From positions 1,208,477 to 1,272,476 of the forward strand of contig OZ287699.1 in NCBI GenBank assembly GCA_965649825.1: a stretch of 64,000 nucleotides of DNA. Direction: 5' to 3'. The position numbers and the translations under genes were made by a program. The notes below the pieces were generated by a model. The model was not told where the DNA came from. It saw nothing but the letters and a program-made list of their open reading frames with translations, and searched no databases. Origin of the DNA: Penicillus capitatus. Taxonomy: Eukaryota > Plantae > Chlorophyta. This document shows positions 1 through 64,000 of this stretch, in pieces. How positions within the stretch are numbered: position 1 is the stretch's first letter; each line of letters opens with the position of its first letter.

Positions 1-87
1 AAAAACACGGATCGGTATCTCTCCCGTCTGACCGATTTCGCAATACCCAAGTGCGTATCTCTCCGACCCTCGTTCACAAGATGATGT

Positions 88-3000
88 ATGCCTTCAGTGT
101 TGAGCACGGGAATAGAGCAAGGCAAAGACAATGGCGCCTCCGTCGGTTTCAAATCGATTGGCGAGTCGGAGGACGATGGCGACGAATGTCCCGTGAAAGG
201 AATGACACAAGACCCTCTCTTCGGCCCAATAACCTCTAAGAAAACTAAAAAGCGTTCGGAGTCGACGACGAGTCGCAATCGGAACCATGCGACGCTTCCC
301 GAATTGGACTTGACGGAGAGTCAGACCCTGCGAGTAAAATACAGGATGCAGAATGGCATGACCAGTGTCGGAACGTTTGCGGCGACGTTTGCGCCTCTAA
401 CTGTTCCTGTCTCAGGAAACACCCCGCCGTTTCAGATTGTCCTGCACCCTATAGACCCGAACCTGCCGACAGTGATACCACAACCGGCGTTGATGGGCCC
501 ATCCATAATGTCCCACGTTCGCCCCCTGATGCCGTCAAGAGAGATGCCTATTTGTGTATCGTTGCCTGCTGCGGTGGTCCATCCACCTGTCGTGCATCAT
601 CCCACGCCGTCGCCTCTCATCACAGGGCCTGCTCCAAATCCGACCGTCTCTGCTGTACCTGCCAGAACGGCAGTGATGCAGGGAGCATCTCAGAAACCGG
701 ACTCCAATAATAAGGTATGGACGGGTATGTGTCTGAAGTGACAGGGTGGAAGCTGGATGGTATCTAGGAGTCCGAGATGCAGCAAGTGAAGGATTTGGTT
801 GATGAGAAGGGATGGCGTGTGACGATTCGTCAGTACCAGTTGGATCTCTACCGAGCCGCCTGCCGCAGGAATGTCATTGCATACTTAGATACAGGATCTG
901 GCAAGACTTTCATTTCTGTTTTACTGATCCGGGAAGTGGCGGCGAAGATGGCCTATAAGGCTTCGACCGAAGGGACACCCCGGAAAAGCATTTTCTTTTT
1001 GGTCCCCAAAAAAGTGCTGGTCCACCAGCAGGCGGGTGTTCTGAAGCAGTTTACGGATCTCCGTGTCTCTGAACACTCGGGGGATCGATTCAATGAGGAC
1101 GTCTGGGATACCTCCACCTGGAGGTGCTACATTTTACGAGCAGATGTCTTGGTCATGACGCCACAGATTCTGCTCAATCTCCTTCGGAGACAGTAAGCGA
1201 TTTCTTCATCACCTTGATGTGACATCTGAACGTGGTTAGAGTGATGGGTATTTCCGAGATTGCGCTCATCGTCTTCGATGAATGCCATCATGCACGAAAA
1301 AACAGTCCATACAACTGTATCATGCAGGTATGTACCGAACAGCATTACTGGTGTTTGGTGTGAGCCGTCTGATCTAGGAATACTATCACAGAGCCAAAGA
1401 TGCGCAGCGGCCTGTACCTAAGATCTTTGGCATGACAGCATCTCTCGTCACGAAGAAACGCAATTCTGACGAGGTCTACAACAGCTTTCTGGAGCTGGAG
1501 AGCAATCTTGACAGTTTGATCATGACAACGAGTCGCGAAGACGTTCAGAAGCATGCGACCTCTGCCATCGAGCGCGATGTGCCGTACAGCATGAACACCA
1601 CGCAAGAGCAGCTTCCTCAGACGTTTCATCTATTGGAGAAGGCAGTGGTGCGGCTGACCATTGCGAATCGACTGAGTATACAACATCATCGAGGACGTGC
1701 TGGTGGATCCTCCTCATGGCAACTCGATTCCAAGAAAGTCAAGGGCCCATTGGAGCAGCTTATTCGACAGATAGGCAATGTCCATCATGTCATCACCGTT
1801 ATGGGTCCATTACCTGGCATCTACGCCTTGTCTGAAGTTGCGGACACCTGGCGCGAGAAAGAGAACAAGAAACTGACCACGTGGAATTTTCCATCGGACA
1901 AGAAAGTGACCGATTTCAGTCTCCATGATGATCGTTTCGAGAAACATCGCGATCTCATCGACGAGAGCTTTGGGAATATGTCAGAGATGCTCTATCATTC
2001 TATGCTGGACATGGGAGTGGCTGTATTGATTGGACTGTTCCAGATTCGAGAGGAAGAGGCACGGATGGAATTGCAGAACGAAATGCAGAGTGCCACAACA
2101 AGTGATCGACCAAAGTCTGTACGTTCCGTTCAGTTAGCTTTGCGTCGTTTGCGAAGCAAACTGGATCTCCAGCCTCTCGAGAAGCTCATTCAGGATCCAT
2201 CTCCATCAGAGGAATGCTTGAACAGCCCTGCAGATTCTGCCAGCTCTGTTTTTCTCTCTCATCGAATGCAGCAGTTATTGAAGGTTTTGATGGTGGAGAA
2301 GTCGCGAATTCCTCCGGAAGAACGCTCAAAGTGGCGTGGAATGATCTTTGTACAACAGACACTGATGGCCATCATTCTGGAACATGTTCTCAGCATCAAC
2401 CCTCAGCTCTCATTCTTCAAATGCCAGAGCTTGACAGGACACAACGGTGCCATTCTGGCGGCGTCTATGGAAGACCATCATCAGCGCAAGATTGTCGAAA
2501 TGTTCCGCACGGGTCGGGTGAATCTCTTGATCTGTACCAGTGTGGCTGAAGAAGGACTAGACATCACACACTGTTCTATGGTCATTCGTTTCGATCTTCC
2601 CGTCACCGAGGCGTCCTACATCCAGAGCAGAGGACGTGCCAGAAAACCGGGTTCATCTTATGTCATGTTCATCAATGCCGATGATACGACCGAGAAGACG
2701 ATGATTGTCAATCTCCGTTTCGCAGAGCAGTGCATGAAGCAGTTTGCTATGTATCGACAGAATCGTGATGACATGGATGATGATGAAGACGTTCTTGGGG
2801 GAACCTATGAGGCCTACTTGGAAATCGCCGAAGCTGAAACGCAAGCGATCTTGCCAAAGGTTGACGAATCGAATGAGGTTGCCCAGAGAACAGCTCCTGA
2901 GATGATTGCTAAGTATGTGCAGCAGCTGCCACAGGACGAGTACTGTCAACTGCAACCGCATCTCATTTTCCGCTCGCGTGACCAGCAGGGACGGACAGAG

Positions 3001-6000
3001 TTTCAGTATCAGCTCACGCTTCCCGTCAACGCAGCTGTCAACAAAGCTATTCTGGGAGAATGGTGCGGCTCGAAACAGAAGGCCAAACAGAGCGCATGCT
3101 ACGCCGCCTGTTGTGAACTGAGAAAGCTGGGAGAGCTCAACACTTCCTTCTTCCCGATTTCTCACAGAGAACGTGCCGAGCCCAGGAGAAGAACCTTCAA
3201 ATCCTTTGGTTCCCAACTCAAAGTCGAGACAGCGATCAATCCAGATAACCTTTCAGTGCAACATGCTGAGTGGAAAAGTGTGGCTGAACGATCAGCGGAG
3301 GCGCCGCCTACGAACGGTCTCGTCCTGCATCTCCAAGTCGTCCGATCGACGCCTGAAATGGAAACACCTTCATCGTCATCTCATCCAGGTTTTGCTTCTC
3401 TTGATTTCTCGCCCCCTCCCTGCATGATCTGTTCTGTTCCAGAATCGCTGCTCTTTGGAATTCTCTCTCTGAAGAAACTGGACAACCTTATGCGTTTTCC
3501 TCTCTACCCTGAAACGGGCAACATTATGGTGGATTTTTTGGATGCTGGATCGAAAGTTGTGTCCAAAAAACAGTTGCAGACGCTCAAGCACTATCACTTT
3601 GCTGTCGAGGAGTCTCTCTATTTCAAAGCTAAACTCTTTACAGCCGTCTGTCGTCAGAAGAGTGACATTATCGAAGCTCTCGTCGATGAAGATGTCGATC
3701 TTCTTCCAGAATACCTGAAGTCAAGTCAAGAGGATCAGCCAGTCCTGAACAAAAGCTGGTATCTGGTCTGTCCTGTCAAACTTTCGACAGGCGACACTTC
3801 CAATGAAGAACCGGATCCGCTGTACCAAAATTCGTCGATGGACAACGATGTCGATGAGGTAATGGACACCACCGAAAGTGAAGAATGCTCAGACTACAGG
3901 ATCGATTGGGAAATGGTGGAGCAAGTCAGCCAACGCATCAAGCATCTCGACAAACCTGGACTGACGAAGTAGGATCAATCTGTGGCTCTCGTGGATGGCT
4001 GAGGGGCATCGTGGATGCGATGATGTGACAGGGTACATCCAGATTTGGCATCACTGAAGAAAGGAGAGATCTTGCTGTCGCCGTATAACAGCAATGCGTA
4101 CAAACTCATGGGCATACGAGATGATCTGAACCTCGAATCGAAGTTTCCGTCGCGGCCCAAGGCCGAGTTCTATGATCCGAGTGTGACCAAAGTACACATC
4201 TGCTGTCACATCAGAGAAATGTGTGAGAATGGTGGGCTTGTAGGAATACAAAGGAAGTTTTGTGCCCAACCGGTCCAATCGACAGTTCTCTACCTTCCTG
4301 GAGTACTACACAGAGCATTGGAAATTCAGTGACCTCGATCTCGAGCAACCTCTCTTGGAATGTGTGACCTTCAAACAGATTCCTGTGGTGAAGAGAGCGA
4401 AGAACCTGTTGAATCCATTGTGGAAACAGGCAAGAGATATGGACGTCTCAGAGGAGCACTTGGATGACTGGAACATTGCCATTCACATGTTACCCCAACT
4501 CGTTGTCATCTATCCCCTGAGCTATACCTTCTGGCAATCCTTGAGCTACATCGTGGCCGTCTGCTGGAAACTCGAATCGATGCTGAAGGTGGGGGAGCTT
4601 CAAGAGAACCTCTTTCCTCCGACGGAGCCTATCCATCCATCCATTGGCTCACCTGATGTGGCACTCATCTACGAGAGCGTCAGCAGTAAGAGCTGTCATG
4701 AACACTGTACCTATGAGAGGCTGGAATTCCTGGGCGATGCGGCACTGAAGTACATCTCATCGTTGTACTGCTATTTCAAGTTTCCGTTGGGACATGAAGG
4801 TATCTTGACCACACAACGCAGTTCCATCATCTCCAATTACCAGTTGGCCAATGTCGCGGTGACGATGGGACTGCAGAAGTATGTACGGAGCATCCAGATT
4901 GGGGAACATCCATGGAAGCCGGCAGGATGCGAGTTTCTGGACGCATGCTGGGCACAGCTTGGCAAATCTGGCATCGGGCATTCGTGGTTTGGCGGCCGGA
5001 CACAGAAGGCCAGCAACGAAAACGCAGCACATCAATGCGAAACGTGTGTCCTGCCGGTCAAACAGGTGGCTGACATCGTGGAAGCACTCCTCGGTGCATG
5101 CTTTGTACACAGTGGCATTCCCTGTGTCTGCGCTATCATGCGTCGAATGGGCCTTCTGGATCCATCAGCAGACTTCATGCTGACCATCCAGACCAACCAG
5201 GATGCCTGGCTCAGAGATGTGGGAGATGCTATGTCTCCTGGACTGGATGGCCTGTCCGACTTCGAAGAGACAAGAAAGCGGCGTTTTGAACATGGGCGCG
5301 AGATCATTGGACTTGAAGATGTGATTGGCCACGACTTCGAAGCGCCGTCCTTTGCCCTTGAGGCTTTGACACACTGTTCATGGCCACACCAGGATCCTCC
5401 ATGCTATCAAAGACTTGAGTACCTAGGCGATGCTGTGCTCGATTTCATGATCGCTGTGCACTACTTCAATACGTATCGGGACATCGATCCTGGACAACTC
5501 ACATCTCTGCGCTCTGCCTCAGTGAACAACGATCGGTTGGCATGCACAGCTGTCAAGACAGATCTGTTCACACACCTGCTGCATTTCTCATCCTATCTCC
5601 AATCGCACATTACCGACTACGTGATGAACTATGCAGAGGGAGAGAGATCCGGCGCGCCAAAGGTTCTTGGAGACATCGTCGAATCGATGATCGGTAGGAT
5701 CCAACTTTCCGCTGTTCTGCTGACACAACAGATCATGATGCAGGTGCCGTCTATCTGGATCTGTATGGTGATTTTTGGGCCACGTGGAAAGTGTGGGATC
5801 CCCTTCTGCAACCGCATTACACACCGGAAACTGTTCCGATACATCCGGTCGTGGAATTGACGAACCGTTGTCATGCCAAAGGACTCGAACTGAAGTTTGC
5901 ATCGATCAAGGACGTTGCCTCGTCCTCGCAGGGACCTGAGAATGGTGAAGCAAACGAAATGGACATTTCGAACTCAGACGATTCGGATGGAGACGAAGAT

Positions 6001-6189
6001 TGGATCGCAGAGAAGCCGTGTGGAAAACAGGGTCTGGGATTGGATAACCAAGAGCCTGCCAAACTGCGAACGGTGCGCGTGATGGTGAACGGAAAAGTGG
6101 TCGGCGAAGGAAAGGGTGCCCATGTTAAGGGTGCAAAGAAACAGGCAGCCGTTGCAGCATTAGAGTCCTTTCCATGGGATTTGGAATAG
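88..6189 (+). CDS. DCL: Dicer-like RNase III (DExH helicase, helicase C, DUF283, PAZ-like, two RNase III, dsRBD); spliced
   Basis: AYLDTGSGKT, VFDECHHA, MTAS, SVAEEGLDI, ERLEFLGDAALK/ADIVEALLGA, QRLEYLGDAVLD/GDIVESMIG. Intron 715-767 joins the Pro-rich ORF at 88 in frame to the helicase. TAG stop at 6187-6189. Confidence 0.93.
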
Positions 6190-6222
6190 ACTAATGGATA
6201 TAGCCATCCGTCCGTCCATCTA

Positions 6223-8122
6223 TCAATGCACCGATGTGTCAGACGTCCTGTAATTTCGTTTCAGATTCGTGAGAGATGGTTGTCCAGTCCTGGCACCGAT
6301 CTCTGTGCACTTGCATGCGGCAACGACGCCAGAAAGCTTGAGCATTTCTGGAAGTGGGAGCTGATGGACAATGCCATAGAGAACAGCCGCAAAGAAGGCA
6401 TCTCCTGCTCCCGTTGTGTCCACAATTGCCTCCTGATAACATTACCAGTCAAGCATGGAGGGAGGTGCACGGAATGATTGGTACCTTCTTGATACAGGCT
6501 GCTGTGGCGACAGTTAGTCGAACGGCAGAGGAGTGCGATGAACTGTCGTCGTCCTTTCTACTGTAATGCTCGTGAGATGCTGGTTTCCCATCGGCAATGG
6601 CTGCTTCTCTGGCACGCTCCCTGTCAGGCAAACGCTCCTTGATGAACAGAACCGTGTCACATCATGTGCGCACTTGGCGGCAGCCTTCACGTCTTGGTTG
6701 CTCTGGACCGAGCGCTTGAGCATCGCATAGAATGCATCGGAGCTGTGAACATTGCCACACCTGACCAGAACAATCATGTTATCTACATCAGATCAGCAAT
6801 GGCATACCAAATGGGCGTCCTATTGTTCGAGACGCAATCCGGCTCATCACGATCCGTCTCTGTTGCCGCCAATTCCTTCCAGCACTGCTGCAGGTGGTCC
6901 TCTAACACGAGTTTTTGCATATTCTGCAAAGATACAGGTAACATCAGTAAGAGTCTGTCTTCGATGTGTATGCTCTGCCTGAGAAGGCATAGGGTGGCGT
7001 TGAATGGCAACGGATCCCTTAGCTCCCAGAGTGGTCACCAGAAGCTGTGCGTTTTGAAATCGATGGAGCATGGAAACAAGCGCATCACCCAGACAGGCTT
7101 CGCCACTGAAATCCTGCACGTCACGTCATTATGAACAAAGTGTTCGCCCCCGAATGTCTTGTACTTCTGGGAAGTTTTTGGAGGTGACAACGATGTCGGC
7201 CAGATCGATGAGCTGCTCCAAATTTGGCCGCAGTCTCTCTGCCTCCACCAGAACCTAATCACACCATAGAATGCTCAACGTCCCATCATTACCCCTCATA
7301 TGCCACGGACAGGAATCGCTTTCTCCTTCGCTGCCTGTGCCACTCGCACTGCCGCCTCTGTCAAACGTCCATCAAAGTAAACCAGACGAGCACCGTCCAG
7401 AGAACGTTCAATGTTCTCCGATGTGACCTCGGATGGATCTAATGGATCTGCTGGTGTGTGAATGCACGTGCGAGTATCTCCTGGAGATGTTACTTCAACC
7501 AGAGAGATGCCTGTGGCTTAGCGGACAGTACCGGCGGCATCGACGATGATGTATGTAAAGCCAGAAGGGCGTCCTTGGGCCACGACCACGCAACTTGTAT
7601 TGATTCCTTCCGACTCCAACTGACTGACTGACACAAGACCATGAAAACGGATGGCTATGCAGGACTGCTGCCTGTGTGCTTACAGCAATGTCTGCGTCCC
7701 AATAGAATCGTCTCCCAACTACAGGGCAGCTTCCTTCAGCTCAGTCATCTCCTGTCAGATGCTTGCCTTGGTCAGAATCCATGGCTGGAGACCCAGTTTC
7801 GCCGCTCCTGTCAGCGCATTGCCGCAGTTTCCACCACCCTGAACCTGCAAGCCAAAGATGAATCCTGTCCAAGGGGAGAGTAAACCTCGAAGGATTCGGT
7901 GCGGATCTTCTGATCAGGTTTAGGATAGGCAGAAACAACGGCTAAGTAGTCGAGTCCGGCGCCGCCCATTCCCGCAACCTTATACACCGTCGATTCCTGT
8001 GCAGATGCGACACAGAGGTGAACGCGTAAAGCCCGTCGCGCATGCGGTCTCCATTGTCGTCGCGTTTCAAATCGCCCGAGAGCAACGAGCGGCGCCGCGG
8101 TAATGACACTCACAGGATACAT
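6223..8122 (-). CDS. PfkB-family carbohydrate kinase with putative plastid transit peptide; spliced
   Basis: GGAGLDYLAVV, GGGNCGNALTGAAKLG, VTTLGAKGS and DTTGAGDAF motifs across exons; Arg-rich N-terminus. Confidence 0.88.
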
Positions 8123-8198
8123 ATATACCCACGATCTTGTTTACACTAAAATGCACATTGGATGTGACGCTCGGTGCACAAGATAGTCAGTCGCCTTG

Positions 8199-9427
8199 TT
8201 ACACATTCACTTTCTTAAAGGCTTCTTCGAGCCACTGGTGTAGCGACTTCGCTGCATCTTCCCATCTTGTATCCTGTACAGAGCACAGCATCTGTGCCTT
8301 CTGTCAGAGGCGTGATGTGACGTGACGTACGAGCATGACATCGTGTGCTATGTCTTTGATCAGCACCGGTTCGACGCCACACCACTCACCCATTTCTTGA
8401 AGGGCTTCCCTGTTTTATCCTCTCACACAAGAGTGACCCGGAATGAAGGGACTACGCATCAACGAGGACATCGTTCTCTCCGCCGAGGACAAACGCAGGA
8501 AGCGTCCGATCTTCTAAAGGTGGTAGGGGAAGAGAGGCATTGACGGCTCGGATATCCACAATTCTAGTCGAATTGGCTTGAGCCAACTCTGTATAATATC
8601 TAACACATTTTTCACCGTGGCTCTGTTTTGAAGTCTCGAATCGTGCGCTCACTTCATAAGTGCGTCCTTCGGAAGATCTTCCGAAAAGAAAAGGAACCGT
8701 GCCAACTCTGGATCTTTCTGAAAGCGTCTGAAGAGCAGTACCCTAGAAGCAGAGATCATGAGACGTCACATCAGATTCCGATGATCCCTGCAGCACCATG
8801 TGATACGAAAGGACTTGATGAGGTCTTTCTGCATGAAGCGCAGGATGATGGTTCCGTTTCCAGTCGGCGGAGTGGAACATATAACGGCATATCCGCTGCA
8901 ATGCTGGCGCTCTCGACCAAGAGCCATGCTTTGAACGACGAGTCCAGAAAAAGAGTGAGCGATCACGATCGGCTTTGCATCCAATGTATGAGCAAAATGC
9001 ACCACATCTTCGGCAATGGACTGTATCGTTCCCGAAACTTTAAGCTCCTGACCATCGCTCTTTCCATGCCCTCGCAGACTTAAGGCATAAGAAGGGTAAC
9101 CTCGCTGAGCGAAGTACGGCAGAAAGTTCTCCTATAGAGGCAGAGGAAGATGTCGGCGTCTTATCGATGCGATAAGGCTCCGATTACGCGCCAGCACCAA
9201 GCGCCGTGCGCAGAACCGTGGATGAAGACGAGAGGGAGCTTCCCTGTCGCTTCCATCGGGATGCTCGACAGAATTTCGAGCTCTGTGCCATCCGGCAGTC
9301 GATGGCGGCTATCGCGTTCATCGATCGCCCTTCTGCGCCATTGTCCGGCGATCTGCCGTGAACGACTGTCCAGAGAGCGGACGCTGCGATGCGCCTTCTG
9401 TAATGCGAACGGACGATAAGACGTCAT
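8199..9427 (-). CDS. Alpha/beta hydrolase with putative organelle transit peptide; spliced
   Basis: LVFIHGSAHGAWCW, nucleophile elbow AHSFSG, VLGGENDVLVD, AHDVML-DTRWEDAA ending in TAA at 8199. Confidence 0.85.
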
Positions 9428-9472
9428 AGTGCAGAAGCGTCAAAAGTAGTAGAAAAAAGAAGAGAGATGTGA

Positions 9473-12337
9473 TCAGTCCATCGTCAGATCAAGCAATGTA
9501 CAGACATGTTGTAAGACGGCCTGCACAGTGGATCTGTCGCTGACGAGGTGACTCTGTGTAATACCCAGCGCGAAATCCTCCTCAGGGATGGCAAGACCAA
9601 AGGACCCACCCAATCCTGGATGACCCAGTCCATAGACCAATTCTCCATTGCCTTTTCTTTTGAAGACGAAAACGCGGAATCCCAGACTGTAGGCACGTTC
9701 GGCAAAGGTGGCATAGCCTTTGTACGCGTCTTCGTGTTTTGAGGATTGTTCGTGCAGTTCTCCGTAAAGGGGCTGGACATCCATCAACGGAGAAGGTGCT
9801 CTTGGAGACAAGGCACTGTAGAATCGTGCCAATGCCCTTGCAGACATGTGCCCATTGGCACTCGGAATACATGCCTCCCGCACTTGACGCATGTTGAAAG
9901 TGGTGGGATTGAAGAGATATTCAGATCCCTTAAATTTCTCCCATCTTGGCCCACTGGACGTCGGTGGTGCGTTCTGTGCGCCAAAAGCAGTGAGAACGCC
10001 GTCAGGTGAGGACGCCAGAGACTCCATGTGCAAAACGGCCAATCGATCGTCAGATATGTTGGATGGCAGACCGATGTGCAGTTCATCTCCCAGATCCAAT
10101 GGCTCAATGATCCACTCCGTCAGCAATGTGTCGATGCTCTTGCCTGTCATGCCTTGGAGGATTCCTCCGACGAGGTATCCAAAAGTGAGGTAGTGGTATT
10201 CTTCTTTTTCTCCGGGAGCATGTGCCGGTGGAGATTTTTGGAGAAAGGAGAGCATCTGTGTCCAGTCCAGAATCTCATCGAGGGTGGCAATGTCTGGCAA
10301 TGCCCCTGCTAACCCAGCTCGATGATTCAGCACATGACGCAACGTGCATTGTTCCTTGCCATTCTGCTCGAATCCGGGCCAGTATTTGGACACAGGGTCG
10401 TCATAACTGGCACCCGTTCTTTGAATCGCCATGTGCAAAAGGGCTGCCGCGATGCCTTTGGTGACAGAGAAGACATTGAACAGCGTATCTGGTTTGACAG
10501 GACGGGGATCTGCGGTGCCCAGTGTCCCAGCTGTCACATCAGCAAGAAAGGCTCCCTTATGTATGACAGCCACCTGCATGCCCAGAAGCTTCTCTCTTTC
10601 CTTCACTTCCTGCACCACTTTGCAGATGTGCTGCTGAAAAGACGCATTCCGTGCCAACGTATCAGGGTAGATCAATCCCGAAGCATGGTGCCTCTGATCG
10701 ATCGCCTGTTTCAGCGTATCCAGTGCCACAGTCGCCGTGGTTTTGAGATAGGGATAACGCACTTCCATGGTCGAACAGAGTCCTTTCAGCAATCCAATGA
10801 CTCGCGTGAAGAAGACCAGTTCTCCAGGCCAGGCATCTACGGGGCGTTTGGGTCTTGGACGACTTTGCTGTTTGGCTCTGTACTCTTTCAAGCGCCTTTC
10901 CTTCTCGGCCTTGGCTTCTGAAGCAGGGACTGTTTCGAATGCACGGCGGAGATTGACGATGTCCTGAAATGGATCCTGCTCTCGTACCTTCAGCCCCATC
11001 TCTTCAAAGGAACGCAGCAGTCCGTCCATATCCATCGTGTAACAGGAATGCACTAAACGTGCGAAGGCCAGTTTGATCTTCTCATCAAATCTGCGTGCGA
11101 GGCCAAAATCCAAGAGAACTGGAACAGACGTGTCGCCGCCATTCTGAGCGACATTCGTCGAGATCAAGATATTCCCTAAAGGCATGGCGATGGATCGACA
11201 AGCAGATCTCTCAGGAAGAGCGTGATGCATTTTCTGACCTGGGTGTGGATCGGCATTGAAATGTCCATCGATGTGCATCTGAACGGCCCATGCAGCGCAG
11301 ATTCGATCGAGGAGGGCCAATCGATCGACTCTGTGCTTCTCATAGGACTCCACTTCCCGAACACTGAATCCTTGACAATACTCCATCACCAAAACGTCTG
11401 GCTTGACAAGTTCATCGTTCGGAATCTTAGGCACGATGACTTTGATCCCAGCTCGTTCCATGTTGGCACGAATCTCTTTCAAATTTCGCGCCTCGTTTCT
11501 CAGATCTAGCTCTTCCTACAGTTCCAGAACATAAACATCCCCTTCTGGCAGGTTGTACCATACCTTGACGGCTGGAATCCATTCCTGCACGATTTTGCGG
11601 AAGTCATAATCTTCGTTGATCCTGAAGAGAGTCCATCGGTCAAGAAAAGTGTGTTTTCGCGAGTTCTTACCATGCTATCCAGTTGCACAGCGTTTCGAGA
11701 TTGGAGAGATCGTTCTGCATGAGCTTCTCCACGTTCTTATGCCGTGCCTTGATGACCACTTCCTCTCCGCTCTTCAATCTTGCTCGATGCACTTGAGCGA
11801 CGGAGGCGCTGCTTATTGGCACTTCGTCGATGTCTGAAAAGAAAACGGAACGAAAGGCACTGCCTAGAGACTGCTTGAGCATCTCGTCCACTTCATTCCA
11901 CGAACGAGACGGTAATGCATCCTATTAGCAGTCTCACTCTTCCAAGACATATTTCTCACTCTTTTTTCGACTTGGAGTTTTCGAAAGTGTTGGATGTAAG
12001 GGAGAGGCATGATGTCTGGCCGTGAGCTGAGGAATTGTCCCACTTTGATCCAGAGTCCCTTCAAATCGACAATCGACTTCGAAATCGCCTGCCATAACAG
12101 ACCTATATCTTCTCACTCTTTTCGCATTCCACTGATAAGTACCTCGGCGTTGTGTTCATGCGCTTGCTCCCAAAGTACGTCGAGTTCTGGATGAGAAACG
12201 TCTTCATCTTCAAGGGAGAGACCTAAACGCTTCTTTAGCCCACGCTCCTTCCATTGCGTTCGCTTGATCCGCCAGAAAACGCCGAGAGCAGTAGAGTAGA
12301 CGCTGCAGGTGCGCACGGAACTCGAAACGGCGTCCAT
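9473..12337 (-). CDS. ABC1/ADCK atypical kinase fused to a serine beta-lactamase-like domain; spliced (start may be 12430)
   Basis: GLWIKVGQFLSSRPD, GHFNADPHPG, LLDFG, then FSVTK (SxxK), YHYLTFG and GHPGLGG. Confidence 0.88.
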
Positions 12338-12565
12338 CTGTTGAGTATGGCGATCTCCGTGCCGATTGGTCAACGGCGGCGAACTCGGCGTTCTTCCAGT
12401 CTGCGGGGAAACCGCAGCAAGAATTCGCATTCGATCAGCTATGGGTTACGTAATTCCTGCCCTTCATAAGGTAACGATCGAAGACACCATGCACTGGTAG
12501 ACACATAGATATGATAAATCAAAGAATGTGGTTGACAGCCCTTTAACGACGATGTCCGTCCAATA

Positions 12566-14842
12566 TCAAAAAGAAAGAACGCGATCGGACCAATCATTGG
12601 CTAACTTAAAAGACAAACGCGGCAGTTCCGTTAAGGCTTCGGAGACAATCTGTTGTGGATTGATGTCGTCGCCAATGATCTGTAATGGTCACACAATACA
12701 TTACTCTTTTTTCGCGATGTTCTGCGACAGTACCTCCATAAGACTGTTGATTTCTTCCAGATGCAGGCGGTCGTCTTCTGTAAAGGCTTCGATAATTTGA
12801 CGACGAATTCCGCCGTCTAGAATGAGTAAACGCAGGGCGTCTTTGACTGTATCATTCAAATTGAGTGCCATGCCACCCGATCCGTCTTTGGCCAAGGTGA
12901 TCAGATTCTCCAATCGCTTCCACTGGAATTTCCCATCCTGTGCAAAGAAAGAGAGATCGAAGGAGTGTTGGATGCCGTGCAGAGAGCTGACTTGAAACAG
13001 AACCTGAACGAGACGTTCCCTCAGAGCCGGATCTTCATCCGTGAGCAATCTCCTGGCGACATAAGGATAAGCCACTTCCAGGAAATGGAAACTGGGATCC
13101 AGCGTTAAACAAATGCCCTCTTGTGTCAGCAAGGATCTGAGAAACAGAACTTCTCACTCTTATCACACTCTTTGGCATATGTCTCACCGAATGACCAGAC
13201 TGTATCGCTCAGGAATACGAATGGGATACTGATAGACGAGTTCATTGAATCGACTTGTGACTGTTCTAAAATTGAACACTGCCATGCTCTGCCCCAAAGA
13301 ATCTTTCCAAATCTTCTCCAGCGCTGGAATAATGGGAGTAGTATCTGTTCCAGCGGCCAAGAATCCTAAACACCCACGTGTTCTGTTTGCATTCACATGG
13401 GCGCAAAACAGACCAAGTTTAATAAAATCTTCTGCCATGTTTGCGTAGTCTTCATTAACTGCATGGACGACAGCATCGACCAGCACTTGCTTGTTGTTCT
13501 GACTCAGCTGAGCCACATTGCCAAAATCGACATAGGCAATCCTCCCGTCCTCCAGTGCAAAGATATTGCCTGGATGTGGATCTCCATGAAAGAGACCGAA
13601 CTCCAACAGCTGTCGAAGACCCGATCGCACTCCACATTTGACAAACTCGGGGACGTGGATGCTATTCCGAATGCGTTCCGGATCGGTGCAACGAATGCCA
13701 TCGATCCATTCCATAACCAGCAGACGTCTGTTGGAGAGATCTGGCCGAACCCAAGGGATCTTGACCAATGGATCCTCTTCAAAGTTCTTGCCAAATTCAA
13801 TAATGTTTCGTGCTTCCTGAAGATAGTCCAGCTCTTCCAGCAACTTCTCACCGAATTCGTCCACGATCAATTGAGCGCTGCATCCCAATCGTTCCTGTGA
13901 GATCTTGTCGAAAAGCAGCGCCAGTACTCGGAAGAGATACAGATCCCTGGGAGCATAGAAAGAGTGTTGGAGGATAGAGATCTTTGGTGATGTGACAGGA
14001 CGTGAAAATGATCGGTTCGATGCCTGGTCTCTGAACTTTGATGGCCACTTCAACTCCGCTTCCCCTCAGCTTCGCTCGATACACCTGACCTGCAGCACCT
14101 CCATTGAACATCTGCTGTGACGAGTTGCCTCCTCTACCCAGAGAAGCAGCAGCGACGGGTCGCTCCGAGATGTAGCTAAAGACTTGTTCCAATGGCTTGT
14201 CCAATTCCTCCTCGATGATCCTCATGGCCTAGACGTTACGAAATCACCTTTATTTGTCAGTCCATGATGTGACAGCACTTCATCATCCGAAAAGGGAGGC
14301 ACGTCGTCTTGCAAAGTACAAAGCTCGTTCATAAAGTCCTCGCGAACAATATCGGGTCGGTTGGCCAACACCTGACCCGCTTTGATAAATGACGGGCCCA
14401 GTCGCGTCAGCAATTCTCTGAGCTGTGCTGCTCGGCCTTTGACACGCGATGTGGTCAAGGCATCATTACTGAGGTACTCATCTGCCTTGAGGCAGACCCA
14501 GAAGTAACCAAACTCGGCAATCATTTTTACGCCTCGGCAGAAGACACGCAGAGCGTCGCCCGGAGATTTGAGCACTTCATTCTGTATGAGCTGCGGTGTA
14601 TAAGGACTGGCAATATTACAAACGCCTCGTTCTAATTCAAACTGCGTCCACGCTCCATCTCCATCATCGAAACTGCCAGACAGACAAGGCGATAAGAACG
14701 ACGCGCACCAGTTCGTCTCGTCTCACTTCCGAGCATGGATCGCCGTTATCCTGCGAGACCAGGAGTTTCGTTGCGGTGCGGTACGAAACCACGAGCGCGC
14801 AGAAGGGACGAAGGATTGATGACAGATCAAGGACGATTTCAT
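12566..14842 (-). CDS. ABC1K1: Plastid ABC1 atypical kinase 1 (ABC1K1/PGR6 type); spliced
   Basis: ELERGVC, LIVDEFGEKLLEELDY, MEWIDGIRCTD, LRQLLEFGLFHGDPHPGN, YPYVARRLLTD. Intron GTGAGA..GGCAG joins transit-peptide exon MKSSLICHQSF (ATG 14842). Last exon ends NDWSDRVLSF-TGA. Confidence 0.9.
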
Positions 14843-15959
14843 TGAGGATCGCTGTTGTCCTGAAAGAGAGTCAAGAACGCTTCTTCCGTTGTGGTGAAGA
14901 GCACGCGCAACTGGTGGTCGCTGTGTCGTACACCTTTTCGTTGCATCCAAGTATAGCGTTTGCGAATGATGTCTCCATGCAACAGAACATCGAGAGATTT
15001 CACAATGTCACTGCGGCTCCTGCTCATGCGGTCGTTCAGAATCCTGGAGAACGCGATTGAATGGATGAAGTGAAGAAAGGACATGCATACCACAGCAGCT
15101 GCGTGAGGTGCTGAGGTGACAGGCAGAGGAGACGTGGGTAACGCATCGCGTCCTCTGCCAAAGCTGCTTTGGACACTTTGAGGAAGGACATGAAGATCTG
15201 CAGCGTCTTTTGGATCTGTGCGGGAGGAGTGATGAGCATCTCTGGGCAATGGAGGATGAGATGATGCACCAGGGCATCGCTCGGAATGAGGAACTGTCGA
15301 AGACATCGGACAACGGGCCACAGATTCTCGTCCGCCTCCACATAGAGTACTCTTGGCCATTTCTGGATCAAGGCTTGGATATGGACAGGTGGAATCTCGA
15401 GATCGAACAAGAGAGCCTCGAGCATCGGAGATGCTCTTACGCAGTACTTTGGCCGCAGCAGCTCTCCGTGTCCTTGTATCAGCGATTTTATTTGTTCATT
15501 GGAGAAGCTGAGTTGAAGCTGGAGAAGCTGTTTGAGGCGTCGGATGTCTTCAGACTTCGCTTCGATGCTACAGGGATGCTCCAGAAGGAGATCTCGAACG
15601 TCGTTCTTGGACATCCCGACTTCGTCCATTAAAGACCGCAACATATCTCGGACGCAGCGAAGGGGCTGCGCAAGGAATGGATGAAATTTCCCGACCACCT
15701 TTTTCGCGTCGCTTAACGTGATGCCATACTCTGACAGCACTGCCAGGCGCCGCTCGATATGTGGCCGATCGCGTTCGCGATAGAGTCGCAGTCCTTTGCG
15801 GCGCAAGTTCTCGTCGAAGAACTGCAGATATTCTTTATGCGTGAAACCTCCACCTTCGGAGATCCATCGACGCAGAAGGGGAGGGTGTTTGATCCAGTGA
15901 CGACCCAAGAGGCGGAAGTGGTGCATGATGCGACGGGCCATCACGATGTCTGGACGCAT
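14839..15959 (-). CDS. mTERF-family organellar nucleic-acid-binding protein; one intron (start 15959, 15941 or 15926)
   Basis: Repeated helical units ending in xPxxL (KFHPFL, EHPCSI, KWPRVL, HCPEML, RYPRLL). A 47-nt intron joins the last exon, ending TEEAFLTLFQDNSDPQ-TGA. Confidence 0.75.
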
Positions 15960-16819
15960 GGCCTGTTCGACACGCTTTTCGGCGTTTCTCAAGACGAAGC
16001 CGCGTTTGATATTGGGATCGTATTCAGCATCGCGGCGTTGTGTTATGGAGGAGATGGGACGTGAATACGGTTTTGCGTTCGAGGTATCCCGGATCTCACT
16101 CTTTCACACTTTTTCAGGGAGAACGGTTGATCAGATGGCGGCAGCGGGGATTGATGAAAAGAGCATACGGCGTGAAGACCCTGAACAGCTTGTCGTGACG
16201 TTGGGTTACGAGAAGGCACGTGCACTCCTGCAGCAAAATGCCGAATCGTGGCGTGGTGCCCAGACCTACCTCATTACAGGAGATCAAGTGTGCGATGCTG
16301 TATGTTTGCGCGAGATGATGCAGTCTGGATCCTTGCAGGTGGTTGTCCATGACGGCCGGATATTGGAAAAGCCTGAAAGCGCCGAAGAGATTCGCCAAAA
16401 CGTCTGCAAATTTGCAGAACGGCCAGCAAAGACAGGTAAGACAAGAGTGAGATGATCTAAAACGTTCGCAAAAGTGTGACTGTGCGCAGTGGGCTCTATT
16501 GTCTGCACACATATACCGTCTGGAGAGCAGCAGCACAAAATTGACATGGCAACGATCTACATGGATCCAATACCAGAGAGCACCGTAGAGCAACTGATCG
16601 CAGAAGGCGCCGTTTTTGCTTCTGCCGGTACAGTCGTATTGTTTGAGTGAGAAAAAGTGTGCGAGCTTAGGTGGATTGTTGGCGGAACATCCACTGGTGT
16701 CTCCCTACGTGACACAGATCGATGGTGGATTGGATGCTGTTATGGGCCTGTCAAAAATGACAGTCATGACACTCTTGGTACAGATGTGGCAAAGCACCGA
16801 TTCTTTTGCTTCTCCCTAA
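15958..16819 (+). CDS. Maf-like nucleoside triphosphate pyrophosphatase; spliced (start between 15925 and 15958)
   Basis: RLILGSYSASRR, GIDEKSIR, LITGDQVVVHDGRILEKP, GGLLAEHPLV, DAVMGLSK. Confidence 0.85.
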
Positions 16820-17000
16820 AAGATTTTTTGCGACGGGAAGCTGTGGACGTAAACGTGACGGTTAAAGATCTGCTTTCATCTCTCGTTCTCTGCTGCAACT
16901 GTTGGCAACAGTTGGATGTAAATAAGAGAAGGGTAGTTGGCCAAAATGATGCCGTTTGAAGGTTGGGTGCTGGATGAGACGACACAGGGTGGACAGTTTC

Positions 17001-17634
17001 TCACGAGTTAGATCGTCTCTTACGTCCAAAGAGAATCTCGTTTGTGCCTTGACCTTTCCTACAGTGCCATTCGCATCTCACACTCTTTTCACATCGTCCA
17101 TCGAAGCACACCTTTTATACGTCTTCCCGCTAGCCTCATAAGCTGGACATGGACGATAGACCTAAAGAAGGTTTCGAAACTTGAGAAGGATGCTCTCTTG
17201 GCAGACCTTAATGGGCCACCACTCAAAACCGACCAAGGCGCCGACACCACCTGCGATGCGCCCCTCCCTATCGCATCTGAATTCAACAGAGGCTGTTATC
17301 GATCAGAGAAGATAAAGGACTCTACCCTCTCGGTGCATCGGCCATTGGGACGCCACATCCAGAACAAACGTCCTCTGCCGTTTGCGTTTCTTTTACCTGC
17401 TCCTCTTCGCTCTAAATCTCGACAGATGCTTTGTATATTACACTTTTCTCACTCTATGTCTTTCTCAACCTCTGCTGATGCGTGACAGACACCGGAAACG
17501 AGGAATCTCTTTTCTGTCGGGAACTGCCTCGCCGCTAGGATCGATCGTACAGTGGCCGGGCGTGTGGATCCATGTCCCGCTAGCGATCGGAGGGGCGTTG
17601 CAGGAGAAGTCACTTGTAGCGAACTGTACGGCAT
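17001..17634 (-). CDS. Small conserved Cys-containing protein, probably plastid-targeted; spliced; not recovered whole by the ORF track
   Basis: Manual splicing gives CSGCG..GCDRGGRIAGGVGALVGFEWWPIKVYRPCP..RKGQGTNEILFG after a Ser/Arg-rich N-terminus. Resembles a green-lineage thylakoid protein family (from memory, not searched). Confidence 0.6.
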
Positions 17635-17644
17635 TTTATGAACC

Positions 17645-20600
17645 ATGTTTGAAGCGCAAGCGCTCTATTATCTAAAGAAGTACCTCGGCAGATATGTCGA
17701 AGGCGTGGACGAGCATTCGCTGTCCATCTCTGTATGGCAGGGCAACGTCGTTCTGACGAATCTGCGTTTTCGACCCGATGCATTGGCGGAGCTCGAGCTG
17801 CCCATCACTGTCGAGGCTGGATTACTGGGAACATTGAAATTGACGGTAGAGATGCTCAACTCATGCGCCCTTCTCGATCGAATGAACAACTAACAGGCAT
17901 TCTCTTTCCCTTAGGTCCCTTGGTCGAGACTGGGTGCCGAACCCATTGTGGTCGAAATCGACAAAGTGTATCTGCTTGCGAAGTCCTGTGATGAATACTC
18001 AGGGCATTTCACCGAACAAGTGATGATCTCTCGAAATCATCCAGTGATCTTCGAGACATTCACTCCTGTTGTTACAGGGATATGGCTTGGCGTTGCAGAA
18101 AATGCTAAACGCTGCAGAAGAATGGAAACGAAAACGGGTGCAAGATGCAGAGTGGAAATGGATGCAGGTCTGGTTCCGTGATGTGACGTTTGAGTGAGAG
18201 GATGGTGTGAACAGAGTTTGGACGGTACGGCAGGAAGGACAGAGAACGAGAAAGAGGCAGAGAGCGGTGGCTTTTTCTATAACTACATGCAAACGATTTT
18301 GGCAAATCTTGAAATCAAGATCACGAACGTGCACATTCGATATGAGGTGTGCGAGAAATGTGTGACCTTTTAGCAAGTGTGAGATTGGCCTAGGATGCAA
18401 CGACCACTGTCGGACAAAAATTCAGCTTCGGATGTCACCTCTCTGAACTCAGTGCACACACAGTGGACAGCCAAGGCTACCGAACATTCGTTTCGGGCAA
18501 AAATTTGAAGAAAATCTTGAAATCTGCGAACCTCAAAGGATTCTCACTCTATTTCGATCCCAACGGAGACCCGTGGTCCATTTCAAAACAGTGGAAGAAA
18601 ATGTCTCCAGAAGAGTGGGATGCGCATTTCTTAATGCCTGTTCAGAAAAGTACTGAGAAAACGCAGGGCGAATCGACGACATCTGTCCCTTTTCTCCTCA
18701 GACCTGTCAACGGTCACCTCAAGTCAACCGTCTACGATAAAAGTGTGAGAATGTGTGACTGTACTGTTCTGGTCAGGTATCATCAGAATCGCCATGTGAA
18801 CGGACACGTCTGGCCGGAGACGGAACCGACCAGATTGATCGAAGTATCTCTCAGAGATGTCGACCTCGTTCTCTCCCAACGCCAGTACGAACACACACAG
18901 AATCTCCTCGCAGCCATCAATCTCTTCCAAGTACCCCATTCCCATGCTTCAACTAAAGAGGCATTGGCGGGGATGCCTTAGAGACGGTTGCCTCATCGGG
19001 AGCTGCGTCCTCCCTGTCGCCCGAATGAGGCCTACTCTGCACGTCTTTGGTGGATGTATGCCTATCTTGCTGTCAAACGGCGCTATAAGATTTCTTCTCC
19101 ACTAACCTTTACCAAGATCCGACAGATCGCCGAGATCCGCCGAGAGTACATCCCAATGTACATGGCCTTTCTACGAGTAACCCATTCCGTTTACCAGTGC
19201 CATGGGTGATCTGAGGTGTTTCTCTAGGATAAGAATGAGACACCGAATCCACGGATCACTGAGCTTGAGCGCCATTTAACAGAGCAGACCATTCTGATCT
19301 TCCGAAAGATGGCACATCTCCGCATCGAACGATCGAAGAAGGCAGCTGTCACATCCGTCTCGCCGTCGAACGCCAAAACGCAATCGACATGGGAGTCTTG
19401 GTCTTCATGGTTTTGGGGCACTCCATCGGACAGTACATCACATGAAGATGTGACAGCTGATGAGACGGAAGCTAGAGGCTTCGCCGATGAAGACTGGGAG
19501 AAACTGACATCCGTCGTCGAGATCGAAGAAGAGGAGGCCGTTGCAGACACGCCGCACACCATAAAGCTCCTCTTCGCTTTCCGCCTGCAATCTGGTTCAC
19601 TCTCTCTTCTGGACGGAGAGAACGTGTCCTTTATGCACGGAAATCTCTCAGACACACGCATGGCTTACACCCTCTTCCCCAAAACGCAGTCCTTCAGCTT
19701 CGAAGTGTCGCAATCGGTGCTGTCCTGTCCAGATGGGGTACTGATGACAACGGTCCATCAATCTGGCAACAGTCCATCAGCAGTGGCCTTTGAGTATACG
19801 CTATTGCCTCAAGATACGACAGTGGCTGCTCGTCTCAAGCTCAGGACATCCTCAACTTACGCCACGTTTCGCCCGGAGCCTTTCGTGGCACTGAAGAGAT
19901 TTTTGACGCCTGCAGACAAAGTGGACGTCTCTGTTCTCGAAGCGCAGGCTGTTGCGCACATTCGAAAGGTGTATGGTAGTAGATGGGCTAGAATCGTGAT
20001 ACCATGGTGCTGACGGTGTAGGCACGGGATCTGGCAGAACAGCAGATTCGGACATCCAACGAGACGTACGATATCCAGATCCAATTCGATGCGCCCAAGT
20101 TTGCCATTCCATCCGTCCCTGCATCCACCTCCAACAGTCACATCATTCGATCTGTCTTTCCAGCTGATTGACCCAGACTTATGCCTGTAGATTCGACACT
20201 TGTGGTCGATTTTGGAACGTTCTATTTGAATTCGGCTCTGGAGAGTGAAAGCAAAGGTGGACAGTTATTCAAACTGGGTGTGAGTGAGGTGACCACATAT
20301 CTCGTGAATGAGCACTTCGCATGGTCCATGGTGGATGGCTCATTTGACGACGGTATGGCTCCGTTGTCCACAACAACGGACGGGGATCCACAGATTTTGC
20401 CGATTTTGGATCGTATGGGCTTCGATGTCGATGTGCAGTTCCACAATCTGCCAGGGTCCTGCCTTCCATACCGTTGCCCGTACCATAGGATGATGATGGT
20501 GTAGATCTGCTCCGAAGCTGCATGTGACGGGTGGCATTTCTCGGATTCGTTTTCATCTCTCTCCTTCCCGTTATCAAGCTGTCATGGCGATGGTCACATC

Positions 20601-23600
20601 AAGCATCTCTGCCTTCTATGAGACGGAATCGCCATCGACTGAGATGGGGGATTCAGATGTAGATTTCGCAGGCACGATTTGGGTGTTGATATGGGAAGGA
20701 TTGGGAAATCGCATTCCAAAATGGAAAAAGTGCCGTGGCCGTATCAGCAGTGGATATCTATATGTGGAGAATTCAAAGAACGAGATCCTTCGATGGATCC
20801 GATTGGACGATGGCATCGAGATTCGACGCATCGCTGAACAGTGGGTCTTTGGCAAGAAACACGTCCTAGCTTTGACACCGCATCACATCCCTCTGAAGAA
20901 AGTGGCAGAAACGGCAGAGGCATTGGTGTTCAGACTGGAGAATACTTCGTTGTTTCTCCAGTGGCTCGAGAAACTCAGAGCCGCACAGAGGGAGATCTTG
21001 CAATTGACACAGACGGATGCACACGGTAATGCTGACCATGCCCAATACCCTCTCACTTGTGCAAATAGATGCCTTACTGGATACTGTCAATGGCGAAGAT
21101 GGATCACCGAAGGAAGGAGATACAGGTAAGGCACTCTATTTGTTTCCCCATTGCTGAGGGCGCCGTGTTGAAGAGCCTGGATTTCGGCTTCTGATCGATG
21201 CCAAAGTGCCAGACGTTTCTGTGTTTCTGTATGGTCGGCCTCCAGAGTATCGACATCTTTCCCCTGATACACACGGTTCGTTCGCTCTTTCTGGTATTCA
21301 GGGAGATGGATACATGCGTGCTCTGCCTTGACAGAGACGGCTATGCCGTTTAGGGAGCTGACATTGATTACAATAGGAAAGGAAGTGCCTCTAGCGCTTT
21401 CGAAGCAAGAGGAATCCAGCATTTCTCTAAGCCTGAGCCCTTCAGAAGGTCTGGCCATGGATATCGGCGTTTCCCGTTACACCATCGAAGATCTACTCTT
21501 CTATCAAATGACACAAAAATCAAGCTTCCTTGCCACATCCACTTGTACGTCCTTCTGCACACATCGGGCACTGCATTTCGTCATTCTTTGTGTGAGCTAG
21601 GTCCATTGGGGGACACAGATGCTGAGAACAAGGAATACGTCAGAATCGGATTCCGCAGTCGTGGCCAAGACGATAGCCGTCAAGACAATGCAGATAACGA
21701 ATTGACATTGTTCTTCAATGACATCCAACTGAACTGCCATCGAGCCACGATCGCATCTCTCATTGCTATGACGTCCGACATCATCTACTGCGAATACGAC
21801 GCTTCCACCGAACCGCAAGGAATGGACACATCTGCAGTAGATACGCCATGTCTGTTTTCGACCGTCACGGTCGGTGTTGTATAGGGGATGGATCAAGAAT
21901 GCACAGGAGATGAGGAGGCATTGACAGGGATGCCTTCCGCATCGAATCTGAGTTCCATCCCAGAGTTCAAGTCCATCAACAACACAATTTTCCGCCTGAA
22001 GATCTCGGCGTCCAATACCTTGTTGGCACTGTGTTACGAAGATGATGATTATCAAAAGCTGCTTTCTTCGGCCCAGTTCAAAAACTTCGTCCTGGATGTC
22101 AACGTGCGAATGCTAGACATTGTGACGCACTCATCCCTTGGTGCGTGCGACGCACAGATCCCTTTGCAGAATGGATGGCGTGATGGTGTGCCCAGGGAAT
22201 GCACTGATCTACAATGAGACATTGCCAAGGGATCATGGACTGCGACAGATCTGTGGATTGAAAGTCGCAGAAGGCTCTTCATTGATCACGGCGACCTTTC
22301 AGTCGCACGAGAAGACAGATTCCTATATCCAGGATCGTGTGCCTGCAGGGTGTCCTTTCTATTCTCTCCGTGCAGATCTGTCAGAGGTGCAGTTGGTGTA
22401 CTTCCAGAAATTCGTGGACGAGTTCGTGGACTATATCTTCGGTGGCGGCGCCTGATCTTGATTGACAGAAATGCATGACTGCTGTTGTGTCTGTAGTTTT
22501 GACTGGGATGATTCCGCAGCTCTCTTATACTCAACAGGAAACCAGCGTTTCCGATATAGCGACATCTGCATTGAAGGCGGCGGGCGTGGACAGTCTGATG
22601 TACGACAGCGACCTGCCGCCGATTGTCTTATTAGACATCGATCTGAATGCGCCACTAGGCCTTCTTCCTCAAAGCTCTGAGCACTCGGACTATCTAATGG
22701 CAGATCTTGCCAAAGCCAGAGTATGTCTAAGGACCCATCCCTCCTTTCTTATCTACACTGGCATGGCGACAGGTGTCGAATGCGTATGAATGGTGTGATG
22801 ATGGGACAGCTCTTGTTCAGCTGATCAAAGTTCAGCTGATCCGTGTGTCTATGTTGGTGTCCAGAGGAGGAGTGGAAGGATGCAACATGCTACAAGAGAC
22901 AGATGAAGAAGTGGAGATCCTTGTCCAGACGATCGCAAAGAACGGAACCCGTACACTGCCCTACCTTCTCGTCGATATCAACATTCCCAAGCTCCATGGA
23001 ACGCTGACAGATAGAGTAAATCTCTGCGATCTGTGGGCAGTAGACTGATGTGTGACTTGACAGGAGTTTGAGCTGATCGTGGCGTGTTTCAATGATAATC
23101 TGATGGAAGTCCCCTCTCTTCCACCCAAGGCAGCAGACATTTCGGAACTCGTCTATCCACAGATCATTCAAACACAAGGTCACATCTGTCACATCATTGG
23201 CAGTGGACGATGGATCGAATACGAGGTGCTTTGATCTAGACATGACAGCCCCTGGCTCAATTTCCGAATCTTCTGGCAAGATCACCAATGTACGTGTGGC
23301 AGATGCCTGTCTGAAATTGCAGACGATGAAGCAGGTAGACATATCTTCTGTCTGGACAGTCTCTGGTGATCTGTCAGTAGTGTGGGACGGGCTCTCTGCC
23401 TCTGTGCTCCGTAAACAGTACGGACTTCTTCTGTTCTTACAAGTCCGACATCAAGAGCCGCGTGTACGTGGACATTCCTGTTCTTCACATCATCGACGTG
23501 CGTTCCAACTCCAAAATCCAGTACAGGAATGTCTTTCACTCCGGACGCAGGACAACATCCACTGGTGCATTGTATGACGCACCTGTCACATCACGATCTC

Positions 23601-26600
23601 TTTGCGTCTTTAGAAACAACAGAGGCGGATGACCAAGACAGCGAAGCAGCGCAGAACATGAGGCCTTCGTTTCTCACAGTGGTCTACACGTATGGATTCA
23701 ATCTTGCCTCTGGTATGACGGAGTGTGATGTTGATGCCGTTAGGTGGCTTGGCAACGATCAGAATCTCCAATTAGACATGCAGAAGCCCTTTATCTGTTT
23801 GGAACCCAGTTTTGTTCTGACGATTCTCAACTTCTTTGTGCCTTCCTACGAGTTCGGAACGTCTGCTCCCAAGGTCATTCGGTGCCAAAAGCAAGTGGTT
23901 TGACCTTTACTGTTTTGTAGGGGTTCTACACATTCGATATACGTTTAACAGAACGTCCTTTCATCGCTCAAGGGGACCTGTACCTCTCACCGCAAGTCAG
24001 GATCTTGGCAGACACTCCTGGGATACAGGCATTCGAGTTTGACGGCAACGGAAACAAGCTGATCCTACCAGAAGACATGTCGCCTCTCGATGCCATCCCC
24101 CTTATCCTTGTGGGACCCCAAAGAACGCTCGTTTTCAAAAACGTCACCATCGTGCATGCCTCCTCACTCAGTTCTGTTCTGCAGCTCAAAGCAGGTGAGC
24201 CTTGGTGCTCTGAGACATCGCATGTTTCTAAGGTCTTTGTTTTAGACGGCAGAATTTTGCTGAACGAAGAAGATGGTGTTCACTTGGTTGAGCACATGGA
24301 CAGACCTCCGGTCACCGTTAGCGGATCAAATCGTCTGCGCGGACGGTCCTCCTTAGCAACATCTCAGACAGGCAGCGATCCTGTTCGCCTTAGTTTCGAA
24401 ATCCGAGCACTAGGTCATCGGCAGCCTTCTTTTTTTCTGTACTCAGTATAGAAATGCATAGGGGTCAATGTGGAGCTGATTGATGTGACATCTGTCTGGC
24501 CTCCAGTTGAATCCGCCCAGGGAGAATTCATGAGCAAAATCCTGACAGGATTCGATCTGAAAATGTCCTGCAAAAAAGAGAATAAGGACACGACGGTGCA
24601 GGGTGACATCCACGGGTTTGTCATCGAAGCTGCCAAACACTGCGTGACAAACGACAGCTCAAAAACACCCGTAACCTTACAGTGTGCTCTCCGTTCGTGT
24701 CATGATGCCATGCAGGATGGAGTGGTCGATTGCAACACGATGTATCAACGCATCCTGGAACCTTGTGACGTGACAGCTGAGTTGGTTTGTACAGCGCAGT
24801 CGGAGAAAGCACACCTAACACTGGATCAATTCGTTGTGAATCTGAACCCAGAGTGTCTGAATATTGCCAGAGATGTCCAGACGCAGTTGCTGGATCCTTT
24901 GATGCAATCTCAGGCTGGTAAACCGACGGCTCCCTGCGTGGAATATCATGTTGTCTACACGATGGGCGACAACGTAGACGTGTCTAATGATGTGACGTTT
25001 TGGAGACCGCAGCCGCCACCTGGTTATGCCATCATGGGCGATGTTGTGATGATGGGACATCTCCCTCTCTCACGACAAGTAACACAGATCACTCATGACC
25101 GTCATCATCCAACGACTGCTCTCAGGCTCTCTGCCTTTCGCTGAGCAGTGGGTTCACGACATATCCATCGGGATTCGAACCCGTCTGGACATATCTGGAT
25201 CAGGTCACCGTATGGAATCCGATACCGCCGAATGGATATGTGGCTCTAGGATGCATTGCCCAGCCACATGGGCCATCCGGTAGAGTGCCCTAACAATGAA
25301 CCTTCGCCGCAGCTTCTTTGGATTTCTAGGCAATGCTGTGCCTCCTGCCGAAACATCCTGTGTCTGTGTGCATCAGCATCTCGTTGTGGAGGCATCTCTG
25401 AGTGCCTGTCTCTGGTTACACGAAAACGGTTCCCTCTGGGGCGTGGACAACGCAGCCATGACTTTCATCGTGGCCTCAGACAAGTCAATGCCTCCATTGC
25501 TGCTCTCTGATGGACAGTGGAATGATTCTGTAGGGAGTCCTTGCCATCGGGGCCCTACTTCAACCTCCGTTTTCCAATGGGAATGACTGTACCTGCCCTG
25601 ATGAAATCGAACTGCCTTGGCTGCCGTTGGTCCGATTCACATACAGAGCTTTCGAAGCGAGCCTATGATAGGTTCTTGCACGAACGGCTGACGAAGATGA
25701 AGGATGAAGCGTTTCAAGAAATGACGACCACGACTGTCGAGTTTCAGCGCATCTGGGTGGATCACGATTTGGCAGAAGGCACAAGTACAGGTATCTGGAG
25801 ACCCATTGCTCCTCCAGGCTATCGTCCACTGGGCGATGCTATTCAACTGAGGGACACCGTTCAACCCAGAAGCGCCCACGTCTTCTATGTTGGCGTCGGG
25901 AGTGCCGGAAGCTCAGAAGAGGGCGCCATGTTTACAGAGCCCAAAGGCTTCGTGAGCGTATTCCAAGAAACGTCACATCGATCCAGGACATTGACGATCT
26001 GGATCCCGGTCCCTCAAGAAGGATACAGAGCTCTGGGCTGCATCGCCTCGTTCGACAACTCGCCTCCGAATCCCAACGCCGTCTGGTGAGGGAGACTCTT
26101 TTTTGTCGTTGTTTGGATGGAGGGGTTCTGTAGCTGTGCACGAAATGACCTGGTGACGTTGTCTATGTCAGAAGGGGTGACGAAACCAGCTTCGCATCTG
26201 ATGCCTCTCAAGAAACACCTCTTTCTGTGGGAGATCGATCCGCGTAGCGGGACATTCTGGGCAGCAGCAGAAGAGAATGCAGTTGCCATGTCGCAGCTGC
26301 CAAGGCTCAAGAGATTTGAAGAGATCTTCAGAGATGCCTCCCTATCTTCGGAGTCCTACCGAACGCGAGCTAACGAATGGAGTTTTGAATTTGGTACTCG
26401 CTGTGTCTTGAGACAAGGCTGTGGGAATGGATGTTGTGTGATCAGGTCCGAGCAGTATCCAGATTCGAGATTTGAGTCAGCTGCCCATTGCCGAGATCGG
26501 AATTCACAAATTTTCGTTGACTGCTTTGCAAACGACACTTATCTCCAAGACATACGCTTCGCTGAACATCTCAGCCTATTCCCACAATGCACTCTGCAAA

Positions 26601-29600
26601 GAGTGGGAACCCATTCTGCTGCCGACGAATCTGCTTATGAATTACAAACACAACCTGTCAGCTTTTGTGCGTCTATGACTGCCGATGCCGTCGAGAATCG
26701 TTGGGAGTGGTTCTGTAGGAGACAGAAGGAATACTGCCAGGGAGAAATCTGAAGATCACGGCTACGGAAGCAAATGCCGTTCAGCTCATCGTAGCAGCCA
26801 ATCCACTGAAAAGACTGATCGATTCCGTCACGGAATGGACCGGGACAACGGCATGCCGCCAAGGCAAGGCGGTCAACATCTTTGGAGAAATGCAACCGGG
26901 TGTTGTCACAGGGGTCTCACTCCATCATCGTCTGACAGAGAATGCGGCGACGATGCGCAACACGATGGTGACGAATACGTTGGGCCAGTCGGTCGAGATG
27001 CAGTGCGATTACGGATGGGAACAGAAAGTGTTCCTGATTGAACCCAGCGCATGCAAATCAATCCCAACGCCGTTACCAGCTCTTCCGAGAAGGCACCAAC
27101 GTATGGAATCGCACGAGCAAGAAAGAAGAGAACTGCTTGGCATCGGTATCCAGAAGGTGCAGCATCTTGGACAGAGGATCGAAGAGCTGAGCGTCTTGAT
27201 CAAGCGAGCTTTCTGCTTGAGGAGCATTCTCTGCTGATGATTATACCTTGTCTAGGAAACGAAGAGACACGCCACAGGAAGATATCCATCTCTTCTGGAC
27301 TCGGCCACGATCAGCGATGGAAGACTCTTGTGTTCTGTGGCATCAAGAGACAGTGACTGTCCATGCAGTTGACAAACATCCCTGCACTCTTATCTTTGAA
27401 TTGAGGGAATCCTCGAACGGTATCCAACGAGAAGTGGATGCCGTAGAGCTTCAGTTGGATCACATCGAATGGACGATGGCTTCAGAGAGCTATCGCAGTG
27501 ACAATGTCCATCTGACACTCGATCTGCCTAAGGGAGGGCAACTCATGTTGTACCTGTTCAAAGAAATCTCGATGCACGGATCGTCATCGATGCATCTCTG
27601 CCATCAGCATCGGAGAAAAGGTGTTGATGAGATGGCCAAAGTCCTTTTCGGTTATTGATGGAGTGATGCAGGAGATCGCACACTGAGTTTGGTATCCGAT
27701 GTCGATTGGTCACCGATTCCGGTGGGCGGCATTCATCGCCAAGGCCCTCCAGCCAACGCACCAGTGTCTTATGCCTCATCACCGTCTTCTCTCATTCCTT
27801 TGAAGCTCAGAGATGGGATCATCATTGAGACGTCATTCAAAGATGGGTTCCGTCATGAGACGATACGAAGCAATGGCGCATTTCTGAACGCCACGGCCGT
27901 GGATCTGGAGGTCTCATCGGCCTCTATCTATGATCGATCTCCACGATTCGTTTCTTAGGTCCGTCTGGCCCGCGAAGGACAAAGCTCGAAAGATCCGGAC
28001 GCGAATATCAGCTCGACCGGCTATGCCTTTGTCGAAGAACAGGTCTACGAGAACGAGCGTTACTTGCCAATAGTGAAATGGTCTTCTCGAATACTGACGG
28101 ATCCCAAAAGATATTCTCTCTCATTTAACGGCGCCGGCTCCTCAGAGACATTTCCTGAATTTGAGCTTCCGCGTGGATGGGAATGGGAAGGCCCATGGAG
28201 AATCGACACCTCTGAACATGTGCATCCGGAAGAAGGATGGGCCTACCATCTGGACTTTCATGCAATTACGTGGCCTCCCAGAAGAGGATCCGAAAAGAAA
28301 ACAATGTTCACACATGTACGACAGAGGCGTTGGATCCGAAGAAGAGTAAAAGCCGTCAGTGCAAATCTCTCTTCCCTTGTACCGCTTCCTATCGCTGTCT
28401 CCCGCATATGAGTTGTATTCTCGCAGAGTGGTGATGTATTGGGAACCGTGTCTCCTGGCAGCTCTTTGCCTCTGCCGCTGAACTGGTCCAAAGGGAGATA
28501 CATTCTACAAGCGCGTCCGGTGATCCACGGCGGTCGATGGCACGAATGGAGTTCTGTTCCATGCACAAAGGAATCCAAGTTCACCTTGTCCGATCTCGAA
28601 AAAGGTTCAAACTGCGATCGGTACTGGCCTGCAGAAAACAGAGATGTGTCTTGTGGTCTTAGGCCATGCAACACTGTGCGTTTGTCAAGTGACAGATGCC
28701 AGTCAAGAACATTCGAGGATGGACGTCGACTGGAACATACAGTCGAGTTTCTGGATGAGTTTTATGGTGGAGCACGAGAAGTTGCCTCTCGCTGGATCGT
28801 TAGAGACAGTGACAGACTGGACCATTGTTGCTCATCCGCCCATGACGATCCACAACTCGCTGAAACTTGCTGCTACCTATCTCATATGGGAGCGCAGTGG
28901 ACCATCAGGTTTGAATGCCGTTGGGTCTTCCTCGACAACAATGGACTGCCAAACAGAGGAACTGAGATTGAAGCAACAGGCAGTCTGCTCAGCAGAGAGC
29001 GTCATTCCGATTCACACAACGGACAGTCGCAAAGAAGTGGCACTGTCTTTCTACCCAGAAGGATACGACTTTGGAGAATCGGAGCCAGTGACTGTGAGCT
29101 ATGGATGTTCTCAGGTCTGCTGTCGGCTCTTCTGTTTCCCGACAACAGAGATGTGGTGGTTCAGTGTGCTGCAGGCGTAGGTGGGCCTCAACTACTGCCG
29201 CTGAGTATGAAGGTCAATCGAAATGGCAGTCGGTCGTCGATCATGGTCGAGCGGATCGTCGACTCAGGCGTATACCAACAGGAGAAATGCTTGGATCCGG
29301 GTTTACACACATCTTCAGCGTTTTTCTGTAAATGCAGTGTACGCTTTAGGGGCGGCTGTTGCTCAGGGCTACCCACTGCTCCTTCGATTGTATACTCCGC
29401 TATGGATCATCAACAAAACAAACGTTGTTCCTCACTGTTCCACCAGCGGGACTGTTCATCTAACGTCTGTCTTCAGGCATCGATCGATGTGGCTGTCGTG
29501 GGGTGGAATCCGAATCGATCAGATATTACGCGAACGTTAGCCGCCGGGGAATGGTCACAGACGGCTGGGAAAATGGCAGATAAGGAATCGATGATGGCAA

Positions 29601-32600
29601 GGGGCATTCAGTCCTTTGCCCATGATCATCACGTGTGCCTTAGGTTCTGGAATCTGTTCCAAACCAACCGTTCTCCTCGGCCGAAGCGCATGCACAGTGC
29701 ATTGTGGCCAGTCATCGATCAGGATTCCTATCCTATCCAATGGATGATCGGATACAGTACGGCGTGCGCTTAACAGTGATCGGGTCCAATCCTCTGTATC
29801 CTCTGGCACTGACACAGAAGGGTGCACAAGGTCAGGAATGTGGTCTGTCTTACCTATGGCAAGGATTCGTGTGGTGTCCAGGAAAGCGGCCGCTGGGACG
29901 ATCTTCAGATGCAGGTTTCCTCGAAGCCAAAAGAATTCTCATGAAGGCTTCCGTGCCTGGACGCCTGAACAAAGTCTTTATGATTGTCGCCAGTCTTGCT
30001 GTCACAAGTGCGTTGCTCTCGTGGATGGCTGGATGGACGCATGAGAATCTGTGTGATGATTCAGGCTCGGGTCTCATTCGGTGTTCCACCCTGCAACTGG
30101 AACCTTACTTAACCGTCGCAAATCAAACGGGAACAACATTGTATCTATGGCAGCCGTTTGTTGACGATCCTGCCAGAACATCGAGCAGAAGACCGATTGA
30201 ACTAACAGAAAGAGGCACAGCGGCCGAAACTGGACAGCCTCATGAACAGAACAAAGGAATCCAGACCATCCCGGCAGGCAAGGCGACTGCCTTAGAGAAC
30301 AACATGCATGAGTAGGTGCACAACAGGATTTGTTGGAATGGAGCTGCACGGTTGTCTGAATCGCAAACCTGGCGAGTACCATGTCTGCGCGACAGATTTC
30401 CAGACCAAAGAGGCATTCGATTGGAGCGTACCCTTTTCTATCCGCAGCGAACAAACAGGTCCCTCACGGATATCACACACAGCAATTGCTCAGTTGATTT
30501 GACAGGCGATTTTTATTTGGTACTGTCTCGCCAGAAGAGACGGGAGGAGAATTTGATAGACATGGACGACGAGCTGACATCCAAACTGGACACAGTCCTG
30601 CATTACAGAGTCCAAAGCTTGGGAGAAGGAAGAATTCTGGTGACGTTCATGATGTTGGGATCACCACCTCCTTTCGTCATCGAAAACAGAACGCTCCACA
30701 CTTTTGCCTTTACACAAGAAGGTACAGGCGTTCCATCTATGGATGGCAGCAGGTTTTTCTTCAAATTCCGTGTTCTGCAGTCATTGGCCGTGCCATGCCA
30801 GAGATAACAGTCAACCCCTTGTCTGCCATCGGATGGACAACGCCCTTTGTCATGTGCAATGCACCGAATGCCATTGTGCGAGACAAACAGATCGCTGAGG
30901 CCTCGGATGCACACCAGCATAGCTTTTGCCTGGAGACAGATAAGAGTCTACTCACGCTAAGTGCGTTGCACAAGGCAGCCTTTCCTTTTCGCATGTCTCT
31001 TCGCGCAGGCACTCAAGATCAGACAAGCAGCTTGATTCCACTCGCCAATAGCAGTGACTATGCTGTCATAGAGGTGAGAGATCAGCACATCGTCTGTATT
31101 CCTTATCTCTGGTGGCGCAGGTGATGGATGTCGAAGATGTATACGATCACTACTCCGCTTACCAAACACTCGACGATTCTCTGCAGCTTCAATGGGGCCA
31201 CGAACGCGTTGTCCGTTTCTATCCGCACCAGAATGCGCTTGTTCAGAACGCACACTTGATGCACCGTTTGTCTACGTGGTGATCGGCATCTCTTGAGAAC
31301 GTTGCTGGATGTGCAGGGGCCTCCAGTGCAACTTCTCCTTCGTCCATGACAATCTACACCAAGATCGATGCCCTCAGTGTGTCCTTTGTGGATCAGCATC
31401 CCTGTGAGCTGCTGCTGCTTGGGATGGATGATCTCATTGTCGAAACGCGTTGTGGCCTCGGTCTGTGTTTCTGCAGGGCACCGTGGATCGATAACGGGCT
31501 TGTCTGCATGCAGGGCCAAGAGGACAGCATTCGGAATTGAGAATCGGCATCAAGAGTGCTCAATTGGATGATCAGTTACTGGGATCCTCTTTTCCGGTGT
31601 TGGCGAAGCATTGGACGAAGGCAAAAGGAAAACTCAACAGAGACAAGCTCTTTAGCTGCTCTATCGTCCGCGAAGCAGGTCTGCATCATGGACGGCTGCG
31701 GTGAAGCACAGAACATAGATCTGTCTGTTCAGAACATGACGGTCTTCTTTAGGTGTCCGTCAATTGTCAGCAGACTGGGAAATCTCGACATTTCGGTGCA
31801 CGAACCTATTGTCTGGCGCATTTATGACATGCTGACAACGATGGGATGCATTCAGGAATCCACAAAAACGTCACCAAACTCCATCGTATCCACCCTCGAT
31901 TACTCCATAGAGATGCCGAGACAGTCTTGCTTAACAGGGTGGAAACCTGGACATCGAGATGGATGTGATCCTGTTGCTCATTTGTGGCATGTGTGTGAGT
32001 GTCAGTACCAGAATGGAGCCAACTTCACGTCCACGAACCATCACATCTCAAGCTGTGGCACTTGGATTGGAATTTGCTAACGTGGATGACGTCGAGGTCC
32101 GTCTCCATCTGTCTAAACCATAAGTTTGCACCAAACAAGCGTGGACAGATTCCTCTTCGTGGATACGAGAGGCAGAATATCCGAGAGCCAGCATCCAAAG
32201 TGTGGGACGGAATTGGCTCGCATCTCAGAGATCAGACGTGGAGGGCCCTGTTTAATCTACTGGAATTCTATCTCACAATTGGAGGCGTCTCTCAGGTTGT
32301 GTAAACAGTCCATCTTTCCGATCGCATGCTGATTGATCTCTTGTACAGGCCCTCTCTGCCGTAGGCAAGGTGATCAAGAAACCTGTGGAGAGTCCACAAC
32401 AATCATCCGATTCGGGCACATCGTCGAAAGTGGAATCACTGCATGGCGGTTTTCTAGGAGGTCTATCTCTATCTCTCCATGCTTGCACCCATTTGGCGCT
32501 TTAGGCGGCACGGCCTTGGCAAAGGGAGTGTTTACTGGGGTGACAGGTGTGATGAGTCAGCCTCTCGAAGGAGCTAAACGCGATGGCATGAAAGGACTTG

Positions 32601-34289
32601 TTACAGGATTCGGCAAAGTGCGGCTTCTGGTTACGGGGCATCTCTTCATTCCTGACGATGGATGGTTTAGGGAATTGTTGGTGTCGCAGCTAAGCCGATG
32701 AGTGGTGTTCTCGAAGCTGCCTCACAGGTCACCCAAGGCATCGATGTCTTCAAGGACAACATCACCTCCAAAATCACGCGTAGGCTCAGCGCTTTACTGT
32801 CTTCTCTGAGAAAGCGCGTTCAGGGCGGTCTGAGATTCCGAGTGTGAGACGGAGACTTCCGCTCTGCATTAAAGGCGATCGATTGGTCCGACCGTATGTA
32901 GCGGTGACAAATCTTGTCCGTCGTTACCGATGTCGATATCCTGGTTTGTGTAGCACGCCTCTCTGGGACAGTGGCTGATGTTTGAAGCCAGTATGACGGA
33001 TAAACGCCATCGCAAGGCTCCTGAATCTGTTACTGAATACTATGAAGGCCATGCCGTTCTGTCAGCATCCGCCGCCATTCTCTGGACAAGCGAAAAGATC
33101 TGCATCCTCCACGGCGGTGCCCTCCACTGACCTGTAACGAAGAATACAGGATCGATTGTTGTGTTTAGAAATCGAGCCCTGGCATGGACGCGCCTTGCTG
33201 AATACTCCAGATTCACGGCTACAGTGTCCGCATGTCTCCATTCACTGGATGTGTCCGTGGAAGGACCTTCTCTCTGTGAATGTCTCTGTGTCATCCGAAA
33301 GCGAAGTCTCGACAAAACCAGAGCGTCTAGAAATCCATCCGAAGACGATCGCCTCGTACAAGACTGGATACTTTATCATCCAAGACATCAGACTTGGAAA
33401 CGTAAGATAGAAAAGGCCAGTTCATTAGGATACGGTTCGGTGACCTTAGGCCAGAAAAATTCAAGCTTCCGTCTGGAAGGCTGCTCAGAGTTATGGAGTG
33501 CTCTCAACGACGATTCCTGAAATCCCAGTTCGTCAGATGAGTGGAATGGACCTTAAGACACCCACTCTCGCGCCGACAATGACATGTCCAGGCTTCAATC
33601 ATATCTGGCAAACATTTGACAATGCTATGGGCGTCTCCATTTGGAGACCTGTTCTCCTGAGAGGTACGGTCTTGGATGTACACCAAAGATGATGCAAGAG
33701 GTATCTCTGGATGCAGGATACGTTCGATTGGGCGATGTCGTTGTCGAGGGCGAAGTGCACGTGCCAGAACGCGTGGCGATTTTCTTAGATGACGGACCCG
33801 TTACGAAAGAGGACAGTCAAGCGAGAGTGATGCCACCCGTCGCTTTCAATCTTGTCTTCAGAGATAGGCGTGAAAATTCAGACCCTGTCTCCATATGGCA
33901 ACCGATACCGCCTGTACCGCCTGACACGGAATGACTCCAAATCGTCACGCACTGTCTGTTCTAGACTGGCTACGTTGCCGTGGGATGCATTGTCCATGCT
34001 GATTTGGAAATGCCTGCTTTGACATCCATGCACTGTCTGAGGGAAGATCTAACCGTTCCTGACAAACTGTGCCCACTCCATATCTGGCAGAAGGCCAGCA
34101 CCACAGTAAGGACCCCCTCTGTGCTGACACATGATCAAGATGCGGGTGCAATGACAGGTGGCAGATTTATCGTGTGTCCTGTGGAAAACAAGAAACAACA
34201 CCGTGGGATCATTCATTGCCATGCCAACCAGTCAAAGTCCAACACCACGACACACCAGAATACCTGATCTGCAGAAACTTGAAAGATAA
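17645..34289 (+). CDS. VPS13: VPS13 bridge-like lipid transfer protein (chorein-N, PH, Vps62-like repeats, Dysferlin/Pex-like, VAB/SHR-BD, ATG2_C-like); many introns
   Basis: MFEAQALYYLKKYLGRYV..SVWQGNVVL chorein start; FWRPQPPPGYAIMGD and IWRPIAPPGYRPLGD repeats; LPRGWEWEGPW..RQRRWIRRR; GVTGVMSQPLEGAKRDGMKGLVTGFGK. 3' end approximate. Confidence 0.92.
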
Positions 34290-34517
34290 CAGCATCGCTC
34301 GTCCTTGTCCAATCGAATCGTGCTGTTCATATTATGACTGCACAGTACCATAGCAATAGGAGGAATCAACCGAACAGTGGGCGTTTATCATTGTGCGAAC
34401 GTGGGTGGACATGTGTGAAATGACTTTAAAGTGCATACCATGGTACTGAAGGGTGGGATGAGGTATTGGCTACTTGGAATGCCGACGGAAGAGTTGGCGT
34501 GGTTCCCCTGTTCCTTT

Positions 34518-34637
34518 GAGCTTCCATCATTCAACCGTGAATGCACCCGATCCCTTCAGAACTCGGAAGTTAAGCGCGGTTTGGGGTCAGTAGTACTGCC
34601 ATGAGTGATCTGGCGGGAAATCGACCTGTGGAAGCTT
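34518..34637 (+). rRNA. 5S rRNA: 5S rRNA gene, single copy in window
   Basis: About 120 nt; terminal stem GAGCTTCCA/TGGAAGCTT; conserved GATCCC.TCAGAACTC, box A AGTTAAGC, box C region AGTAGTACT..ATG.GTGA; helices kept by compensatory changes; followed by a T run. Confidence 0.93.
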
Positions 34638-34692
34638 TTGCTGTCTACTCATATAGCATCGTCGTCACTACCTTCGTAGCAGACGTTTTTTT
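34636..34692 (+). terminator. Pol III terminators: T4 at 34636-34639 and backup T7 at 34686-34692
   Basis: Oligo-T runs directly after the 5S gene. Confidence 0.65.
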
Positions 34693-34770
34693 CGCAGAGT
34701 GGACACGTCAAATCACCGCCCACTTCCATCCCAATAACCGTCCCTTTGAAAGACGGTGCCCCAAAGGAAG

Positions 34771-35329
34771 ATGCAGATGTAATTCGTCTCAATCGTCACT
34801 CAAACGACAGTTCATTGTCACACAGTTTAGATCACTGCTGCCGCCTTCTAACAAACGCAGAGGTCCGAAAGGTGAACCTGCTGTCGTCGACCACGTGTTA
34901 GTCGAGACGACTAGAGTTCACTTTGGCAGATCTTGTTGGAAAGGAATGCAGATTGTAGGGAATCGAGAACAGCAGTTCCCTCAGAAAAGAAGGCATTCAT
35001 TCCTCTGCCTTCGCTTCCTGTCGATCGAGGACCACTGGTGTAGGTGTACGAGTATCTGACATTGCAGGAGAGGGACTCCGTGAGGGATACAGCTTTGCTG
35101 TCTTTCAGAGAGAAGGCCATTGCCGTAGCGAATTCTTATTTACCGATCGTGGTAATGAGATGGACCGTTTCAGGATTTTGGCCTGCTCGAGGCAGAAGTG
35201 CTGCAGTTGATGAACCTGAGGCCAGATTCAGAACTCGAGCTGCCTCTCATCATCGAGCAATGCGAAGATCGACTCACAGAGGAACAAATCGAACATCTGA
35301 TGGCACTGCTCCGACAGACCTTCACTTAA
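34771..35329 (+). CDS. RPC9: RNA polymerase III subunit RPC9/C17 (CRCP, Rpb4 family); 5 exons, 117 aa; missed by the ORF track
   Basis: Exons 34771-34778, 34826-34871, 34930-34992, 35044-35124, 35174-35329 give MQILDHCCRLLTNAEV..SEKKVYEYL..EAEVLQLMNLRPDSELELPLIIEQCEDRLTEEQIEHLM, the RPC9 rather than RPB4 pattern. Confidence 0.85.
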
Positions 35330-35551
35330 TCTGCCTTCCACCGCAATGGCCATTCTCTCTCTGACAGACAACTTGCCGACGGTGGAGACTTAGCTTCAGA
35401 GACAGTGCCTCTTGTTGCATCACATAAATCTCTTTGGCCATCTCAAGAAGCCAATCTCTATTTGAAGCACATGAGTGCGAGATTATACAGATGAGTGCGT
35501 CTTAGGCCTCATTCATTGAGCAGCTTTCCTTTCTTACATACATCCCCTGGA

Positions 35552-37974
35552 CTAAATGAACTTGATGGAATCATTCAGCCTCTCCTCCACGAGTCTCTTT
35601 AAGTCATCGAGTTCCGCCTTCGTCTCCTCATGCTGCTGCTCTAATCTTGCGTGCTGTTGCTTAACCGTCGCCTACACCAAACGCATAACTTCCGACACTG
35701 AACTGAACGCTCATACATTCTGAACACTGAACTGCTTCAGAAGCTGGAAATGCATCTCGAATAGATCCTCTCTTAGCTTCTGCAGGAAAAGCATGACTGC
35801 TGCAGACTTTCAATATTTAGAGGCGACCATAAATTGACTCTTCCAATGGTCTGCGGATTCCTTGAGCAGCGCTTTGCAGTCCACAGTCTGACACGCGTTC
35901 TCCACATAATCACGATCTATCCACAGCGAAGAGAGATCTCGGTCCGCGACAGATTCGGTGTGTCCACTACCTTCAGCTATCGTTTTCCCGCCGTTGTGTT
36001 CAGAGAAGTTCCCTATCTTTCTGGCCCGCTTTCGGTGATTCACCGGAACAGAATCTGAGATCAACTTGCTCAGCAAGAGCAACACCGATCAAACAGTCAC
36101 CATACACTGCATGAATGTCGCATCTGTCTTCTTGCCTTTGGCCTGCGGGGTCATAAATGCTTTCCTAGATGCACCTGTTCGTCGGTGCAGATACTGAAGA
36201 CTCTGTGTTGTATAGACATGCCTTTCTGTCTCTTCTGAAAGACATCGCCATCTGGAAATGACACATCGTCCATCTCCACCTCTATGCTCTGTGTCTTCGA
36301 TCTGGCCAAATCGACTGGCCCCTTCTGCAAGGAACTGGTCTCTGCGACCGGACTGAGATGACGACGCATTGCGCTTCCATTCTGCAGACGTTCCGGTCGC
36401 GGTTTCTCTTCGGACGGCATTTTCGAGCGATTTGCACCCTCGGGAGACATCTTCTGCGATCCAGCAGACATTGAAGACCGTGCATCGCGTGCAGGAAGTG
36501 TAGAGGGAGAAGTTTTTGACAGGGAACCGGATGTCGCCCCATGAGCATCACCTTGACGTGACCTACGCGTGCTTGCTGGCGTCTTGAGTGCAGATCGCGT
36601 GCTCTGATCTCTGAGAGGCGAAAATGGAAGATCCTGTCGCACACTCCACTGCAGGCTACCATTCATGGACGCCATTCACGACCTGCTGTTCTCTTGGTCG
36701 AATGGAGAGGGATGGAGAATTTGTCGCGGTAAGCGTTGACTTGAAAGCCGGCGTAGCGTCTCCCCTCGAAGCAGCATCGTGATCTCGGGAACCGTTCTTC
36801 GTCGATCGATGCTGCCAAGAAAGACTGCTGACTGGAATTTGAAGAGCTTCGGGGTGGACGGAGGACGATCGGAGTGAGCGCTCCATCTTCCTTCTGTCTC
36901 GCAGATGCACCTCTCCATCTGTAGCAGTCCCATCAGCGAGACAGCGTGTTGCACAGAGTCTGTACTTTCCGTCCCGAATGCAACCGTCTTTGAGTCGGGA
37001 TGAAGAGAGAGCGACGCCACTGGACAAGAAAAGGTTACAGAGTCCACCTAGACGACGAACTTCGCAAACAGACTCTGCTTTTGTCAATTACCTTTGAGGA
37101 TCTGAGATCGATGCCACAGATTTTACCGTCCATCCCACAGGTGAAAAGAAAATCTGACCGATCGCCAAAGCAAGTCGCTGTCACCCTTTCCTGCAAAGAA
37201 GAAGGGTAGAGGCGGAGAGACAGGAGAGGAAGAGAAACTGTGTGAATCGCTGTCGAGAAAAGGCAATATCTTGTAGCGGCATTGCACACCATCACTTGTC
37301 CGTCTCGATTGCCGAATGCAAAGCACATGTCTTCGTCTGCGATCAAGGGAGAAAAACACAAGGCCGTCTTGGGACAGAACGATGTGTCCGAGAGTTTGCC
37401 GACACGTTCGGGCGACTGGTTTCCCACAGTATACAATGACAGATCCCCCGAAGACCTACACTTGACTCGTTACGCTCGACCGTGCCCGTAAAGAACTTAC
37501 GTGGCAAAAGCAAGGTTCCAGCGAGATGGAGATGAAGAGGGACTGGTTGCCATAGCCGTGATCTCGCTGGATGTGTCTTTAATCGTCGCTACGATGCGCT
37601 GGGAAGCAGAGATCGATCGGATGCGGAAGAGGAAGTTGGTGTACCGCTGTTTTGCGATTCCACAAAGCGACTGTGCCATCAGCAGTGCCAGACACCAATA
37701 GTTCTCCGCCCCATCCAAAGCTCAAGCAGCGTAGCGGGGCTTGACGCTCAGTCGTGAACTCTTTGCAGGTTTTATCGGCAAGAGTCTTTACGTAGAAGGC
37801 TCGGCTGTCGCCTCCGAAAGCCAACACGGCGTTGTCCGGACTCCAGGCAGCGGAGTACACTCGGTTTGTGTCGGTGAGGAAGGTTGGCTTGGAATAGCGC
37901 GACGTCGAAGTGCCCAAGGCATCCCATACCTTGACATAGAGGCCGCAACTGGCGGCGAGCAACGGACTGCTCAT
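35552..37974 (-). CDS. NEDD1: NEDD1/GCP-WD gamma-tubulin targeting factor; spliced
   Basis: N-terminal WD40 repeats (VKVWD, LVSGTADGTVALWN, FAFGNRDG), Ser-rich linker, C-terminal LREDLFEMHFQLLKQF plus coiled coil. Confidence 0.78.
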
Positions 37975-38909
37975 GTCGCCGATCGATAAAGCGGTGAAGG
38001 CAGGGGCGGAAAATGGTTGCACCCGGCGACAGAGACACGACAGAAACAGAGATGACGACCAGAGTGTACGAACAAACGCGTCGGACGGACGTTAGCCGGC
38101 GAACCTATCACAGTCCGAAATAAAACAGCCCAGAGTCGAGAATCGCACGAGATGCGAGTTCGCAGCGTCACGATGAGAGCGTAATCTCAAGGCGATGACC
38201 GGGCTTGCAATGCGACAGAGTGGTAGTGCTGCATGCGAAGCGTCGCGTATCTGCCAAGACGACTGGACGGAGGCGCCATGAACTGTGCCACATGTGCCAA
38301 GCAGATTTACGCGACATTCGTACCGAAGAGTCAGACGGAAACGATAAGTTTCACGATTTGAGCTTGTCCGTGACGAGCAAGTGACTCTCTGGATGGTAGA
38401 TCTTTGAACAGCAAGCATATCGATCCGGATGTCAACCTGAAAAGAGAAACCGTGATGCGGATGTTCGCCTCATATATCCACTCAGAGACAAGGAACTATT
38501 GTCGTAGAACTCCGCTATGCGTCTGTTCAGGTCTCGTGTCTGTGAGATCACGGTAAACGCGGACGACTGTGACGCTCGGCTACACCTGAGCTCGGCATCG
38601 GAACGTTGTGGAACGCGTCAAGCGGATTCGTTCGTTAGGAGATTCTGGAAACGTCCGGTGAGGAATGTGTGTTCTGCCTTGCGTAGAGGACACGGCCAAA
38701 GGCTGCATCCAATGGCGAACAAACGCTAACGTTGACTTACATTAATGGCAGAGATCCGCGGAAGGTAAAACTGGAACACGAGTAATGAGAAATGGAGTTT
38801 GCAAGTGTTCAGAATTGCACAAAGACATTCAAACAGGCAGATATGTGACAAATAGAGAGAACTTTTCAGGTAAGGCTTGATTCAAAGGTACAAACGAACT
38901 TGCTGATCT

Positions 38910-40415
38910 TCAGGAACCTTTAGAGAACTTCTTCAACGTCTTCTTAATCCAGCGACTTGACTGTCTAACGTCGGAATACAATCCAGGGAAGTCCGACGTC
39001 CCACAGACATCTGACGGGTCTCTCAAATGTGCAATGGCCAGCAGTTTGTCCTTTTCCGATGTCGTATCAATCATCGGTCCTCCATCGTCTCCGACGCAGA
39101 ACTCTGAATCACTACGATCTGTGCAGAGAAGATTTCCTTGGAAAGTTGTATTGTACGCTATGTCACACTCCTTCTTATCGATAACAGACACATAGGCCAC
39201 TTGGAGGTTGGTTGCATAACCGCTAAGGGCACTTTGCCTTCCTAGTCCAACGATCTGCAAGGAACTCCCAGTTTTCGCCTTCTTCTTCTGAAGCTTGACC
39301 GGCTTCTTGCTGGATGTTTCATTCAACTTGATCAGGGCCAAATCATATGCATTGCCCAAGGCTTGGGGGTTTTCTCCAGTGTACCAATCTGGGTGAATCT
39401 TGAAATCTGCTACGCTTCGCTTCTGCAGGACAGGTGATGGATTCACTTTCATAATGGCAAGAAATGGAGGCGCACTTCAGTTTTTTCGAGACAGTCATTC
39501 AAGTCATCGGTGCTGCGTGCATTCACCGCAAGAAGCTGAACGGTTAGGCTTCCACTTCCATCCATACAATGCGCAGCAGTCAATACCGCGTTCTTTGAAA
39601 CAAGTGCGCCGCCGCAGACGTGTTGATACCCGGCCTCCATTGATGTGCGCAATGAAACAAAATAGTGATATTGATCGCAGGGGGCATCCACGCCGGGCGT
39701 TACTTTTGTTTTTAGAAGATTCCTGTTTTGTCCTGATTTCTCAATAATCTGAACAACAGCCCACAACATTGCAATCGATTTTGATCATTTTTTGCAAACT
39801 GCTCACCCCATCACAAGTTCTTTCGGCAAACAAATTGATGAAACCCTGCATGGCTTCTCTTCTTTCATCGTTTTCATGACAGCGTTTCTCATTCGACAGA
39901 CGACAAAGCCTGTTGCGAAGAGAAATGTGGTCGTCGCAGTTATAGTCATCATTGGCAATCATGTTTTCGATAACATCGAAGCTGCCCCAGGCGACGGCAT
40001 ACTCGATAACCGAGAGGACTTCATAGCCAAAATCGCCGTAAGAAACGTTTCGCTTGATATCAAGTGAAGCTCCGAGCTCTCGAAATCGGACAATCGAATC
40101 GACATCGTTCAGTTCAGCCGCCGTGAACAACGCTTCCGCGGCGGAACATGGAATGAGAACGGCATCAGGATATTCAATAGATTCCATCGGTTCTTTGCAG
40201 TTTGTTGAGTCCTGAGCATAGCATGTTGGCGCCGTTGCAGAGTCGGACCGCAACATGCATCTCGGCTTTTCGACTTCGACACCGTTGCTCAAACCAGTCG
40301 TTGAGCAGAAGCATCCATTCTGACAGACGACAGGGCGGACCTGGAACACAACCGATACTATCAAAATTCGCAGCACCACATCAGCGCTTCCGAAAGGCAA
40401 CTTCGTTTTGTTCAT
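38910..40415 (-). CDS. Secreted Cys-rich/ankyrin-like/trypsin-fold protein, predicted catalytically inactive; spliced
   Basis: Hydrophobic leader; GCFCSTTG..C..C..C..C domain; ankyrin-like ALFTAAELND and VIEYAVAWGSFDV; a 58-nt intron joins to CGGALVSKNAVLTAAHC, YDLALIKL and CVGDDGGP. Confidence 0.8.
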
Positions 40416-42662
40416 TGCAAACAATGCCGATTGAAATGTACGCACCGACAAGGAGTATGCTTAAAGGTGTCGCTCTCGTTGGTAACGCGTTTAAATGCGC
40501 GCCGTGAACACTGCCAAAGAATATGCTTAGCTGAAAGCAATTAGCATCACCGTGAAGTTCAAGATTACGTCGTAAACAGAAGAGAAGCTCCTTGGCATCG
40601 GTTCCGTGACGGGTTTCGAAAAACAGAGCTGGACAGTCGTGTTAGAGCACGAACTGGTCGAGGTGGTGTACGAAACGGAAACGCTTCTCAGGTTTCTGAG
40701 CTATTCGTTTGTTCGCGTCTGTTCCTTAGTCATAGACTGATTACGAATGCAGCGACCCGCCGTCCCTTTGGGAGCATCCGTCTCGGTTTCATCCGGAGTG
40801 CAGTTCTCAGCAGACTTGTTCTGATTGAATAAGCATTCAACAGGCGTCGCGCAGACGCAGTTTCCTACACGGACGGTCTGTTTTCCGCGATGTTACTCCT
40901 GCAGTTTCGTCAACGTAGCATGCACACGTGTTAGTCACCATACTAGCAGCGTCTGTTGTTGGGATATGGGTTAAAACATAGCACGGTCACAGACACTAGG
41001 AACGTCTTTCAAATGACCCAAGGCAATAAGTGCGTCTCCAACGCTGTCTGTTCTGAGCAACGGATCTCACTCGTCTGCTTTGCAGTACGCGCGTTTTTTG
41101 TGGCGCACAGAACGTTTGTTGGAAGGTTTTCCGGTCCACTGCACTGGTACTCTTGTTTTCGACGTTTAGGAATCCAACAGGACAGTGGATGCTGGACCGT
41201 GGGTTGACGATCTTCCCATTTCGATGAATCTTAAATCCGCTTGCTTCGACCACGCCCATACCGTCAATTCTGAATCCTGAGTGCTCTTCGTCATACACCC
41301 AAATTTGCTTTCGTTGAGTTCGAATGCTTTTGTGACGTTCAACATTTACGATGGCAAATCGCCAGATGCATAGCAATAATAGCATTTTCTCCTGGATTCA
41401 GGATTATAGCGGTTTGGAGTTCAAGTAGAGTAGAGCTCGATGGCCCGCATTCTTAAAAGAGTCAAATGTGATATTCGCAGAAGTATAATATTCAGAGGGC
41501 ATTCACAGAATCATCCCTGCATATACCATCCCATTAAGAAATGCGCAGACAGCATACCACTATATCACGCGAATACAGAGCGTTCGATGTTTCTTGATTT
41601 TCTTTGTTGTCAGGATAAGAAGTTTCCGGTCTGAAATGCATTTGAGAATGATTACCATGGCTTCTTTGAAGAAGCGGAGACGGAGGTCGACTTTCAACTT
41701 TGGTACAAGATAGGAAAAGCCAAGAATATTAGAGGCTTCTAAAACGAAGCAATCTCTCCCACTCTCGATTCAATTTAGAGTGATTACTGGTACAGCACAT
41801 AACGAGTGCAGAGAGAGTTCTGGGCGATGTGACAAATCCTCATGGCGGTGCCGTGGATTCGGAAAGAGGATATAATCCTGTCATGAGGTTTTGTACATCG
41901 GAGAGATTGAAAGGGGATGTGTCCAATGTTGAAGAACTGTTCACCAGAGAATTCTGCCTAAAGACAACACAGATACCTGCACAAGAAGCTGTGGCAGGAA
42001 CGATGCAAATAACATTCTTCGCAGTGATCGGCAGATTTTTTTGCCGTTTTTCATTCTGAATAAAGAAAGGTGTAACCAAGAATAGTACGCTTCTTCAAGA
42101 GGTGACATTATCCGATGACTAGGTTGTATCTTTTGAATTCGTTCTTGTATGATCTCTGCGAATTCTCATCGGTCTGTCTTTGCGTTGCAACATAACGCAA
42201 TCGAACTTTTTTGTTTGACGATGTTGAATCCTAAACCTCTTTTGAGTATCAGTCTCGGAAACAAACAGTATAGTCGTCGAAATGGATGCGCTGGCCTGTC
42301 ACTTCTGTACTATGTGTCGGTTGGCATCCGCGAGGAGACCCGAGCTCAGCGCCTCTGTCACTAACGGAGTGCGCGTTAGAGGCGACGCAAGGGAATAACC
42401 GTTCGCCAGTTTCGAACGTGATTTTTCTGTCAGATGCTTTCGGCTTAGACGAAAGGGGTCGCTGGCGAGGGCAGGCGAAGCAGCGGAAGATGCGATCTGA
42501 GGAAGATATCATCGTTTTGAGGAGACGTTTTCTCAGACCCATCGATCGACGCGATTCCTCGTTGCCTCGGCGTATAAAACTCTCCGATCTCCACTTTTCA
42601 TTCACTCTAGAAGCGGCCTTCGGCTAGAAGCGATATCGGTACTGTTTCGACGGCGATTGAAG

Positions 42663-43250
42663 ATGCTGTCCAAGTGCCTCGTTCTTTCTGTGATGGTTGC
42701 CATCGCATGCACTTCTTCCCTCGTGGTAGGCAGCAGCTAGAGATGCCTTTATTAAAGAGTGTTTCAACAGGGCGCACGTGATAAATGGGTTCAAGGCGAA
42801 GCAGGACACGGCGGTGACGGTCTAGGTCACGGCGTAGGCTACGGCCTGGGCACCTACGGTACACAATCTTGGGGAAACTGGGCTCATGGATGGGGAGGCT
42901 GGGCTCACGCCCATCCCCAGAATGATCTGTTAGCTGGAGTCCAGAGCCCGAAGGTTGACGACGGAGGCAAATTTGGGCAGCTCCCTGACGGAATGCCTAT
43001 CTCAGACGTGTCACACACAGCTATGCTGAACCCACTTGCTTCTCATGCTGACGTCCCGGCCAAGGTCCACGTACGTGACCAGGGCAAAGTCATTCGCGCT
43101 TTCGGTGGACACGTTCCAGTGGATACTGCAACGGGAAAAGTCCACTTATCGGAAAACAAGCACTTCCTCAGCGGAATAGCCGCCGACAAACCCGACGATC
43201 AGATGCACCCAGAAGGCTTTCATCGCATTGTTGGTTCCACAGGCCCCTAG
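42663..43250 (+). CDS. Secreted Gly/His/Trp-rich protein of unknown function; 2 exons
   Basis: Signal-peptide exon MLSKCLVLSVMVAIACTSSLV (42663-42725), intron 42726-42770, in-frame exon with GHGGDGLGHGVGYG and WGNWAHGWGGWAHAH; TGTAA about 70 nt after the stop. Confidence 0.75.
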
Positions 43251-44718
43251 CCGAAGACGCTTTCTCCTCTCTTTGTTCATACGAAACTGCCAAAAACGAA
43301 AACTCGATAGTCTTGTGTTGTAAACAATCCATGAGTTTCCAACTCTTGCGTCTGATCAAATCGCAAGACGTGTCGCTTACGTCTTGGCATGCATGTACAC
43401 CGGCTTTCCTCAAATTGAGGCGGCGCAGACAGCGCAGGTTCGGAAGAGTCCGTATTGCCATTCCAGGAAGACGCGGCGTTTCGTATGCAGCACTGCTTTG
43501 TCGGCTTGCGATCCGCTCATCCCTCCTGAATGCGCAGCTGCAAACACATGCGTCGTTTCACTCTCGACTTTGGACTGTCTTGTTTTGCGCTGTGAAAGAC
43601 TTCGCGATCAACGTCCGTTCGGACATGCTTGTTTGTCTACTTGGGTCATACATTATTTCTGTTTGTTCCTGCTGTGTCCTATCATGCCAAATACTTTCGT
43701 CGTTTGAAAGGCTGTCAGCACTATCGTTTCACCAACGGCGTCTTCTTTAGCGGTGTATGCGAAGTTTGACTCAATCAGTTGGTCTTTTGTAGACGTTTGG
43801 ACCGTCGATTACAATTCAATTGTGCTTTACGACAGATGTCCCTTGGCAATCGGCGGAGCGCAAATCGCGCTTTCATTTCTCGGTTGTCAAAACAGTCGCA
43901 GAGATAGGATATGGACTTTACAAAGGCAAGAAAGCTGTCAGAGAACGAACACCGCAACCAGTGCATCACACGAAGGAGATCATCCGCCTTCTAATCGGCC
44001 AGAGTCGTGTTCATTCAGCCGACTTGTTCGTGTAAGCGCATTTAAGAAACAGGCTGAGCTCTTAGGCTCCGTCTTGAACGCAGGGTAACTTTTTGGACTG
44101 CTTGCTCCTTTTGCTTCGTACCAACCCTGACCTTGTTTCTCCGTTTTATTAGCATGTGGCATTGAACGGAAGCACCAATGCACCATGGGATCCGAAGAGG
44201 GAAGAAAATTATGTGCTTTCTGCAGTCGCGCCCTTCCACGCATCCTTCGACATGGGCGTATTCTCGAATGCAATAAATTGCCTCCTTCGTGACATGTCGC
44301 ATCGCACCCCATCAACATTCCGCAGCCTTCGACGTCGGGTAAAGATGACAAGACGGGGCATGTTCGATAGCCGGAAAGATTACAGACCTCCTAATCGAAA
44401 CGTTTGACGAACATCACAGATATTATCGAGGTATCAATGCTGAAATTTGCATGCGCGTGCTGCGGTCTGTTTGTTTTCGGCGATTTCCAAGGCGAGTGCC
44501 GACCGTTCTCCAGCGCTTTGCTCAAGTCTTGTCGGTGCGTTACTTTGCGTTAAAATCGCCGTCGGGGAGTTTTCGTGGACGTAACTGTTCAGCAAATTTC
44601 ATTTTACCGTCGACTGACGGCGTGCTGTGTTCTCTCGCTTCGCATGACCTCGGCGTTTCTTTGTTAACGAACCTGAAAGTTGAATTCGAAGTGTTTTTCT
44701 GCAGTGCTGTGGTTCAGT

Positions 44719-45695
44719 ATGCTCGTCTCGATCGCAGCAACGCTACTACTCTTGGCAACGGTCAGATCCTTATTCCTCGATAATATCCAAAATACAAGAG
44801 TTTTGCAGGGAGCCTTGTCCGAAGATACCGCTCCTTGCTCAAGAACAGCGGCAGACATCAACCACCCAAGTGCACACGATAAGCGATTTCTAAAACCGTC
44901 GGGCAATTACTGTAGGCTGTGATGAGGTCTATCATGGAACAAACTGGCCTGGTGAGACTTGTCCATTTCAAATGCAACTGAGCACTAGCCACAGGAAACG
45001 ACATTAGAAGAATCTACGGCATCGAGAGCGCGGAACGATGCTGCCAAAGATGCCGCGCTTTGGGAACCTGTAAAATCCATCGATTATAAGCTCGCATCCA
45101 TGCCATTGTTATGTGCACTAGTCTGCAGAGCATTTGTGTTCTATGATAGCGGCGTTTGTTGGCTTAAATCCGCCGCATCCAATCCAGAAGATTGCTCTGG
45201 ATGTCACGGACGCAACGAATTAGAACAGGTGCTTCCATTGTTCTTCAAGGTCATTTTCATAAACTCAAAGAAAACGCACGTTGCTGCATAGAAAACAAGA
45301 GAATCCTGCAACGCTGTTTATGGAGAAAACACACTTAAGGGAGAGTATGCGATAATTTACCCAGTCACTCAACCGGACGATTGTTGCCAGCTGTGTGATT
45401 CCGACCCTCGTACAACTTTGGAGTCTTGAATACAGCAGAATTCTTGTCCTCGTTGTAGGATGTTCTTCATGGATCTGGAATCGCAGTGAAGATAGATGTT
45501 GGCTGAAAGAAGGTCATCAAGAAAAAGTACCTGCCAGTCAATGTGTCCACGGTTACAAAGTGTGGGATTCAACGCTCCCGCAGAAGTACTTCTCATTCTT
45601 ATTCTTCTGCTCATGAGCACATGTTTATTTTCAGACAAGAACATGGTGACCAGAGGTTCCCATCCCGCACAGACGAGGAAGTCGCATTCTTTTGA
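44719..45695 (+). CDS. Secreted protein with two PAN/Apple domains; spliced, ends approximate
   Basis: Leader MLVSIAATLLLLAT; SAERCCQRCRALGTC..FVFYDSGVCWLKS and PDDCCQLCDSDP..CSSWIWNRSEDRCWLKE. Confidence 0.72.
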
Positions 45696-46929
45696 GAAGC
45701 AGTTTGTATGCGTCTTCCTCGAGGAAATTACTCTCTCTATTGATGAACCAGTCCTCTGTTGTCTCTGAAGAAAGCATAAAAGGCGCAGGACGCCTTCTGA
45801 AATCCAATCCTTTATTGTGTGACTGCATTGTTTCGAGCGAAACGCGCTACGCCGACACTGTGTCACCTTATGATTCGTTCTTTGTGCTTGGCAAGGATCC
45901 ATGCTGAAATGCTGATCTCATATCTGCTTTTCAAGCCGCCTTCGCCTCCAACATCTTGTAGGAGTCCATGTATTCGTTTCCGATTTTTTTATTTCGAAAA
46001 AAAGAAGATTCAAAGATTGAAAAACACGTATCGCCAGCGATGTTGAAGAACACTGTGGTCCCATGGTGCCAGAAACGAGGTTTTGAAGTCAAAAAAGCGC
46101 TGTTCACAAGAATCTAGCGTTTTTTACATATCCTGTCTTTTCATTCGTTTCATCGCAGTTCTCACGGAAACATCAATCGAATCATAAGATCCTCGTCATG
46201 ACAATGGGGATGCCAACTTTCGACGAATCGGCAGAGAATGGTCCACTTCTGCATCTTCCCTTGCCATTGTCGTATCAGAGATGTCATATTTTCCGGAAGT
46301 TATGCTTGCGGTGTCCACTGCCATGCGTTTCAGTTTTAAGATCGTTCCTCGGACGACCCTTGATCAATGCTGCCGTCATCTGTGCCCAGTTTTCCAATAC
46401 GCCTTTGCTGGTATGGCCGTGTCGTTAATGCAATGTGCTGTTGGTCAGACCGCATCGGCAAGGTCCATCAAGATATCCAACGACATGTTCATGATATAAG
46501 TACGGGAATCGTTAACTGTCTTGAGGAGATTGCCGTATTGTTCAGCGTCGCCCTGAGACTTTTGAACACCGCCTTCCAACGACAACGCTGTAATAATTGC
46601 GTTGATCGCCATGTGACTATGTGCGGCCGGACGCCGCGACGATGACGACAGATGGTCGACCGGGTGTTGGCATGTGCCGAGTGACGACCCGATTTTTTGG
46701 GAGAGATTAGAGGAGTCTCACACGCATTACCTTCCGTGAATAAGACCGTAGATTGAGTCATCTTTGTTACCTTGTGACGCCTGTTGAATTATTCGCGCCT
46801 CGACGAATCGTTTTTTGTGCCACGACGACAGCATTAAGCGATGTGCGATGTCCGATGAAGTGTGTTTTCTGCGCGTTAAACAAAGATGGCGAGGATCCTA
46901 GAACATGCCCAAATATGACATTAACGGCT

Positions 46930-47096
46930 TGTCAGAATGACTAGAGCAGTCACATCGTGACTGCCTAGATTTCCGAGGGTTCTGTCTCCGAGGGGGCACT
47001 TACTTAGGATTTACGTCACCTCAGGATCCTTACAAATACGGGAACGTGGCCCTGTAGATACCTTGCTCTGTAACACAGTGAAGATTTCCTCTGACA
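46930..47096 (+). repeat. 5' LTR
   Basis: Differs from the 3' LTR at 2 positions by manual comparison. Confidence 0.95.
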
Positions 47097-47108
47097 TGGT
47101 TTCGGAGC
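47097..47108 (+). promoter_or_regulatory. Primer-binding site, tRNA-iMet-like
   Basis: TGGTTTCGGAGC abuts the 5' LTR; the canonical iMet PBS is TGGTATCAGAGC (2 differences, one a G-U wobble). Confidence 0.7.
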
Positions 47109-47209
47109 TGAGTCTACGCTCCTTTGTTTGAACTCCGTCTGTGTGACGTTACGTGTTTTGCTGCGTGCTTTACGCGTCTTCCTGTGTGGAAGTTGTTGAG
47201 ACCTGTCTA

Positions 47210-48217
47210 TACCTTTTCCATCCCAATTTCAATAAAAGTAAGAACGTATTCAAAACAGAAAAATGGTTTTCAAAAAGTACAGAATCATTTTGAAACCCAA
47301 TATTTTACTTTCACAAATGACGACTCCATTTTCAATCTCTATGACAACGATTTCCCGTCCGGTAACATCAAATTGAAACAATAATTTCTCATTTCAAAAC
47401 AAGTCATTTCATTTAAAAAATATGTCGTTGGTTTACAAAAGATATCCATTCATTTTCAATGAACATTATCTCATCTTCAAAAAAGATTAAAGCAATTATA
47501 AATATAATCTCAATTCTGTGTCCCGTCAATGGAGCTTGCAGACGTTCCAATTGGACAAGAGATTCTTCGCCCCCTTTGGAGCGTTCTCGACACGAGTATT
47601 TCGGCAACAAGTGAGTGGCGTTTGTCCCTTGGTGTTTCTTTACTTTGTTTTAGGCATGAATGAAGAAACAATTCCACAGCCTCGAAGAAGAGGGACTAAG
47701 CCAGGATCAAAACGTGGAGTTTACAAAAAGACTCGACGTTCAGCTCGCCTCAGGTGGTAGAAGAAGCGAGGCAAGGTAGGGACTGGAAGGACATGGCTTC
47801 CAAGAATGGCATTCCATATTCAACTGCAAGAGGATGGGTGGCAAAGAATTGTTTTGAATTGTTTTTGCTTTTTTTTGGAGTCAGTCTCATAGGTGTGATG
47901 TCACTCTTGACATCTTGAGACCGATTTCAAATCGCTTTGGCAGTAATTGAAAAAGGGTTGACAGCAAATTAAATTGAAGTAACAGTTGATGTAATTTGTC
48001 GACAGATTTTCAAAATGAACGGTTCGCTCTTGAAAAAAGATGACGTTCTTCTAAAATGAAATCATTTGATTTGAATTCGGACATGGAGTATTTGAAAATG
48101 AATTCATTGGATTCGGAGCTGAAATTTAGTTTTTCAAATTGATAATACGCATATTGAATTTGGTTTTTTCGTTTTGAATACGTTCTTACTTTTATTGAAA
48201 TTGGGATGGAAAAGGTA
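47210..48217 (+). mobile_element. Internally deleted Tc1/mariner-IS630-type DNA transposon nested in the LTR element
   Basis: Perfect 47-bp TIRs TACCTTTTCCATCCC..., TA on both sides (47208-47209, 48218-48219), AT-rich arms, transposase HTH remnant. Confidence 0.85.
47656..47849 (+). pseudogene. Frameshifted, truncated transposase N-terminus (HTH)
   Basis: MNEETIPQPRRRGTKPG..ARLR / frameshift / VVEEARQGRDWKDMASKNGIPYSTARGWV; no DDE domain follows. Confidence 0.7.
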
Positions 48218-48264
48218 TAGACGCGTCTAGGCATATCTAGGAATTTCAAGAAGCCTCGACAAGG

Positions 48265-49290
48265 ATGAGTCGAGCACAACCAAGAGAGCAGGGTCAAACA
48301 GAAGAGAGAAGGAGTAGCTTATACGGAACGTATCAACTGGGTGATTATGGCTTCGCGAATGTCATCACTGAAGCGGGCGAAGACGAAAACTGTTTCCCTA
48401 AACTGAGGGGACGCCCGGTGTTGACGCAGCCAGAAGACGTTGTCGACGCTGCGTGGTACTGGTTGGTGGATATGAATAAGATGAAGCGTTTTCTCGAGCG
48501 AATTGGCGCATGGGTACGGGAGAGACGTGACCTGCCGCAGAGGCTGCAGGAAGAAAGACAAGCGAGTGATGGACTGCGGCGCGAGATGACCGCAGCAGGT
48601 GAAAACCTCACCAATGCACAAAGGGCGTTGCGCGTGGTTCGCGCGGAAAAGGAAGAATTGCTGAAAAGCCTGCAGGAAGAGCGGCGAATTAACGAGAAAC
48701 TGCGCAGAGACATCACTGAGGATGTCCACCAGACCGAACACGAAGTGGACAAGGCCCGCGTGGAAGCCTTTTCTCTCCAAGAGAAACTCAAAGAGACAGA
48801 AGCGGCCTTCACAGAGGCAAAGAACAATTTCATTTCGGCCCCTGATTTGGTGTCAAGTTTATGGTCGCTGACCAAAGAGGCAAAGACGGTGCAGAAAGAA
48901 CTGAAGACGAATTTTGAAAAGACAGCTGAGGTGATAGCGACGAGACCAGTTGATGGACGACAAAGTTTGAGGACGCTGCAACAAATGAAACGGGTACTGC
49001 ATGATATTAGACGGTATCCGCAAAGACGGCGAACGAAGACTGACGTGACAGAAGACGGTTTGCGGAAAGTCAGGCGTGGCAGAATCTGTTATTTCTGCCG
49101 TTGCAAAGGACATCTTCTTCAAGATTGTCCGCGGACGCGTAATGCGGATTCGGCCGAATCAGCAGCCCCAGATACGTCGTATACTCAACTACGAACTGAG
49201 GGTTCACCGGAAACGACTGAAGAGACAGCATCAACGGGTTGGAACGTCTTTTCGATTTTTAAAAGGACATTTACCTCGGGAATCGACTGA
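48265..49290 (+). CDS. Gag-like protein: long coiled coil plus CCHC zinc knuckle (341 aa, intronless)
   Basis: CYFCRCKGHLLQDC = C-x2-C-x4-H-x4-C; heptad-rich middle; lies between the LTRs. Confidence 0.85.
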   Translation: MSRAQPREQGQTEERRSSLYGTYQLGDYGFANVITEAGEDENCFPKLRGRPVLTQPEDVVDAAWYWLVDMNKMKRFLERIGAWVRERRDLPQRLQEERQASDGLRREMTAAGENLTNAQRALRVVRAEKEELLKSLQEERRINEKLRRDITEDVHQTEHEVDKARVEAFSLQEKLKETEAAFTEAKNNFISAPDLVSSLWSLTKEAKTVQKELKTNFEKTAEVIATRPVDGRQSLRTLQQMKRVLHDIRRYPQRRRTKTDVTEDGLRKVRRGRICYFCRCKGHLLQDCPRTRNADSAESAAPDTSYTQLRTEGSPETTEETASTGWNVFSIFKRTFTSGID

Positions 49291-49365
49291 ATTTTTAATT
49301 GTCCATTAGTGGGGGGGTTTCCTGTCTTCGGAGTTCCGCGCAGCGGAGATGGATGGGCCCATCCA

Positions 49366-49532
49366 TGTCAGAATGACTAGAGCAGTCACATCGTGACTGC
49401 CTAGATTTCCGAGGGTTCTGTCTCCGAGGGGGCACTTACTTAGGGTTTACGTCACCTCAGGATCCTTACAAATACGGGAACGTGGCCCTGTAGATACCTT
49501 GCTCTGTAACACAGTGAAGATTTCCCCTGACA
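49366..49532 (+). repeat. 3' LTR
   Basis: Direct copy of 46930-47096. Confidence 0.95.
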
Positions 49533-50448
49533 CGGCTGGATCTGCATCACTCAAGAAGACGCTCGTATTCAATTTAGAAAATAAGGAGTATGGAAACGTC
49601 GCGGACGTAATAGGAGAATGGTGTAAATGCGTGCACCAAAGGTGTAAACGATAACTTTAGCCGTTGACTTTAGGGATATAGCAAACTTCGCCGAGGGTAG
49701 CGAATGGCGAAAACGAGGTCAATGCGGTTATGCGAGCGATCCCTACTGTGAAGCTTCCTCCTCCTGTCCAGCTGCCAGCTCTGCCTCGGCGACTGTGAAG
49801 TCTGCTAGAACTTCTATTGAAGTTTCTCCACGAGCTTTTGACAACGATAGGAGCTCAGGCGATTCTACCACAAACTCGACTACTCATCCAGCTGATTTCC
49901 GGTCGTCGAGACAATCGATATCTGAGCTCCTTGCTTGATTGACTCCGTGGCATCTATCGTCACGTCAAGGCGCGTCGTCCGGAAACGCACATGCCCGTCA
50001 CGGCGCCGCCGTCACGTCCACTTAGTGATTTTTCGTAATTCTCGATTGTCGATTAATCGTGAGTTTATGATAGCTGGAATTCACAAAGCCGCAGATGTGT
50101 TTACGACCGTCCTTGAAGGCAAGTTATCGAAACCAAACTGTTTTGCAGCTTGACACGCATTCGTCACACACAATCACTGTTCTTTAAATGTATGGACTGA
50201 AACAAATACATCAGGCCCATGAAACGACATGTTAAACAAACCGTCCATTTCAAATTGAAAGAAGAGAAAAAGACGCGAGGAGATTAATGCCTTATGGTTT
50301 TTCAAAACTTTAGCACGGAGAGAATAGGCAGTCAAAGCTTTCCGTAAGGGAAAGCTTTTGCAAAGCTGGTCAACTAAGCGACATGAAATATCGTGGAAAC
50401 ACTCGACACCGTGAACGGATAGATGAACGTGTAATTCCTAACTTATTC

Positions 50449-53400
50449 TTATTCTTTGATAATGATGTTCTTCAGCAGTCGTGGAAATTCGTGTTCAAAC
50501 TCTTCTCTTAGGTATCCGACAAACACACTGATTGCTGCCTTATCCCATTTTCCAATCTCGCGTGAAGAAGTTGTGTGCGACACCAAGGAGACTTTTTCAG
50601 ATTCTGTAGGGGGATCTAGTGTGAATGAGTTCCACACGAAAAAAATTGAAAACCCGCCCTTATTAGAAGGTGGAAATGATATTGCCGTAGAAATGACTTC
50701 TTCGAGTTTTACGCATTCCAATGCCTTTCTCGCAGAATCGCACACTTCCGAATCTTCGTCGATGCACCTCCTAGCCAGCGTCGGCAGAAGCTCGCCGGCG
50801 CGGTGCGGAGCCGCCATGATGACGCGACCGACGGCCTTTATCGCCGCCCGACGCACAAAATCATTTTTGTCGCCGCATCCCCGTACCAGCGTCGGCAGAT
50901 ACTCGCCGGCGTACTGCGGAGCCGCTACGACGATGTGGCCTATGGCCTCCACCGCAGTCTGACGCACACGCCAGTCTCCGTCGTTGCCTTTCCTAGTAAG
51001 TGCCGACAGTAACTTGCCGGCGTGTTGTGGAACCTCTTCGACTACGCGACCGATGGAGCCTATCGCCGCCTGACGCACACGATAATCATTGTCGCCGCAC
51101 CCCCTGGCCAGCGTCGCCAGATGCTCGGCGGCGTGTTGCGGAGCCGCCACAACGACGCGACCGATGGAGCCTATCGCCGCGTGACGCACAGAATAATCTT
51201 TGTCGCCGCACCCCCTGGCCAGCGTCCACAGATGCTCGGCGGCGTGTTGCGGAGCCGCAACAACAACGCGACCGATCGAGTTCATCGCCGCCTGACGCAC
51301 GCTAGAGTATTCGTCGCCGCATCCCCATACCAGCGTCGGCAGATACTCGGCGGCGTGTCGCGGTGAAGCCGCAACGACGCGGCCGATAGCTTCCATCGCC
51401 GGCGCACGCACAACAGAATTACTGTCGCTGCAATTATTCGCCAACCTCGGCAGAAACTCTCCGGCATGCTGAGGCATTGACGCCGCGACGACCCGGTCGA
51501 AGGCTTCCATCGCCACCTGACGCACATGCCAGTCGATGTCGTCGCACCCCCTTGCCAGCGTCAGCAGATGCTCGCCGGCGTGCTGCGGTGCCGCCACGAT
51601 GACGCGGGCGATGGCCTTTATCGCCGCCTGACGCACATGAGGGTGTTTGTCACGGTATCCCATCGCAAGCGTGGGCAGATGCTCGCCAGCATTCTGCGGC
51701 GTCGCCGCCGCAACGACGCCTTCGATGGCCTTTATCTTTGCCTCGCCTATGTTTTCGTCTTCATCGGCGCGCCCTCTGGCAAGTATCGGTGGACGCTCGC
51801 CGCCGTACTGTGGCACCGCGGCGATGACGCGGTTGATGGCTTCTATCGCCGCCTCACGGACGTTGCAGTCTTCGTCGTCGCGCCCCCTCGCCAGCGTCGG
51901 GAGATAGTCGCCGGCGTGCTGCGGAGCCGCCACGACGACGCGGCCGATGGCCTTTATCGCCGCCTGACGCACATAATGGTTTTCGTCGTAGCATCCTATC
52001 GCCAGCCTCAGCAGATAGTGGCCGGCGTGTTGTGGAGCCTCTTTGACGACGCGGCCGATGGCCTCCATCGCAGCCTTACGGACGAGGAAGATTTTGTCGC
52101 CGCATCCTGTCGCCAGCGTCAGCAGATAGTCGTCGGCAATCTGCGGCAACGCCGCGACAACGCGGCCGATGGCCTTCACCGCAACCGCACGGACGTCCAG
52201 ATCTTCGTCGCCGCACCTCTTCGCCAGCGTCGGCAGAAGGTTGCCAAAATTCTTCGTCGCAGCGTCGATGATGTCTTCAATGGCCTCCAACGCAGCGTCA
52301 CGTACGTCGTAATTGTAGTCGGCGCTCCCTCTCGCCAGCGTCGAGAAATAGTCGTCGGCGTATTGCGGAGCCTCCCTGACGACTCGGCCGATGGCCTTCA
52401 ATGCCTTCATGCGTACGTCGTCGTTATTGTCGCCGCATCCTTTCTCCAGTGTCGGCAGATACTTGCCGGCAAGCTGCGGCACCGCCGCGAGGACGCGGCC
52501 TATGGCCTCTACCGCAGCCATACGCACGTCCCAGTCTGTGTCGCCGTACCCCTTCACCAGTATCGCCAGCTGCTTATTGGCTTCCTGTGGCACCGCCGCG
52601 ACAACGCAGCAGATGGCCTCCATGGCTGCCATACGCACACATCCAATTTGGTCATCGCACACCCTTGTTAGCGTCGTCAGAAGTTCGACGGCGTCGTCCT
52701 GTGGCACCGCCTCGACGACGCGGTCGATTGCTTCTATCGCCGCTCGACGCACACTGGAGTATTCGTCGCGGCATCCTAACGCCAGCTTTGGCAAATGCTT
52801 GCCTGCGTGCTGCGGCGTTGTTACGGCGAGCCGGCCAATGCTTTCTACCGCTGCAAGACGCACATGCCATTCTTTGTCGATGTACCCCATGGCCAATGTC
52901 TGTAAAAGCTCGCCACCGTGCCGTTGTGCTGCATCGAATACGAGATTGATAGCTTCCGTCGCCACTTGACGCACGCAGTCGTCGAATTTGTCGTAGTCGT
53001 CGTCGTCGTCGTCGCTTTCTCTCGCCAGTGTCGGCAGATGCCTGTCGGCGTTCCGTGGCGCCTCCCCGACGACACTGTCGAAGACTTCCATTGCTGCCCG
53101 ACACACGCCAAAGTCTTCGTCGCCACATCCTTTCGCCAGCGTCGGCAGATAGTCGCTGGCGTGCTGCGGCGCCGCCCCGACGACGCGATAGATGGCTCTT
53201 GTCGCCGTCCAACGGACGTTTTCGTCTTCGTCACCGCACATTCTTACCAGTGTCGGCAAAAGCTTGGTGGCAAACTGTGGCGCTTGTGTTACGATAGACT
53301 CGAACATGTCAATGCATTCGTCTCTACTGGATGCTTCATGAACGTCATTTGCTATTTGTAAGATAAGCTGCGGCAATGCATCACTGTGCTCTGGAGAGTG

Positions 53401-56400
53401 GGCTGTGAGTTTCAAGACGTCATGAATTTTGACCATTTCTTCCGAATATAAATATCCCGAGCATGCGATCGTGTTCTTCAGTCTATCAACGGTGCCAGCA
53501 AGAAGTCGAGGGAATTGTTCTAGAACGCGAGACAATTGTTTGATCTCTTCGAACACGATTTCACGAATCGTATCATGGTCGATTGTGCTCTCAAGTAGTT
53601 GACGGGCGCTATCGACGAGCGCAATTGCTTGTTTGTCTTCCGTTAAAACATCCAACTCATCGTTATCTGCCTCTTCTAACGTCGCCTCGAGAACTCGCAT
53701 TCTCAAAAAAAGGTGACGCACTCCGAGAACTTCGACGGGTTGTGTGTCAACGATTGAAAGCAGCTCTTTCAACGCTTGTTTGTTTCGACTCTCCGCAAAT
53801 GCGTGCATGGCGAAGGTTAGCATGAGGTCATGCTTCTTATCATACTTCCCCTTGTGGATGAAATCGAGCACTCTTGTCTCCTCATCCGATCCTTTTTGCT
53901 TCAACATTCTCGCTATGTATCTTCCGGCAAAATACTCTTGAAAGGTCAGGTGAGGGAATTGATACTGCTTGCCCTCCAACACGAGCAAAAGGAGTCCGCT
54001 CTCTTTGAAAGTTTGAGCCGCATTCTTCGATGTTGCGTGTAGCATAACAAATCTCTCGTCCATGTAAATGTCTCCATTCCGAAGCGATTTGAAGGCTATC
54101 TTTTCCAGATCTCTAAAGAGTTCCACTTTCTTTATGTTTTTTCCCGCTGGCTTTTCTTCGAACCTTTTCCAGACGTAATTCGCCATTTCGTTGTATATTT
54201 GAAACGTGGTCGTTCCCTTTCCTCCTTTTTCAAAACTATCACCGTGTTCCTTCGACAAAGAACAAAGAATGTGTGCCGTCACCGGAATGTGCGCCATCTC
54301 CCACATGGCGGTATTTTTATAAAGAGATCGGATGAACTTCGGTGCCTCTTTCTCGGACAGTTCGCTTTTTACATAGTCTCGCAGTTGCTCATCGTTGAAT
54401 CCGAGGCACTCTACTTGGATGTCGACACGTGTTTCTAAGTCTCTCATGTTGTAAGGTCGAGACAGCAATAGAACTTTGCACGAACGCTTCCATACGGTGG
54501 ACACCAGTTCTCTCGTGTGGTCATTTGCTTCGTCCAGTCCGTCAAGCACGAGCAGAGTTGAAGGATCGTTGAGGTCATCCTCCACTTGTAAGAGGAGATC
54601 TTCGTATTTGAAGGTATTCGGGCTTCCGCAGAAGCATATTTTCGATATCGCTCCTTCGAGCCTTGACAATTTCTGCTCCGCGGGCTCGGTAGTGTTGAGA
54701 ACTCTCACCGGCACCACGTAAACGGCTTTGAACTCTTGTGCCATTTCCCCCAACGCCCATTTGTGTGCGATAACTTTTGTGATGCACGTCTTACCGGCGC
54801 CGGGGTTTCCGTAGAGAAGAACACGTCGAACTTCTATTTCCGGATCTCCGGGCTTGAGAGATCTTCGCTTGAACAGATCGTCCAGAGCAATGGGTTTCGT
54901 GACCCTCATCTTCTTCTCGTAGTATTCTTTTGCTTGGTCCACTCTATGGTCTGAGGACTTTCCTTCCATTGCTTCCCCTCCCCGATTGCCTTTTATATTC
55001 CCTTCCTTTGATTTATTCGTTTGCTCTTGGATAATCTCCTCGGAAATGACGATATGATGCTCCATGTCCTTGACATGCTTGGGTAATCCGTCTCCGAACA
55101 AAGACGTCACCTACAAGTCAAGGCACTTTATCGACGTGGATGTGCTTTCCGTGCCAGTACCGTCGCGAAATGGTTTCGCAAGTATCTGTTCCTCAGCTCT
55201 TCTCTTTTCGAATCCACGATGGCAAGAGGAATGTACCCCGCGTCTCTGCCGGTCTTGATGCACAAATCCTTACGTTTTTCGGTAGTGCTTTGCAGGCTCC
55301 GTTCTCTAAGCCTGTCTTCTATGCTGTTCCCTCCCAGCCACTCTGCTAATGCTTCTTCGCTAGAACCCTTGCAAGACTGGTGTAGGACGAGCAAGGCGTT
55401 CTTGGTGTCTTCGTCTTCGTTGCATTGGCCAATTCTGTGGATCTCAGATAAAACATCTAACAGTGCGATCAAGATATCACTATCGTCAGTCCATCCTTCG
55501 TTTACAGTCTGCTGCGTTGCCAGATTGACCAGCTTCTTTGTGGCATCGTCTCGGACGTTTTCCGACAGACCTTCAAGTGCGAGTGTGCCCAACTCGCAAA
55601 CGATGCCATATCTCAACGCTTTCAACTCTTCTTCATTACTCATATTTCTTTGGCGCTCCATTGCAGCACTGTAGACGCTTTCAAAAAGCTCAAGGTTCGC
55701 TTCGTCCTTTGCCGCCTTTTGTCTTGCTATTATCAGATTCTTAAATGTGTCAAACCACGGTTTTTTAGACACTCCCATATTGGCAACGGCGGCTCGAGCT
55801 TTTGCGTATGCATCCTGAAGATCCTCGGGATCGACGTCACCTCTTGCCAGATTTCTGACACAGTGAAGAACATACAGGAATACGCACAATCCACAGCCGA
55901 TATGTTGCATTGCAGATTCAAGATGCGAAGAAGCATCTTCTGTTCTGAAGCGTTCCACTGCTTGTCGAAGAGTCTTGAAATGGAAGCGCACCGGGTAGTG
56001 CTCGCATGAGAGCTCCATTGCTCTTTCTTTCTCCGCAACGGCACGACGGAGTTCATGCTTCTCTTCTTTGCAGACGCCAGTCTGACTGGTTTCTGAAAGC
56101 AGCAAAAAAGTCTGACGTAGAGCGAGAAATGTCACTTCATATTTTGCAAAGTTCTCTTTTGTAAGCCTCGGTTCCGCAGAAAGGCTGCCTAAAAGCTTTC
56201 TGGCTATCACGACGAGCTCTGCAACACCCCCGTATGAGGAAGGATCAGCCAGGTTAAGTGCTCCGTAGAGGGCAGTTGCGTAGTTCGGTCGCCGGAAGTT
56301 TTCTTGACAAATACAGGAATAGAGGGCTTGTATTAAGTCGCTCAGAATGTTCTTGTCATGTGTAAAGCGGGGTATGATGTTGGCCAATTCTGCATACTCA

Positions 56401-56819
56401 AGGACACCCTTTGGCTTGATATATTCATCTTTTTGTTCGCCATATTTGTTTAACCAACCGAGGAGGACAGCGAGTTCGTCCTTATCCGTCGTCTTGTTGT
56501 AAGCCTCAACCAGCGACATGGTGCTATCGATTCTGTATTTCTCTGAGACAGCGCGCAGGAGTTTAGGGTTATGACGTTCTTCAATGACTAAGTCTACGCT
56601 ACTGGGTTGCCCACCAACTGTCGATGCAACCGTCGTCTTGTTGCAAGCCTCAACAAGCGACGTGGTGCTCTCAATTTCGTTTTTCTCTGAGACAGCGCAT
56701 TGGAGTTCGGGGTCGGGGCGTTCTGCAATGGTCATGTCTTCGTTACTGACTTGACCGCCAACTGTCGATGCGGAAAGCCCTTCACCACTGGGTCCTTCGT
56801 CGGGAGCTCGAGCTTGCAT
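50449..56819 (-). CDS. NLR-like STAND NTPase: helical N-terminus, NACHT, 23 HEAT repeats; about 2,100 aa; 2 exons
   Basis: Intron 55111-55160 (GTACTG..TTGTAG, 50 nt) fuses the 589-aa and 1553-aa ORFs in frame (HFAT|VTSLFGDG). Walker A GNPGAGKT, Walker B LLVLDGLDE, FPHLTFQEYFAG. Confidence 0.9.
50712..53280 (-). repeat. Coding tandem array of 23 HEAT-like repeats, 37 aa / 111 nt unit
   Basis: Consensus PQHAGxxLPTLARGCGDxxxxVRxAAxxAIGRVVxAA; the 111-nt period is visible in the DNA. Confidence 0.93.
56487..56771 (-). repeat. 144-nt (48-aa) tandem duplication at the NLR-like N-terminus
   Basis: ASTVGG..AVSEK..SLVEAxNKTT occurs twice; CCAACTGTCGATGC at 56614 and 56758. Confidence 0.85.
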
Positions 56820-58154
56820 GTTCGTTTGTAATCTGCACAACAAAACGTCTTCGCTTGTAAGCTCGAGGGAATGGCAAAACTGCTTGCCGCCACACAAAGT
56901 TCTCGGAAAAGTTCACAGTGGAGAAAATGATTCGGACGTTCTGGTTGGCGTAAAATGCAATTGACGGCGAATGATGTGACATGCCGTGTCTGAAAAAGAC
57001 TCTATATTCCTAGGTGCAGTCTTCTGACCGACAATAGAATTTTCTACCGCATCACCTGAAAGGCGTCATCGGAAACTGATTGTATCAATTCCATTAACAT
57101 GCGGTGGTCTCCTTATTGATGAGCAAGAAGCTACCTAGCCCAACATAAGTGCTGTTTTAGATGTGCGACCCCTTGATGGCCGCGAGCATGGATGAACTCA
57201 CTTCGCAACTGGACGCCTTCACACCGACAAGATGGCTCTCAATTCCGAGTCCTCCGAACGCACCCTTCATACCCCGACATCGAACGGGTGAGATCTTCAG
57301 CGCGTCTTGTGTGAGCGGGAGGTGGGGTAGGATGGAATCAAGAACATGTCCATCAAAGAGAAAGGCAACTCGCAACCTTTTGCCTAGAAGTCCATGCATT
57401 AGTTTCGGAATAGTTAATTCGGGAAACGATTCGAAGAATGCAGAACACATATCACGAGCGATCTTGGAAAACAGGCTTGATCGCTCGGATGCGACACTTC
57501 CTCCTTCTCTTTACTTACGAACGACTGAGATTATACACCGTCAAGCAGTAGTGGGTTTCTAGAACCAATCTGCAACATACTTAGCAGTGCGAGTACGATG
57601 CATGCGCAGTGAAGCAAATACTGAGGATTCTACTCGTACTAACCGATTGACATCTTGCAGAATACGGAAGAGATCACTGCCGTTTGTGATCTGCTAGCAA
57701 AACGATATGGGCTTCCCGGCAAAACATGGACAGTGGCGCTTCTTTAAGAAAAGACCTTCGCAAGACGAGATGTGTTCTTAGTCACATCTGGATTGCATCA
57801 TCGCACGAGTCACTTTGACACGGACTATGGCTAAAGAAGGTGATCTACTTATACTTACTTTACTGCAAGCTCTCGATTGACACTCTAAGCGGCGAGTGTG
57901 AGAATGCCTCCGACTGGATGAAATGGCTTTATATTTGCACGTTTCGAGAAACGGGTCCGTCAGTCAACTGTTCCCAAGCAAGCATCTCATCTGCGCGAAG
58001 CGCAGGTAGAGGGAGCCTAATGGGATCTACAACTTTACAGCAGTTAAGGATCACACATACGATCTCTTGTTCGAATTTCGCAGTTTCATTGAGGCTAAAG
58101 GAAACAGACAACAAACAGAAGTGTCATCAAATGCAGAAACAGTCTTCCTCGTTT

Positions 58155-58556
58155 CTACATGGGCGCAATTGGGATTGGTCCATGTGTCGCCGGTCCTGAC
58201 GTCATTTCTCGCAGTTTGATCTCTCGGTTCTCTTGACATTGCGCACACTCATGGCAACAGCAATGAACACATATGTCTATACACGGTTCTTCAATGAGGC
58301 CGTATTTAGAACGGATATCCGACCGGCGAACGAAACCCAAAATGCATTGAAATCCGAAAAGACAAATCACATAATACACTCCCATATCTATCAGGTAATT
58401 GGGCGTCAGGAGTGTATCTCCTCGCATAGCTTTGCCATTTTCAGCATACAGGACACAAGGCAACCAGCATCCAATACAGCATGTGGCACAGTCCGAGCAA
58501 CAGCCACAGAGATTGTAGTGCCATGCACTCGACTGCTGATACACGACGGCGGACAT
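58155..58556 (-). CDS. PLAC8-family Cys-rich protein, intronless
   Basis: WHYNLCGCCSDCATCCIGCWLPCVLY, RSDIRSKYGL, DICVHCCCHECAQCQENREI. Confidence 0.92.
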   Translation of the reverse strand: MSAVVYQQSSAWHYNLCGCCSDCATCCIGCWLPCVLYAENGKAMRGDTLLTPNYLIDMGVYYVICLFGFQCILGFVRRSDIRSKYGLIEEPCIDICVHCCCHECAQCQENREIKLREMTSGPATHGPIPIAPM

Positions 58557-58648
58557 TTTCTCGAGATCCGCGAAGCAGCGATCGTGTAATGCGCAAATAC
58601 GCCGAAGAACTTCGTGACAGGGAGTTGTCGTACACTGTCATTTGAATC

Positions 58649-59593
58649 ATGCGTCTCGTCGGAAGTGTACCACCATCCCTGCGACTCGCGTACTCGACAC
58701 GATGGTTACGGAGACGTTATTCACGACGATCGGTGACAGACTGGATGACGGTACATCCTTGACGGGGAGCAATGCCATTTGTGCGATCCCTATAGCAGCG
58801 GAGCGAAAGGTCTGTAGGTCACTCATGGACAGCATCGCTGTCGCCTGTATCGGCGGTTTGTGCGCACGCACGCCGAAGAGGCGAAGGCGAATGGCAGTTT
58901 TGGACAGACGCCTCTTGACTTTGATGAACTGACGGATCTGATAAGGCAAAGCTCCACAGTTTCATCCATCTGGACATCCGTGTATGTTCGTTCGTGCAGA
59001 ATGGTCAACGATTCTGATATTGTGGACTTCCAGATCGAGAACAAAGGTGTGAATCTGAGCATCAAGAAGGCCGAAGCCATGGAAGAGAAGATTCATGTAA
59101 GAACCCAGAACTGTGTGAGATAGAGTGAGATAAGGTATATGGGTACAGGTGATGCAAGGGGTTACAGCGCCATCCCCTCCTGTTCCAAACTATTCGCCCA
59201 CTCCCGTGGTTCCTGGAGTTCCGCCAGCTCCTTCACCGTCGCCATCCGTCTCTCCGCCTGAGCCCGTTGCGTTGGCGAAGACAGAGAGCGCCGTTCCCGA
59301 TGGACTGCAGATTGTAGCACCCATGTCTGGATGCTTCTATGCGTATCCTCTCACTCGAAGAGCTTTCTTGATCAACAGCAAAACTGTTTGATAGGGCAGC
59401 AGCTCCTGGAGAGGCTCCATTTGTCAAGGAAGGTGATCGAGTGACAGCTGGCCAAACAGTGTGCATCATCGAAGCTATGAAGCTCATGAATGAGATTGAA
59501 GCGGAGATCTCTGGCGAAGTGGCCAAGATTCTGGTGCAAAATGGCCAGTCCATTACAGCTGGCCAAGCATTGATGGTTGTCAAGCCTGAGTGA
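58649..59593 (+). CDS. accB: Biotin carboxyl carrier protein of plastid heteromeric ACCase; spliced, start uncertain
   Basis: LDFDELTDLIR..SDIVDFQIE, Pro-rich linker, APMSGCFY, CIIEAMKLMNEIEAE biotinylation motif. Confidence 0.92.
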
Positions 59594-59690
59594 GAGAGAC
59601 GCATTTTGACAGATTCTTTCTCAGACACAGGTTTTGAGATGTCGTTCTTAAATGCTGGTTCAGCAAAGTGCATGCGTTCTCTGTCGTGGG

Positions 59691-62600
59691 TCAGTCATGG
59701 GGTAAATTCGACGCATCTTCTAGTCGATGCTTCATAAGTGCAACCTCACTCTTTGCAGCACAAAAGAGTGAGAAAACTGAAGAGAGGTATGATTTGCACC
59801 TCGAGGTCGGCTTTCTCACGAACAAGATGCTCGAGCTGACCGTCGAGTGTCTTACATCGCTTCCGCAAGTGTTCGCACATCTCTTCGTTCTTTCTGCATT
59901 CGGCATCAGATACAGACGCTTGTTCTCGCCACTTTGAAATCTCCTAAAGGAAATCCTTCAGCAAAAACCTGGAAACGTCGATCGGACATTTTCTCTGTTG
60001 CGTCTGTCCTGCAGATCTCTGCTCCTCTGATTCTGTTGAGATATGTTCGAGCGCAACGTCTGCACTTCATTCTGCGAGGCATCCAACAGAAACTCCATAT
60101 GCTGTATCCTGTTTTGCAGAGATTCTCGCTCGCTGCGTCCCTTTGCGTGCTCATCTGCTATGGCGGAAGCGACATCTCTCTCTGTCTGTGTCCTCAAGGT
60201 CTCGATCCTGTGCTCTGCTTCCAGAAGTTGCTGCTGAAGCGATCTGTTTCGGAGAACCCACTGTCAGATTCGCGACACCGCATCGACATCCTTCTTTACT
60301 TGTTGAGATCTTGCATGTCTGCTACAGATGCGAGACTGTGGGGGTCTCTCGAAGCTCGATGCACGACATGTGATGCAAAGGGATCCGTCCTTATCCTGTC
60401 GTTCTCAACAAGCAATGACTGAACCTGCATTCACACATCGTCTTGTTCAGTTCTCTGTTATTCTGCAGAAAGGAGAGAACTTGTTTAGAAAGATTCTGAG
60501 TCATGGATTGCTGATTCTGAAGCTCTGCTTTGAGAAGAGCAGCTTCCGTCTCGATCGATGCCTCTTCGGGGTGTTCTTGCCGAACACGGACACAGGCGCC
60601 GGCAGCCGATTCTCTCAGCTTCTGAATTCTCTAAGTCTGTTGTGTCGGACACACTGTCTCTTCCTGAAGAAGCCTCTTACCTTCTGCAATCTCCAGTTTT
60701 CTGATTGAAGTTCTGCGATGAGTGCATTTTTGGCCACCCGACTAGATCGAACGAGTTCCACATATGCTTCCTTATAGTCTGAATCCGAACGCTCTTTGCT
60801 CAACTTAGCAACCTGATTCAGAACGCATCGATTCTGGAGAGTGAGAGGAAGAGAGCCACTGTTTGGATGTGTCTCATGACGAGTTCATCATGAGGAAGAT
60901 CATGTACGCCAGTTAGATCCACATCATCCTCGCGTTCCGTAAGCTTCCTACGCTTTGATCGATTCAAGGGAAAGACCAAAGCATCACCTGGTACATTCGA
61001 TGCAGGTTATGCATTCAATGGCAGGATCAGACAGACCCTTTAGATGTTCGACATGTTGTTGCAATTCCTCGATCTGCGATTGCTTGATCTGTTCTTCAGC
61101 TGCTGCCCTATTGCTGGATTCCTACAAAAGCATCACACTTCTCAAAACCTGGTCATAAGAGTGGAAATAAGAAACTTGAAGCTTCGCTTTGAGGTCGACG
61201 TTTTCTCCTTTGAGCTTTTCACATTCCGTCAATGTCTGTCGGAATTTCTCTGTCACTTGATCCTTTGTTCTCTCCGCTGTTTGCAGATCTTCCTTGAGCT
61301 TTACGACCTGTTAGGAAGATTGGCGATTTGCTAGCGTGGCTCAAAGAGTGACCTTCTTCATCCACTCTTCCCTTTCATGTCCATTGAATTTTTCTGAGGC
61401 CGTTAGACGTTTCTGCAGATTGTCCCTCGACGTGGTCAAGAGATGCACTGTTTGTTCGTGCATGCTCTTCAGCGTCTTGACCTCGACATCGACACACTTG
61501 AGCTGTTTATACTCTCTGTACAATGAAGATGTCTCTAGCTGGTGAGCCTCCAGTTCCTTCACTTGGTCCAGGAGCTTCTCCACATGTTCTGCCTGATCCT
61601 CAATTTCCTGAAAAATGTATGACAACGACGGATGATCACATGCTTGCATGCTTACTTGGTCCTTAGTCTGAACAAGAATAGCTTGGTTCTCAAGGTCGCT
61701 TTTGAGTCGGTGTATCGATTCTTCGAGCGTCTGGCACTGCTCCTGCGATTGACTTAGATCTTGCAGGAGCTTTTCGCGTTCTTCATCCCACTTGGATGCA
61801 TTTTCCTTGTGCTCTTTTTCCAGTGTCTCGATAAGCTCCTGCTTTTCCAGAAGCTCTGAAGCTGTCTGTGCAATCTCCTCACGCAATGCCCTCAACTCCT
61901 GTCGAAGCAGGAAAGCTAACATTCGTCACACATGTTCGCTTCCCATGTCCTCCTTTCTTTACTTCAGCATGCACGGTCGTCGCATGTTCAAGGCTGTCTT
62001 TGTCCCGTTCCTTCTCTAGCTCGAGTTGGCGCACGGTCTAAAGTGAGTTGGATGCGTGAGATGACATAGTATGACAGAAACAGAGGCACCTCGTTCAATT
62101 CTTCCATAGTCTTCTGGATTTCTTGCAGTCTCTGTTCTTTGACGTCACTCTCTTCTTTGACAACATCCAGCTCCTGATGTGACAACCAGAGTCCATCAAA
62201 CATAGCATGTCGATAAGACACCGTCGATCTATCACCTTACGAAGCTGCTCCGTTTCTTGATCGATCTTTTCCGCATCTTCCAGTAAAGTCTCATCACAAA
62301 TCTGATCCTGAGTAGCGTGTTCAGTCAGATTCTCTCTCACACATCGCACACTTGTGTTTGAGTCACTTCTTGTTGATCGGCATTCTCTGAGAGAATAGAA
62401 GCAGATACTGCCTGGCTATACCCGCCCTTCTCCTCATCTTCGATCGACTGCAGACAATCAGATACTCTTCACCTTTGTCATGTCCATGGGCTCGGAGACA
62501 GACCGAGATCTGCTTGTCACTTTCAAACACTTGAAGATTCAAGACAACAGGCGGCACAGATGTCGTGTCCATTTCCGGCCTCGCATTGAGATCCTTTATG

Positions 62601-63001
62601 CATGCATCTTCTTGTGAGGAATGTGAGACTGATCTTGTACTTACTTCCACAAGCTGCTGCCATTCTTCCGTCTTCCTCTGAAGCTGAGCCGTGAGGAGTG
62701 ATTTCTCAACCGCAGCTGACCGTAACTCCTGTATCAGCGCGTCGCCGATCACTTCATTGGTATGTACTGCGTAAGCGTCGTGCCTTTTGAATGGTATCTT
62801 CTCTCTGTGCGGATTCTTCGAGTTGTCTTTGGAACTCGACGCGATTTCGTGTCACTTGTGCCTCCAACTTCTGTCTCCGGAGAACGAAAAAACGAATCGG
62901 ACGACGAAAGGAATAGAGTCGTGCGAGACCGCCAGGGTTTGGCGACACGATATCAGTTCCGCTCTCTGTTTCTCTAGAGCTTCGACGGAAGGATGCTGCA
63001 T
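59691..63001 (-). CDS. Long coiled-coil protein of unknown family; many introns, ends approximate
   Basis: Successive Glu/Gln/Leu/Lys heptad exons (LREEIAQTASELLEKQELIETLEKE..) separated by about 50-nt GT/GC-AG introns. Confidence 0.65.
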
Positions 63002-63053
63002 GACGATCGACTCGAAGCATGTACGACAGTATGACACTCTTTCGCCGTCATCG

Positions 63054-64000
63054 ATGCGTCTCCTCGTTCGTGGGCGACATCGTTACATTCCGGTGACCTC
63101 ATGCCGCTCGCATTTCGATAGGACGATAGGACGATCACTCGGTGCAGATCGATGCCGACGATGTTTGGACGCCAAAGGAGTTGGCACGAGCGGTGGCGAA
63201 CGAAGAAGGCGAGGATCATTTGGTTGATCCTGGATCACATGTGCTACAGGAGTGGATCGTCAATGCGTCGCGTTGCGACATGGAGGTCGAGATTTGCTCC
63301 ATGCACGCTGGAACGACGTCAGTCTGAAGGAACTTTTTATCGGTTTCTGCTACAGTGATAACGATTGAGTGGCTTTTACAATTGAGTGCTGCTACAGTGA
63401 TGATGCCGATGTGCGTGCGTTCGCCTGCACTGATCTCTCGTAATGCCATCCTTCGATTTGCAGGTCGTTGTGGATGCCGAGATCGGCGATGATCATACAT
63501 GCATCATTTATCTGCGCGATGATTCTCACTCTAAGATTGTCTGCGAAACGGTGCTTGATACAATGACCTGTGGCGAGATCGCCACGCTCTTAATGCAACG
63601 CAACTTGGCAGTCCGATTTGAGAAGGATTTCGCAGTTTATGCCTTCAACGCGAAAGGAAAGACCGTTCAGGTCACTCTTCTTTCTACAGCATTCAACTCC
63701 GAAACACATTTGTTTTGCAGTTGCCTGCAGACACGCGTGTCAAATATCTTGTGAGTGATCCAGAAGTAAAAAAAGTGAGCACGACATCTGCGGCACCATT
63801 GGTCGACTTCGTGTGATCACAGGATCAATTTCCGACCTTTTTCTGTTCGCAAGATGGTCACCTGCGCATATGGTTTCCCGATCACATATGTTGCTTTCGA
63901 GAAGAGGATCTTTGAGCCATGCCTTTGGCAAAAAACTCGGACATCCTCGAACCAGATTCGAGACCGAGACGATCAACTGATAGGCTTTAGACTATCTCCC
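63054..64000 (+). CDS. Uncharacterised spliced protein, possibly tandem ubiquitin-like/Ras-association folds; runs off the window
   Basis: Exons MRLLVRGRHRYIP|DDHSVQIDADDVWTPKELA.. and CIIYLRDDSHSKIVCETVLDTMTCGEIATLL..FAVYA. The fold call is an impression only. Confidence 0.45.

What the first reader, a model, noticed from the sequence alone, without database searches (positions are those of the whole stretch)
14839..14842. Bacterial-style ATGA stop/start overlap between mTERF and ABC1K1 in a eukaryote
Seen: on the minus strand the mTERF stop TGA (14841-14839) overlaps the only plausible ABC1K1 start ATG (14842-14840). That ATG opens a transit-peptide-like exon (MKSSLICHQSFVPSARSW..) that splices in frame to the conserved ELERGVC; the next in-frame Met is inside the conserved region. 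Known: ATGA overlaps drive translational coupling in operons, and bicistronic mRNAs are reported in green algae, but normally with spacers. Inference: either termination-reinitiation on a bicistronic mRNA, or an ABC1K1 promoter buried in the mTERF last exon.
Basis: partly seen in the sequence, partly recalled or inferred. Interest (0 to 1): 0.8.

Follow-up and report, generated by a model that had tools for sequence, protein, structure and literature searches.

The report
Overlapping mTERF–ABC1K1 gene pair, green alga
In an uncultured green alga the stop codon of an mTERF gene really does overlap the start codon of the chloroplast kinase gene ABC1K1. The two genes stay pressed together in three relatives, and RNA-derived contigs run across the junction, so this looks like a new example of the two-genes-on-one-mRNA loci already known in green algae.

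Summary
On the minus strand, ATGA at 14842..14839 is both the mTERF stop (TGA 14841..14839) and the ABC1K1 start (ATG 14842..14840).

**Gene models hold.**
- The 47-nt mTERF intron and last exon complete the Pfam mTERF domain.
- Codon-substitution patterns against a syntenic relative switch frame exactly at the ATG.
- The ATG is the conserved first in-frame start of a transit-peptide-like exon.

**The exact ATGA is not conserved, but the abutment is.** Stop-to-start spacing is a 4-nt overlap (window), a 16-nt overlap (L001), a 4-nt overlap (L004) and a 5-nt spacer (L003). This holds although synonymous sites are saturated between lineages.

**Transcript evidence.** L003 and L004 lack all introns, so they are mRNA-derived. 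Both carry the mTERF 3' coding sequence directly upstream of a complete ABC1K1. L003 crosses the spliced mTERF exon junction.

**Relation to known cases.** Bicistronic loci, including overlapping stop/start codons, are already described in green algae. This locus is atypical because ORF1 is long (1,074 nt) and ATG-rich (21 ATGs), which argues against the usual leaky scanning.

**What stays open.** Reinitiation on a dicistronic mRNA and a nested ABC1K1 start site remain unresolved. No TURBS-like motif or RNA structure was found. I rate it a new member of a known kind, of moderate interest.

The parts
14839..14842 (-). ATGA junction: ABC1K1 start ATG (14842..14840) overlapping the mTERF stop TGA (14841..14839)
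   Evidence: Read directly. The ATG is conserved in L001, L003, L004 and the L007 copy. The mTERF stop position differs between them.
15091..15959 (-). mTERF exon 1 (ATG at 15959..15957)
   Evidence: 307-aa ORF call P0001 with Pfam mTERF. Whole-gene pN/pS against L001 is 0.107/0.249.
15044..15090 (-). mTERF intron, 47 nt, GT..AG
   Evidence: 69% identity with indels against L001. Absent from the mRNA-derived contig L003.
14839..15043 (-). mTERF last exon including the stop codon
   Evidence: pN/pS 0.38 only in the mTERF frame. It completes the Pfam mTERF profile to position 313 of 314. It aligns colinearly to the L003 upstream ORF (BLASTP E 1e-10).
14727..14842 (-). ABC1K1 exon 1, a transit-peptide-like N-terminus (MKSSLICHQSFVPSARSW...)
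   Evidence: pN/pS 0.33 only in the ATG frame. First 40 residues: S+T 9, R+K 7, D+E 0. Homologous N-termini start at the same Met in L001, L003, L004 and L008.
14673..14726 (-). ABC1K1 intron 1, 54 nt, GT..AG
   Evidence: 72% identity with a 5-nt indel against L001. Absent in L003 and L004.
12566..14672 (-). ABC1K1 exons 2-9 (14672-14279, 14228-14138, 14089-14002, 13946-13414, 13365-13188, 13136-12992, 12937-12734, 12679-12566), with seven further 48-55-nt introns. Stop TGA at 12568..12566. The product is 620 aa.
   Evidence: Spliced model built against P0003. Pfam ABC1 and orthology to ABC1K1.
15958..16455 (+). Divergent Maf-like gene, first exon. Its candidate start codons (15925, 15928, 15946, 15958) lie at or inside the mTERF 5' coding end, so mTERF fills the whole space between the Maf and ABC1K1 start codons.
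   Evidence: Pfam Maf E 9e-9 with the domain starting at ORF residue 27. The region is conserved in L001.

Best explanation
mTERF and ABC1K1 are two real, separately translated nuclear genes of an uncultured chlorophyte, probably a siphonous ulvophyte of the Bryopsidales/Ostreobium kind. They form one conserved head-to-tail unit.

Shown:
- The two coding sequences abut or overlap (spacing from a 16-nt overlap to a 5-nt spacer) in four taxa.
- Spliced transcripts in relatives run from the mTERF coding sequence straight into and through ABC1K1.

Inferred:
- With no room for a 3' UTR or poly(A) site between them, the mTERF mRNA is a dicistronic mRNA that ends at the ABC1K1 3' end.
- This would make the locus one of the polycistronic loci known from green algae.
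- ORF1 is 1,074 nt long, carries 21 ATGs and has a -3 purine at its own start. Leaky scanning, the usual green-algal mechanism, is therefore unlikely.
- ABC1K1 would then be translated mainly by ribosomes that terminate on mTERF and re-engage the AUG lying within a few nucleotides of the stop (termination-reinitiation). This is the natural counterpart of the synthetic long-ORF1, 6-10-nt-spacer bicistronic vectors that work in Chlamydomonas.
- Shorter nested transcripts may add to this.
For: 1. The junction and both exon models are verified.
2. L003 (2,162 nt) and L004 (1,978 nt) encode ABC1K1 at 79% and 84% identity. They lack all 8 ABC1K1 introns, and L003 also lacks the mTERF intron, so they derive from spliced RNA.
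3. L003 carries an 81-codon ORF colinear with the mTERF C-terminus across the exon junction (E 1e-10). It ends in TGA 5 nt before the ABC1K1 ATG. L004 has ...GACAGATGAACG, which is ATGA again.
4. In both contigs an in-frame stop lies 6-17 codons upstream of the ATG with no intervening ATG.
5. The abutment is old. Window versus L003 ABC1K1 gives pS 0.82 (saturated) and pN 0.12. The distance from the conserved mTERF ..TL motif to the ATG changed only from 23 to 32 nt. By contrast, the next intergenic spacer gained 4 indels between the much closer window and L001.
6. The mTERF CDS has 21 ATGs (observed/expected 1.5) and start context GCCATGC. Leaky-scanning bicistrons have ORF1 medians of 291-357 nt and ATG observed/expected of about 0.45 (PMC11291117).
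7. Precedent exists. Auxenochlorella has loci with inter-ORF 0. Chlamydomonas has long-ORF1 bicistrons. Vectors with 6-10-nt spacers express ORF2 in Chlamydomonas.
8. The ABC1K1 AUG context is weak (-3 pyrimidine) in 3 of 4 taxa. Context matters less for reinitiation.
Against: - No full-length read shows both complete ORFs on one molecule. Short-read assemblers merge overlapping same-strand transcripts.
- Both contigs stop inside mTERF (252 and 75 nt upstream of the ATG), which also fits an internal start site.
- Reinitiation after long ORFs is rare in eukaryotes and normally needs a tethering element (PMC5972666). I found no UGGGA motif within 150 nt upstream. There is no stable local structure (fold z-scores +0.2, +1.0, +1.4 and -0.7). 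There is no excess synonymous constraint in the last 40 mTERF codons (pS 0.217 against 0.252, P 0.55).
- In the Dueñas data, long-ORF1 loci mostly show low ORF2 ribosome occupancy. That sits poorly with a conserved chloroplast kinase.
- That the JGI samples are metatranscriptomes is inferred from the absence of introns, not documented.
Confidence: 0.42

Rival explanations
1. Nested promoter with overlapping monocistronic mRNAs. ABC1K1 is translated from its own capped mRNA, whose start site lies inside the mTERF gene. The mTERF mRNA merely reads into or through ABC1K1. The CDS overlap would then be a by-product of local compaction, with no translational coupling.
For: - Both mRNA-derived contigs begin inside mTERF, at -252 and -75.
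- The last 103-123 nt before the ABC1K1 AUG are free of ATG in the window, L001 and L003, as are all 75 nt in L004. That would give a clean 5' UTR.
- Start sites inside neighbouring coding sequence appear unavoidable at this locus. The Maf and mTERF start codons share a CATG head to head. The next ABC1K gene starts 135 nt after the ABC1K1 stop, while the relatives' contigs end about 50 nt after that stop.
- In L008, ABC1K1 sits 88 nt behind a different upstream gene.
- No reinitiation element was detected.
Against: - L003 extends across the spliced mTERF exon junction, so at least some transcripts start upstream of the last exon.
- Such transcripts carry 3 upstream ATGs in L003.
- An mTERF poly(A) site would have to lie inside ABC1K1.
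- The ATG-free stretch is weak evidence, with chance probability of roughly 0.2-0.25 per lineage.
- The relatives' genome type is not compact overall: Ostreobium quekettii has 146 Mb and 10,663 genes.
Confidence: 0.35
2. Dicistronic mRNA with ABC1K1 reached by leaky scanning past the mTERF AUG, as shown for other green-algal bicistrons.
For: This is the experimentally supported mechanism in Auxenochlorella and Chlamydomonas (PMC11291117). The mTERF 5' UTR must be very short because Maf starts head to head, and short leaders favour leakiness.
Against: A scanning 40S subunit would have to pass 21 ATGs (12 in frame, 9 out of frame; observed/expected 1.5) over 1,071 nt. The ORF1 start also has a -3 G. 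The defining signatures of a short ORF1 and ATG depletion are absent.
Confidence: 0.1
3. Shared promoter with alternative splicing. An isoform would remove most of the mTERF CDS and join a 5' leader to an acceptor just upstream of the ABC1K1 ATG, making ABC1K1 the first ORF.
For: An acceptor-like sequence, CTCTCTTTCAG|G, lies 20 nt upstream of the ATG. It is identical in the window, L001 and L007.
Against: That sequence also encodes conserved mTERF residues (TLFQ). It is not conserved in L003 or L004. Neither contig shows such a junction.
Confidence: 0.05
4. A gene-model or assembly artefact. For example, mTERF is a pseudogene, the ATG is not the real start, or a frameshift or readthrough produces a fusion protein.
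For: The public gene calls on these contigs are prokaryote-style ORFs. ABC1K1 is always in the -1 frame relative to mTERF in all four taxa.
Against: - Purifying selection acts on both genes, and the frame switches at the ATG.
- The Pfam domain is completed by the last exon.
- The same arrangement appears in two independent long-read assemblies and two RNA contigs.
- There is no slippery heptamer, and in-frame stops lie upstream of the ATG in L003 and L004.
- A fusion would bury the transit peptide.
Confidence: 0.03

Closest known systems
Green-algal nuclear bicistronic loci with overlapping ORF1 stop and ORF2 start (Auxenochlorella protothecoides; Dueñas et al. 2024, PMC11291117; Gallaher et al. 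2021, PMC7896298)
   Same: Two independent ORFs on one strand with zero or negative spacing. The pairing is conserved among related algae. ORF2 is the longer, conserved protein.
   Different: - Those ORF1s are 189-399 nt with 0-6 ATGs and weak Kozak contexts. Here ORF1 is 1,074 nt with 21 ATGs and a -3 purine.
- Full-length Iso-Seq support exists there and not here.
- mTERF and ABC1 do not appear in that paper's text or supplements. The Gallaher supplements were not available.
Long-ORF1 bicistronic loci of Chlamydomonas reinhardtii (7 of 35 high-confidence loci have ORF1 over 900 nt; Dataset S01), and the synthetic bicistronic vectors with a long ORF1 and a 6-10-nt spacer (Onishi and Pringle, as discussed in PMC11291117)
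   Same: A long, ATG-containing ORF1 precedes a translated ORF2 in a green alga. The synthetic design has the same near-zero spacing.
   Different: The natural Chlamydomonas long-ORF1 loci have 149-1,263-nt spacers and mostly low ORF2 ribosome occupancy. The vectors are artificial and their mechanism is disputed.
Viral stop/restart: victorivirus AUGA or UAAUG with an upstream H-type pseudoknot (PMC6631646), and calicivirus/influenza B TURBS (PMC5972666)
   Same: The same tetranucleotide AUGA sits after a long ORF1. Start and stop lie within a few nucleotides. The two products are separate, not fused.
   Different: No UGGGA motif, no stable upstream structure and no conserved nucleotide element were found. 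This is a cellular, spliced nuclear mRNA. The AUGA itself is not conserved among relatives.
Overlapping or read-through transcription units of compact eukaryotic genomes such as prasinophytes, microsporidia and nucleomorphs (from general knowledge, not tested here)
   Same: Start sites and 3' ends lie inside neighbouring genes, and multigene transcripts occur without necessarily coupled translation.
   Different: The likely relatives do not have a compact genome overall (146 Mb and 10,663 genes in Ostreobium quekettii). The crowding here is local.

Membership tests
Green-algal polycistronic (bicistronic) locus | Two or more independent ORFs, each with its own start and stop, on the same strand and closely spaced (0 to a few hundred nt) | tested here: met
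   A 4-nt overlap in the window. A 16-nt overlap, a 4-nt overlap and a 5-nt spacer in the relatives.
Green-algal polycistronic (bicistronic) locus | Both complete ORFs on one mature transcript, exclusively (full-length reads) | tested here: inconclusive
   The intron-less contigs L003 and L004 span the junction plus all of ABC1K1, but only 247 and 75 nt of mTERF. They are short-read assemblies from relatives, not the window organism.
Green-algal polycistronic (bicistronic) locus | Colinear ORF pair conserved in related species | tested here: met
   Conserved in the window, L001, L003 and L004 despite pS 0.82. Absent in Bryopsis sp. (L005) and in L008.
Green-algal polycistronic (bicistronic) locus | Leaky-scanning signature: short ORF1, weak ORF1 Kozak context, ATG depletion upstream of ORF2 | tested here: not met
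   ORF1 is 1,074 nt with 21 ATGs (observed/expected 1.5) and context GCCATGC. Reference values: 291-357 nt and about 0.45.
Green-algal polycistronic (bicistronic) locus | Both ORFs translated (ribosome profiling or proteomics) | not testable with these tools
   Proxy evidence only: frame-specific purifying selection on both genes.
Viral-type termination-reinitiation (victorivirus AUGA; TURBS) | ORF1 stop and ORF2 start overlapping or within a few nucleotides | tested here: met
   AUGA in the window and L004. A 5-nt spacer in L003. A 16-nt overlap in L001.
Viral-type termination-reinitiation (victorivirus AUGA; TURBS) | Upstream structured element (an H-type pseudoknot within about 40 nt, or TURBS motifs 2/2*) | tested here: not met
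   Folds of -90..+30 give z-scores of +0.22, +1.00, +1.36 and -0.74. The folding tool cannot predict pseudoknots, but no stable stems are present.
Viral-type termination-reinitiation (victorivirus AUGA; TURBS) | UGGGA motif complementary to 18S rRNA helix 26 upstream of the restart site | tested here: not met
   No TGGGA within 150 nt upstream in any of the four sequences.
Viral-type termination-reinitiation (victorivirus AUGA; TURBS) | ORF2 translation depends on termination of ORF1 translation nearby | not testable with these tools
   Needs reporter or ribosome-profiling experiments.
Bacterial operon with translational coupling | Prokaryotic gene structure (no spliceosomal introns; 70S re-engagement aided by a Shine-Dalgarno sequence) | tested here: not met
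   Both genes contain GT..AG introns of 47-55 nt that are removed in L003 and L004. Their homologues are nuclear genes of green algae and plants.
ABC1K1 (plastid ABC1 atypical kinase 1) | ABC1/UbiB kinase domain, closest to proteins annotated ABC1K1, with an N-terminal transit-peptide-like extension | tested here: met
   Precomputed Pfam PF03109 and PF27536 on the homologues. 62-72% identity to named ABC1K1 proteins. The N-terminus has S+T 9, R+K 7 and D+E 0 in 40 aa. Actual plastid import was not tested.
mTERF family | Match to Pfam PF02536 above the curated cut-off | tested here: met
   51 bits against a cut-off of 23.1, E 1.3e-13, with the profile covered to position 313 of 314 only under the spliced model.

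The most novel reading that the evidence does not exclude
A cellular, spliced nuclear mRNA on which a conserved chloroplast kinase (ABC1K1) is translated mainly by termination-reinitiation after a full-length 357-codon ORF (mTERF). It would do so without any TURBS- or pseudoknot-like tether, and the arrangement would have been maintained across deeply diverged siphonous green algae. That would imply that green-algal ribosomes have an unusually high intrinsic capacity to reinitiate after long ORFs.
Probability: 0.2. Interest if true: 0.7.

Novelty: new member of a known kind. Interest (0 to 1): 0.45.

Why it matters
Polycistronic nuclear genes in green algae are recent knowledge, and their accepted mechanism is leaky scanning past short, ATG-poor first ORFs. 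This locus combines a full-size, ATG-rich first gene with a stop/start overlap, and it has been kept across lineages whose synonymous sites are saturated.

If both proteins come from one mRNA, this would be a natural test case for reinitiation after long ORFs in a eukaryote. It would also be a natural template for the compact bicistronic expression vectors already used empirically in Chlamydomonas.

If ABC1K1 instead has a nested start site, the locus shows how promoters and 3' ends can sit entirely inside neighbouring coding exons in a genome that is probably not compact (inferred from a likely relative, Ostreobium quekettii).

There is also a practical lesson. Prokaryote-style ORF calling on eukaryotic metagenome contigs truncates both genes here.

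Tried and rejected
1. Searching for more junction-spanning contigs. The mTERF profile search found only the window, L001, their last-exon ORFs, a truncated duplicate (L007) and one distant mTERF.
2. Deeper synteny. Bryopsis sp. KO-2023 has an ENTH gene on the opposite strand upstream. L008 has a C2-like gene 88 nt upstream and no mTERF. L009 and L010 are ordinary monocistronic-looking transcripts from GC-rich algae.
3. RNA elements. Rfam found only a 5S rRNA elsewhere in the window. Local folds are not more stable than shuffles. No UGGGA motif is present.
4. A hidden DNA or RNA element at the mTERF 3' end. Synonymous divergence there is not reduced.
5. A frameshift or readthrough fusion. This is rejected because there is no slippery site and in-frame stops lie upstream of the ATG in L003 and L004.
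6. Documenting the JGI samples 3300008030 and 3300008031. No paper mentions them. The Ostreobium genome paper shows only that JGI sequenced coral-holobiont metatranscriptomes containing Ostreobium. The link to these two samples rests on my recollection plus inference.
7. Bacterial promoter and terminator scans were not used, as they are not meaningful for a eukaryote.
Full report
**1. The observation**

On the minus strand, window 14842..14839 reads ATGA. Upstream, a 318-codon ORF (15992..15036) carries Pfam mTERF. With a 47-nt GT..AG intron (15090..15044) it continues in frame through 15043..14839 and ends ...FLTLFQDNSDPQ-TGA. The ATG at 14842 opens MKSSLICHQSFVPSARSWFRTAPQRNSWSRRITAIHAR. Through a 54-nt GT..AG intron (14726..14673) this joins NFDDGDGAWTQFELERGVCNIASPY..., the conserved N-terminal part of ABC1K1.

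**2. Are the exon models right?**

The window is part of a 1.58-Mb contig of an ENA metagenome assembly (L002 is its reverse complement). A syntenic 960-kb contig from a related species, L001, has the same gene order. That order is Vps62, VPS13, Maf on one strand, then mTERF, ABC1K1, ABC1K+beta-lactamase on the other, then a Dicer-like gene. The public gene calls on both contigs are prokaryote-style ORFs. That explains why mTERF is recorded as an unspliced 307-aa product.

- The pairwise alignment shows exons at 84-90% identity without indels. The two introns flanking the junction are 69-72% identical and carry indels.
- A Nei-Gojobori count by frame gives pN/pS 0.38 in the mTERF frame of the last exon (2.34 and 0.82 in the others). 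It gives 0.33 in the ATG frame of ABC1K1 exon 1 (1.07 and 2.76 in the others). The protein-coding frame therefore switches at the ATG.
- Only the spliced mTERF matches Pfam PF02536 to its C-terminal end: residues 193-346 against profile 162-313 of 314, E 1.3e-13. The unspliced product stops at profile position 216.
- Whole-gene mTERF pN/pS is 0.107/0.249, so it is a functional gene.
- The complete ABC1K1 model has nine exons, eight GT..AG introns of 48-55 nt and 620 aa, with its stop at 12568..12566.

**3. Identity and organism**

The ABC1K1 product is 62-72% identical to green-algal and plant proteins, many named ACTIVITY OF BC1 COMPLEX KINASE 1, chloroplastic. The best named hit is Bryopsis sp. 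KO-2023 at 72%.

The first 40 residues are rich in Ser/Thr and Arg/Lys and have no acidic residues, as expected for a transit peptide. GC is about 50%.

The organism is therefore a chlorophyte, probably a siphonous ulvophyte. An Ostreobium-like alga fits: Ostreobium quekettii has GC 52.4%. This assignment is an inference.

**4. Relatives and transcripts**

Two JGI contigs encode the closest ABC1K1 proteins. L003 is 2,162 nt (P0003, 79% identity, full coverage). L004 is 1,978 nt (P0004, 84% identity). Both have one uninterrupted ABC1K1 ORF and lack all eight introns present in the window. They therefore derive from spliced RNA.

- **L003.** Positions 2..247 are an open frame running off the 5' end. 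It aligns colinearly with the last 81 residues of the window mTERF, across the exon-exon junction (BLASTP E 1e-10). It ends in TGA, followed by CGAAA and the ABC1K1 ATG at 253.
- **L004.** The mTERF tail ends ...EKTRDR* within GACAGATGAACG, which is an ATGA overlap again.
- **L001.** The junction is CCTCGATGCAACCGTCCTTGA. The ATG is kept, but the mTERF stop lies 12 nt further on, giving a 16-nt overlap.
- **L007.** This is a truncated duplicate in the L001 sample. It carries the mTERF 3' part, an intron with a destroyed donor, the last exon and about 90 nt of ABC1K1 exon 1, then repeats. Its junction is of the L001 type.
- **Start codon.** In both RNA contigs an in-frame stop lies 6-17 codons upstream of the ATG with no intervening ATG. 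L008 and P0007 also begin MKGS.... This ATG is therefore the ancestral ABC1K1 start.

The abutment is old. ABC1K1 of the window against L003 has pS 0.82 (saturated) and pN 0.12. The mTERF tails are only 32% identical. Even so, the distance from the conserved mTERF ..TL motif to the ATG is 23 nt in the window and L001 and 32 nt in L003 and L004.

The pairing is limited to this clade. Bryopsis has a different upstream neighbour. L008 has a C2-like gene ending 88 nt upstream. More distant algae have ordinary leaders.

**5. Mechanism**

No space exists for an mTERF 3' UTR or poly(A) site before ABC1K1. Any mTERF mRNA must therefore extend into ABC1K1. The simplest case is a dicistronic mRNA ending about 50 nt after the ABC1K1 stop, where both RNA contigs end.

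Such loci are known in green algae (PMC7896298). Dueñas et al. (PMC11291117) explicitly report Auxenochlorella loci with overlapping stop and start codons. Their Dataset S01 lists five loci with inter-ORF 0.

That literature supports leaky scanning, whose signatures are:
- ORF1 medians of 291-357 nt;
- a weak ORF1 Kozak context;
- ATG observed/expected of about 0.45 upstream of ORF2.

Here ORF1 is 1,074 nt with 21 ATGs (observed/expected 1.5) and the context GCCATGC. Leaky scanning is therefore unlikely.

Two candidates remain:
- **Termination-reinitiation at the adjacent AUG.** Precedents are the synthetic long-ORF1 vectors with 6-10-nt spacers in Chlamydomonas and viral AUGA stop/restart.
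- **A nested start site giving a monocistronic ABC1K1 mRNA.**

I looked for elements that would favour reinitiation and found none. There is no UGGGA motif, no stable structure and no extra synonymous constraint at the mTERF 3' end.

Several points favour a nested start site:
- Both contigs start inside mTERF.
- The last 100 nt or so upstream of the AUG are ATG-free.
- The locus is crowded. The Maf and mTERF start codons share a CATG head to head. The next ABC1K gene starts 135 nt after the ABC1K1 stop.

Against a start site confined to the last exon, L003 crosses the spliced junction into exon 1.

Short-read assembly can merge overlapping transcripts, so co-linearity on a single molecule is not proven. 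I put about 0.42 on the dicistronic-plus-reinitiation reading, 0.35 on the nested start site, 0.10 on leaky scanning, and the remainder on alternative splicing or artefact.

**6. Comparison and verdict**

The locus meets the structural and conservation criteria of a green-algal bicistronic locus. It fails the leaky-scanning signature. Single-molecule evidence is inconclusive.

It shares the AUGA and the long ORF1 with victorivirus stop/restart, but lacks that system's defining RNA elements.

It is not bacterial-type coupling. I rate it a new member of a known kind with an atypical ORF1, of moderate interest. The interesting possibility is efficient reinitiation after a 357-codon cellular ORF, and that needs full-length RNA, cap mapping and reporter tests.

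Noticed in passing
window 15925-15960 (both strands): The divergent Maf-like gene (+) and mTERF (-) meet head to head. The mTERF ATG (15959..15957) and a Maf candidate ATG (15958..15960) share the palindrome CATG. The other Maf candidate starts (15925, 15928, 15946) lie inside the mTERF CDS. The mTERF CDS thus fills exactly the space between the start codons of its two neighbours. The region is conserved in L001.
   Followed up: partly
window 9473-12565 (-): A second ABC1 kinase gene, fused to a beta-lactamase domain, follows ABC1K1 on the same strand. It includes a 669-codon intron-free ORF at 9473..11482. Its candidate ATG at 12430 lies only 135 nt after the ABC1K1 stop (about 155 nt in L001, with four indels). 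The ABC1K1 to ABC1K+beta-lactamase order is also kept in L008.
   Followed up: partly
window 12566-14842 and 15044-15090: All nine introns examined are uniformly tiny (47-55 nt). Three of the eight ABC1K1 introns (14137-14090, 13413-13366, 12991-12938) are multiples of three without stop codons. ORF callers therefore read straight through them and add 16-18 spurious residues.
   Followed up: partly
L007:9750-10330 (sample ERZ26696514, contig ctg303732): A truncated duplicate of the mTERF 3' part plus the first 90 nt or so of ABC1K1 exon 1. The intron donor is mutated (GGCACAG). It is followed by tandem 41-codon repeat ORFs and a retroelement gag-protease ORF. This looks like a dead segmental copy that preserves the L001-type junction.
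   Followed up: partly
window 34519-34637 (+): A 5S rRNA gene (Rfam RF00001, 93 bits), apparently solitary. No tRNA genes were found in the 64-kb window.
   Followed up: no
window 14616-14620 (-): TGTAA lies in ABC1K1 exon 2, about 165 nt downstream of the mTERF stop in the spliced RNA. From general knowledge this is the usual chlorophyte poly(A) signal. It is kept in all four taxa through the codon choice TGT-AAY for Cys-Asn. It could be an mTERF poly(A) signal or mere coincidence.
   Followed up: no
window 50449-55110 (-) and 1432-5860 (+): A 1,553-codon intron-free ORF encodes a NACHT NTPase followed by many HEAT repeats, in a locally GC-richer stretch (55%). At the other end of the window is a Dicer-like gene with helicase C, Dicer dimerisation and two RNase III domains.
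   Followed up: no
L008:7337-7885: In a more distant relative, ABC1K1 again sits very close (88 nt) behind a same-strand gene, but a different one (C2-domain-like). Tight upstream packing of ABC1K1 may therefore predate the arrival of mTERF.
   Followed up: partly

Follow-up and report, generated by a model that had tools for sequence, protein, structure and literature searches.

In the window, by which we mean the whole 64-kb stretch of DNA that was analysed, a complete and solitary 5S rRNA gene was found on the same strand as the gene for the Pol III subunit RPC9, with 133 nt separating the last base of the 5S gene from the RPC9 start codon. The explanation that we consider probable is that an active solitary 5S gene is packed between two Pol II genes of the same direction, and that its adjacency to RPC9 was inherited and is in itself an accident. 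The locus consists of a 5S gene of the dispersed type and an RPC9 orthologue, both of which belong to known classes, and the host is a core chlorophyte with a compact genome, from which the window is part of a 1.58-Mb contig in an ENA metagenome assembly. As judged from the sequences that were compared, the 5S-RPC9 pairing is at least as old as the split from a sister species, and no sign was found that it has been selected as a regulatory link. The features of the locus are the following.

33980-34267, + strand: last coding exon of a VPS13/Vps62-like gene (weak Vps62 Pfam match, E 0.038)
34405-34424, + strand: invariant 20-nt block GTGGACATGTGTGAAATGAC, between the upstream stop codon and the 5S gene
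34519-34637, + strand: 5S rRNA gene, complete and solitary (RF00001)
34636-34639, + strand: T4 run at the 3′ end of the 5S gene, likely Pol III terminator (read from the sequence)
34686-34692, + strand: T7 run, 49 nt past the 5S gene (read from the sequence)
34706-34715, + strand: conserved block CGTCAAATCA in the 5S-to-ATG spacer, 56-65 nt before the RPC9 ATG
34771-34778, + strand: RPC9 exon 1, coding part of 8 nt (ATGCAGAT), with the ATG at 34771
34779-34825, + strand: RPC9 intron 1, 47 nt, 89% identical to the sister species
34826-34871, + strand: RPC9 exon 2, encoding LDHCCRLLTNAEVRK, with 93.5% identity to the sister species
34930-34974, + strand: RPC9 exon 3, whose GTTCCC donor is the least certain boundary of the model
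35044-35124, + strand: RPC9 exon 4 (placed by the gene model and the sister comparison)
35174-35329, + strand: RPC9 exon 5, encoding the HRDC-like C-terminal domain, with the TAA stop codon at 35327-35329 (placed by homologues)

The first-pass annotation had named the downstream gene RPC9, put it on the strand of the 5S gene and counted 133 nt between the two. All of this was correct, with the ATG at 34771, and the stop codon falls where the interval that it had marked comes to an end. The T4 run that it had read as a weak terminator of the 5S gene and the T7 run behind it are both present as well. Since there are only 133 nt between the end of the 5S gene and the ATG, its geometric inference of an RPC9 promoter that necessarily abuts or overlaps the 5S transcription unit also stands.

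The identity of the 5S gene was established with the covariance model RF00001 (cmscan), which matched positions 34519-34637 of the + strand over its full length (model positions 1-120 of 120) with 93.3 bits, where the gathering score is 38, and an E-value of 6.9e-19. The minimum-free-energy fold of the gene (-41.9 kcal/mol) has the canonical three-arm shape with a closing helix I, and only two non-standard pairs occur in the cmscan structure line. The claim of a single, non-arrayed 5S gene was likewise borne out by this full match and by the lack of any other copy in ~82 kb. Specifically, no second 5S gene or 5S fragment was detected in the 64-kb window, even at E<=1, and no extra copy was present in a further ~18 kb of the same contig, 9.9 kb to the left of the window and 7.9 kb to its right, which amounts to one copy in the ~82 kb of window and flanks. 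A tandem 5S array, or a 5S gene linked to rDNA, was rejected because no further 5S, 18S or 28S sequence was found in the 64 kb and the 18 kb of flank. In the sister species, 42 kb of sequence likewise contained one 5S gene without any other rRNA. No tRNA genes were found in the 64-kb window, and the 5S gene is the only recognisable Pol III gene locally, with neither a tRNA nor any other Rfam family in the 64 kb, its flanks or the sister region. An exact 25-mer of the 5S gene had no match in the JGI metagenome contigs or in IMG/VR, and a literature search on the organisation of green-algal 5S genes returned nothing usable.

The sequences on either side of the 5S gene are unique, with no repeat copies in the ~250 kb that were compared. 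A direct repeat, GTTCCTTTGA (34510-34519) and GTCCCTTTGA (34740-34749), brackets the 5S gene together with 100 nt of trailer and resembles a target-site duplication. Its two halves agree at 9 of 10 positions, which repeats that arise by chance in this region also reach, and the match is no better in the sister species. An origin from a mobile element, be it a Cassandra-type TRIM, a 5S-derived SINE or a retro-copy, was rejected in view of the unique flanks, the missing poly(A) tail and the chance-level repeat.

The upstream neighbour of the 5S gene is the VPS13/Vps62-like gene, the TGA stop codon of which (34265-34267) lies 251 nt before the 5S gene. Its assignment draws on VPS13_N and Vps62 matches to the orthologous ORFs of the sister species, where the last exon is 88% identical and the stop codon is conserved. 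The gap between this gene and RPC9 measures 503 nt, of which the 5S gene fills 119 nt. On the other side of RPC9 follows a WD40 gene that is convergent with it. The possibility that this neighbour encodes a TFIIIC subunit, and hence belongs to a cluster of Pol III genes, was rejected because it matched generic WD40 structures only. A query of concatenated flanking ORFs for orthologous loci returned nothing but generic WD40 matches.

Within positions 34401-34800, the only runs of at least four T residues are the T4 run at the end of the 5S gene and the T7 run behind it. The T4 run and the three bases that follow it (GCT) are kept in the sister species. The T7 run could be a second terminator, in the window species only: it is not conserved, as the sister species reads TCTATTTCGG at this place and has a T4 run of its own 28 nt past its 5S gene. 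The one well-conserved block of the 5S-to-ATG spacer is CGTCAAATCA, which is invariant between the window and both contigs of the sister species and may represent an element of the RPC9 promoter or start site. As a recurrent motif it is not enriched, with 9 matches in the window at <=1 mismatch where 7.4 were expected. On the other side of the 5S gene, GTGGACATGTGTGAAATGAC does not differ between the window and the two sister contigs, in a spacer that is 74% identical overall; it may serve the upstream gene as a 3′-end signal or the 5S gene as an upstream element. A conserved TATA-like element upstream of the 5S gene was not found in the comparison of the window with the sister species.

For RPC9, examination of three reading frames led to a model of five exons, separated by introns of 47-69 nt, with a product of 111 aa. 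The splice junctions are supported by homologues that read straight through between exons 3 and 4 and between exons 4 and 5. With a slash for the junction, the former reads SRTA/VYEYL in our model and is paralleled by ASEKTVYEYL in a green-algal homologue, while the latter reads EKAIA/DFGL and corresponds to an uninterrupted ETAIREFGL. The start codon at 34771 is supported in turn by the spliced N-terminus, MQILDHCCRLLTNAEV, which aligns with residues 9-30 of S. pombe Rpc9 (KVLEARDAYLTNAEV), a run that we take to come directly after the start Met in the yeast protein. Furthermore, the sister species retains both this start codon and the GTAATTCG donor (ATGAAGAT followed by GTAATT), and the same pattern is seen in a relative with 69% identity.

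The encoded protein matched the Pfam family RNA_pol_Rpb4 (PF03874) with 43.9 bits, where the cut-off is 25.6, over profile positions 2-115 of 116. Four solved structures were matched at E<=1e-3, all of them RPC9/Rpc17 (human at 6.5e-8, S. pombe and S. cerevisiae). No Rpb4 chain appeared among the structure matches at E<=1, the other hits being two NADH dehydrogenase chains at E ~0.5. By its sequence, the product of 34771-35329 thus resembles RPC9 more closely than Rpb4, the paralogue in Pol II. Exon 5 alone, which aligns with residues 43-118 of human RPC9, had 160 homologues at E<=1e-3 among 1.84 billion representatives, green-algal proteins included, and the homologue from Ostreobium quekettii carries the UniRef name 'DNA-directed RNA polymerase III subunit RPC9'. 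The spliced model, when compared with an index of 5.8 billion proteins, had no match; the RPC9 of this alga is on record only as a 39-aa fragment, because the contigs carry prokaryote-style ORF calls. The locus provides a gene model for RPC9 that is well supported and has tiny introns, from a chlorophyte lineage that has been poorly sampled and where the gene had escaped ORF-style annotation.

The DNA of the sister species is 85.2% identical to the window and collinear with it, and none of the 29 called ORFs is identical between the two species. Its RPC9 C-terminal ORF, which is 92% identical, is present on two contigs that are 99% identical to each other, each of them with an orthologous 5S gene (93.3 bits). 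Since the sister species has the adjacency on two independent contigs, the pairing is not a quirk of assembly. The contigs, ctg303748 and ctg303767 (ENA ERZ26696514), are 824 kb and 960 kb long, both at ~188x coverage, and probably represent either the two haplotypes of a diploid alga or two strains.

Identity to the sister species varies strongly along the locus. From 88% in the last exon of the upstream gene it changes to 74% in the spacer between stop codon and 5S gene, to 100% in the 5S gene and to 57.6%, the lowest of the locus, in the 5S-to-ATG spacer, followed by 88-94% in the RPC9 exons, 89% in intron 1 and 63-80% in introns 2-4. Intron 1 of RPC9 is accordingly as conserved as the exons, in contrast to introns 2-4, and a regulatory or splicing element may lie in it, beside the 8-nt first coding segment. 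The 5S genes of the two species agree in 119 of 119 positions, between flanks that are 58-74% identical. Because no change in 119 nt would be met with p ~3e-16 even at a background identity of 74%, the comparison indicates that the 5S gene is a constrained, working gene rather than a decaying orphon. In principle, gene conversion from arrays could produce the same picture. Despite the 42% divergence of the spacer, the distance from the 5S gene to the ATG is nearly the same in both species (132 nt in the sister species and 133 nt in the window).

Beyond the sister species, no 5S gene was found near RPC9 in any of 13 other organisms, for each of which between 450 nt and 10 kb of upstream sequence was at hand. 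These comprised, after near-duplicates had been collapsed, nine distinct organisms from JGI metagenomes, a relative with 60% identity, Ostreobium quekettii, Haematococcus lacustris and a streptophyte contig. A pattern scan of the JGI metagenomes yielded 15 further RPC9 loci, most of them with 450 nt to 6 kb of upstream sequence; there was no Rfam match at any of them, and none had the neighbouring genes of the window. The 60% relative (JGI Ga0247387_10142923) lay outside this single-pattern scan, as its motif begins with I and not with L, and was recovered via its RPC9 homologue. The ~800 nt upstream of its RPC9 contained no 5S gene by blastn, nhmmer or cmscan at E<=1. On the same sequence (1-5530), ORFs for an ABC1 kinase follow less than 2 kb after RPC9, whereas in the window the ABC1 genes are 20 kb away, beyond the VPS13-like gene; the gene order around RPC9 has therefore been rearranged in this lineage. 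For Ostreobium quekettii (Ulvophyceae) and Haematococcus lacustris, annotated genomes were used, and in neither was there a 5S gene within 10 kb on either side of RPC9; nor was one seen near RPC9 on the streptophyte contig. The 69% relative (identity of the last exon), which has the same gene structure, is not among the 13, as its 1457-nt contig starts 60 nt before the ATG.

These comparisons are best accommodated by the following sequence of events. Pol III would transcribe the 5S gene from its internal control region, with TFIIIA bringing in TFIIIC and this in turn TFIIIB, and would stop at the conserved T4 run. Pol II would transcribe RPC9 from a small promoter within the 133-nt spacer, perhaps with the help of CGTCAAATCA. 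The pairing of a Pol III template with the gene for a Pol III subunit would have originated once, in the recent common ancestor with the sister species, and would have been inherited since. Indeed, a shared arrangement is to be expected by descent, because the whole region is collinear with the sister species at 85% identity. At such a distance some local cross-talk between the two transcription units is physically plausible, either through a shared nucleosome-free region or through a Pol III complex that blocks read-through from upstream, but its effects would be generic and not specific to RPC9. That a Pol III unit has stayed within ~130 nt of a Pol II promoter across a speciation makes the locus a convenient test bed for polymerase cross-talk.

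How surprising an accidental pairing would be can be approximated. Genes for the Pol III machinery number ~25-30 among ~10,000 genes, which by our own estimate gives a chance of ~0.3% per 5S locus. If the genome had few 5S loci, the coincidence would be uncomfortable; if it had a few dozen dispersed loci, it would be unremarkable, notably when many windows are scanned. The quantity that decides between chance and a link is therefore the genome-wide number of 5S loci. Solitary or dispersed 5S genes, in tens to about a hundred copies, are found in S. pombe and in filamentous fungi. The gene described here resembles them in being a single 5S gene with unique flanks, set among protein-coding genes, with an internal promoter and a short T run. 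It differs in that tens to about a hundred copies are documented in these fungi, while here there is one in the ~82 kb that were sampled. What speaks against an accident is that the two genes share a strand and leave hardly any room for an independent promoter, as would be expected of a coupling device.

An explanation that overlaps with the favoured one is that the 5S gene serves as a generic insulator or roadblock. TFIIIB is known for such roadblock activity in yeast. A Pol III complex bound to the 5S gene would halt read-through from the VPS13-like gene and keep the next promoter open, so that any downstream gene would benefit and the identity of RPC9 would be incidental. The position of the 5S gene, behind the 3′ end of a tandem gene with its stop codon 251 nt before and ahead of the start of the next gene, is consistent with this idea, as is the finding (PMC4228148) that yeast Pol III complexes and TFIIIC sites alter nearby Pol II transcription and the choice of start sites. 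Other tandem gene pairs in the 64 kb, however, have neither a tRNA gene nor a 5S gene between them, so the genome does not follow such a design in general. We regard a role as insulator as rather unlikely.

The first-pass annotation had proposed a feedback loop between the 5S gene and RPC9. According to such an autoregulatory coupling, occupancy of the 5S gene by TFIIIA, TFIIIC, TFIIIB and Pol III, or read-through past the weak T4 run, would set the level of RPC9 mRNA, and the capacity of Pol III would thereby feed back on the synthesis of its own subunit. The shared strand and the 133 nt from the 5S end to the ATG fit this proposal, and so do the preservation of the arrangement and of the spacer length (132 nt) in the sister species and the one conserved 10-nt block of the spacer. 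Yet the conservation in the sister species is expected from collinearity alone, and conservation beyond collinear descent was not observed, the arrangement being seen only in this 85%-identical sister. Of the sequence that might link the two genes, spacer and terminator, just the 10-nt block and the spacer length have been kept. The search for the linkage in relatives thus had a mixed outcome: the sister species has it, with 132 nt on two contigs, and 13 other organisms do not, the green algae Ostreobium and Haematococcus included. The loop found no support in these sequence tests. A purpose-built coupling is the less likely explanation in that the spacer evolves faster than the rest of the locus, the sister species lacks the T7 run and the pairing does not recur in other algae; neither was there any sign that RPC9 is a limiting subunit. 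Altogether, we hold autoregulatory coupling to be unlikely.

Precedents for a coupling of this kind come from several systems. In plants, alternative splicing of the TFIIIA pre-mRNA is controlled by a structured exon that mimics 5S rRNA and binds L5. A 5S-related sequence is there tied to the expression of a 5S/Pol III factor, as it would be at the RPC9 locus, but the plant exon is an RNA-level device inside the gene, whereas here a separate and genuine 5S gene lies outside the modelled RPC9 transcript. In mammals, an antisense MIR element in intron 1 of Polr3e interferes with Pol II (Yeganeh et al. 2017, PMC5358760). The likeness consists in a Pol III-transcribed unit that is entangled with the gene for a Pol III subunit and conserved across a clade. 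The MIR element, however, is located inside the gene, in antisense orientation, where it acts as a roadblock to elongating Pol II, and it is conserved across mammals (PMC5358760), whereas the 5S gene is upstream of RPC9, in sense orientation and outside the coding region, and the arrangement is common to only the two sister species among those sampled. In S. cerevisiae, the TFIIIC site ETC6 is reported to autoregulate the TFC6 promoter (Kleinschmidt et al. 2011, PMC3100981; cited in PMC4228148). This case is alike in that a site for the Pol III machinery sits at the Pol II promoter of a gene for the same machinery. ETC6, however, reportedly binds TFIIIC only and is untranscribed, where the RPC9 locus has a complete and conserved 5S gene; the target is a TFIIIC subunit and not a polymerase subunit; and the autoregulation of TFC6 was shown by experiment, while the 5S-RPC9 pair is known from sequence.

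In a related version of the coupling, a working 5S gene would have been co-opted in this lineage as an upstream control element of the RPC9 promoter, such that loading of Pol III and TFIIIC, which in turn depends on the supply of Pol III, gates RPC9. This strikes us as quite unlikely. If it were true, the 5S-RPC9 pair would be a sense, promoter-proximal counterpart of the ETC6-TFC6 and MIR-Polr3e circuits, and the first to be derived from a 5S gene. A regulatory link would also make this the third independently evolved case in which the Pol III machinery senses its own template load via a neighbouring Pol II promoter, and such circuits would then seem to arise readily in compact genomes. Finally, that the 5S gene is a dead orphon, a stray and non-expressed pseudogene or retro-copy with the working genes in arrays elsewhere, is highly improbable: its solitary state, the lack of a conserved TATA-like element upstream and the weak 9/10 direct repeat, readable as a target-site duplication, could be taken in this sense, but the gene has not changed in 119 nt between species, against 26-42% change in its flanks, it is of full length with canonical structure and a conserved T4 run, it lacks a poly(A) tail, and the repeat on either side is at chance level and no better in the sister species.

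Several other genes of the window merit description. At 38910-39769 (- strand), a trypsin-family protease is divided between two ORFs, which match Pfam Trypsin with 71.6 and 39.8 bits. In place of the usual GDSGGP it has GDDGGP, so that the catalytic serine has apparently been replaced by aspartate, with the LTAAHC histidine motif intact. An uninterrupted ORF of 1553 aa at 50449-55110 (- strand) encodes a NACHT NTPase domain and a very long array of HEAT repeats; its lack of interruption is unusual, as the other genes of this genome are cut by many tiny introns. It is accompanied, at 55128-56897 (- strand), by an ORF of 589 aa that had no Pfam match. The interval 1432-5860 (+ strand) holds a Dicer-like gene with a Helicase_C domain, a Dicer dimerisation domain and two RNase III domains; both the gene and its synteny are conserved in the sister species. 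A single ORF at 9473-11482 (- strand) combines an ABC1 atypical kinase with a beta-lactamase-family domain and is kept in the sister species and in a relative with 81% identity. Among named sequences, the chloroplast-type ABC1 kinase of this alga comes closest to those of Caulerpa lentillifera (84%, over half of the length) and Enallax costatus (72%).
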